A stretch of 64,000 bases of DNA from Fimbriosthenelais zetlandica (taxonomy: Eukaryota): contig OZ365111.1 in assembly GCA_977030845.1 (NCBI GenBank), forward strand, positions 10,850,001 through 10,914,000, given 5' to 3'. Below are positions 1 through 64,000 of the stretch, piece after piece; positions within the stretch are counted from its first letter, which is position 1, and the number at the start of each line of letters is the position of its first letter. The notes under the pieces were generated by a model, which ran no database searches, was not told the origin of the DNA, and was given only the letters and a program-made list of their open reading frames with translations. Both the position numbers and the translations under genes were made by a program.

Positions 1-1180
1 ACATAATTCCCGTGTCTACTCTTACATATTATTCAAAAAATAATGTCCAAAAATCCGTGCAACAATTTAGATCGACATGGCCATACTTATAGCGAGTCGA
101 CATTTTGCAGTTGCAGTCAATATATTCTGACACTAGTGACAGACAGGTGGCGCCCCATAGGTGATAATAGCCGCTGTCAAACTTTATAGTTTGCTGTGAA
201 CAGTCTGTCTTGCCCACCTCCAACCGCCACCTATCCACATCAAAGTAAGCATGGGCATCCTGCCGCAACATAATTTACTCGTGCGGAACAGCAGCCTCCA
301 TTGGTGCGTCTGGGAATCATGAGGCCATGCAGGGTGGATTAGTAATTCAAATACAGCGGGGAGGACTGATTAAATTGACTATTTCTACTTCCCTTGCTTA
401 ATATTATTATCACAATGAGACATCCTGTTCTTCTTGATTATTTTATTTGTCTTGTATAATGTTAATATCATTAATATTCTGTCCAATATTTATAGTACAT
501 TCATTTGCATTCATGATTTATGAAAATAGTTAGCAACATTGGAGCTGTGCTAGATTTAGTAATGCTAGATACAGAATTCCCGTTCTTAGCTACATCTAAA
601 TTACCTCGAGACGTAAACAAAGGGGAAAAAGATCATTTTGATTTTGATACTTACTAATCTGCTCTCTACAGATTACACCTCTTAACGCTTTATGCTATTG
701 TTACCTACGATTAATAATATAAAGCTTCCATGTGAAAGAATTAATAAAAAAATATGTCATTAATTAGGCCGAAACATAATTTCTATCAGTATGTGCCATT
801 ATAAAGATGTAAGAAATTTAGATCTTAGAAATAATAGTAAATAATAGAAATAATAATACAATGAATCTGACGTCTTCCCCATTGTTCAGACCTTCATCAG
901 CATCTAGGAGCTTTAGTATGAGATTTCACAAGGCACAGCGCTAGTACAGGTTGATAAGAAAATACACCAATTATAGAAATTAGTCTTCTATATAAGGGTT
1001 TTTAGCACCTATCATTATGATTAATATAGTATATCGTTCTTGGATAACTTGAAGTATTCCAGTAGTGTCATGTAATTATCGTCTTCTTAATTGGAAATTA
1101 ATCTTTCAATCAATGCTTTAAGATGTCTTAAAAATAGATCATTTCATATATTGAAAGAAATCTGTATATATACCGGCAAT

Positions 1181-4100
1181 TTACCAGAACGCATGACGTT
1201 GAGGCCATTTAGCAACTGGCACAGCCCTGGTCCTGAGGAAAAAGTCCAATCAATGAATGAGAACATATAGTTAAATTTTGTAATTAGATAATTAAGTATA
1301 TTTTAACCATTCAATTAAGCATGGCATCCACCTATCCGATTATCGGATCCGATTTTTGTAGGTCTTTTTGTCCACAAAAAATCGGATCCGATCAATTTTG
1401 ACCCGATAATCGGATAGGTGGATGCCAGGCTTTAGAATTCTCATTGGGACTTCCAGCATGACGACACTTTATTGCTATAGAAATAGAAGTTAATGGTGTA
1501 AGGTTTAGCTTGGTACTTACGGTACTCCATAGACATCACCATGATGATGCGGGGGATGAGTGGGTACATTCCATTGACAGCAACAGATGACACAAACAAT
1601 ACAAAGGCAAATGATAAAGGCCACGCAGGCAAAGACCAGAGCAGTGATAGCAATAATCCTAATTCTCCTTTCCACGTCGTCATCACCCTTGTCACAGAAT
1701 GCACCGTAGTAGCCATCATTACACCTGGAAATATTTTTACAAAGATACAATTTTGTTATCGATTTTATGTTTAGAAATTAACTTTACAAATTAATTTCGG
1801 AAGTTTTTGTTATGGATGGGGGAAGGGTTTTCTGTTGAGTCACCTAACGACTCAGCCCATCCAGGGGTACCTTATTTCCCTGTGTATAAACGGCACCTGG
1901 CTATAAACAACACCCCCTGGCCGCTCAGGTTAAAATCCATGTATAAACCGCTGATTTGTTTAGAAATCTACAAAAATCGCTGTTGTATTAACCACAGGCC
2001 GCGATTTATTGTGAAAAAAGTCGCGGCAATTACCGCCAGATTTTTTTAAAGTCAGCGAGAACCACCAAGTCTGAAGATGTAGGGCTCCGCCTGTAAAAAC
2101 CCTGGGGTCAACCAAATCAATTATTTAATTCCTTGATCTCGAGTACATCCGGGACATCTCAAAACCAGTTATCTATTAAGTGGATTGGACCCTCACTTGG
2201 CCAAGGCCGAACCTTTCTATGGGCCTGGTAGACTCGAGGCGCCTATATACTTACTCGCAACGTGGATATCCATGGTCATCATTGACGCATGTACCATAGG
2301 TACAAAGATTTAGTCCATTGTACATGTCACAGGGAGCGTCCTTCCCTATAATAGGCGAAGAGTTCTGGTTAATGACCTATTGGTAAATATGTAAATATTC
2401 GGCATATCCAATGATACATAGAAGGTAGAAAATGCAAATTATACTGAGTTAAATTAATCTTCACTATTTTAAAGCCAGAAACAGTTATCTGACAATTTCT
2501 ACACCTTACACAACATTTTGATCAATGCCATATTCTTAGATCAGACATTGATAGTAAAATAACTATTTTGGTATGTATGTATTTTTGTATCATGCCTAAG
2601 TGAGCGGCATGATTACCAGTTCTGGCAGAAGGAATATATATGGTCAAATGGTATTGTCTCCCTTCCAGAATCGAAGTTCATTTGTTTAGCCAAAAAATCA
2701 ATACACCCACAATTGTATGGTCCATATGCAACTGGGTAACCTTCGCATGAATCGCCAGTCTGACTGAGTCGGTATCCAGGGGAACATGAACAACGGTAGC
2801 TGCCTGGTGTATTGATACAGTAGTGCTTGTAATCGCCACATGGGTCATTATCACACTCATTTTCATCTGCAAATAATAAGTAAAACCTGATTAGTACCTG
2901 TTTTGCGATTTGTGTTGGGGCCGGCCGTTGCGACTGACATTTCCATAGCAGTTGCAGGTTTCCTCTACTTATGGTGCTTGAGATTCTTGCTTTCACTATC
3001 AAACTCAAACCAGCCATTTTCTTGCAGCAATATCAACAGAATTATCGGCTGTGTACTACAAGTTTTGTGGTTGTTACATTATACACCCTGTTGTACAAGG
3101 AACCTCGGCAATGGCGAAGGTCGACAAGCTTTTGCTTTGTACTGTTTTATTGATAAAAAGTCCTTGGACAATTGCTTGTCAAATATTAAGTCACTTTTTA
3201 AATATTTACCTTCACATTCGTAAAGAGTTGTCCATTCACCATTGGCCTGACATTCAACATCAAATTCCTTCCTCCCCTCTGGGGCTGTGCTCCTGTAACC
3301 AGGCTTACACTCGTAGGTCACTTTCTTTGTAAAGAGGAAGGATGAACCAGTGCGTTCAGCATTGCAGATCACTCCAGGATCACCACAGCTTATCTCTGGT
3401 GAAAGAAGTTTTCTTGTTTAAATCGAATGAACAGTGACCTTTGTTTAAAGCTTCAATGAGGAAAATTCCTCAGACATCGACTCCTTAACTCCAAACGAAA
3501 TCTCTTCCCCAAATGTCAAGCATAGAGTTTCAGTGTCGCACCATAATATTTGTAGAATGTAGCAAAGGGAGCATTCACCAAATAAGATATTCAAGGATGA
3601 ATGACATGAGGTTGAGTAATACTTACTACGGCAGTGAGGTATAGGCAGAGGTTCCCATCGACCTGACTTAGCGCAGTAAATCTCAAAATTTCGTCTTTCT
3701 GTTGGGTGAGTGCCTAAATTGACAGGTGTGCCGAAAAAGGCATTGTCAATAGCATAACCTTCGGTACATTCACAATCCACGACGTCCCCGAAGCTGCCCG
3801 ACTGTGGTACACACACAGCATTGAGTATGTTTGGAATGTCCCCGCATGGTATTCCTGCAATATCACAGGCCTTAATTATTGAAGTTCTTTACAATATATC
3901 TAACTGATAATTTCCACAAGAGCTTACGATTTAAAAAGAAACTTGTTGCACTCAATCTCAGAATCTCCTGATTTTAATTAATCAGTTAATCGTGCCACTA
4001 TAATGCCTATATGCAACGTAAACTCGCGCAAGTCTTTGATTGATTTTTCAGTGTTAAACTAACCAATAATAAGACCCTTGCTTACTTGAGCAAGTTACAC

Positions 4101-7100
4101 CATCTCCTGTGTAACCCCACCTACAAATACAGATAAAGGCGCCTGGGACATCATAGCAGTCAGCATTATCATCGCATGGATCCAAACTGTCGCAAAGACT
4201 AAATTCTGTAATGATAAGATTTGATTCTTAACATAAGGGTACATGCATTCTAAATGTACATCAATCGAGATATGATTGAGGCTATGCAGATAAAACGTTC
4301 AATCGTTTCCCAATCTTTCACCAGGAAGTTTTGCACTTGACAAACAAGTAGGAAGTTGCAATTTTTTAGGAAATTTAAGGAAATCGCTAAACAGGCCTAC
4401 CTCCACATAAAGCACCCGCATTGGTCCACTGGCCATTGTTACATGTCTTCTGATAGGTGGGGTTATTATTATATTGGTAACCCTGTAGACAGTTATACAC
4501 TACCACATCTCCCTGGAGACCAAGTGTTGGTCCATGAACAGCATTAGGATCTGTGCCAGGATCTCCGCACGGTATTGCTGCAATACAGTATGCACACAAA
4601 AAATGCATTCATTTCTTAATTACTTTTTCCTGAACCTAACTTAATTGAAAGAGGAAGTTTTTTTACATGTAATAAAATAGATATCTTCATGGTGTCATAC
4701 ATATCAACAATTAATACTAAAACTAATTAATCACAGTTAAAAGTGTCATTAACTGTAATTAGCATTACAAGTTTGCATAAAAATATAGGAGGCAATTAAA
4801 ATACTAGTTATTTCAGGTCAACAGCCTCAAGGAAGCGATGCATGAATACACGAATCGGTCTCCTTATTAAAACGGCTATACTTACGTTCACAGTATGGTT
4901 GGCTGCATCCACACCAGCGTCTATCCCAGCAAGTCAGACTGAACGCTACTGCGTCTGGGTCATTAGAGGGCCTGTATCCACTTTCACATAACACTCTCAC
5001 TCGGCTTGTCTGCGGAGCCAGGGGTATAGGTTGATTTTGAGCGTTGTCTATAGTCAGTGGTGGACACACCTCCTCTGAAATGAAAACACGTGAGGAAATT
5101 AGTATGTATTCGTTAGTTCATAACGATAAACATATATATATAAACTCTCCATCTGTAAATATCAAGACTATAAGAAAGGAAACATCATGTTTTCATACTT
5201 AATATAGAAAACGCACAAAATATCTTCTCGAAGACTATGTGTACATGTATGTCAGTATTGACTGACATAACATGGTTTTCTTTTAAAACAAAGCCTAAAG
5301 TCTTCAGTTGCTTCAGAAAGTGAAATTATTTAGGATTTCAGTATTTAGCATTACTGAAAAGCCACTTATGAAAGCATGTTGGAATATTTTGGCCAATGGT
5401 TACCTGCACATTCATCTGATGGATCATTGGGGTTGTCAAACAACTTCCAGTTATGGCAGACGCATGTGTAAGAGCCTTCAAGATTCTGGCAAGCACCCCC
5501 TGGACCACAGGGTAATACCAGAGTATTACACTCATCAATATCTGAAAGCATATATATAAACTTTATTTATATTTATATGATATGTATTGTGGTTGTTTTA
5601 CCTTAAAGGGTACCTAAATCCAGTGGTGTAGTTCCTCTAGGCCTAAAACCAATTTTGGTGCGATTTACTATTGTTTCGGCCAACTGCATTTGTCCTCAAT
5701 ATGTTCCTGATAAGATTATGAATCTACCCCAGTATGCCGATATAAGTATCCATGGAAACAAAAATAATCACTTCAACACAATAAATTATAATATTACTGT
5801 TACAAATCAAGACACTTCATGTTATAAACCATGAGCTCACCGACACATCCATCTCCATCAAAGTATTCATCGCCTGGATTAATTGCCTCATAACCACTTT
5901 CGCAGGTACATGTAAAGCTCCCTGGTTCATTCTCGCAGACTGTATTTTCAGCACAGGGGTCAATACATTCACAATGTTCATCAAATGGTCCTTGACAGTT
6001 ACACAGCAAACCATCTTTACACTCATCTCGATCTGTCATGGAAATTGAGTCAGACATTCATGTTTTGAATCGGGAACAATTTTTTTTACAAGTTTCAAAG
6101 AGGTTCAGGATGGGGATAACAGTATGGTAAATCATTAATGCGTACTGTATAATGTATTCACTAATATTGAAATTATACTGAAGTTGTATATTGGAACTAT
6201 TCTAATTTGTTCCTACCATAGCATACAACTGCTGCAAGTCCACGATCACCTCCTAGTGGTATACCGGCTGGTATCTCACAGTCATCAGCGTTAGCTGCAG
6301 CAAGGACTGATGGTGCTACAAAAGCATCACTGTAACAGTCCTCAAAGCATTGTTCTTTGCAGTCAAGTAATTCTTGATAACCATCTTCAGTAAAAGCGCT
6401 GGGTGGATTCCCATTCACTACGACATACTGATTACCAACCACAGCATTTGTTTGATGCCGTCGACATCTGTGGTGTTAGAAGTAAATTAGGAGAACAAGT
6501 AATATTTGGCAAAACCTAGAGTAATTAAGCAGTCTGTAAAATAGAATGTTTTGGGGGGTTATTATTGCATCAGGGCCGGAGAGATATGTGCTTGTGAATA
6601 ATTTTGCCCTCGAATGGTAGCAGGTTTGAAAACCCAGCTGGAATTGGCATTCTGTAGGAAGAGCCTCCCATGTTTTAAGCTTTATGATTGGATCAGAAGA
6701 ATATTGTTTTGAAAATGTTTTGATTTCTGTATCGGACACAACATATATCACTTTCTTGAAATGCATTTTTTTAAGCAGAACCTCTGAATCTTGGCTCCGT
6801 TGGCCCTTAATAAATAGAATAGTTTGTAGCCAACTGTAAAGCGACCCCCTGGGCGAAAAATTACCAGATATTGAAAAAAAACAACAATCAGGATAGGCAA
6901 CATACATTAAGTTCGATTTCTAGGGAAAGATCAACATGCCACTTACGGCACATTATCCATTGAAAATACATCAGTTTTTCATTGAAAATACTGACCACAC
7001 TGGCTGCGTCTCTCCGTTCACCCCCATCCCCGACGTTTTGTTACAATATCGAGTGTTGTCCAAATCATGATTTATTTGTAAGAAAGCTTACGTGGCAAGT

Positions 7101-7820
7101 CTGTAATTCCTGGTGGTGTCAAGGTTGATACCAGTTTGCCAGCAGAATCTCTCAGCTGCTCTATCTGTCATGACAGCGCAGATTTGAGCAACAATATCCA
7201 AAGGAGCGCCAATATCCTCTGCTCTGAAGACGAAACCCGAGCATACAGGCAGCGAGTTCTTCAATTCGCTTGTAAAGTCTTGCTGACCGAAAGCGGTGTA
7301 GATGTTGTCTGTAAAGGTATATAACACATTTGATATGACTGAATGTACTTGAATAATGGTTACTTGTACATCTGGAACCCATTTAAACAAAAATTAGCCA
7401 TAGACTTAGCATGGTAATTTTTGTTTTGAAATAGGTCCCTGATACTAGATTCCATACTTTCATAGGCCTCATGGAGTAGGAAGCTATGGGCTATAATTCA
7501 CTCGGCCATCAGATCGTGAGTGAATAGATAATACGCGAACAAAAATTCGGCTCCCTTAGACATGAGCGTTACTGTATAGGTCACAGCTATTTTTTTAAAT
7601 GAAATTACTAGAAATAGCCCTAATCTGACAGATAACAATTTAATCAGTCTGTTACTTATAACATCAGAAAAAAAATGCAATGCCATGAGTTCAACTTACC
7701 CGCAGCACATGCATCAGACGGATTAAAAGGGGTTAGAGGTCCTCCAATAACAATAGAACCTAGGGCCTGGGTATTGCTAATTAGCAGACCGATTAACAGC
7801 ACCTGAGTCACGCCCAACAT
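1181..7820 (-). CDS. Type I transmembrane EGF/cbEGF and sushi (CCP) repeat protein, about 763 aa, 14 coding exons
   Basis: Hand-spliced exons, all GT-AG and phase-compatible: 7820-7700, 7308-7092, 6467-6217, 6032-5841, 5541-5404, 5074-4886, 4577-4401, 4205-4086, 3854-3627, 3395-3210, 2866-2741, 2345-2255, 1724-1521, 1232-1181 (2292 nt). Signal peptide [21 protein letters not shown]. cbEGF starts DRDEC/DIDEC/DENEC with C-x-N-x-x-G-S-F/Y-x-C cores. Four sushi modules (C..P...Y/V.C..GY...C...G/R.W...C). [26 protein letters not shown]. Exons 4205-4086, 2345-2255 and 1232-1181 are absent from the ORF track. The donor at 2740 (GTTACC) is weak and the C-terminal end (HAFW*) is less certain. Confidence 0.9.
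1317..1432. mobile_element. MITE-like inverted-repeat element in the last intron of the EGF/CCP gene
   Basis: 30-bp terminal arms AAGCATGGCATCCACCTATCCGATTATCGG and CCGATAATCGGATAGGTGGATGCCAGGCTT (1 mismatch), plus an inner inverted pair TCGGATCCGATTTTTGT / ACAAAAAATCGGATCCGA. No clear target-site duplication. Confidence 0.65.
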
Positions 7821-8300
7821 CCTGAAGGCGTTACCTATAATGTTAAAAGCATTCATAAAATTATTAGGACTGGACAGGGGCCCATAAGAGGATCTCATAA
7901 GAAAAGCTACATAGGACTATTATTTGTCCAGATGGGAACTGAAAATTTTAATCTATAGCTTTAAATGGAAATAAAATCATTGGTGCGCAGCATTTGAACT
8001 GATGTGGGCGGCCGACTACATTCAAGGATAGATTATTGCGGAGTACACCCACTATTGCGATAGATAACTAAGATAGCAGTTAAGTTATACGATATATAGG
8101 AAATATGCCTACCTACAATGTAGCCAGAATTTATTTCACATTCAATTTAATTAAATCTTTTCAAATATATTCGGATTTGACAGAGCTTAAAGGTTCAAAA
8201 ATGAATTTTGGCTAATGGTATATTTGTCCTGTCGCATAGCCTATCTTAATTGCTATCTTACTGGTCTACGTAATAGTGGGGCTTTACAATAAATGTATCC

Positions 8301-8332
8301 TTCCTGGAACTTTGAACTTCCTGGAACTTTCC
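8301..8332. promoter_or_regulatory. Two tandem STAT (GAS) sites with an overlapping kappaB-like site
   Basis: TTCCTGGAA at 8301-8309 and 8318-8326 (perfect TTCN3GAA), GGAACTTTCC at 8323-8332. About 480 bp upstream of the EGF/CCP ATG, probably inside a 5'UTR intron. Confidence 0.5.
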
Positions 8333-8500
8333 GTGTTTTGGGGGCTAAAGGAGGGCAATGAGCTGCATTAATTTCAACCAATGATCCGTCTATGGACTAA
8401 TGTACCACTTTATTCCCCTGAAAAGTTCCAATTTATCTATATTTCTCTGTTTTTTACTGTACTCAACTGAATCTCTTGACTATGTGTATTAAGAACTCAC

Positions 8501-8600
8501 CTTTTAATTTGCAGAATCCTTAAAGATAAGAAAGAGGGAGGCGCAAAGTGGACCGATCGGTGCCAGCTTACCCCACGCACTGGGATAACACGCAATTAAG
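8501..8600 (-). other. Probable non-coding 5' exon(s) of the EGF/CCP gene
   Basis: The ATG exon is preceded directly by an acceptor (TTCAG|GATG, AG at 7823-7822), which implies an upstream exon. Strong minus-strand donors lie at 8500 (AAG|GTGAGT) and 8571 (GGG|GTAAGC). The upstream boundary is unknown. Confidence 0.45.
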
Positions 8601-10509
8601 ATGGAATTTGGTAAGTGTTTTTTTTTTAAATTTTAATATGCAAATTGAAGGTGTTCGCCTCATTCATTGGCTGACATTACTCCCTCAAATTCTTCAGGAC
8701 TAATTGTACGGTTGAATATAATTATATGTGTGCATGTACATGTCCTACTGGTTTGTCCACCTGGGGCATGCAATGCTTTTCTCTCCTCGTGCTCCTTATT
8801 ACCAAATCCCCCCCCCCCCTTTTCCTTTTATGTTAGTAGCCCAACCCTGACCCTCCATATTGTCTAATGTAACACATCGTCATTTTTCTAAAGCGCACGT
8901 TATCACACTGAATCTAGATTGTTGAGATTCCACCCTTGAATAGACTTGCATCGTGGCTTGGGATTTTTTAGGACTTTCAGAAAAGTATTTTAACGGCATT
9001 TTCTATATATATATATGAAGTGATGTCCAGAGATGGAAATTGGATTCCTTTTTTCACGACTCACAACGTCTCCTTAACATTATCTAGGACCGAAGTAGCG
9101 TCCAATGGGAATAATTTTGTGAAAAATCGGTTTAAATGTTCAATGACTTGCTAGGATTTCAGTCGTCAATTCTGCAGTAACATTTGGACCTTAATAAATC
9201 ATTTTTAATTCAAAATGGGACTTATATAGTGGAACTTATATACCGTAAAAATATGTATACATACACATGTAAGTCCACTTCTTGGTGGGTTAAAGTTGGT
9301 ATGTTAAAATTACATGATATTCTCCTTGATCAAAATTGGAGCAAACATTTTTATCACTTCCTGATTACTTGTATCATTCGATGCCATTTCACATTTTGAA
9401 CTTCAGGGACCATTTCATATTTCAGTAGGGTTGGTGAATGATAATAATATGTCTGTACATGTGGTAATGTACGCTTCTGAATGATGCCCCAGGCGTTGTG
9501 CATGATGCAACATGTTAATCTAGCATGGCTAATAACTATAAGTATCTTTTTTTCTATCAAAATGTTGAACTATATACCGTAGTTTTATACATAAAAATGC
9601 CCCTGTCTTATAATTTCATCTGCTTCAATAATTTGGTCAAATCGTGCCGTTCGCTGCCATTTGTATGCACCGACGAAAGGGCATTTTATTTTTAATGGTC
9701 TGTGTGAATTGCTTTTCCTATGGAAATATAATTAGCCCTGGATGATGCATGGATGTATGGATGAACAAATAGATGGACAGAAAGGTCCATGTGAGACCTT
9801 GTATCAAGAGTAGTTCTTGCTCGTATCGTCTATGAGGAAGAACATAGGGTCACCTGGGTGTTAGTGGCAGATGTGACGTATTCAGGTCATCAAAATGACA
9901 AAAATATAAGTTAAATGGTATCTATTTAACATCATCATACTAGCGAGTGATGCGCATCGTGGATATACTAATGAGACTCAATTATTTTATATTAAAAGAC
10001 CATGACACCGGATTGTTATTAAGCTGTTGCAAAGCTCTCTTCATAATTTGGTGCTTCCTGCATCCTAACATGTATTAATCACATGGGGCATATTTAACCT
10101 GGATAGAAATAGAATGTGTCTCATTAAAAAATTAAACCATATCAAATACATTTGCAAAATTTATTCTTAACACTATAGAGCGTACAATATTTTTAATATT
10201 GTTTTATATTAGAAATCTTCATCTGGGAATTATTCTTTTTACTTCATTTGAAGCTGCATACAATGTTCATAATTATATGAGAAATATGGGTCATAATAAT
10301 TAGAAGCTTATCATCAACCAATCTCCTCAACATTTATATAATGTTCTTGCTGTCTAAACTGGCACTAGTTATGACTGATCATACAATCTAAAAATGTTCA
10401 GAATGACTGCTGTAATATTGACTGTCATTGAGAGAGGATTAATTGGTTTCATCATAGATAGTTCTATGGTTTGATACCTCACATTCTTTTCCGAAGTTTT
10501 TGTTTCATT

Positions 10510-12579
10510 TCAAAAATCATTGGGGTCGAAATCCATTCCATTTCTTATGGCTCTGGCATTATTCCTCTGCTGTTCCAGTGGTATTGGAGGCAGACTTTTT
10601 CTGGCAGACTCTATTTTAGCCAGTCGACGATTCACCTGTACCTTGTATTCCTCCCTCTTCTCTGTGGCCATTAATGCTATCTGGTTGACAGCAGCACTGC
10701 ATTCTCTATCAAGATCCATGGCAAGCAATTCAATAGATTCTCCTTCTCTTGGGTAAATCAGCTTTGGAAGTTTCGACAACGGTGCCAGAAGGAATTTACC
10801 GGATACATCTACATACATAGAAGACAATGACTCGATTGCGATCGTAGACTGAGTAGCGTTTTTTGCATAGTCATACATCAAAGCGCGATTGAACTCACTT
10901 TCATAATCCAGCATGTTTTGAGCCTTTTGGTTGAAGCCCAGGATGTCGCCATAAAACGTGGTCTCGACTCTGTTTGCCACCTGGGAGAAAAACTTGACCA
11001 GTTCTGACCAAATTGTGCACACTTCACTTAAGGCATGGAAACCTTTCATCAGAGTTTTCTGAATGTTTTCCATGTCTGTGTTCGTCAAATCTAGCGATTT
11101 GAGTTCAGCCATGGTTTTCTGGAGTTGCGCCCTACTCTCCTGTGCACGTTTTTCGGAAGTAATATTCTGCTCCTCATACAACTTCAGCGACTCCTGAGCC
11201 TTTTGAACTTTGAAATGAGCATTGTCTCGCATAACTGCCAAGGCTGAAGGCTCGTGCTCTGATGTTTCCTTCGGTTTAGGGGCAGGGATTCTGCTCGGTG
11301 TTGGATTGACCTTGGCTAATCTGGTGATTGTAGCGTCCAAACTCTGGACTTCGGAGAGAAGGCGTTCAAATTCTGCTTTAATCAATGTTAGGGCTTCAGA
11401 ATCACCGTGCAGGTTATGTGCTTTAATGATGGAATCAATTTGTTTGCACAATCCAGCAGCAGATCTTGTTATCTCCTGCATTTGGGTGTTGATGTCATCA
11501 GCTGAATTTGATCTTGCTAGTTTCGCATTCAATGTAGTAAATGAGGTTTCAACCTTGATCACCCCACCGACCGGGTCACGGAAGCAGACTTCATTATTCT
11601 TAACATCGAAGCTCCTGAGTAGACCAATAATCAATGTACGGCAGTGTTGAACTGAAAAAGTTGTTGTAGTATCCAGGTTAATTTGTGGTACATCTTGGCA
11701 CATGGGTTCTTCTTGTGGTGCGTTGCCTCTTGCCCTGGAGATGCAATCCATTGCCTGTGATCCCATCCGCCCAACTGCTGGGATGACTTTCCTGAAGGAC
11801 AGGACCATGTTGATGGTCTGCATGGCTTCTTGGGCGAGCCCTGCCCCGATAATCGCCCAATTGGATGGCATACTGTCCATGGCATCTTTATACAGCTTTC
11901 TTGCTTCATTGACAGTTTTTTCCATCTCTTCTTTTGCCTTGCGACTCTCCTCCTGCTCCTCCTTCTCTGAAATCTCTTGTGCCTTCAGAATCTCCAATTT
12001 CTGAAGGTTTTCCTTCAGGACCTGTTCGTGGTGACCTTTGGTCGATGCTGCAGCCTCTAGGAGTTCCTTGATCTCGTCCATGACTTTATGGTACTTGAAT
12101 TCGGTGCCGCGGGCCAAATCAGCACATCTCTTTGCACGTTTCCCCAACTTTTCCAGAGTGTCCCTTGTTGTCATCTCAAGATCTCTGTCTGTGCCCATGG
12201 CAGCAGCCCGAACAACTTCATTCAGAAGATCTGGGATATTTTTGGTCATCAGGTGTATTTGATCCATGTTAATGTGAGCGGTATGAAATGCATCATGGCC
12301 ATCGTTTGAGATTTGTACCAGACTTGCCCTCAAAGAATGTGGATATTTGATGTGTTTAAACCCATCTTTTGGAGGCTTGGCAGCTAGAGATACGTCATTT
12401 TCATGGGTGACTAGCATGAGTCGACCAAGCACAGAAATGGCCATGCATGACGGTGACATCCCTTCTAACAGTTCATAATGATCAGTCATCAGAACACATT
12501 CTTCTTCACGGTCCTCTCGTCGAGAAATGCTTCGTTCTGCATTCTCTATTCTCACCAGATCATTTGCTGCCTCCGCCAT
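10510..12579 (-). CDS. Uncharacterised alpha-helical coiled-coil protein (about 689 aa), candidate alpha-pore-forming toxin-like component (gene A)
   Basis: Uninterrupted 699-codon ORF, GC-richer than its flanks. The first ORF ATG (12609) lies upstream of an acceptor (TTCTCTTGGTTTACAG|G, AG at 12589-12588), so the likely start is MAEAAN at 12579. A long charged heptad region (EQVLKENLQKLE...EEMEKTVNEARKLY) is followed by the moderately apolar segment WAIIGAGLAQEAMQTINMVLSF (11859-11794) and a second coiled coil. No signal peptide. The motif KPPKDGFKHIKYPHSLRASLVQISNDGHDAFHTAHINMDQI recalls, from memory only, the uncharacterised zgc:162509/PTHR33488 family; this needs verification. Confidence 0.9.
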   Translation of the reverse strand: MAEAANDLVRIENAERSISRREDREEECVLMTDHYELLEGMSPSCMAISVLGRLMLVTHENDVSLAAKPPKDGFKHIKYPHSLRASLVQISNDGHDAFHTAHINMDQIHLMTKNIPDLLNEVVRAAAMGTDRDLEMTTRDTLEKLGKRAKRCADLARGTEFKYHKVMDEIKELLEAAASTKGHHEQVLKENLQKLEILKAQEISEKEEQEESRKAKEEMEKTVNEARKLYKDAMDSMPSNWAIIGAGLAQEAMQTINMVLSFRKVIPAVGRMGSQAMDCISRARGNAPQEEPMCQDVPQINLDTTTTFSVQHCRTLIIGLLRSFDVKNNEVCFRDPVGGVIKVETSFTTLNAKLARSNSADDINTQMQEITRSAAGLCKQIDSIIKAHNLHGDSEALTLIKAEFERLLSEVQSLDATITRLAKVNPTPSRIPAPKPKETSEHEPSALAVMRDNAHFKVQKAQESLKLYEEQNITSEKRAQESRAQLQKTMAELKSLDLTNTDMENIQKTLMKGFHALSEVCTIWSELVKFFSQVANRVETTFYGDILGFNQKAQNMLDYESEFNRALMYDYAKNATQSTIAIESLSSMYVDVSGKFLLAPLSKLPKLIYPREGESIELLAMDLDRECSAAVNQIALMATEKREEYKVQVNRRLAKIESARKSLPPIPLEQQRNNARAIRNGMDFDPNDF

Positions 12580-13822
12580 TATTTTCCCTGTAAACCAAGA
12601 GAATTTCATTTGATAATATATATTAATAATTTAGTCAAAATCAGTTGTTGTAATTGCTCACATTTTTTCTCAAGATCCCCCTACATGCCCTTTTATTTGG
12701 ATGTATAATGCTATTAATTCCACTCAATCAGCATATATATGTATGCTCTCTACTGTAACAAGGCCAAAGAAAATAAATGTTTTGTTTAGCGTCACCAACA
12801 CCTGGTAAAAGTTGTGGGTGACATGGCTATTTTAAGACCCCCCCCCCCCCCCCCCGCACATGTCACTATGACATAACCCCCCGACTTAGATATGAAAGAA
12901 TAATATTAAAAGCAAGGCTGGGACATAAAGTAAAATTTATTAAAATTATGATTTGGTAGGGTAAAATTATGTGGAATAAAATTTTACAGAAATTGCCCCG
13001 ATTGTATAAAGGTGAAGTATACAATAAAAGAAGAATGTGACAATGTAAAATTAATGAGGTAAAACATGATAATTACATGATGGATGGTGAGAATAAGTGG
13101 AGAATGACGAGTTAATGTAATTGAGAAAAAAACAAAAACAAAGAAGGGTGAGGGTGGGTGGGAGAAGAAGGGTACCGGGTGGCGAGCAGAGGTGAAGTGA
13201 AGAGGGAGTAGAGAGTGGAGAGGTTATGTGGAGAGGTTATAAGGAGAGGCCAGTGTGGACACCTGGCCATAGATGTGAGAATTAGGCCAGGAAGAAGGAA
13301 GTTGAGTAAGGAGACGCCGGGGGGTGCCACAATGATCCCGCCTTAGCCGAAGCCAATGCGTACACAATTTCAATGTTTTGCCACACAATTATAGTTGAAG
13401 ATGTAAAAAATCGAAGACCCATATGGAAATACAAGTCGTTTCCATCGAGGAATAATCGCTAAAAACATCTATTTTCTTTGGCCTGATATTTCCTAATACT
13501 CTGTCAATATTATTCCTTGTCACATTATGTCCAATATCTTCACGGTACATGTACCGGTACTTTCATTTACACAACTCAAGAGGATGCACTTCAGGCATAC
13601 AATATTACATTAACATGATACATAGCCTACATGTAACTTACATTCTTGTTGACTTTAAATTTCTAAAATGGTTCTTCAATGATATACCAAAAACCTCACT
13701 TATGAATTTACCAAAAATTAATCTATACATGGATTCATGAATAACAGACTTAAGTGCAGTCTATTGAGATTGTACAACCCTAAATATAACTGCTAAACTT
13801 ATAACAAGTTCCTGCGACTTAC

Positions 13823-14050
13823 CTTGTGATTGGAAGTGTTCAGGAGTGTTGTTAATTAATAGTAAGAGACGACTAATCTAGTCTTTAGTCCAATGTTCCA
13901 ATGTCTCAGTTAGCAGTATAGCTTGTATGTGCGCTGTAGACAGCGAAGTACTGTATCGCCACTGAATGTCTACTTTCAGTCTGGCCCTAAAGCTCTGACT
14001 CGCTGAACAAAACTGAACTGCTCAGAACCAGGGTGGCCGCCATCTCTTTC
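13823..14050 (-). other. Putative non-coding first exon and TSS region of gene A
   Basis: Consensus donor CAAG|GTAAGT (GT at 13822-13821) can pair with the acceptor at 12589-12588. YY1-like GAGATGGCGGC at about 14036-14046 on the minus strand; YY1 motifs typically lie just downstream of a TSS. Confidence 0.55.
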
Positions 14051-14051
14051 C

Positions 14052-14373
14052 TTAAAGGGGCAACATCTCATTACAATTTGCCCCCCGAAGACTTTGGCTG
14101 GGATTAGACTGGATAAATAGATGACCGTTATTAATTGGACATTTTTGGGATGAAATCGCCATATAACCGAGCATACTTGTTATCCTTGGCTACTCTTTAG
14201 TATTTTTCAGAATCATAAAGATACATTTAAATGAATTATATCCATAAGAAATTTCCCTAAGGATAATTACCAAACGATATTTTCCTATACCAATGGTCAA
14301 TATAATTTATAATGGTTCTTGTAAATGCATACATATAGTCACAGATAATTATTTCAGGCTGATGCCCCTTTAA
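14052..14373. mobile_element. TTAA-flanked non-autonomous DNA transposon (Kolobok-type ends)
   Basis: TTAA|AGGGGCAACATC ... GCTGATGCCCCT|TTAA: TTAA on both sides, 7-bp perfect terminal inverted repeat AGGGGCA, 314-bp non-coding interior. RR termini with a TTAA target fit Kolobok rather than piggyBac (CC ends). Confidence 0.6.
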
Positions 14374-14960
14374 ATTTGTTCTCTTTCCGGAACCTGAGTC
14401 TGCAAAGATCGGATTGTTGGGAGGGGAGGGGAAAGCCCCAGACCTATACTTCGTGACTATCCACCACACACTGACCACAAAATGGACATAAAACTGTTTT
14501 ACTTTCATTGACATTGATATTAAATAACCTGGCGTCCATTGTCAATATTTATTCCCCATCATTCCAGTGCAACAATTATGTGATGAAAGAGAATTGAAAA
14601 AAAGGAGTAGTTTATAGGAGAGTTCTTTATACAAAGTCGGGAAAGGGTCATAAATGTCTGGCACTGACACAGGCATGTGTGTTTTGTGTATCTTGTGGCC
14701 ATGTGGGATATATCTTGAGATAAGCAAGCACAGACAAATCCTACAAGTTTAATATAGAAACCAGTGGGATGTTTCTTAAAATTCATTTTAAATCTATAAT
14801 TGATGAAAATGCAAACCTGCCCCAAATCATCTAGCATTATTTTAAAGTTGTCATTGCAAGTTAGTCATATATCTATTAAATAGGAAGCGGGGAAAGGATA
14901 TAAATAGATACTGTTGGCATGGAACAAAAGTTCCAAAGTGATGCATCATTTCAGTGATAC

Positions 14961-15023
14961 TCACTTTCATTTTCCCGGTCATGACTCATCAGTTCTCGCT
15001 TACTCAGGAGGAAAAGTGAAACC
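14961..15023. promoter_or_regulatory. IRF - AP-1 - IRF motif cluster between the divergent genes A and B
   Basis: TCACTTTCATTTTCC (14961-14975; reverse GGAAAATGAAAGTGA, IRF-E/ISRE), TGACTCA (14982-14988, AP-1), GGAAAAGTGAAACC (15010-15023, canonical IRF1/2 site). Confidence 0.65.
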
Positions 15024-15572
15024 ATAGAGACTAGATGTCTACTCTCTCTGGGTAAAACCAGACACTACTGGTGTAGTCTCTCTGGTAAAACCAACCTATT
15101 TTTATCCGTTTGGCAGGTCCTGGGTAGATGTAGGCCTAGATGATATATTGATGTGTATATATACTGGGATGCGGCCAATGTGTGCAGGGGCCATTGTATC
15201 ACAAAATATGCAATATCAACTGATATATTTGCACTGAATCTTTTTTCTGAAACATGCCCTAGACTAAGCGATTGGTGGATGTTAGGTGTCGTAAAGTATT
15301 GCTGCCCTCTCAGGCTATGGAAATTCCATTGTATCTAACCTCATGGGGCAGTAGGTGGGTTTATCCTTTTTAAACGCTGTTCAAAACCCATTGTGAGATG
15401 TCATGGCAATATTGAATAAATGCCAATTTCACGAGCAAATTCTAATTTTACTATAACAAATACCATATGGCCTCCTTCTCGAAAGACTCACAGATTATGT
15501 CGAATTTCTCAGCATTGTCAATGTACCTGAGTTTTTGATGACGATGACAGATGGCCTTCCATAGAGCGAAAG

Positions 15573-15651
15573 CTTTCATTTCCCGATCTCGCCCACTGAG
15601 GCTTGTGTATTCCACAGACCTGTGTGTGGTGGTCCGCCTGGGAAGTTTTCC
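15573..15651. promoter_or_regulatory. Additional IRF/EICE-like and kappaB-like motifs proximal to gene B
   Basis: CTTTCATTTCCC (15573-15584; reverse GGGAAATGAAAG, GGAANNGAAA type) and GGGAAGTTTTCC (15640-15651, imperfect kappaB). Confidence 0.35.
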
Positions 15652-15820
15652 TTCACCCGGATACTCACAAAGAATATATTATTTAATCTTGTTCGGACCT
15701 GGAATAGAATTTTATTCTGCTTCTAAACTGAGCAGTGTGAAGACGAGCGAGACTTCAGTGGTACAGACGTCAATTTTTGTAGTTCACTATTCGTTGATAA
15801 AAGGCTGGGTCAAGTAGAAA

Positions 15821-17203
15821 ATGGCATTTTTCTTGCCCGGTGGGAATAATGCCTTTGGAGATGTTTTCGGTGGACTGGGAGGTACTATAGCTACATTACA
15901 ACAAATGAAGGATGGGGAAGAAGATCAGCCTGAACATAGAATCAAAGCTAGGCCAGACAGGTCTAAAAACATGCCACTGGATACAAATGACCAAGAGGAT
16001 GCAATAAGGTAAGACTATAATATATATTGGAAATTTATCCAAATTACTGGCTTTCAAGGATTTTAATGGTTTTTCATTTTAAAAGAAATGAATTAATTAT
16101 ATAGTATCCAAGTATATAAATCTCATCATAAATCATGACTTATTTTATTTTCAGTCTTACAAAGACTTGCATGACAAAAACCTCAAGTGCATTGGTTGCC
16201 ACCATAGGCGACTGTGAAAGGATTGCCCAGTCAGTTAAAGAAGTGGTCGAAATCAGCAAAAATGCCAGTGACGGTGCCTCTCTTGTTCAACAGGTATTTA
16301 ACATATACAAATGATGTTAATTTTAATAACTTTTAATTTATCAAGTATCTGCCACATTTCTAGGCGTTCCTATGCCAGTTTTTTTGTTTGTCATTGTACC
16401 CATAGGCTACATCTTGTCTTACGATGCTATTCAAATTGCTCACTTTACAGATGCACAGCAAATTAGAGATGGCAGAAAGAACTGTTTCACAACTGAATCA
16501 GTGCATCTCAGACGAAATGGTGCACCTCACAGCTGAAGTATCATCTGCAGAACAAGAAGTGACGGCGAGCAACCGAAAGGTAGACAAGAAAGAGGAAGAG
16601 GTGAAGATCCATTACGAAACTTATGTTAATGCTGAAGTTATGTGTGTGAAAGCATTGAAGGAGGAAAAATCTTGGCAGGGGGATTTTGTACAAATGAGTA
16701 TGGGCGAAATAATCTCTGCAATTCAAACCTCTGCTTTGGTCTTGGGAATAGCTGCTTTAGGTGGACCCATAGGATTGGCGATAGGTTATGCCTTTCTGTG
16801 GTTAACTGCAGACCGTGCAAGAAAAGCCCGTATGGACAGGGCTTATGCCGCAGCTCAGAGGCTGAAAAATGCTGAGGCCAACTTTGAAAATTGTCAAGAG
16901 TATCTGGAAGAATGCAAGGCCATTTATGAAGAGGCAGAAAACGAGCTGGATGTGGAGTTGTCGGCTCAAGTGATTAACACCATGCAGTTGAAGCGGATTC
17001 AGGCTTTGCAGAAATTCATCTTCTCTGTTGGGGAAAACATGAAGGATGCCAACTTGTTGGTTGGGAAGCTCTCGGCCCGGGCTGGGACGGCAGCCTTTAT
17101 GACTGAATGTGGCACGGTGAAAGAACTTATCATGGTTCTACAAGAGATGCAGACCAACTTTGATCAGTTCGGGAAGCTTGCTCCAGCTTTAGCTTATAAT
17201 TGA
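15821..17203 (+). CDS. 359-aa coiled-coil protein with a central Gly/Ala-rich hydrophobic hairpin, candidate alpha-pore-forming toxin-like component (gene B)
   Basis: Exons 15821-16008 (AG|GTAAGA), 16155-16293 (TTTTCAG|T ... CAG|GTATTT, open frame, not in the ORF track) and 16451-17203 (TTTACAG|ATG), 1080 nt in one frame. Hydrophobic stretch IISAIQTSALVLGIAALGGPIGLAIGYAFLWLTA (about aa 196-229) is followed by basic RARKAR and flanked by long heptad helices. No signal peptide. Confidence 0.88.
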
Positions 17204-17800
17204 TAAGCACAAGTTATTTGTTTCTCAAGGTCAATATCAAAAGTCAAGATTTATCATAAACTATTGATATTAAGTATACTGTTGTTTCTTGCCGGGCATA
17301 TAATATTATTTGAATGATGTGATTGCTTACATGGACAATTGATGGAAGTCTACACGAAAATTAGACAACAAAAATCTAATGATAATCATAATCATTGTTC
17401 ACTAGTACATTAATAATTGTTCACTACATGAACTGCTTTGCCTGAGTATAAGGACAGTAAGGACCAACATACATGGATTAAGACAACATAGATGTAATTA
17501 AGGTGTTGAAATTGGTAGTGTAGGGTTTAATATTTTAAATGAATTACTCATCTACTGTATTGTTGCTTTAAATCTCCTAGTATGTAGTTCAGAAATTGCT
17601 CACAACTATATAAGAGTATTGTGATCAAATGTATTGCTTGTTAGCCTGTATTTCACTGAAATAGCACCAGTGGCCGCCACTGATGTTGGCGTCCGTGATG
17701 CCCTTAGTTTAGTCTATCTGGCCTTCATGTCTGAGCATAGATCCAGTGGAATATGTAATGTTGAGGAATTAAGGTATTGTACTTAGATCTATATCGCAAT

Positions 17801-17903
17801 AATAAAAAAAATTGCTTATAATTTGTGGTTTTGTTACATTATACCCAGTGTGTTCTTAGTCATACCAATAGGTATTCCCGTTACAACAGTGTCTTCAATA
17901 AAA
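17801..17903 (+). other. Candidate polyadenylation signals for gene B
   Basis: AATAAA at 17801-17806 and again near 17898-17903, about 600-700 nt after the stop codon. AT-rich context makes chance hits common. Confidence 0.3.
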
Positions 17904-20385
17904 TAAATTTAAAAAAAAACCAAAAAAACTGTCATATGCAGACCCTGTCGATCCAGCAATGTAAAGTCCCCCTCCCCTATAACCGAGTCTCATGTTTGAG
18001 TATGACAAATGATTGTTGGCCTGTGTTCAGGAAGATGATTTGGAAGAGGTTATATGTTCCCAGAAGACGTTTGTGCCCTGGGGATTTAGTGCGGCTAAAA
18101 TCCTTGGCCTGAGGATACCAGGGTAATTGGGGTGAGGCCTTGGACGTCCCGGGTTTGGATGATAGAGCCTAATAGCCGTCTTAAGACGAAATAGGTCCTT
18201 TGCCCGACAGGCTTAGGAAGTACTTGGGTTCGGATTTGGTGCAATTGAGAAATGCGATGAGAGGGGAAAACATAGTGGGAAAGCAATGAAAAGGAAGAAA
18301 ATATCCTGACTGAAGTGTGGTCATAACATAACCCTACATGACTACTCCTGGCTATGTATACGTTATCTATCTTTGATTATGTGAGATTTGAAGAATGAAT
18401 TAAAACCAATCACAGATCTAGACCAATATATTCCCTAAACCATATTAAATTCATATTGCATGTCCATACTATATGGGGAAATATATTTGATATCCATTGC
18501 AAGTTCATCCCATAAAAATTGCATATTAAATCCCCTCTCTTCACTGCGTCCACGGCGCCATCTTTCAATCAGTATATGTGGCCGTGACCTTGGCTTGGGC
18601 AGGCTTATTTCTGAATGAGTTACTCATCAGTAGGCACCTGCTAATGAGATTGGGTATAGAGAGCCGTTATAGATCCGGCGGGATTGAGGAAGTACCCGAG
18701 TGCACAATACGGTCAATTACAGTCCTCCCCGCCATCAATTGGCATACACACGCCGATGCCAACAACCCAGCTTAAGGTTATTGAATGGCGACGGCTTGGA
18801 GATTTAGCCTTGCATGAGCTATCATTGTTTATACCCCGGGGGCGGGAATACCCATACATACTCTTAACTGAAATACATAAAGCTGTATGGTTAGGCCTTA
18901 TAACGCATTATTGTAATATGCAAAATTCTACTTCTGCAAGAAGAAAGGCTGTGGGTAAAAGTTCAGTTTTCAGAAATACCAAACTGATTTAATCTGATTT
19001 CCTATTGTCAAAGCTTGATTTTCAATGTTAGCTATTCATTACCATAATCAAGCAGAACTCCACAGACAAAACACTCATTTGAATGTGATTTCTTTTGTCT
19101 TTCCATGGATTTAAAAAAACAATGATTGATTACCTGAACGTTGATTGGTCCCCAAGAGTCCATTTCCTGCTTTTGTATGCACCATATGGGAAGGGCATCT
19201 CAGAATCATGAATGCCATTGTATTGTTTATATTGAATTATTGAATTACGTTATAATGTATTTATCTTTTTAGCAAGCTCATTTACTGCCTTTTGTTTGAG
19301 GGATTTTTTTTTCACTTCAAAATGTTACCTGGGTGCACTAGTTGTTAACTGCCCAAAGGTATAATTTTACCGTCCCCTTCTCTCTGACGACTGTCAGGAC
19401 ATAGGTGCATGTGTGGTACAGATCGTACAGTATTGTGCCCCTATTTAGGAACGCCATTAGATTTCGACACTGCTGCATATTAACTGGAGACTTTTGTGGG
19501 TAACATTCATATAGTATATAGCAGGGGCTTGGCTGCTGGGGAAAAATCTGTTTTGTACGTCGATTAGTTGCTGATCGACTGAATTACAGAATGGCTGAGA
19601 TTCTGGTCCTAGGCTATTTGTCTTGATCAATTTTCTTTCTGGTTATATCATTTCTATACCTGTACGTGTTTATGTTACATATTTCCATGGTCACGTCTGA
19701 CCTCGCTGACCATTGCTGACCACAGTGCCTTGACCATGACATAATGACCTTGCATGTATTTGGCTGGCAGAGGTAGCCATGGCCCCATAGATAATCGATG
19801 CTTTCTTCAGTCCAGGCAGTAAAAGGGCACTGTCCCCATCCTCATCTCAAGGGCCTAAGATGAATGCCTCTGCCATTTTAATTTCCTTCTCCCAATGGTC
19901 TTAGATTTACTGAAATCCTCAATTTCCTTAATGCATTCTTTTATTAATTGAGACAAAGAGAGATATGGCTGGGTCCGTTGTGCTTCAGATAAGATAATAA
20001 AATCGAAGCCTTGAAGATGGCCAAGTTGATCTCGTCCTATCCTATTCTTCAGTGACAAATTGCAATTGATTTTATCTTAACTGAGACGAGCCTTTCTCCA
20101 CATGAGGGAATAGATATTTTCCTGGGGAGTAGAGGGTACACGGCTATGATGGGCGCTCCTTGGAAAATATCATCATAATATATTCATTGATATTAGAGTA
20201 AATAATGATGAATTCAGAAAGGATGGGTGGTGGATGTTAATTGTTGGAAATCATTACTGGATGTTTATCTGTATGTTTTGTCTGTTATATATATACAAAG
20301 GGGTGACTGACCAAGGGCTTTCCTTTATTGTAATTTGAATGATGTAGATTACTCATTGAAGAAGGACAGTCTCACAACCGAAATA

Positions 20386-20407
20386 TCTCTTTCTCCCTCA
20401 CCCTCTC

Positions 20408-20460
<53 letters not shown>

Positions 20461-20634
20461 CCCTCTCTTTCGTCTATCTCCTCTCTTTCTCTCCCTACCT
20501 ATCTCTATCCCTCTCCCCTCTCTTTCTCTCCCATCTCTTTCCTCTCTCTCTCTCTCCTCCCTCTCTCTACTCTCGTTCTCTCCCTATCTCTCTCCTCTCT
20601 ACCTCCCCCCCCACCCTCTCTCTCTCTCTCTCTC
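20386..20634. repeat. (CT)n / pyrimidine microsatellite
   Basis: Pure CT run of about 45 nt embedded in about 250 nt of imperfect CT repeat. It accounts for spurious ORFs 20335-20673 and 20505-20687. Confidence 0.95.
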
Positions 20635-21879
20635 ATAATCATATACTCGGGCCCTAACATTGCCAGCCAATAGTCACGTTTGTTCAAATCCCAAAGGACT
20701 GTAATGCGTGATGTTCATTCTTGAGGCTATAAAGTTGGATTGGAGTGAACGTGTGTGCATTACATGTCCCCGATGGCTTTAAATATAATCAAATGTAAAC
20801 AGTTCGTGACAAAGTGGAGGCCCGGGAAGGCATTATACCCCTGTGGTGGATGTGCTGCATTGATTATTCATTTTCAAAGCATCAAGTAATGGTCTCTGCC
20901 TTGTCAGAAATCCTTTAGAAGTTCAGAAGAAATTCATACTTCTAAATTACAATGGGGCAGGTCCTATACGTGGGATACCTTACGACTTTAAAAAAAAGTC
21001 AAGTTGAATGTTATGGCTCTTCTTACGCCTCACAGAACTTTCACAGCTGGAAATCTATCAAATCTACCACTTTGTTGTCACGTGATACTGATAACACTGT
21101 CGGAGGATGTGATAAGTGGAATGAACTCGTACTAGTGAATATATTGCTATGTCTAGCATGCAGACTATTGCACTCCGTTCACTTTGTGTTGCCTCCTATC
21201 TGTCAATGGACCAGTCAGTAGATGGCGTGTCTGCCATGTAGTGAGCATCAAGGAGGCATCTTGTGTACCGAGGATAGGAACGTGCTTCAGCAAAGCCAGG
21301 CCAAACTTTGCCCTTCCTCTTATGGACGGCTCGCAAATCAAGGCAAACAAGCCTATTACGGGGGTAGAACGGAGCCTGTAAGTATCTCTATGGCAGTGAG
21401 AGGTCTGAAGCTTGCAGAGCATGTATATCAGGAACACTATCAGGAATTACCCTGACACTAAAGTAAATACTTTTAGTAGTACCATGCCATGGTCCTTGAT
21501 GGCTTTTACAAACTTGATCTCGTAGAACTTGATTTCTTGCATGTAGCTTAGAATCTAATATAAGTTTGGAGCAAATATTAAAGACGAAACTGTTTTTATT
21601 TGAAATGTCTTGTTATTTGAGGTCAGGTACATCGAACATGGTGTCATTTCATTAATAAAACAGTATACTACTCACAGTGTGCTAAGGATCACCCCCAAAA
21701 TTTCATTAGCTTGATTTTCATACTGTTTGTCAAAAGGTATCGGTAAAATCAAACGACTTAACTTGAACAAATCCAAAACAGTTTTAGATTTGAGTGCAGT
21801 TTCAGTTTTGAGTGTTCAAGAACTTGCTATCCCTCTTTGAATGCAGTATCTATTATCAGGATTGAATACAGACCTGTCT

Positions 21880-22390
21880 ACTTGTCCATCCAGACTAGTA
21901 TTATTCAAGCATAGATTCCATTCCCGTGATTAAATGCATTTCTCACTCAATTCATCTCAAGATGTGTAATTCAATGTACCTAGGGTATTGTCGATTTCCC
22001 TGATTTTATGCAGCTTTAAATTTGTCCATCTACGATTGTGTTCAAGTTCTCCAGCGGTTGTCCATTTCCCTGATTAAATGCAACTCTAACTCTGTCTATC
22101 TAGGGTTGTGTTATTCAAGGCCCATAGCGTATTGTCAATACCCCTTATTAAATGCAGCTGTAACTCTGTCTATCTAGGTTTGTGTTATTCAAGGGTTGTG
22201 TTATTCAAGCTCTAACCCTGTCCTTGTGTTGTAACATACAAAAGGGTCTATTACCCTGATTAAATTCATGTATATCTAGACTTCTGACATTCAAGGTATG
22301 GTGTCCATTCCCCTTATTAAATGCATCCATAACTCGGTCATTTCAGGAATGTGGAGTCATTGAAGGTATTTACCATTTCCCTGATAAATT
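21880..22390. repeat. Degenerate minisatellite, unit about 70-74 bp
   Basis: The core CCCTGATTAAATGCA recurs at about 21924, 21998, 22068, 22141, 22254, 22310 and 22378, with shared TGTCTATCTAGGGTTGTGTTATTCAAG segments. Confidence 0.75.
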
Positions 22391-23804
22391 TTGCGAAAGC
22401 TGGGTGAGTGGGAGTGATCCGTATAGCATACTGTGAATAATAAATTCAAAAACGTAGGTTACTTTTTGACTGAAACGCAAATGAATATCTTTAAACTGAA
22501 ATGAAATTACATGGATCAATCTGTTTTGTGGAGGTTACAATTATATTCTAACAAAAAAGGTCCTGCTGAACATTGGTTATAGAAGGAGTTGATTCTGACA
22601 GACATATCACTTCATTTATGGCACAATGCATCATGAAACTTGGCAGCCTGCTACCAAGGCATTTGTTAAATTCGAGGGACTGGTATAGAAACTGGGGTCA
22701 CCAATGAAATTTGTTTTTGTCACGCCATTTTTAATTAACCCAAAATACTAATGGAATAGGAAATAAAGTAGGTTACACTCATCATCAGGATAAAAAAATC
22801 ACGTTAAATTTCAGTTAATATTGTGATAATTAGACTGATGATTCGTTTTATGATTTGCGAGGCCTTTCATATAGATCTACCAGTCTCTCCTTGAGTGGAA
22901 GATTGGTGAATATTTCTCGCGATGAAATGAAAATCACAATGAAATCAACCTCTGTATTACTACAGGTACATACATGTATATATATCTAATCTGTAGTGAA
23001 TGATAATATAATAATATTATACACTAAAGTTAGGGATATAATGACATCATATAATGGACTGTGCGTTCTTGAACGTTTAAGGTAATTGTCTTTTGAGAGA
23101 GAATGCTTAGGTGACTGGTTTTCATTCATGTAGGATTATGCATCTTTATCCATAAGATGCATAGTTAATTTATAAATTTCCTCCCTTCCTTTCGATATGT
23201 ATCCACGTCCTTTTTAATGCATATATATATATAAAGTGATGGCTGACAGAATATGACTGCTTTTATATCACGGTTTATGGCTGTGGAAAAGCCACAAGGA
23301 AAAGCAAAATCACATCTGTTCAGATCCACTAAATGCAATCACATAATGAGATGAAATCAATGTGTTACATACAAACACACAAATTTACACAGTTACTGTT
23401 ACTTGTTTAAAAACAATTGACACTCAACAATATCCATATGTCACGAATAAGTCATAATAATGTATCCATAGTCTAAGGTGAAATATGTACATAGTCTTTC
23501 ACTTTTTAAACTACTCTTGCTCCAAAAAAAAGTATTCCAGCAAAAAAAAAGTGATAGCAATTTGTACTCATTGAATGTTGATGATGAGGGGAGAATATGT
23601 GGACAATTCTCCATCTGCAGTGATAGGAATAGGTCGGCTTCTTTTTGCACTGTTTACCAGTGATGCACAAAGATAAGCATCTTCCACCAGCCAAATATTG
23701 ATATTCCTCCCATCCCTCCACTGCCCAACTTTGGATTCCCATAGCCATTGGCTTCCACTTGTCATGCCTCTTGTCAGTGGCACCCTGTCACATGTCAAAT
23801 ATTA

Positions 23805-25043
23805 TCAACACATACTGAGGTTATGCAGTTCACAAATGGAACTGTCCCGGACAATGGAACTCTTGCCTACCCCACCGTTACATTGGGTATTGGTATGCGA
23901 TTGTCCTTCTTGGCAGAGACGGCAGCCTACCCGTTGGTAGACAGTGGCAGCTGGTAAAGTGGGGTTCCGACTACTTGACCGACTGAGAGTTGTAGTCCTA
24001 CTAGTACTGGGCATTAAGGGCGTGTCTCTTTCAACATCCTCATCCCTAAGATGATTCCCTTGACAACACGATGAACAGCATGGTATCCTTCGGAATATAT
24101 TGATATTTCGGTCAAACAATATCAAGACTAAGGGGTTGATTGCAGAGTTGGACCAAGCAATGAAGGTCAGGAGTTTGTATATCTTTGTGGGTTGGGCAAA
24201 TTTGGGGTCCACTAAGGTTAAAATGAAGAGTGGGTACCAGCAAAGTATAAAGAGGCCTGTTATTGTCATTAGGACTCGGGCTCGACTTAAAGAATCCTGG
24301 ACAAGTTTGCGGATATTTTGGTTTTGTGTGTTGCCTCTAGAGATAGCAATTGAGGCTCGAACAAGAGAGGCCAAGCGGTGGGTGGAATTGGCCTGGACAT
24401 GACGGTAGAAGAATACAAGGTAGTATATGGCCCCTATCATGGCCAGAGTCATAATAGCAATCCACATAGCATGTACTACATAACTTTTGATTGTGCCATA
24501 GACAAATATACAGTTTCCAATGAGGTCATTGTAATTGAAGTCACCACCAATGATGGTCGGACCTAAATGGATGATGATACTTCCAATGTATACCATGACA
24601 ATGCCAAAAATTACACAGCACAGGCTTCCTTTAGCCTCCCCTCCAACATTATGTTCACTAAACGTATAAGCTTCACAACAAATCATTGCTACAATATTGA
24701 AACCCGAAGCAGTAACCACAACAACGTAGGATCCACCAAGAATGGTGCAAAAACTGGGAGCCACGTCGCGAAGTAAACTCTGGGCGAAGGGCACGCAGTA
24801 GCCACACTTGATAATATCTAAGACACAGCCATGGACAATGAAAGCACTGGTCATCTTACGTAATGGCTTACATGTAATGATACAAGCAATCACTGCCAGA
24901 TTGAGGAACAGCCCAGAGGCAGCCGTTATGAAGAGATAGAGTGCCTCGTTAACATTCTCTGATGGAACGCGTTCGTCGATATCGCCAATTTGGTCAAGGT
25001 CATGGATGACCGGCACAGGGCTCACATCATCATCGTATTCCAT
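23805..25043 (-). CDS. Intronless orphan class A (rhodopsin-like) GPCR, 412 aa, loosely SREB/GPR88-like
   Basis: Seven hydrophobic helices. TM1 GLFLN, TM2 AFIVHGCVLD, TM3 Cys (FCTIL) with ECL2 Cys (GNCIF), TM6 CWYP, TM7 NSAINPLVL. Cys cluster and Ser/Thr-rich C-terminal tail. The subfamily assignment is tentative. Confidence 0.93.
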   Translation of the reverse strand: MEYDDDVSPVPVIHDLDQIGDIDERVPSENVNEALYLFITAASGLFLNLAVIACIITCKPLRKMTSAFIVHGCVLDIIKCGYCVPFAQSLLRDVAPSFCTILGGSYVVVVTASGFNIVAMICCEAYTFSEHNVGGEAKGSLCCVIFGIVMVYIGSIIIHLGPTIIGGDFNYNDLIGNCIFVYGTIKSYVVHAMWIAIMTLAMIGAIYYLVFFYRHVQANSTHRLASLVRASIAISRGNTQNQNIRKLVQDSLSRARVLMTITGLFILCWYPLFILTLVDPKFAQPTKIYKLLTFIAWSNSAINPLVLILFDRNINIFRRIPCCSSCCQGNHLRDEDVERDTPLMPSTSRTTTLSRSSSRNPTLPAATVYQRVGCRLCQEGQSHTNTQCNGGVGKSSIVRDSSICELHNLSMC

Positions 25044-27190
25044 GTTGGGATAAGCCTTATTAATATCCTCCCAGCTAGCTTTAATCCATCAATGACACTC
25101 ACTCACCACCAAGTAAATATTCAATGAACACATTGGTTATCATCACTTTGAAAGTCCACCTATAAACCGCAAGTCTCTGAACCAAGGCTGAATGAACCAT
25201 AGGTGTGGTGAAGTTTTATTAATTAAACAGCAGATTGGTGATGGAACTCGGCTTATGGTGTTGGACTAAAACAATCCAAGGACTGTCTGCATCACTGGGA
25301 ATGAGCTTGTGATACCCTGGATCGAAGAGAGGTGCTTCTTATGTTGGCCAGCAGAGAGGTCCATGTTCAGAGCCTGTCGCTTTTAGTAGTGGAAGGACTA
25401 TTAGGCCTCTCGTTATTGGTCCACGTGGTCTGATCCCATAATCCTCTTAATGCAGCCCCAACTCTCCAGTCTGAAAGCAGAAATGAGAGTCAATACGAGC
25501 ACAACAAATGACAATAAGGCAGTTCCCCCGTACCCCTATTCCCGCCAGATTATTATGTCAAATATCACTTATAAAAATGGCACCAACTTATTAGGACAAT
25601 CATGCATCGTCAAAAGCCAAATTCAACTTGACATGTGGTTAAAATAGATAAATAATTAATTGACTTCAATTTCGTTCTGCCCTATAATAAATCGCACTGT
25701 GTAGATTCCAGTCACTATATATATATGCATGACACATAATAATCTGAAAGTATTCTTCACTTCACTTCACTTCACTACAATAGGTCTTGCATATATCGGA
25801 TAGAATTTCAACCACATATTTCAATGTATTCTCTATTTAAACAGATCTACTGTATTTTCCTTTTCTCCATATAAATGTTATGGATTCCCTGATGCCAAAA
25901 TAATATGCTTTCCACAGCCCTCAGTATAACGCCTGAAAGAGCGAGCAACTATGATCTAAACGTAAATCCATCCTCCCCTAATCGTTTGAAATTACGTTTA
26001 TGAATAGGCCCTCTAATGCAGACTGCAGTAGCAGTAGGACTGCCTATAAGAGATCAATGGCTTCAGTGCGTGACTCCCACCTATCCTCTCATTGTTAAGC
26101 TTTAAGTGCTCACATCTAGATAAACCTAAAGTGGATTTCAGAACATCAAACACAAAGAATTGCTAGCTTTTAATGTACACCAGTCATCCAATTAGCGTGG
26201 TGTGAATCCGAAAAAGGATGGCACGTTCACAGTAGTATAGTGAAATGGCTGTTTTTATCTGGATTCACTTTCAATGATAGCCCAAATAATGTCACGGATT
26301 AAGATACATTATGTAGGATAGAATTATTAGTTCCATGATTATTGGTCTCATCTCATCGTTTACCCACAAAAAATACATTACTTTTCTACAAATTTCGAAA
26401 AAAAGTCTTGCGTGCCGCATATAATGACAAGATCGTTATAATGTATACTGTTCCTTTGTAAAAAGCCCTGCGGGGCTTCTATTGATTTATTAATGGCTCA
26501 GGCATGCAGCAATCCATCTGAAGTTATACTTTGTGATACTTGGTATATATATATTCATGTACTATGTGATATTCCTTTAGAATACAGGCAGACGGAGGCT
26601 GATGGTTTCTTTTTACCTCGCTATACCTGTTTCTCCTGATGTTTTCGATCACCAAATACTGAAGTTTTCTTAAGGGAGTTGACAACGTTATAGTGGCAAG
26701 TCTGTGTATACCAACTGTTCGTAATGACCTTTAAGGAAGTCACTGTTGCTCTACAGGAATGTCTATGCTCTTTTCTAACTACATACCACCTTTTTCTACT
26801 CCTCTTTAACCTTTCGCAGTACATGTAAATGTATGCATGAGGAGGCCACAACTGGGGACTGCCTGTAAGGCTGTCCTGGCTAATTCAAGTCTGTGGGAGG
26901 AAAAATAGGAGCCTTGCATCCAGTAAGACAAGTTAATCCCAGAGCTGGATTACTCTAATTCATCATCTATTGATCTGCATGGAGGCCATAGCTAGTATAA
27001 CACAGCTAATCAGTACATCTCATGGTCGTGATGGAATAGGCCACAATGAAGCCCACGCAATGATATGCTTCCTCATAATTATGAGCAGCCCCAGCCTGTC
27101 CCCAAGATTGGACTTCTTACAAGGCATGCCTGTAAATCAAAAAATAGATATAAAGAACAAAATAAAACAGAAAGAATTCTTTTTTCTGTT

Positions 27191-27290
27191 TCCCTCTCTC
27201 CCTCATTTGCTCTCCCTCTCTCGATCCCTTATATTCCCAACCCCTCTCTCGCTCCTTTCCATATCTCTCTCTCTCCCCCTCTCTCTCTCG
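27191..27290. repeat. Imperfect CT-rich repeat
   Basis: TCCCTCTCTC-type pyrimidine tract. Confidence 0.8.
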
Positions 27291-30200
27291 CCCATACACT
27301 TTCACTCATACAATGTCGGTCATTCTAAGGCTTCCTCTCAAAAGTAAGAAAATAAAATGAGAAATGCAATGACCAGAGTGCCTTTAATAATGGTCCTTTC
27401 AGAAAGAATCCCTATAAATCACTTTGCTGAACCTGAATTGATTGCAGTGGCTTATTCCACCATGTTCCTTCAAATCTATTTAAGTCACTGGCACTCATTC
27501 ATACACAAGCCTTTACGAGGTGTAGTTTGCGTGTTCTTGGATGGAAATGGCCCTCCGTCATGTACAGAACAGCAGACTTTTCATGTTCTTCACTTCTTAC
27601 AAGACCAAGGAATTGTCCATATTCAGTGAAGAATAAAGAAGCCAGAAGGGGCACTCGTATATATATGTCTATCTTCTATGATAGAGCTTTGCCAACATTG
27701 AACAGTCATGGAATATTTCGGTTCCGATTTTATTCCATAATATTCCTTTTGTATAGTAAAGCCTAGTAGGGGGTAGGTCTATGGGGGAATCTTAAAGGAG
27801 CATGAAACCGTAGAACTTCCCAAATTAAATGAACCTTTCTCATTTTGTCTCCAGCAATTCAGACACATTTTTTCATCCCTGATTCGTGAGTTGTGTAAAA
27901 TGGGGCAATGGCTTATCGTCATTACCATTATCCTCGGACGCGAAATTCATAAATTATTCCAAAAGGGTCCTTTGTTTAATCTAGGAGGATCTGACTCTAA
28001 ATAACTATTATAATCGTTCTTATCATGGCATTATGGCCTAAATGACATTAAAGAGATATTCCCCATCAAGTCACGTAATCTGCCTGGATCAATATAGAGC
28101 TCTGTTCACATTTACCAATAGTCTGACTTGATCATTTAGGCGATGGTGCAACTCAATCAGTCTGTGCATGGCTAAAGCTTCTATTCATATTCACAGAGTC
28201 TAGGTGCTGAGTCAGTGCCTTTACAACTACCTGTTCTTACCACTCTTTCTGGAATAACAATTTTCTTTAAATGACAAAAATTTCCCATTTTGTATGTATA
28301 GTGCAGAACGGAGAAGATTATAGACCTAATCTCAGACAGAAAAGACAGGTCTAATCTGACATTATTGAATACAAGTTCCTCGTTATTGCATTCGGCATCC
28401 CGATCAATACATGTGTGCCAAAGCCGCCGTATGATATTCAGACAGTGCGATGGAATGAGTATGTTTTTCTCAGTGGTCTGTATTTGTGAATTCCATTGCA
28501 GACATTGGATTATTTGGCATCATATGACTCCATTAATTTTAATAATCTGACAGTAGTACTGTGTTGGATAATCATTCAAATGAGACTTGTTTTCGCAACC
28601 AAATATTCCATCCAATGAAACAATATTTTTGGTTTTCAATGGCAATGACAAATGTGTCCCAGATTCATCATACATGTCTTGGAAGAAGGAAATACTTGCC
28701 ATTTCCACCAATGCATGACTGCAGCTTATTGATTGCATGACGTATTAGTGTTGCCTATAATTTATTTGCCAGTTAGTTGTTAGATGGACAGCCGTGGAGC
28801 CATTATGGCTAATGGAACGTCCAACACGAAATGATCATGAGGTTATAAATTACCATTGTCTCTTGATTGAGGCTCCCTTCTGATGGTCCCACATCAAGAG
28901 TGGAATGGTAACAACGGCCAAACCATCATTTTCATTATTTCCCTCTAAGTAATCAAAATATTTTGCCCAAGATCCTTCCCAGATTCCATAGGTTTAATAT
29001 GCAATGTGCATTGCTTTCTAGCTAGGTTATACTGCTGCAGAATGATAACAAGTATGATAATAGTGCATGCAAATACTATATTTACATATGGCTGCAAGTG
29101 GTTTACATAACCGCTGAATATATACTCTAAATATTATTTAGTATAGCTTGCTGCCATCGTAACTTCTTAAGGTTGTTTACCAGAAATATTCCCTGAATTC
29201 ACTAGGGACATATTAAGAAGTTATCTGAGCTTGAAACAAGCAAGGCCAGCACACTGCGTATGTACACAGTACATAAATGCTGATCCAGCCCGGTAAAGAA
29301 GATCATCAATTACTGCCCTGCCCACAAGACCGCTGCTGCGACTGATTCCACAGATAAGCCACGGTAAAGGTTTATCAGCAAGAGAGCACAGATAACAAAC
29401 GCTTTACTTTTGTTTCACGGTGATTTGTGGGGGTGGTGGATTACTTTAACCTGTACTTTTTTCCCCGTATTTCTGTGCTCAATATTATGCTAAAAGCAAA
29501 GTAAGGTAAACAGAATGGGCGAACACTTCATACCGATGAGGGAATATAAATTTGAAAGCCAGAGTTTGAATAGATAATTCAATCTCATATTTATTCTCTG
29601 GAGATTTTCGGATTGATTTTTCCTCTTTTCAAACTGGTTATTCACACCACAGCCTGATATCGCGTTTCCAAGGTTACAATCAAATGACCATTGTGATGCT
29701 GCACTATATGCTCTACGAGACCAATTATATATTCAGGGAAGAATTCAAAACCTATTTCCATTTCAATATGTCTGATATGTCTGAATTGGTGACAAGCATG
29801 AAGGTCTATAGGACTCATAATGAAAGATCCGATTACTCAATATGTGATGACGGTAGGGGTTATATATGCATGGACCTATAGCTAGGGGACATCGTTTGTT
29901 AATCGGAACTGAGCCTAATTGAATATCTGGTGTGACTTACCACAGCTCAACAAATGCCTCTGAATGATGTTGGTAAACCATACATGCCAGATGGTGGTAC
30001 TCCCAGCCCTGCACACACCATTAAAAACTGCCTATAGGTACAGTTACATGCCTTCTCTAACTGCTGCCCTGTAATTGGCACTGATACTGAGCAGAACATA
30101 AGGCAGGTTAAGGGAAATGTTTGGGGTTCATCTAATATACCGTCCACCCCGTATTATGCAGTCTTATGATTCAAGCTTGTTTCCCACAGAGTTCTCTTCA

Positions 30201-33200
30201 CAAGATGGGTAATAAAAATGAAGACGCCACATTTCAAGAAGGCTGACTCACGTGGAAGCTGTCTCATATCATGTATCTATACCTACTGACCCATTTAGAC
30301 AGTGGGTTCAAGGTGAATTGCTGTTTGAAATCCTTCAAGATGGATTTCACAAATTCAAGATGATCCAATAAGTATCATTTTAATATGGGAATCAGTACCA
30401 GCCGTTGCACTGGAATTTGCTGCCCACGAGCAAAATACTGTGCTCTCTGGATAAATTATGGATTTTCAAGAATCCTTAGAGAAAATTATGGAGGGATTTA
30501 TGAAGAAAAATTTGAAATTGAAATAAGTCTTGCAACTGATGCGAAGTCAGGCAGCCGAATCATCAGTTGGACATCTAGCCCAAAATAAAGAGTATACTAA
30601 TATTGAAAGCTCTTTCACAGTACTCCTGATTTTACATCAGGAAAGCCATACAAGGCTGAGATTGAGGAGTAACCTAATTAATTGCTGTGCATAATTCCTA
30701 TTAAGTACTTGAATGAGTATTCAGGATCTCTCCTGGTAATGGGAATGGACCTTGAATAGACCAGACAGTATAGGCTTCCCCATCATCAATTGGCTCAGCA
30801 TCGATTTGTCAGGTCACACTCCATGCATACACTATATACCCTTTAATCCCTTTGTCTCCATGCCACAGCAATTCCTCTGTGTGTATGAATAGCTTTGGAT
30901 GCATCCTTGGCCAATATTGTGTCTCTGTGTTGGGGTAGTAGGATTAATGAATTGGACATCAAAGTTTCTGAATTCATCCACATTAGCATTACTAGCCACC
31001 CAACTTGCATCTACCAGCTGAAGTAAATCTGCTCATCCTTCGGTACTTGTATTATCGCTAGTCCACACAAAGGCCTTACTAGAGAAAAGGGAACCTCAGT
31101 GTATTCAACACAAACTGCTTTTGGGTCTGCTATAAAAGGGAGCTGGAAATATTGCCGAGTTTAAGTTATAATCCGTGACAGTCTGAACCCCCAAAGCCCC
31201 CCGTTGTATTGCATGCCTGAGCTTGTTATTGTGTAGCTAATATTTATCTTAAAACTTGCCTGCATGGATATAATATTGAACTGCTTCTGAAATCTTGTCA
31301 AATCTTGTTGTAATTAATGGACCCGTGACGAGGTGGATCATGGATGAAAAGATCCAGTTTAATTAGCTCGTATTTGTGGGGTTCCTTTGATGTATTATCA
31401 AAGGCATTGTCACAGGTTTAGCTATTGCTTGAATTAAATTGCACAAGAGCATCTCCTGTTGAGACATTTCCCCAGCTATGACTATCCTCTATTTCCCCTA
31501 TGGCATTGAGCAGTGCAACCAAAGACAAACATTTTCATACGTGACATGGAGTTATTGAAGCTATTACTATGTAGTTTTGATTATATTTCAATCAATGGTC
31601 ATCCTATTCAACCTTCCTTCTAGGGTTATAAGATTGTGATATAGGCTAATAAATTCCCCCCGACCATCCTTCATGGAGCTCTTACTATAGCAACCATGCT
31701 TCGAATGAATAAGCTTGTCCTCCCCATGGAAAATTGAGATTAATCATATCAACAGTAAGGAAAATAGCCTTCTCACCTCCCCCTATACCCTGAGCATGAA
31801 TATAATCCCCATAAGCAATATAAGCAGTAATGGGTTGCGATATACAACTATAAATATACAGTTACGGTTAGCTGGTAAAGAAGTAGAAAGAAGCTGAATG
31901 ATCCTACCCATGGCAATGGTAAAACTCCATAAAGGACACCAAGGGACCTATTTCCATGTAGGTAATACTCCACGAGTGTTCATGGTCCTTGCCTAGATTC
32001 TGTATTAAATATTGCTTGGGTATTAGGTAGGAGCTTCCAGACGTAGCATGGTATGCCCAACCATTACCTAAGGGGTGCTTGCAGTGTAGTGGAAGCTCCT
32101 GGAAATTGCCAACTGGCTGCTTCTTCTGAACATAAACCCTGCTCCACCAGGGAGATCCTTAGGTCGACAGGTCATATGTCAACCCAATGGATAAGTACCA
32201 TTATGAGCGAGCCATAAATGCCATCTGCATTAGAGTGGCCCAACGGTGATAGCTCCAGCACATCTCTCTTTATATCCCCACTCCTATACCAGCAGACTGA
32301 CTTAAGAGAAAAGTTCCCTCTCAGCCTTGTGGATATCACAGCTTTTGTTGTGTCAGGGGTACCGTTGAGAGCTGTGGTGGATTTATTGCTTTTTTATGGA
32401 GGGCTGATGCCCTGTACCCCCACTGGCAGGGTCTTGTTCCATGGCAATAGGTTATGTATAGGCACTGCATGAAGCCATTAAGAATGAACTCAGTTGATTG
32501 CATTAAACCCTCCGTTTTTGATCCAGTGTGACTTGGCCGGTAATCACAGAGACAGGGTTGTATAGAGCTACGAGCTAACCTTTCAAGACTTTCACAAAAG
32601 ACCAAAAACAGCAGAGCAAGACATCGGTGTCTTTTTACTTCCGAGGCACCATTAAAGGCATTTTGTCCTGGACATTCTCCTACATATAGGGTTGGTGTCC
32701 TGGCTATCAATGGCTCCTATATGGGAATCCCGGGTACTGTGAAAGTCAACCTCTTTGGAGGGAGTGATAGAAGCCTCCTAGCTTTTCCATCCATTTACGG
32801 AGCTATCCAGGATGGAGGGTATATCAACAATGTTTGCTACATATCCAGATGTTCATTTTGGCAGGCAATATTCATACGACTCCCTAGTGATGTCACTGTT
32901 GAGCGTAAATCCATATACCGGGCTATCTTTTCTGCCGACACCCATCCCCTGTCCACGTGCTTCAGGCTCTACTAGTCTCCGTATTCATATTCCAAATTCC
33001 TCCCGTCAAATGTTTCCTCTGAGCCATTGGTTGTGGCAAGTTTAACCCCTTTCACTCAATAGTTGGATCTTGGAAAGCCAGAGTTTACCGGAATAACAAC
33101 CAAGGCACAGTTGTTTCTTAAAGAGCCTCTACCTATGGAATGATAGTAAGAGCTTGAATTGATGTGCCTCCTTCCTGCCTACTCCTCACATGGTGTTGGA

Positions 33201-33400
33201 CAGAGTGAGTGAGTGAATGAGTGAGTAGGGTTGAAGGGAGGAGGAACTGGAGTAAATGAGAGTTGTAGAGGCATCCACTGCTGCTTCTCCAGCTGTCACC
33301 GTGGAGTCTTCACTACTACTAGTTCTACTACTACTAGTTCTACCTCTACCACCACCGCTGCGCCACCATGTGTATTAGCCTTCCATTGATCAGAAACAGA

Positions 33401-33620
33401 GGCCCTCTCTTCCTCTTCCCTCTCCCTCTCTGTCATGAACTGTGCAGCCTGATGGACAGCCCCACCAACCAAGCACAGCTCATACTTGCGTCTCCTCTGC
33501 GTGTCCTCAGGAGCTTGGGCCCTGGCACACACACTCTCTCTCTCTCTCTCCCTCTCCTCAATGCCACAATCTCCTCTCACCAGACTTTTTCCCAGCTCTC
33601 TTCTCACTGCTCCCTCTCCT
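33401..33620. repeat. CT/CA-rich simple repeat block
   Basis: CACACACTCTCTCTCTCTCTCTCCCTCTCC and neighbouring pyrimidine tracts; (CTA)n and (GAGT)n repeats lie just upstream (33200-33350). Confidence 0.8.
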
Positions 33621-36600
33621 GTCCAACTGTTCCTTCATATCCCTTGAATATTATCAGCAGTACCAGAAATGATTGGCACCAATAGAGGCCATCCTTGGTA
33701 TAACCCATACAGCCCTGAACAGCTTTTAAGGTAGCCAGCAATGCTAGTCTTCTCTTATCTGCTTGCCAGAACTTAGCCGCGTACACTCTACTATGGCAGC
33801 AATCAACACAGTCCATGGTATATCAGCTTAACAGTAGTCACAAGAAGTTTATATCACTATACAAGATTTTAATTGGTCCATATAGTTTTTGATGAAGATC
33901 TGAATACCAGATCTCTGTCTGCCTCTGGGGTAGTCACGTAGTGATTCATTGAATATAAACTGTAACTTCTACTGCTCAACTGTTTTTCAGTGACTTTAAG
34001 TTTAAGAAGTGGCAGAGATAGATTTCTTGCCTTTAGAGCATAATTCCAGAAATCAGTTTTTCTGCTCTCCTACTGCCCTCCTCCAAGCTAACCAGACGAA
34101 TGAAAGTACTTTGAAAAATATCCATGTGGGTCGAATGCACTACATTTCTTTCACGACTGTCGGCTGCTGTATACACTGACCTAGCCTCAAAAGGTTGTAA
34201 GTCCTATACAGTTGTATTCTATCTGGTTTTTCCTGCACACGTCTCAACAAATGCCGTTCATCCTTTTTAGCAAGGAATCATCACCATATCTTTGCGCAGA
34301 CCTTTGAAGAGCAATGACTGTCTTTAACTGCTGATGATTCGTAATGACCCTGTGGGACTGCCAGCAGCTCAGACACGTATCCAAATAGGCCCACTTTTCG
34401 GGGGACTATGTTTTATCATTCTGCAGGCCCAGTACACTTGGAAGAGGTGATGATGGACCCCAGCACAATAGTCCGCAGAGACTTACTGCCAAGCCGAACC
34501 TCGCCGAGGATGACCCATGAGAATTATACTTGTTCCTTCAGTATTCTTCCTCACCAATTGGTCCATATAGAATCTTCCTCTGAAAGAGGGCCATATAACA
34601 TCCTTTTCGGGATGTTTAAAGCTTCCAAATATGGGACTGGAACCTGTGTTACAGCTGCCTGGCTCCCATGCTTCTCTGCATCGGTTAAAAGTTGAGCATG
34701 GTTGGTAGGAAGAAAGACTCACTCCTGCTGGTCTCCTGAGGGTTTCAGCTTGAAAATTAACGAACTGCTGGGTTCCACTGAAAACACCTTCTTGGCATGA
34801 GGTTTCCAGCTCACTTCAGCCAGTACAACTGAAAGCCAAAAAGAATACGTCCAATTATTTAAAATCAAAGAACTTAGAAAAAAAAATATCTGAAATGATA
34901 AATGCATTCAGGTCTGTGTTAGACTTTGTAATAGAAAAGGAGTTAATATAATTTGTTTTTTGATATATAACTCATGGTTTCTGTCGCATTAGCAATTCAC
35001 TCAGGAATAGCTACCTAGCCAAATAAAGAACGGTACAAGACAGAAGTTTCATCAAGTTTGAATAGCAACTCATTATTAAGATTTGCGAAGAACTGTTTTT
35101 ATAGTATCACTTCTTTCTTCAATTTTAAGTAGTCGTTTAATGTGCTTTTAAACTTACATCAAGACCCTTTGTCTCTGCACCAAAGTGGCAGAGATTGGCC
35201 AGTGTTCAATGCCGATGCTACATTGCTCCACCAAAAGAGAACATGGAAAAGCTTTCATTTGATTTGCCATCTAGTGCGAGTTAAATTAGCCTACTTTGTC
35301 TTCTCTAGCAAATGTGTAATTATCAATCATGATTATGAGTTCAATGCATTCTTCTCCCTATAGATGTGCCATTTTATAATGGGAAAGGGAATGCATTGAA
35401 ACATTTCTCAAATTTATCACTGCTTTCTCTTTGCTCCTGTTTTCCTCCCACATCTGATGCTATTGTCCGTCTTCCATGTAATGACATTAAATCAATTCTC
35501 TCCCTCAGACACCACTTAATTGAGCTTTCCCCGGCCGTTTGAAAGTGGTGCCTTTTTGTATCAGATAAATATGATGACAATATGGATCATGTTTTAAAGG
35601 CCCATTTAGAAGGGCTCCCACTAACGATCAGTCTCCTGGCTCGATAATTAAAAGGAGGAGGATTTGTTCTGACTTGTTCTCGGTTGGTTGTATTTTCCCA
35701 AGCTCGAGAAGCGTTGGACATGAGGAACTTTTCCCACGGTTGGAACCATGGGACCGTCGCGCTGCATAATGTCCCTGTCTGCCTTTGTGACAAAACGCAA
35801 TTGGACCCAATGTTGAAGGTCTGTACAACAGATTCTAAGCCAGATGATGTTGATCCATAGGGATGACTGCAAAGTATGAACTTTTACTCCTCTTCCTACC
35901 TGATGATCATAGATCTAATAGTATAATTTTTCATTAAACACTCATTGAACACTCAATGGTAAAGCTCACCGTCGAGTTTGAAATTCTGCAGCCAAACTGT
36001 TATAGAGGTAGCCTCCCACACATGTCAGCTTAGACCTAAATGCTTCTAAGCAATGCTGGCAAGAGAGGCCTGCTGCTCTGAATGATGTATTGAGCTGTGT
36101 GCTTGGCTGATCATTTTCTATCAGTAGGCATTGCCTCAGTGTTTCTCAGCATTATAAAATATTACTCGATCTGATCTATCTTTATACAAAGGAATGAACA
36201 TAGCTGTTACCAATGGATACCATGTTATTTTATTTAGTTTCGTCCTTGTATATGGTCTCGAAGAACCATTGATCATTGAGCTATCTCACGTTTTCTTACT
36301 TTTTTGTTGAAAGCCACTTCAGTACCTCATTCAAGCCTTAACTGACTTCATTCCGACTGCTCATGTAATCTCGAAAGTTCGGGAGAAAACCACATTACTG
36401 AGTCTATACTAGGCTCCCTAAATTTCATTGCAGTCAAGGTCGACCATCTCCATTCTTCATAGTCGAAGCAATCCTTCCAAAGTAAAGTTCTAGCTGGAAC
36501 AAAAGTTACTTTTCACATAATTTTTATTCCACATTGATTATGATATATTCGCCTCTGCGTCGAAAAATCTGTCAGTAATATATTGTAATAAACAATAAAG

Positions 36601-38500
36601 GGTATGGTCTTGGCTTTATTGCTTTCTTAATGCTGAACGTTCTGCTTATGGAAGCAATTGCGTGCCAGCAGGCACTATTGGGAAATGTGAATGGTGACGA
36701 TATCTGAGAGCATCGACACATTATCAGGGCCTTGGGGATATTGGACAAAATGTCCCTTCCATACTTATACTATTGCCTATATGAAACTGGTATTTTATGG
36801 TCATTTCACATTTCATATAAGGTCTTTTGGTGTCTGGGATTTCAGATCGATCATTCACGATTTGTTGTTGGCAATATATTTTGAATGATTCCAGTTCAGT
36901 AATGAAAGTACTGGATTTGACGGTGATGGTTTGCTATACTCTAGTCAAATGGTTTGTAGTTGTATGAAAGTTATCATTTAACAAGGCTTAGCGTAGGGAA
37001 AACAGGCATATGAGCTGCATATTCCTGATTATTAATACGTAGTCGAACCACTGACTACTATGTTCTGTTGTGCATATATGTATAAGTAACCGTCATTATG
37101 CATGCGCTCGTCTGTTCTTGTACTAAGGTGGGGCTCTTTTCAGGAATAGAAAGTATTGAACCTCAGAGGCAGAACTGCTTTTCCAAAGGGCATGAATGCA
37201 TGGTTGCTTAACAGATGCGTTCGTTATGTTTAGTGCTCATCAAATGTCATATTCCTAACGTCTGCAACACTGCTCGCGGGGAAATAATGCAACTTACAGA
37301 TTCTTCAGTGTTCATTCATTTGAATGGGCAAGTGAGTAGGTTAGAGAGGGGCCCTGATAGGATAAGCTTGAGATAAATACCCTTCAGGCTATACGTGTAA
37401 TCGTAAAGGTCAAGGAGCTGCCATTCCGCCCTCTACATTTAGAAACTATTCCAAACATTTTGAGGTGACCGCTGGGAAGGTGGAAGACAAATCATGTTAA
37501 TTGAAGTGTATGACAGATGAAGGAGGTAGGTGGTAATGTACATTGCCCTGCTGGTGCATCTAAACCTTGGTCCTATAAACCTGGTGCTCCTATATACTTC
37601 CAAAAACTAATATCCATCCCATTTACAAACATTTTTACTACTTGGCAATCCCAATCTGACATCCTTAAGTCAAATGGAAGTATGTTATATGGATATCCCC
37701 CAGACTGCAGATGCTGATGGTAATTATTCAGAGTAACCTAACTTCAGTAGTTCCATTTTGCTTTGAAAGCCACTTTTAAGAGTTAGACTCATGCTCCAAC
37801 CCAGCACGAAATGTTTAGGTGTTACCTGAACTTTAACCTATATTAGAGAAGGTGCGGTACTTTAAGCTCATGACCCTGCTAAGGCACTCAACACCTGTGC
37901 TGAATTTTAAACAGATAGAAGCCAGGGAGAGAGACACGTCAGGGGCAGAGAGGCAAAAGTACCCCACTTCAAAGACCTTCATCTCAATCGATGCAATACC
38001 TTGTTTCATCCAGCCTGAAAAAATGGCTGGAATCATATCACTGGTGTGATTCATAGGGCGTCATCCGATATACAACTGCTTGACTGAAGTGAACATATCT
38101 GCTTAGAGTATGACAGGTTAATATATAGGCTGAAGCCTTCCCCATTCTCCACTCACTTCGCCATTCAGTATTTTCTTATTTACAATACTATATGACATAC
38201 ATACATGATTCTATTAAGTATAACAGATACAAAATAGATAACACAGTAATGTATATTTTTAATCCAAATAGGTGGTCTCGCATAATTTTCCTTGGGGTAA
38301 AATATCTGCAAGCGTGGAATTGGTGATATCATAACTTGCACATTCCAGGCCAGCACTCAGCAGTACCTTCATTCACGCAACCACAGCCATTAAAATCCCA
38401 TTTATTTTCCGTGTCGAAAGCCCTTCTTGTTACCAGCCCCAGGGATATCAGGGGAAATACAAACACGAAGGCTTTAAGAAGGGAGTTAGCTATAATGCCC

Positions 38501-38565
38501 GAGGGAGAAAACGAGGGAGAAAGAGAGATAGAGAGAGAGAGAGTGAGATTGGGAGAGAGAGAAGG
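38501..38565. repeat. (GA)n microsatellite
   Basis: GAGAGATAGAGAGAGAGAGAGTGAGA. It produces the EREIERERVR part of the spurious 184-aa ORF 38336-38890. Confidence 0.85.
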
Positions 38566-40099
38566 AAATATTTTGGCTGTAATAGAGATATATTTGACAT
38601 TAACTAATTCAAAATTTCATATATATTTCTCTCTCATCACATGTATTCCTATGCCACTGCACAATGCATCCCCATTCTCAATGCAGCACATTTTTTATAC
38701 AGGCCTAAATGCCCTTCATTTATTCAAATTCTTCAAATTGGAGTTCATCACATTTTTACAAACATGCAGTTTTCATGATTATTTCAGGTCCTATATGCCT
38801 CTATTCAGCAATGACATCATGATAATTTCTCTTCTGGTTCCACGGCACCATCCTGTTACGAAGATGCCAAGACTTCCCATCAACAAGTAAGTTCTTTTCT
38901 TTGTCATTATTTTCTTTATGTATATTTTTTACTTTACTTTCTTTTTTTAGTCCCATTAACAAGTGCATGTATGTTTTCCATCTCCAACTGCTTTTATTCA
39001 CCATATATCTCATAACGGGGGAAAGATAAATGTTTTTCGTGTTGATTTAGTTGGAGAGGTAAGGTGGTCAAATTCATCATGAGCTCTCAACAGGTGCCCT
39101 GCATGATTACTGCTGAGAATGATCTCAGTGTGGCAATACACTTACTGGGTTGAAAGGTGAACTTTCGTGTATGTATTACATACCTCATTTCCTGCTGACG
39201 TCCATAGAAATGAGTGGCTGCAAAGAATCCCAGGCCCTATTCATAATATGAAACACTTGCATTGTATACTGAATATCTCTTATCTTCATCTCCCTAGCTC
39301 CTTTTCTTATTAATCAGCAACTACTTTAAGACAGAGTGCTTATATTGGGTGGAGATTTTGCCATTGTAATAGATAAGAAGATAATCCTTAAGCCGCAAAA
39401 AATGTTTTGTTCCTACGTCAGAAAATCCTCCGCTGGGGAGAGAAAGAGTGACAAGGGCTGTAACAAAATTTTGACAGAAGGAAATGGTGGCTGTCTGATA
39501 CGGTTTTCTAAGACGTAGAACGTATTATCTATTCTCCTATCGTCTTATTTAATCCGTTATAATGTGCTATTTCGGTGTTACCTTGAACATATTCATGATA
39601 TCACTATGAATTTTCTAATGATAACCCTTCATTTTCATATAGAAAAATGTTTTGTACTTTTTATATTTTTATCTTTGAAATACCAAATAATCAACACTGT
39701 AGAATGAAGGGTTCAATTAACCCTCAACTGCTCACTGTTGCTTTGTCCCATAAAGGAAATGGACCAGAAAACCAAATGTGTTGAAGAAGAATAACCCCAT
39801 TTGTGTGCCCCTGGGTATGCTACCAGTGAGCATGGGCCAAAACAAGACCCCTCACTTTGATCTCCTCTGAAGAGAGGCTTCGCTGGATTCCGAGGTAGAC
39901 AGAAAACCTGCCAGAGGCAGCTGTGACACATGAAAGGCATAGCGTTGGCGGTGCCTGAAAGTCTGTGAACGGATACTTCAACGCTCAACTTGCCAGTCTT
40001 GCTTTCTTTCACAAAACACTAGACAAATGGCACATTTTTACACAAAGACGAGAGAAAAAAACAGCTGTTGACAGCCCTAGGACTGGTACCCAGCCCAGA

Positions 40100-42300
40100 G
40101 TGTGATGAGCGGGCTGGAGAAGTGATCCACCAATAGCTGGCCGCCAGCAAACCGGAAGTACTATGAGATAGAGAGCTGGCTAATGGCTGGCTATATCTGA
40201 GGTTTGCTGGCGATGTGCGGCCCATTGGGGAAATGGTTGTGGGGCTAATGTAATGTATATACACCCACCCTCCCATGGAATCCCCCTCATTTTTCAAATC
40301 CTAACTGACAGCCATACAAGCACATTTCATCATCTTCCTAAACGTCCCTCGTTGAATATTTAAGTCTTTAAGCCCCATCTTTTATTCCGTGGTTGGCTAT
40401 CCACCAACTGGTGGATGCTCCCCCCGGGTGGTGTGCATGATTTTGTTTCCTGGCTGGAGGTCTCCCTCTAAGGCCAGCAAGAGGATTATAATCTCCTACC
40501 GTGCGGACTTGATATTGGAAACACTTGGTCATGAGTGATCAATTTTTTCTGCGAGTCATTTGACGCTGTATGAAATGGATTCCATTTCCCTGCTACGGCA
40601 TAGATGCCAGAATTCAATTTCCCTTCGCCAAGGTTAGGCGCATACAGATGATACTTCGATATTTTCTGTAGATCTCTCTCCATTCCATCATGTTCTTCGG
40701 CTAACTTGGTCGCATATATCATTCCCGTTACAATTTTTCTATGCACATTAAATTGAATTGTTTAGAAAGGTTTAGAATATACATAGACTTGGGCATTCTT
40801 TCACTCCCTCTATCGTCTTCCACTTTTTTCTCCGATCCATTTTGGTTCGCAAGCAGATCTGACACTGATATATTATTGAAAGCTTGTTTCCAGAGAAAGA
40901 ACCTAGATGTTCATCGTATGGATTCTATAACAGGTGGTCCCAATGCGGGGAAATTGTCCTTGGATTAGTTTACAATGACCCATTGCTTTTGCTACTCAGC
41001 TGTTCTTATGTGGGGTTCCGTAGATTTCTTCTTTTTGTTTTTTTTTTGGTTTAGCTGCATGGCTTAAGCATATTATCTGAGCTTGTAATGACATGCACAT
41101 CACATCACAAATAGATTGAATAACCTGTTATAAAACGCATTTCTACTAAAATATTTTTCGAGTAGTACATCCTCCCTATCAATCTGCCATGTAGATGGTT
41201 GTACTCCTGATGGTAGAAGATGACATGCATAAGAGGAATTTGTGCTAACACATACAAGGGAAATAAGTGCGGCAATATGTATTCACAGGCATTGAATGTG
41301 GTGCATTTACATTGTAATTGATTTACATGTGGCAGCAGTGGGGAAGCCAGTTTTTGAGACACGTCTCATTTGTCCAAATACCTCTTCCCTCCATACATTC
41401 CCAATCTGCTCCTATTGGATTTTGCCGAGACATGAGTGAAACAGGCCCATCCGGCCATGGAAAAGTGTGTGCTGAAGAATTGTGGGGAAAATCGTCAATA
41501 AGTGTTGGAGAGAAGCCCCAACATGAAGTGATTATGACCTCAGGGGTTGGGGCTGTTGGCTCGTGTGGGTACCAGTCGATGGGAATATAGTCTAGCGCGC
41601 GAATATAACCACCCATAGAGGCGGTCTACATTGACTGATGGTTCTGCTGACAGGCAGACTCAGCCATTCTGAAATGAGGTCTTTTCTGGTTTGTCAAGTT
41701 TTTCTTTGCCCCTCAAACAAGGTCCTGTACATTAGGGCCCCTTCGTGCAGCACCCTGCAAATGCTGGGGGCAATGCCCTTACCGCCTGGGGCCATGTTGA
41801 CAGACCGCACACCAATTTGGCTGACAAGAGGACGGCTGTGTCTTGGTTCTTTGTAAGATGGGGACTGGTCCTTGATGGTTGCTCAGAAAACGGGAGAAAT
41901 CCAAGCCAAGCTGACAGGCCAGTCTTGTACAATTAGATAGCCCAGCAATTGGCTGCTGGATTTGATATGTCTCGATAAGGCAGTGAATGGAATGCCTCCC
42001 TTGATTCCTGATTAAAGGGGACAGGGCCACCCAGGAAGGGTAATTGTTGTGGTAGTATGAGATGATTTGATCAACAGTGCAGGGTGGAGGAAAATGAATA
42101 CACTAGATGGATCTGGCTCTAATACTTTATACGCTTAGTCTCAGAGGTCCCATTTTTACTCTCTGGATCCCTGAATCCAAAAAGAGGGAGAAACTGGATG
42201 CCTTTCCTAAGGTGGCTTGGAGTGCATGAGAATTGGCAGTCCATGGTTTCCCTCGACATTCGACACTCGCATCCTCCGAGGCACATTTGGCATTTAGCAT
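40100..42300 (-). mobile_element. Possible highly decayed DIRS-type (tyrosine recombinase) retrotransposon remnant
   Basis: Roughly colinear, frame-broken motif echoes: PSHLRK..QFLPLFGF (about 42200), RNQG..IH (about 41980), LGFL (about 41900), GADW..GRGIW and HVNQL (RNase H-like, 41420-41320), SHSTSGLLAASYW (recombinase box II-like, about 40170). No intact catalytic motif, and some spacings are imperfect. Confidence 0.25.
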
Positions 42301-45300
42301 AGTGTAATGAATAGATGCGTGGGAGATGAGTGTTATAGGGCTGTATATAGGCCATATTTAACTATGAAGCATCCATTTTGGATCAAAGGATTATCTGGTC
42401 TTGATATATCTGTTGTAAATTCCCATGTACACTAAACATAAGACATTAGGTATCATATAGCACCATTGGTATTCAGAACGAGCTGAATGAATGTGTTTGC
42501 ACCTGGTGCTTTGTCCTGTATGCCAAGGTTCGAAAAGTATGTGGGAAAGGTAGAAAGCAATTGATACCTTGGTAGGCAAAGAATGCTTGCGATTAAAATG
42601 ACTTGATAATGTTGAAAATATGATTATTATACTTGCAAAAAGAACATATCTGGAGGATTTTCAAATATTTCATCACAAATACCAGTACAAAATTTGGATT
42701 ATCTTGTTTTTTTTTCCTCAAGAACATTAAAAACCATACTTACATGAACGGATGCTTTGATTAACTGGGTAATGAATCTTTCATTGACAATTTCCAATTA
42801 CAATCCATAGAAAACTACTTATCCCATGATTATCTTCTCTTATCAGTGTCTCTCATACATTGTATATGGGGACCTGGAGAAGTATGGGAATGCCTTGTAT
42901 AAACTGTACCAGCTAGGGTTGCTCCTGTGTACAGGACTTCCTCCAGCATGCCTTCCTCTACTCACAGCATGCATGGGTTGTGCTCTAGCACCAGGCAGGG
43001 AGCATCTTCCCCCATCGAGTTTACTATATAGCCTACTTGCTTGTAAGGATCCACAGACTGAGAATAAAGGCCCCTACCAAGAGCAGCAATGTTGGCAGAC
43101 GTACCCATGCCCATGCCATACCTCCTGCACCCCTCTCATCCTCCCACTCCCACGACTCCGCTCTTTTTTTCCCAAATGGCCTCCCACCACCAAGGCCTCC
43201 TTCAGCCAAGTCTGCTATGAAAATAATTTAGTACTTGAATGTGATTGCTTGAAATATGTTTTTACAGCTCCGTTTGGGTTGAGCGAAGACAGATACAGAT
43301 TTATTTCGATCTTGAAAGTGATGTCTTAACATCATTTGTCCATGGTTCAGTTCTTATAAGTTTGCTGAGCGATGTATATTTATAGGCCAATATATATTAC
43401 ATGAAAACTATCGCATTATACCACCCTTCCATCATTTGCTTGTGAACAAATATAGCCTCAATAAAGTCCGATACTTAAGGTCTTGATCCAGGTAATTGAC
43501 TGCTGAACCTCCTCATCACAAATGTTTTTTTCCCTTGGCAGTATATATGGGAGCTGAGCGTTACAATGTTGTGATATATATGAACATTAAATGCATGCTC
43601 TCTCTACAGAAGCTGGCATTAGTTGCCATCATGTTTCATGCCTTGTACAGCTGGATTTGCCAGGTGTGAATAATAAGGCCTGCCAGGGTGCATTGAAGGT
43701 TTAGGTCAAGGGATAAAACCTGGGCATGACCCAGATAGGAAACACACCCTCTAATCTATAGACTATATAGCATACAATAGCTTAAAATCCAGGTGTACAT
43801 TTAAGAAAATGAAGCTATTTCATCAGATTTAAACCTCCTGCATTACTCTTTGATGTCTTGCAGATCCTATTTTGATCCACCACATATATTTTTTTTTATT
43901 TCGTGTTGTTTACACCTGGTCAATGCTTTACAACATGATCCAGAAAACTTTGTTTAATGCAACAATTGTAGCTATTTAGTTAAAAGAAACGGGTGAAAAA
44001 AGAGAACAGTGTCTCAATAAGAGATACAAAAGGAGAGTATTTTCTGAGTAAAAAAAAAATTTCTAATATATCATCTTCTGAAATGCTGTCTAGAATGTAC
44101 TGACAGCAATATATGTTATCGGGTCGACGACAGGAAATCCTGCATTCTCATGGAAGGGTATTATTTGATCTTATGAAACCCCAACATTGAGGATCACACC
44201 ATCAATTATCAGATGTACTCGTATCCTAATGTGATGTTGCATTGGGAGTATCCAGTTGATACTTTCAGTCTGATGCCTACAATTGTGTGGACCATTTGTC
44301 TGTCGAATGTAATGACTGACTGACAGGGGGCTGCGTGCTAGCGTTTGGTGGAAGTCCCCTGGGTAGATCCAGTAGCACGTTGGTTGATTTGATTGTATGA
44401 GCACATGCTGCCTTATGTATTGGTGATCAGCAACATCCCAGACATCTACTGATGCATGGTCAAGGATGAAGAGTGTGAATTTCCCCCAGCTCCCATCACC
44501 AGACACGTAGACATATATGCTGGAAAATATGGGATTATTGCATGTCGTCATGAAGTTGTATCAAGTTGAAGTTGTCTCTAGTTGAAGATTTAGCTTTTTC
44601 AAGTTATATCTATTCATGTATAGCGATATCACATCATATATACTATTCCATTGATCATAGACCTATATATGTCTATGCATTTTTTAAATGTCGCAAAATA
44701 TATGAATGTTGCAAACAAAGGAGAATATTGTCGTAAAAGGGCAATAATTCATATAAGATAAACTCCCTTGTCAATGACCAGGATTTTTGATGAAGAGAGG
44801 TCTGATAAGCTCTGAACATATCACTTTTGAAGTACCAACCCGCAACTGTGACACTATTATAGCCAAAATAACGCTGTAATTAGGTCCATTTATGGTCCAA
44901 CATGGACGGCTAAATTACACTGATTTTTAATGAAGGACATAACCAATTGTTCCCTTCAGATTTTATGGCAGTCATAATGGTGAGTGCTGAGCCCACTAGT
45001 ACAAGCCAACTCATCAGCGCCTGATAATTCCAATATTGATTGCAAATTGGTAATGTGTCTATTTCCTGTGAGTTTAATTTGATTTACTCTCAGCCGTTCA
45101 ACAAGGATTCTTTTCGTATCCACCATGTAAAATACAACCAGTATTAATCATTCGGGTGCACTTCCTCTGTAGGATTAATCTCCAGATATAATCTGACTCA
45201 TTAATATGAGGGAATTACTATCTGCTTGTTGCTGGATAGGGATTTATTGTTTTATGAATCAAGATCAGAAAATGACGACCTACATCTTCTTTGAGATTTT

Positions 45301-48300
45301 TTAATCCCTTGGAGGATGCAAGATTGAAGGGAACCTACTTTGCTCAGATTAATGCTCTATGATACGAGATTGCCTGTGCAAATGAAGGCCCCATTTCCTC
45401 CGCTCCCATGTTTGCTTTTTAGTTTAAAATCACTTGCTTTTCAAGTTATTATTTAGTTGTTAGCTCACTGCATGTGAGCGGATGGTTGGAAGTAGATTTA
45501 ATGTGACAGGGGGAAAATAAGTTTTATTCCACTCATACAGAGAAGTCTGGACTTGAATATCTGGGCTGCTGTACAGGCTAGCTAACTATACAAACAACAT
45601 AATTATATCTGCAAAAGTCATGCATCCTTCAACTTGAACTGCAGTATATTTAAAACCCTACACATAGTATACATGACATTCTACAAACATGAATGTATGA
45701 TGAGATATTGTAAATGTCTATTTTATGTAAATGTTAAAATTGTGTATATATTGACATATATTTCTGCTGGTTTCTTTACTTCTGAAATGTCGGGATTCAT
45801 GTTCATTGGGAGAGCAAACTATATAGTATTGACAACAGCCCTTCAAATGCTGCCCCATCAAAGGACAGTGGAGCACAATGCAAATATTCCCAGTTCCCAT
45901 CCACTGTGAGACCAGATGATGTTAAGGAGTTCCAGCGCCTCTGAAATGTATAATTTCTTTTACACAAGAGTTTGGGAAGGAAGTGTTTGGTGTATTTGCT
46001 TTGAAGGAGCCTGCACCTCCATGCTCTTTTTTTTCTTTTATCACGGTAGTGTCGCAAGATCGTCATCGGTTTCTGCACAGATCTATCGCTCTGCTAGACA
46101 CCGCGCCCCAAGATCAAAGTCAGCTCTGACACCCGATGTGGGTCGTGCCCAGTTGCATCGATCTCTGGGCTGAAATCATAGGGAAAGATTAGAGTTTATG
46201 GCAATGTGGCAAGTCTTTATGATAAGTGGCTATTATTTAACCCCTGAGAGTGGATGAAGGACTCTAATTTAACGCTTGATTTGTCACCATCCTCAGATGA
46301 TGATCCTGCTGGAAATTATTGCAGTTCCAAGAAAAAAAAGGACCCCAGAACGTACCAGCAAGGACCCTTTCCTTTAAGAAGTTTAAGACCCAGTTATGCG
46401 TGGCACTGTCTGTGGCACAAAATGAGCCATTGCTGCCAGTCGGTCGGATTCAAAACCCGTAAAAGAGAGACCTCAGCAGCCCTCCCTATATCTACATTCT
46501 GCTCCAGCCTTTCCCATCTAGTACCAGTGGGCCTCCTACCTTGATTGATACATGTTAAAAAGACCGGAGCGCCGTGGATACAAGGAGAGAGTGATTGAAG
46601 AGAACCTGCAAAGGAATCTGAGAGGTGGGGGGAGGGACATGGTCATTCAAAGGGTTAGAACATTCAGGCAAATGTTGGGGGAAACAAATATGAACTAGTA
46701 AGACAAATGAATGAAGGGTCTCACTGGTCGTTTCCTCAGTTAGCCCACAGGTGGGGAGAGAGATGCCCGTCTTCATCTATTTCCATAAATCCAACCTGAA
46801 ATGTGTTAGTTTCAGCGGTACTAAAATGTCTCTAAACCCAAGAAAAACCAGGAATTTTGCACCATGATCCATGATCATTTTTAAACCTGAGTTGGATCCA
46901 GCTGGTTGAATCCGAAGGGACCATTTTGAATTTCATGCATGTATAGGATGGTACACCTTTATTACCAACACTGTATCGATGCTTGTATGCCCTAGAGGTA
47001 TGGAGAGAGATTCAGATTGTTCTAAGGGATGCCCTGCAACCTGTCCAGGTTGGCCCTATATGGCCAGCTCTAGGGCTCCTGTCAACTGCTTAACTGGCTT
47101 GCCTCACTGGATCTCAGTGTATTAGGGAGCAGCTCCTACAATATGCTCGCCGTGAGGTGAATACAGGGTCATCATCCTTTCCTTCCTTAGCTTATCATAA
47201 AACCAGGGGAACAAGTCCCCATTGTCGGCATCAGCGGCGTATTCTTAGTAAAGAGATTAACTTCTATTAATAGATGATATAAGGTTTCCTAAATTTATTC
47301 AGGAAGTACACCATAAATGTGCATTAGACGGTAAGTGAACTTTATAAATTGGGTTTCTAGCTGGGTTCATAGAATGCATCATAATGGTTGATGACCTGAT
47401 TCTTGTGAGTTCGTTTCCCAGAAGGACAATTTCAGTATGACACACGCCAAAATTGTTTACAGATTGGATGCCTATTTTTATAAACTCTTCATTATGAACT
47501 ACACCTTTGAGAGCAGAGTGTCCTTTCCAACTTGGTCAGTAAATACTTCATAAAAACCCTAAAACAGTCAAGTTTGTTCCGATTGAAAAATATCGTAAGA
47601 ACATAATTACATGTCTGGAACTTTTTCAGAAAAAAACTGTTGAACTTTAATTTTGGACTTGGCATATACAAAGTACCGACAAAAATGCATATACCAATTT
47701 AAATCGTACGCGGATCGGGGGCGTGTCGTAGATGTTTCCCTCTGCCTCTGACTACATAGTTATTGATGGCAAAACTTGGCATCCTACCATGTCACACATA
47801 AGAGCTAGGGTTACTTTTACCATCGTGTTCCCTCACACGGTTTGTATTTAGTCATCTCAATGGATATTGATTCTATGATCAATATTGTCATCTTCCTTGT
47901 TAGATTCCCTCTTCTACCATTGCCGGGCAACAGCGCAGGGCGTTCCACCCTTCGCATAAAAAGAGCCACGCTCGCTGTGACTATGTATACGCTCTCGGTT
48001 GAAGGAAAAAAACCATAAATGGGGCAGGAACTTAAATGTAAAACCAACGATTAAACAGAAAAAACTGCCCTTGAGGATAAACCTGGCTGATAAAAACCAG
48101 TATAGGCAAAGCTGTCTTCCGAGGATGTTCTGTAATGTCAATCCGTATCCCCGGAGGAAGCATTAGATGAGTGGGTATGATGTTAGGACTATGATAAGAG
48201 GGGTAATGAACGTCCTGAGACAGGGCTTTTAAGCTATCAATGTCTATATCTCAACTTCCTGCAGCCAGAAATGTATTCCAGACTATTATATAGGTACTAC

Positions 48301-49204
48301 TTTTAGAATGCTCTTCGCCATTTATTCTTGCCTGTTGGCCCATGAGCCTGTAAGGATATATGTGTCCTTAAATGTAAAACTGACATCTACAATGTACTCA
48401 TCTATTGACCTTGCTATCTATTTTTGGAAGCGTGAGAGGGCAATATAAGGCACATGGAGTGAAAAAAAATATTAGAGAATGACAAAGATAAGCACATCCC
48501 CTTCATTTGTGTTATGTGTTGCCCATTGCCTCCTTATGGTTCAGCTATATGCCTTTTTAAGGCTTTAAAATTTCGTAGGGCCTTAAGGTTTCTTTACGAT
48601 TATTGGAAGACAGAAGAATATAATCACCTCAATAATTATTCCCTTTCCCAAAGTTATGCTGGGTGGTAATAACATCAGTTTTTCAGTCCCATGTAGTTAG
48701 GTGTGGGTTACCAGGGGCTCCTTCCCCCTAAGGGTAATCCATTGCCTATTTTTCACCATGCCACCGCACTCCCATAGTGCCCATACCACTTAAATCACCC
48801 CCTGAGTCCTATATGATAGCTCCTATCACATCCATTCCCACCATCAGCCCTACACAGCATATCCCTGGTGGTCTTATGTTTTATAATGTTATCTTTATTA
48901 GCTGCAAATAATTCACTTGATTTGTGGCTGTTCCAACAGTGAAAGGCCATAAAAACGTCGATTGTAAATCATGATGTGAAAGAAAGCTTTCAGTTTTAAT
49001 GTATTTTCTCCAGACTCCAATGGGAGATGTTCATGTATATCTCGTTCTTCCTAATCTCTTAGTTTACCCTCTCAGATAAGTATTTCCATTCGAGTTGGTG
49101 AACTTGGGATCACCTTAGTTGAACCCTGTTAGGTCTAAACAGCATACAAGTGTTATATTTACAATACACTGCGGGCACACTTCTTCCAACTTCTATTATA
49201 CAAA

Positions 49205-64000: not shown

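What the first reader, a model, noticed from the sequence alone, without database searches (positions are those of the whole stretch)
10510..17203. Head-to-head gene pair resembling a two-component ClyA/Hbl/YaxAB-type alpha-pore-forming system in an animal
Seen: two dissimilar, signal-peptide-less helical proteins (about 689 and 359 aa) are transcribed divergently with 3.2 kb between start codons. Each has a coiled coil / central apolar segment / coiled coil layout, and immune-type motifs lie between them. Established: bacterial ClyA-superfamily toxins (ClyA, YaxAB/XaxAB, Hbl, Nhe, Ahl, Smh) are long helical bundles with a hydrophobic hairpin, and the multi-component ones are encoded by adjacent genes and act together. 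Inference: A and B may be co-regulated subunits of an inducible pore, acting as an antimicrobial or cell-death effector. I do not recognise a described animal system of this kind.
Basis: partly seen in the sequence, partly recalled or inferred. Interest (0 to 1): 0.9.

Follow-up and report, generated by a model that had tools for sequence, protein, structure and literature searches.

The report
Conserved two-gene helical membrane-hairpin module
The two divergently transcribed genes are real, and they belong to two unnamed protein families that sit side by side, or are fused, in fishes, a gecko and two fungi, so they probably work together on membranes, but a link to bacterial ClyA-type toxins could not be shown.

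Summary
The genes exist as described. A is one 689-aa ORF on the minus strand. B has 3 exons and 359 aa on the plus strand, and the start codons are 3.2 kb apart.

A belongs to a large family with no name and no Pfam model. A profile search found 1375 clusters, in sharks, lungfish, teleosts, squamates, a bivalve and fungi. B is a very divergent member of a second unnamed family of about 335 aa: a long helix, a Gly/Pro-rich apolar tip, then a long helix. It scores 30.6 bits against that family's profile; 2000 shuffles reached at most 11.2.

The two families are adjacent in 7 of 10 A loci examined, head-to-head in both fungi, in smelt and in this window. B-then-A fusion proteins also exist. The fungal B partners carry lectin domains. 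Profile comparison hints that A and B are distant paralogues.

ClyA/YaxAB homology is not. Sequence hits to those toxins are no better than coiled-coil noise, and the fold searches, run on weak models, were not significant.

My best reading is a previously undescribed eukaryotic binary membrane-acting defence module that is analogous to two-component alpha-helical pore formers.

The parts
10510..12579 (-). Gene A: intronless CDS, 689 aa plus stop. Member of a large unnamed eukaryotic family of about 700-aa helical proteins.
   Evidence: ORF. Profile search found 1375 clusters at E<=1e-3. The A2 profile scores 604.8 bits, E 2e-182, on this ORF. No Pfam or PDB sequence match.
12190..12579 (-). 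A aa 1-130: conserved N-terminal domain. It holds the most hydrophobic helix of A (aa 42-58) and the best-conserved block, aa 51-100.
   Evidence: Nearly invariant columns P45, L51, G52, D62, S82, Q89, F98, A101, M105 and I108. Share of the commonest residue is 0.55 in aa 51-100. AF2 pLDDT is 66-87.
11869..12189 (-). A aa 131-237: one long helix, about 105 residues in the model. It aligns to the helix before the tip in the B family.
   Evidence: AF2 helix H131-235. hhalign places A 118-268 on B family 32-174, score 30.8, E 0.0052.
11794..11868 (-). A aa 238-262: moderately apolar segment after a conserved proline.
   Evidence: KD19 1.09. P238 is kept in 78 of 82 relatives, and the family median of the maximum KD19 after it is 0.97. 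Alignment.
11260..11793 (-). A aa 263-440: hypervariable middle region with low model confidence.
   Evidence: Share of the commonest residue is 0.16-0.25 over aa 251-450, against 0.35-0.55 in the flanks. pLDDT is below 50 over aa 233-443.
10513..11259 (-). A aa 441-689: conserved C-terminal bundle of four long helices. Its first part resembles the B-family helix after the tip. It ends in an acidic-aromatic tail.
   Evidence: AF2 helices H446-494, H503-558, H562-601 and H616-662 with pLDDT 63-84. hhalign places A 441-514 on B family 188-261, score 36.9, E 7.6e-4; 80 shuffles reached at most 22.6. Tail.
12580..15820 (.). Spacer of 3.24 kb between the two start codons. It contains one ISRE-like site at 14963-14974 and one NF-kB-like site at 14430-14439, both on the minus strand.
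   Evidence: Motif counts against 200 Markov shuffles. The only repeat is a 31-nt pair. No function is shown.
15821..16008 (+). Gene B exon 1 (aa 1-63, phase 2): Gly-rich then acidic N-terminus, outside the family profile.
   Evidence: ORF and GT donor.
16155..16293 (+). Gene B exon 2 (aa 63-109): the start of the helical part. The family profile match begins at aa 87.
   Evidence: AG/GT junctions. The profile alignment starts at B aa 87.
16451..17203 (+). Gene B exon 3 (aa 110-359 plus stop): helix, apolar tip, helix, then a third helix. This is the core of the B-family match.
   Evidence: Top hit among all 1671 window ORFs with a B-family profile built without B, E 2.6e-9. 30.6 bits, E 9.8e-12 for the full protein; 2000 block shuffles reached at most 11.2 and the reversed sequence scored -5.8. 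AF2 helices H2-103, H105-209 and H214-248.
16703..16813 (+). B aa 194-230: Gly/Pro-rich apolar tip with a central GGPIG, the presumed membrane-inserting hairpin.
   Evidence: KD19 1.88 and a 36-aa apolar stretch with 6 Gly/Pro. It aligns on the family tip of type IPI(I/V)G.IAG.
17054..17098 (+). B aa 311-325: family signature after the second long helix (window LLVGKLSARAGTAAF; family L..LAGKA.VA).
   Evidence: Aligned by HMMER and by MAFFT. The same motif occurs in the Mycena partner as FLSRLAGKASV.

Best explanation
A and B are the two partners of an old eukaryotic two-gene module that, as far as I can find, has not been described.

What each partner looks like (shown):
- B is a helical hairpin. 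Two long helices pair antiparallel and carry a glycine/proline-rich apolar tip at the turn.
- A is a larger soluble helical protein that appears to be built on the same scaffold. It has an added N-terminal domain and a hypervariable insert after its own, weaker, apolar tip.

How I think it works (inferred): the two proteins associate through their long helices. B's tip, helped or triggered by A, inserts into a target membrane and damages or permeabilises it. This makes the pair a defence effector that works like a two-component alpha-helical pore former of the YaxAB/XaxAB type. In fungi the B partner carries a lectin domain that would direct it to glycans. The vertebrate B proteins, including this window's, carry none.

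Shown: the genes, the two families, their repeated adjacency, the fusions, the lectin fusions and transcription of both genes. Inferred: physical association, membrane insertion, permeabilisation and a defence role. I put the 'functionally coupled pair' part at about 0.85. The figure of 0.45 is for the whole statement, including membrane damage.
For: 1. A-family membership: the profile search found 1375 clusters, and named members come from sharks, lungfish, teleosts, squamates, a bivalve and the fungi Allomyces and Mycena.
2. B is a member of the neighbour family. It scores 30.6 bits, E 9.8e-12, with a collinear alignment that puts tip on tip. 2000 block shuffles reached at most 11.2 bits. 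It is also the top hit of an unbiased scan of the window's ORFs, E 2.6e-9.
3. Adjacency was found in 7 of 10 A loci.
 - Head-to-head: this window, Osmerus (L001), Allomyces (L014) and, with marginal B-family support (E 0.013), Mycena (L015).
 - Tail-to-tail: Salmo (L006).
 - Tandem: Brachyhypopomus (L009) and Paroedura (L010).
 - Sources.
4. Fusion proteins with B at the N-terminus and A at the C-terminus: P0065/P0168 and P0100/P0169 are single ORFs on Logan contigs. P0020 and P0075 are gene models.
5. The salmon contig L007 carries A and the spliced B partner, so both are transcribed in one RNA sample.
6. All 17 B-family members examined have an apolar tip with KD19 1.9-2.4, 25-36 aa long, with 4-8 Gly/Pro. 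The AF2 model of B pairs the flanking helices with pLDDT up to 91.
7. The fungal B partners carry lectin domains: Jacalin in Mycena (E 2.2e-12), and in Allomyces a region matching the lectin-like bacteriocins pyocin L1/L2 (E 1.1e-5).
8. The A and B profiles resemble each other in two collinear blocks, scoring 36.9 and 30.8. 80 shuffles reached at most 22.6.
9. Defence-type traits: extreme divergence (about 23% identity within A), a hypervariable middle, many paralogues, a broken copy in python, and TRIM and C-type lectin neighbours.
Against: - There is no functional or structural datum for any member of either family.
- Neither protein has a signal peptide. Secretion or release is therefore unexplained, and an intracellular role is equally possible.
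- The vertebrate B tips are only about 26 aa long, too short for two full membrane spans.
- A has no strongly hydrophobic segment.
- Adjacency is absent within 10 kb in a shark, a python, an oyster and one eel B locus.
- Fold searches gave only generic long-hairpin matches, namely Tc-toxin channel helices, chemoreceptors and Smc.
- The B model covers exon 3 only and was built without an alignment.
- The Mycena B assignment is marginal, E 0.013.
- The immune-motif evidence is near chance.
Confidence: 0.45

Rival explanations
1. A and B are true but extremely diverged homologues of the bacterial ClyA superfamily (ClyA, Hbl/Nhe, YaxAB/XaxAB, Cry6Aa). They would form the same kind of oligomeric alpha-helical pore, and the pair would have been inherited or transferred as a cassette.
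For: - Every weak hit to a toxin model places the toxin's hydrophobic head on the B-family tip.
 - B exon 3 against XaxA: E 4.4e-4.
 - Salmon B partner against NheC: E 0.16.
 - B-family profiles against HblB and against ClyA 1qoy: E 0.15 each.
- The YaxAB pore chain appears among the fold matches, TM 0.40.
- The subunits look paralogous and are encoded side by side, as in the multi-component toxins.
- A teleost gene with an HHpred probability of 99.46% to Cry6Aa has been published (PMC12107551), so ClyA-fold genes do exist in fish.
Against: - All of these hits lie far below the curated cut-offs: 11-20 bits against 125-420.
- SMC, Rad50, tropomyosin and GCN4 matches outrank or equal them for the same proteins.
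- The A-family profile finds HblB only at E 0.93.
- No Foldseek match reaches E <= 0.001.
- A is twice the size of any ClyA-family subunit.
- A pattern scan of 185,579 bacterial and archaeal genomes found no relative of the B family. That scan detects close relatives only.
Confidence: 0.2
2. The pair is a non-lytic intracellular membrane system. B would be a hairpin-anchored coiled-coil protein of an organelle or lipid-droplet membrane. A would be its soluble cytosolic partner, acting as a tether, scaffold or membrane-remodelling factor.
For: - Neither protein has a signal peptide.
- Short Gly/Pro-rich apolar hairpins between coiled coils are typical of monotopic organelle anchors. This rests on established knowledge and was not tested here.
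- The pair is conserved from fungi to vertebrates.
- Both families share an acidic-aromatic C-terminal tail that could be a common docking motif.
- There are weak matches to ESCRT-III (CHMP1B, E 0.12) and to PspA.
Against: - Distribution is patchy, with very low identity (about 23%), a hypervariable middle, many paralogues and a pseudogene. These traits are unlike housekeeping machinery.
- Lectin domains on the fungal B partners point to glycan targets outside the cytosolic face of the cell's own membranes.
- TRIM and lectin genes are neighbours.
- The ESCRT-III and PspA matches are at noise level.
Confidence: 0.3
3. A and B are unrelated coiled-coil genes that are neighbours by chance, and the shared layout is a by-product of composition.
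For: - BLAST and narrow profiles saw no B relatives.
- Coiled-coil composition creates many spurious matches.
Against: - Adjacency of the same two families recurs in seven loci spanning fungi and vertebrates.
- Fusion proteins exist.
- B's profile score lies far outside 2000 composition-preserving shuffles.
Confidence: 0.03

Closest known systems
YaxAB / XaxAB binary alpha-pore-forming toxins (ClyA superfamily, bacteria)
   Same: - Two dissimilar helical subunits without classical signal peptides, encoded by adjacent genes.
- One subunit carries a hydrophobic helical hairpin at the tip of a long coiled coil.
- The subunits are probably distant paralogues.
- Weak matches align the toxin head on B's tip.
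   Different: - No significant sequence or fold match.
- A is about 690 aa, roughly twice the size of YaxA, with an extra N-terminal domain and a hypervariable insert.
- The host is eukaryotic.
- The vertebrate B tips are only about 26 aa long.
- Pore formation is untested.
Tripartite ClyA-family toxins (Hbl, Nhe, Ahl, Smh, Mak) and single-component ClyA
   Same: An elongated helical architecture with a central apolar head, and gene clusters of paralogous components. HblB, NheC and ClyA turn up as weak hits.
   Different: The hits are E 0.15-0.9 amid coiled-coil noise. This system has two components, not three. No beta-tongue is evident.
Teleost 'Cry6Aa homolog' HOG0034670 (PMC12107551)
   Same: A fish gene with a ClyA/HlyE-type fold by HHpred (99.46%), discussed as a pore-forming immune gene. 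It is a published precedent for this kind of protein in fishes.
   Different: About 1.2 kb of coding sequence, reported in Cypriniformes and Pangasiidae as a single gene with no partner mentioned. I could not obtain its sequence, so its relation to the B family is untested. My B-family profiles did not hit Cry6Aa in the PDB.
Lectin-fused eukaryotic pore formers (natterin-type Jacalin plus aerolysin proteins)
   Same: In Mycena a Jacalin lectin domain sits N-terminal to the membrane-acting module, and there is no signal peptide. This matches the logic of glycan targeting joined to membrane attack. The comparison itself rests on established knowledge.
   Different: Those proteins are beta-pore formers with a single component. 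Here the module is all-helical and binary.
Apolipoprotein L family
   Same: Similar size to B, helical with a hydrophobic hairpin, and an innate-immune membrane channel in vertebrates. One B-family exon gave a weak ApoL match, E 0.0097.
   Different: The match is below the Pfam cut-off (15.8 against 25.9 bits) and was seen in one member only; ApoL is not among the 25 families most often matched by the nine teleost members. ApoL acts alone, without a conserved partner gene.

Membership tests
ClyA superfamily (ClyA/HlyE, Hbl/Nhe, YaxAB/XaxAB, Cry6Aa) | Sequence or profile match to a family model above its curated threshold | tested here: not met
   No Pfam hit. NCBIfam XaxA gave 19.6 bits for B and 15.2 bits for A against a cut-off of 125, and NheC gave 11.2 against 420. 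Profiles against PDB sequences gave HblB at E 0.15-0.93 and ClyA at E 0.15, outranked by tropomyosin and GCN4.
ClyA superfamily (ClyA/HlyE, Hbl/Nhe, YaxAB/XaxAB, Cry6Aa) | Fold: an elongated 4-5-helix tail bundle with a head subdomain that carries a hydrophobic beta-tongue or helical hairpin | tested here: inconclusive
   The A model has mean pLDDT 59 from a 4-sequence alignment, and its best match is Umb1 at E 1.3e-3, TM 0.14. AhlC, HblB and SmhA appear only at E > 1. The B exon 3 model (pLDDT 67, no alignment) is a long two-helix hairpin plus a third helix. The YaxAB pore chain matches at E 0.18, TM 0.40, among Tc-toxin, chemoreceptor and Smc hairpins.
ClyA superfamily (ClyA/HlyE, Hbl/Nhe, YaxAB/XaxAB, Cry6Aa) | Multi-component members: partner subunits encoded by adjacent genes | tested here: met
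   Adjacency in 7 of 10 A loci, plus fusion proteins.
ClyA superfamily (ClyA/HlyE, Hbl/Nhe, YaxAB/XaxAB, Cry6Aa) | Subunits are paralogues that share the fold | tested here: inconclusive
   hhalign of the A family against the B family gave two collinear blocks, scoring 36.9 (E 7.6e-4, probability 25%) and 30.8. 80 shuffles reached at most 22.6.
ClyA superfamily (ClyA/HlyE, Hbl/Nhe, YaxAB/XaxAB, Cry6Aa) | Soluble-to-membrane conversion and oligomeric pore | not testable with these tools
   No assay or complex prediction was available.
A family (unnamed; includes Salmo salar LOC106610933, si:dkey-85k15.7-type proteins and Allomyces AMAG_03096) | Full-length match to the family profile of about 700 positions | tested here: met
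   604.8 bits, E 2e-182, covering profile positions 4-688. Nearly invariant columns are kept.
B family (unnamed; includes Oncorhynchus nerka LOC115138996 and Anguilla LOC118232640) | Collinear profile match including the apolar tip and the L..LAGKA.VA motif | tested here: met
   30.6 bits, E 9.8e-12, with profile positions 30-286 on B aa 87-345. Shuffles reached at most 11.2. E 2.6e-9 in the window scan. Identity to the salmon member is only 15%.
B family (unnamed; includes Oncorhynchus nerka LOC115138996 and Anguilla LOC118232640) | Two coding exons with the intron inside the apolar tip | tested here: not met
   That intron is shared by salmon, smelt, knifefish and gecko. The window's B has three exons, with its introns after aa 62 and aa 109, and an unsplit tip. 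B is therefore a divergent branch.
Apolipoprotein L (PF05461) | Pfam match above the gathering score | tested here: not met
   One knifefish exon scored 15.8 bits against a cut-off of 25.9. There was no hit for B, and ApoL is not among the 25 families most often matched by the nine teleost members.

The most novel reading that the evidence does not exclude
The A+B pair is a previously unrecognised binary alpha-helical membrane-attack system found across opisthokonts. It is either unrelated to bacterial ClyA toxins or too distant from them to recognise. It would have been kept, or moved between lineages, as a two-gene cassette for hundreds of millions of years. Fungi would aim it with lectin domains, and jawed vertebrates would use it as an innate immune or cell-death effector.
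Probability: 0.35. Interest if true: 0.9.

Novelty: new variant of a known kind. Interest (0 to 1): 0.8.

Why it matters
Known animal and fungal pore-forming effectors are mostly beta-barrel formers (aerolysin/natterin, MACPF, gasdermin) or single helical proteins (ApoL, MLKL-type). A conserved two-subunit helical system would add a new class to eukaryotic membrane-attack proteins.

It would also give a first functional hypothesis to two protein families that have no name. One of them has more than a thousand sequence clusters.

The pair is also an unusually clear case of gene-pair conservation. It shows the same head-to-head arrangement in fungi and fishes, and it has fusion forms. That makes vertical inheritance against cassette transfer between eukaryotes directly testable.

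Tried and rejected
**Searches that found nothing useful**
- Pfam, NCBIfam and PDB sequence searches with the single proteins gave nothing above threshold.
- The k-mer homologue search saw only 3 relatives of A and none of B. It greatly understated both families; the full HMMER scan corrected this for A.
- tblastn with B, a narrow 9- or 10-sequence B-family profile and hhalign all missed B's family membership. Only the profile broadened with gecko, knifefish and fusion sequences found it.

**ClyA-family hits**
- I first took the XaxA hits of both A and B as a lead. I rejected them as evidence after seeing equal or better SMC and Rad50 hits for the same proteins.

**Structure prediction**
- The models, and therefore the fold searches, are weak.
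- Full-length B could not be submitted, because it has no single reference and I did not type it.

**Other dead ends**
- An ApoL-like reading is not supported.
- Pfam did not detect a lectin in the Allomyces partner. A PDB sequence search did.
- Pattern scans of public collections failed with the diverse alignments and found no prokaryotic relative with the narrow one.
- Literature searches for gene symbols found one incidental mention, salmon head kidney. Nothing turned up for the assembly of P0002.
- I could not determine which species the window comes from.

**Technical failures**
- One search used the wrong frame and was corrected.
- timed out.
- One search is invalid because it read a stale file after an hhmake error. 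It was redone.

Full report
**1. What is in the sequence**

Gene A is one uninterrupted ORF on the minus strand. Relatives begin at the ATG at 12579, giving 689 aa (10510-12579 with the stop). An upstream ATG at 12609 would add 10 residues.

Gene B lies on the plus strand. The ORF list and the raw sequence give three exons, 15821-16008, 16155-16293 and 16451-17203, with canonical GT-AG junctions. The product is 359 aa with no internal stop. The start codons are 3,241 bp apart and the genes point away from each other.

B has a 36-residue apolar stretch (aa 195-230, Kyte-Doolittle 19-window 1.88) with GGPIG at its centre. A has no window above 1.4, and its 'central apolar segment' (aa 238-262) reaches only 1.09. 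Neither N-terminus looks like a signal peptide.

The spacer holds one ISRE-like and one NF-kB-like site and no GAS site, which is close to chance. The window has no tRNA or Rfam match. It has about 40% G+C and also carries an intronless rhodopsin-type receptor gene and an EGF-domain exon. This fits a vertebrate genome, but I could not name the species.

**2. Gene A belongs to a large unnamed family**

Pfam, NCBIfam and PDB sequence searches gave nothing above threshold. The word-indexed search found three relatives.

A full HMMER scan with their profile found 1375 clusters at E <= 1e-3 and 855 at E <= 1e-10. Every named member is 'uncharacterized'. The named members come from:
- salmonids, including one that carries the zebrafish-type name si:dkey-85k15.7;
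- a knifefish, Lates, smelt and lungfish;
- chimaera and sharks;
- gecko, skink, Pogona and python;
- the pearl oyster Pinctada;
- the fungi Allomyces macrogynus and Mycena leptocephala.

The fungal genes lie on large contigs among ordinary fungal genes, so they are not contamination.

The window's A is a divergent member. It is 60% and 36% identical to two unnamed relatives and about 16-26% identical to the rest.

Conservation is highest in an N-terminal domain and in the C-terminal helices. It is lowest in the middle, aa 251-450. The AF2 model (mean pLDDT 59) shows the same split. The helices are confident, including one of about 105 residues and a C-terminal four-helix bundle, and the middle is unreliable.

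**3. Gene B and the conserved neighbour**

B had no relative by word search, BLAST or narrow profiles.

The loci of A relatives, however, carry a neighbour gene of 332-339 aa with no Pfam domain and the same layout as B: a helical region, a Gly/Pro-rich apolar tip of the type GIGIMFIPIIGLIAG, and another helical region. Its relatives occur in salmonids, pike, eels, tarpons and smelts.

A profile of this family finds the gene next to A in Salmo salar, Osmerus eperlanus, Brachyhypopomus and the gecko Paroedura. In all four the gene has two exons, with the intron inside the tip.

I then broadened the profile with these genes and with the N-terminal parts of fusion proteins. The window's B scores 30.6 bits against it (E 9.8e-12 for one sequence). 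The alignment is collinear over profile positions 30-286, with tip on tip and the signature L..LAGKA.VA matched by LLVGKLSARAGTAAF. By comparison, 2000 block shuffles that keep local composition reached at most 11.2 bits, and the reversed sequence scored -5.8.

In an unbiased scan of all 1671 ORFs of the window, B's third exon is the top hit at E 2.6e-9. MAFFT gives the same register.

B is therefore a very divergent member of the neighbour family, about 15% identical to the salmon member. Its exon structure differs and its tip is longer.

**4. Linkage, fusion and transcription**

| Locus | Arrangement | Spacing |
|---|---|---|
| This window | head-to-head | 3.2 kb between starts |
| Osmerus L001 | head-to-head | 2.2 kb |
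| Allomyces L014 | head-to-head | about 1 kb |
| Mycena L015 | head-to-head | about 2.8 kb |
| Salmo L006 | tail-to-tail | 1.5 kb |
| Brachyhypopomus L009 | tandem | 2.1 kb |
| Paroedura L010 | tandem | 5.2 kb |

Sources for the table are. The Allomyces neighbour hits the B profile at E 3.2e-8. The Mycena neighbour is marginal (E 0.013 among 2283 ORFs), but it is the best non-family ORF in the search and carries FLSRLAGKASV.

No partner lies within 10 kb in the shark Stegostoma, the python Liasis or Pinctada. One eel B gene has no A within 10 kb.

Fusion proteins with the B part first and the A part second exist. Two are single ORFs on Logan contigs, each seen twice (P0065/P0168 at 1096 aa and P0100/P0169 at 1032 aa). 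Two are gene models, from Tiliqua and from Lates japonicus.

A salmon Logan contig carries A and the spliced B partner in convergent orientation. Both are therefore transcribed in that RNA sample.

Repeated adjacency in different orientations across fungi and vertebrates, together with fusions, is strong evidence that the two proteins function together.

**5. Hints about function**

All 17 B-family members examined have an apolar tip of 25-36 aa with KD19 1.9-2.4 and 4-8 Gly/Pro. The AF2 model of B exon 3 pairs the two roughly 100-residue helices antiparallel, with pLDDT up to 91, and puts the apolar stretch at the turn.

The Mycena partner begins with a Jacalin lectin domain (48 bits, E 2.2e-12). 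The Allomyces partner begins with a region matching the lectin-like bacteriocins pyocin L1/L2 and putidacin L1 (E 1.1e-5). Two different lectin folds on the same module suggest glycan targeting, as in many defence toxins.

A-family genes are intronless in animals, highly divergent and multi-copy, with a fragmented second copy in python. They sit near TRIM genes in the shark and C-type lectin genes in smelt.

Profile-profile comparison of the two families gives two collinear blocks:
- A 118-268 on B family 32-174, score 30.8. This block includes A's apolar segment on the B tip.
- A 441-514 on B family 188-261, score 36.9, E 7.6e-4.

Eighty column-block shuffles reached at most 22.6, and the reversed alignment scored 25.1. 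A thus looks like a B-type scaffold with an added N-terminal domain and a hypervariable insert after the tip. This is suggestive only, because hhalign's probability is 25%.

**6. Comparison with ClyA-type toxins**

By sequence the test fails. B against XaxA gives 19.6 bits and A gives 15.2, against a cut-off of 125. The salmon partner against NheC gives 11.2 bits against 420. The B-family profiles reach HblB and ClyA at E 0.15, and the A-family profile reaches HblB at E 0.93. SMC, Rad50, tropomyosin and GCN4 matches equal or outrank these in every search.

These hits do put the toxin head on the B tip. Any helix, apolar stretch, helix protein would do the same.

By fold the result is inconclusive. 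No Foldseek match reaches E <= 0.001. For A, ClyA-family entries appear only at E > 1. For B, the YaxAB pore chain appears at E 0.18 (TM 0.40) among Tc-toxin channel helices, chemoreceptors and Smc hairpins. The models were made before the deep alignments existed, and both prediction jobs are spent.

A pattern scan found no bacterial or archaeal relative of the B family.

The literature holds one precedent for ClyA-fold genes in fish, a 'Cry6Aa homolog' with HHpred probability 99.46% (PMC12107551). I could not compare it with B. I found no paper describing either family.

**7. Verdict**

The idea of a functional pair is strongly supported and extends far beyond animals. A membrane-directed defence role is plausible but inferred. 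ClyA membership is not shown.

I rate the coupled binary module at about 0.85, the membrane-damaging defence mechanism at about 0.45, and true ClyA homology at about 0.2. The main rival, a non-lytic intracellular membrane scaffold, stands at about 0.3.

Failed or invalid calls are listed under Tried and rejected.

Noticed in passing
window 10513-10530 (A C-terminus) and 17186-17200 (B C-terminus); alignments A2 and /scratch/Bfam.fa: Both families tend to end in an acidic-aromatic tail (A...DPNDF...DIDQF; B family...DDQFF...ELQFY). 46 of 82 A members and 11 of 13 B members have an aromatic residue among the last three. This may be a shared docking or sorting motif.
   Followed up: partly
window 23805-25043 (-): Intronless 412-aa ORF with a rhodopsin-family 7TM domain (Pfam 7tm_1, E 3.8e-16). 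It is an ordinary neighbour gene and I did not characterise it further.
   Followed up: partly
window 2613-3017 (-): An ORF holding a calcium-binding EGF / FXa-inhibition type domain, probably one exon of a larger gene.
   Followed up: no
L012 16350-18436 (-), Liasis olivaceus: A second A-family copy about 4 kb downstream of the intact one, on the opposite strand. It is split into four ORF pieces in more than one frame, so it has at least three breaks and is a likely pseudogene.
   Followed up: no
L001 13350-18603 (Osmerus eperlanus); L011 16463-22166 (Stegostoma): The genes next to the A-family genes are immune-type: two C-type lectin genes in smelt and a TRIM (RING, PRY/SPRY) gene in the shark.
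   Followed up: no
L007 (Salmo salar Logan contig, 4761 nt): A and the spliced B partner lie on one RNA-derived contig in convergent orientation, with the genomic 1.5-kb spacing. Their 3' ends therefore appear to overlap or abut in transcripts.
   Followed up: partly
window 15026-15090: A 31-nt imperfect direct repeat (74% identity, 34-nt spacing) in the A-B spacer, about 730 bp upstream of B's start codon. Its significance is unknown.
   Followed up: no
L001, L006, L009, L010 against window 16451-17203: The intron inside the apolar tip is kept from teleosts to gecko, in the same phase, but it is absent from the window's B. B has two different introns further upstream.
   Followed up: partly

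Follow-up and report, generated by a model that had tools for sequence, protein, structure and literature searches.

A compact cluster of IRF- and AP-1-type motifs between two divergent annelid genes, a candidate stimulus-responsive regulatory module

The stretch of DNA analysed here, referred to as the window throughout (64 kb), carries two genes in head-to-head orientation, gene A on the minus strand and gene B on the plus strand, with an interval of 3.2 kb between their start codons. Judged from the sequence, both genes are real and divergently arranged, and the interval between them holds a compact cluster of three short motifs, followed by a tandem duplication (Table 1). The window can be assigned to an annelid by the best named relatives of its intronless GPCR gene, and a further exon with calcium-binding domains was recognized near the window start. 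In addition, a long CT/GA microsatellite-like tract is present at 20335-20690, one strand of which reads as an SLSLSL 'ORF'.

Table 1. Positions of genes, motifs and repeats in the window.
Feature	Sequence or content	Position	Strand	Basis and remarks
Exon with calcium-binding EGF-type domains		2613-3017	minus	near window start
Gene A, single coding exon	689 aa, starting MAEAAN	10510-12579	minus	ORF
Putative 5′UTR intron of A	donor CAAG/GTAAGT	12588-13822	minus	splice consensus; exon 1 ends 13823
NF-kB/Rel-like site	GGGGCTTTCC	14430-14439	minus	pattern scan; plus strand GGGGAAAGCCCC at 14429-14440
TATA-like sequence	TATAAATA	14899-14906	plus	TATAWAWR scan; 57 bp from site 1, A side
IRF/ISRE-type site 1	GGAAAATGAAAGTG; 12-mer GAAAATGAAAGT	14963-14974 (12-mer)	minus	consensus match GAAANNGAAAST
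Site 1, extended form	CGGGAAAATGAAAGTG	about 14962-14977	minus	
AP-1/TRE site, optimal	ATGACTCAT	14981-14989	no strand	TGACTCA core 14982-14988
IRF-E-type site 2	GAAAAGTGAAACC	15011-15023	plus	pattern GAAAASYGAAASY
Tandem duplication, 34 bp	units 15026-15056 and 15060-15090	15026-15093	plus	repeat search, 74% identity
TATA-like sequence	TATATATA	15156-15163		TATAWAWR scan; B side of repeats
Third IRF-like site	CGGGAAATGAAAG	15573-15585	minus	site-1 core minus one A
Gene B	359 aa	15821-16008, 16155-16293, 16451-17203	plus	ORFs, spliced translation checked; all introns GT-AG
Intronless rhodopsin-family GPCR		23805-25043	minus	best named relatives: Paralvinella 75%, Capitella 65%, Dimorphilus, Helobdella

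The homologues of gene A align from the second methionine of its open reading frame, and the first ATG (12609) is probably not used. A splice acceptor, TTTACAG/G, lies 8 nt upstream of the second ATG, and the A-like gene of a related annelid has an acceptor 9 nt ahead of its ATG. Together with the upstream donor, the splice consensus points to an intron in the 5′UTR of A, the first exon of which would lie within 13823 to about 14040. A 23-nt inverted repeat with 96% complementarity (12761-12783 and 13462-13484) encloses about 680 bp of this putative intron, and the enclosed sequence holds a C run of about 17 nt near 12840-12857. The stretch 12761-13484 may be a MITE-like insertion, for which a target-site duplication was not identified.

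By profile search, gene A falls into a large animal protein family that counts 1375 representatives at E ≤0.001, annelid members among them; the proteins are about 700 aa long. Its named members, from salmonids, smelt, knifefish, sharks, chimaera, lizards and the pearl oyster, are all annotated as 'uncharacterized', and a literature search with the vertebrate gene names found nothing relevant. The Pfam scan of gene A gave no match, the PDB sequence search returned no relative below E = 0.001, and neither A, with either of its possible starts, nor the adjacent GPCR had an exact entry in the sequence collection. The collections searched likewise held no same-species transcript for A or B. The AlphaFold2 model of A, built on a 71-sequence alignment, was confident and all-helical (pLDDT 80, pTM 0.81). 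Its best fold match was to one chain of the umbrella toxin particle Umb1 from Streptomyces (E = 8e-7), with a very poor global superposition (TM 0.12) that is too weak to assign a function; HblL1 and Ptx2 were also among the fold matches, with non-significant E-values. Some longer family members carry extra N-terminal parts. In the Lates calcarifer protein XP_018518566.2 (P0104), the A-family region is joined to Stonustoxin-helical, thioredoxin-like SNTX and fibronectin-III domains, and P0214 shows a weak GTPase (MMR_HSR1) match; these parts could be either real fusions or merged gene models.

For gene B, no homologue was found in the word-indexed search, nor in the related annelid sample, and the comparison of B with A revealed no relation. 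The model of its large exon, of low confidence (pLDDT 67), contains a helical hairpin of about 100 residues that turns in the hydrophobic, glycine-rich ALVLGIAALGGPIGLAIGYAFLWL, and the modelled shape is reminiscent of membrane-inserting hairpins. The fold search with B returned generic coiled coils only, none of them significant. Moreover, no immune domain or signature was detected in A or B in these searches.

The cluster itself consists of an IRF/ISRE-type site (site 1), an AP-1 site and an IRF-E-type site (site 2), which together span 61 bp (14963-15023) as read from the sequence. An earlier note on this DNA had described two IRF/ISRE matches in opposite orientations around a perfect TGACTCA within 63 bp; the arrangement was confirmed with the slightly shorter span, and every sequence described there was found again, at most a base or two off its stated position. 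In pattern scans, site 1 was the sole match to GAAANNGAAAST and site 2 the sole match to GAAAASYGAAASY in the 64-kb window, and the AP-1 site was the only TGASTCA within the A-B intergenic region. The AP-1 site, ATGACTCAT, is a 9-bp palindrome-like sequence that encloses TGACTCA. Site 2 departs from the strict GAAANNGAAA quoted in the earlier note at its first position, an A (RAAANNGAAASY), and fits the IRF-E consensus G(A)AAASYGAAASY. In sequence, sites 1 and 2 both match ISRE/IRF-E elements, and the binding of IRFs to them is predicted.

We then compared the motifs with their background. Over the whole window, single motifs are at or near background, with no clear enrichment: 9 copies of GAAANNGAAA were counted where 4.5 are expected, a number reached in 5 of 100 shuffles, and TGACTCA occurs 10 times against 10.9 expected. 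In contrast, the strict cluster, defined as two RAAANNGAAA(SY) / RAAANNGAAASY sites at most 80 bp apart with an AP-1 site between them, was obtained in none of 400 composition-matched order-3 Markov sequences of 64 kb each. With the loose core AANNGAAA, an equivalent cluster appeared in only 4% of the simulations. Likewise, 134 kb of other animal DNA contained 3 strict sites, 0 of them paired. The G+C content around the cluster is 40%, equal to the window value, and AT-richness does not trivially account for the cluster. The cluster is real and statistically unusual, its motifs are of high quality, and it is improbable by composition. The pattern was picked post hoc, so the nominal probability overstates the significance, which is perhaps 0.01-0.1 per window when the many possible motif combinations are allowed for.

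Further motifs were found in the A-B intergenic region. The third IRF-like site is located about 240 bp upstream of the ATG of B, at the beginning of an ATG-free stretch, and it also fits the ETS-IRF (EICE) pattern GGAANNGAAA. The sequence CGGGAAA(A)TGAAAG, which covers this site and site 1, occurs twice in the 64 kb, both times on the minus strand of the A-B intergenic region and about 600 bp apart. Further, a good NF-kB/Rel-like site lies about 530 bp from the cluster; its pattern occurs 4 times in the window against 5.9 expected and is not significant alone.

The closest annelid sequences came from the sample ERR14368249, in which the GPCR, a receptor strongly conserved among annelids, is 97-98% identical at the amino-acid level yet has a dS of about 1.2, and the non-coding DNA of this sample gave no alignment with the window. 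Its A-like gene is 60% identical to A, with a dN of 0.31 against 0.014 for the GPCR and a saturated dS; such a dN is compatible with fast protein evolution or with paralogy and is not diagnostic. The contigs with the A-like gene are 3.5 kb long and break off in the 5′ intron, the 431 bp upstream being intron, and the GPCR contig stops short of the A/B region. In the 10 kb upstream of the A homologues of smelt, salmon, knifefish and pearl oyster, neither a paired strict IRF site nor an IRF/AP-1 cluster was found; the salmon homologue has a transcript contig that is colinear from 149 nt before the ATG. This result speaks against a conserved control of the A family by IRFs, while it bears little on the annelid locus.

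These data bear on the explanation that three short motifs co-occur by chance in AT-rich non-coding DNA and were noticed for their textbook likeness. The background frequencies of the single motifs, the post hoc choice among many possible combinations and the lack of homologue or conservation support in the ERR14368249 non-coding DNA and in the fish and oyster upstream regions are all in its favour, as is the expectation of roughly one cluster of this kind in every 1-2 Gb of random DNA, calculated with the simulated densities for strict IRF sites (2.67 per 64 kb) and AP-1 sites (7.5 per 64 kb). However, the same calculation gives only about 4e-5 strict clusters per 64 kb, the cluster falls precisely into the interval between the divergent genes, which makes up 5% of the window, and the near-identical 13-mer copy of site 1 by the start of B is not easily random. 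We consider chance a rather doubtful explanation, albeit one that deserves serious weight.

To place the cluster relative to transcription, the start sites of both genes were estimated from the splice consensus and from stretches that lack ATGs. The plus strand is free of ATG at 15554-15820, a 270-nt gap that ends at the start codon of B (15821); ATG-to-ATG gaps of at least 260 nt represent 0.26% of the gaps in the window and about 2% of its bases. The minus strand is free of ATG at 13739-14040 (305 nt), which spans the putative first exon of A. By comparison, 23 ATGs are present on the plus strand at 14919-15551. These patterns suggest that transcription of B starts within 15554-15820 and that of A at or below about 14040, which would put sites 1 and 2 at least 0.5 kb upstream of the B start and at least 0.9 kb upstream of the A start. 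Between the two putative start sites there would be at least about 1.5 kb, compared with less than about 1 kb in the definition of a bidirectional promoter. Based on these distances, an upstream element is a more probable role for the cluster than a shared core promoter, and only the third IRF-like site would be proximal to B. The earlier note had placed the cluster in the shared promoter of the divergent pair; its location between divergent genes holds, while 'shared promoter' is too strong a term for sites at such distances from the putative starts. Given the TATA-like sequences on either side of the cluster, a nearer start site with a spliced leader may be used instead.

The sequence on the B side of site 2 is a 34-bp tandem duplication. 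A short direct repeat, TCTCTCTG(G)GTAAAACCA, had been reported to occur twice in 15043-15093; this was borne out, and its exact cores (15043-15060 and 15077-15093) turned out to be the 3′ part of the 34-bp duplication. Both units end in CTCTCTGG(G)TAAAACCA, and the ending TGGTAAAACCA is itself a short inverted repeat. Two stretches in the putative exon 1 of A, 13865-13887 and 13961-13977, resemble the 5′ part of the unit; they are AGAGAC...GTCT-type imperfect palindromes with 74-82% identity over 17-23 nt, and the resemblance may be due to chance. When the intergenic region was compared with the whole window, no other copy of the cluster region was found; the Rfam scan of the 64 kb gave no match, and the cluster arrangement was not found in a motif-architecture scan of metagenome contigs.

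These repeats raise the question of whether the cluster, together with the TATA-like box at 14899 and the 34-bp repeat, is a remnant of a mobile element or of a local duplication, such as a solo LTR or a MITE fragment. The proximity of this box (57 bp), the tandem duplication that adjoins the cluster, the weak similarity of the repeat unit to the two exon 1 stretches and the MITE-like insertion nearby in the intron of A are what such an origin would have to build on. However, a second copy is absent from the 64-kb window, neither terminal repeats nor target-site duplications were found, and the metagenome scan gave no match, and we regard a mobile or duplicated origin as very improbable.

We further compared the putative upstream module with known IRF and AP-1 elements. 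Like the vertebrate ISRE/IRF-E of interferon-stimulated genes, the annelid cluster has closely paired sites with a 12-13 nt consensus match upstream of genes. Unlike these elements, it resides in an annelid without known interferon or ISGF3, and induction is here a prediction; moreover, vertebrate ISREs are mostly found no more than about 200 bp from where transcription starts, whereas the annelid sites are probably 0.5-0.9 kb or more away. The combination of bZIP and IRF sites, with a kB-like site in the same intergenic region, also recalls the IFN-beta enhanceosome (ATF-2/c-Jun, IRF, NF-kB). However, the enhanceosome is a contiguous element of about 55 bp with overlapping sites in a fixed order, while in the annelid cluster two inverted IRF sites flank the bZIP site, with gaps of 7 and 22 bp. 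An enhanceosome of the IFN-beta type was ruled out by this difference in order and spacing and by the distance of the kB-like site. Similarly, the AP-1 heptamer adjoins GAAA-type IRF half-sites as in the AICE element bound by BATF-JUN with IRF4/8. In AICEs, TGAnTCA is separated from GAAA by 0 or 4 bp; here TTTC on the A side is 7 bp away and GAAAAGTGAAACC of site 2 on the B side 22 bp, and an AICE was ruled out.

IRFs that recognise vertebrate-type sites have been described in other protostomes, with which the annelid cluster shares its setting. Vago is activated by shrimp IRF (PMC4602278), and human ISRE and IFN-beta reporters are switched on by IRF2 and IRF8 of the oyster (PMC5557890). Unlike the annelid cluster, which is defined by motifs and flanked by uncharacterised targets, the shrimp and oyster cases are based on experimental binding or reporter data. 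A cGAS/STING-TBK1-IRF axis has been described in the oyster (PMC8218723), and a motif search in the promoters of poly(I:C)-induced genes of the cnidarian Nematostella recovered IRF, STAT, NF-kB and ETS motifs (PMC8476169). According to a passage of PMC7157521 that cites Nehyba 2009, IRFs were lost repeatedly in ecdysozoans and several were kept in other protostomes including molluscs. Given the oyster reporter and cnidarian promoter work, it is reasonable to interpret GAAA repeats of an annelid as IRF sites. IRF-dependent transcription in annelids has hardly been reported on, and a functional study was not found in our literature search for annelid IRFs.

The GAAA repeats can also be read in another way. 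Zinc-finger repressors of the PRDM1/Blimp-1 type bind (A)AGTGAAAGT-like sequences, which overlap with IRF sites, and the cluster might be a non-immune regulatory element read by such repressors, or by AP-1 acting in development or in the control of stress or wound responses. The motif (A/G)TGAAA(G/C), found in both GAAA-repeat sites, agrees with the PRDM1 consensus; besides, AP-1 sites take part in many programmes outside immunity, A and B carry no immune signature, and the upstream regions of the fish A-family genes contain no ISRE. However, the full 12-13-nt ISRE/IRF-E matches, including the flanking S and Y, are at least equally good for IRFs. A non-immune element of this kind appears unlikely to us, and so does the corresponding expression of A and B, which would be tissue- or stage-specific rather than pathogen-induced.

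Our preferred reading, to which we assign a probability of about 40%, is that 14963-15023 is a stimulus-responsive IRF/AP-1 cis-regulatory module, acting as an upstream enhancer or promoter-distal element. In the mechanism that we propose, pathogen sensing would trigger signalling that activates IRF-family factors, which would bind the two inverted GAAA-repeat sites. The same signalling would activate a Jun/Fos-type bZIP dimer that binds ATGACTCAT between them, and the IRF and bZIP factors would jointly raise the transcription of the neighbouring genes. Gene B seems the likelier primary target, since it is nearer and a third copy of the site-1 core lies by its putative start, while A may be under joint control from a distance of about 0.9 kb or more. 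The most far-reaching form of this reading, in which one intergenic module co-induces two helical, possibly membrane-active annelid proteins via IRF/AP-1, strikes us as improbable.

The earlier note had regarded the cluster as the main independent support for an immune role. This goes too far. The evidence is at the level of motifs, and no immune domain could be recognised in either A or B; the cluster cannot count as independent support and serves as a hypothesis generator. In this capacity, it makes immune induction a testable hypothesis, and as a motif-level hypothesis the finding adds little before a measurement of expression or binding. A validated module would serve as a reporter of an interferon-like response in annelids, and it would give the large, uncharacterised A family its first biological context. 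If the far-reaching reading with co-induction is true, the locus would provide the first defined IRF-responsive element and effector pair in Annelida and the first functional handle on the A family, with A as a member of an ancient family common to vertebrates and molluscs and B as a lineage-specific hairpin protein with a hydrophobic tip.
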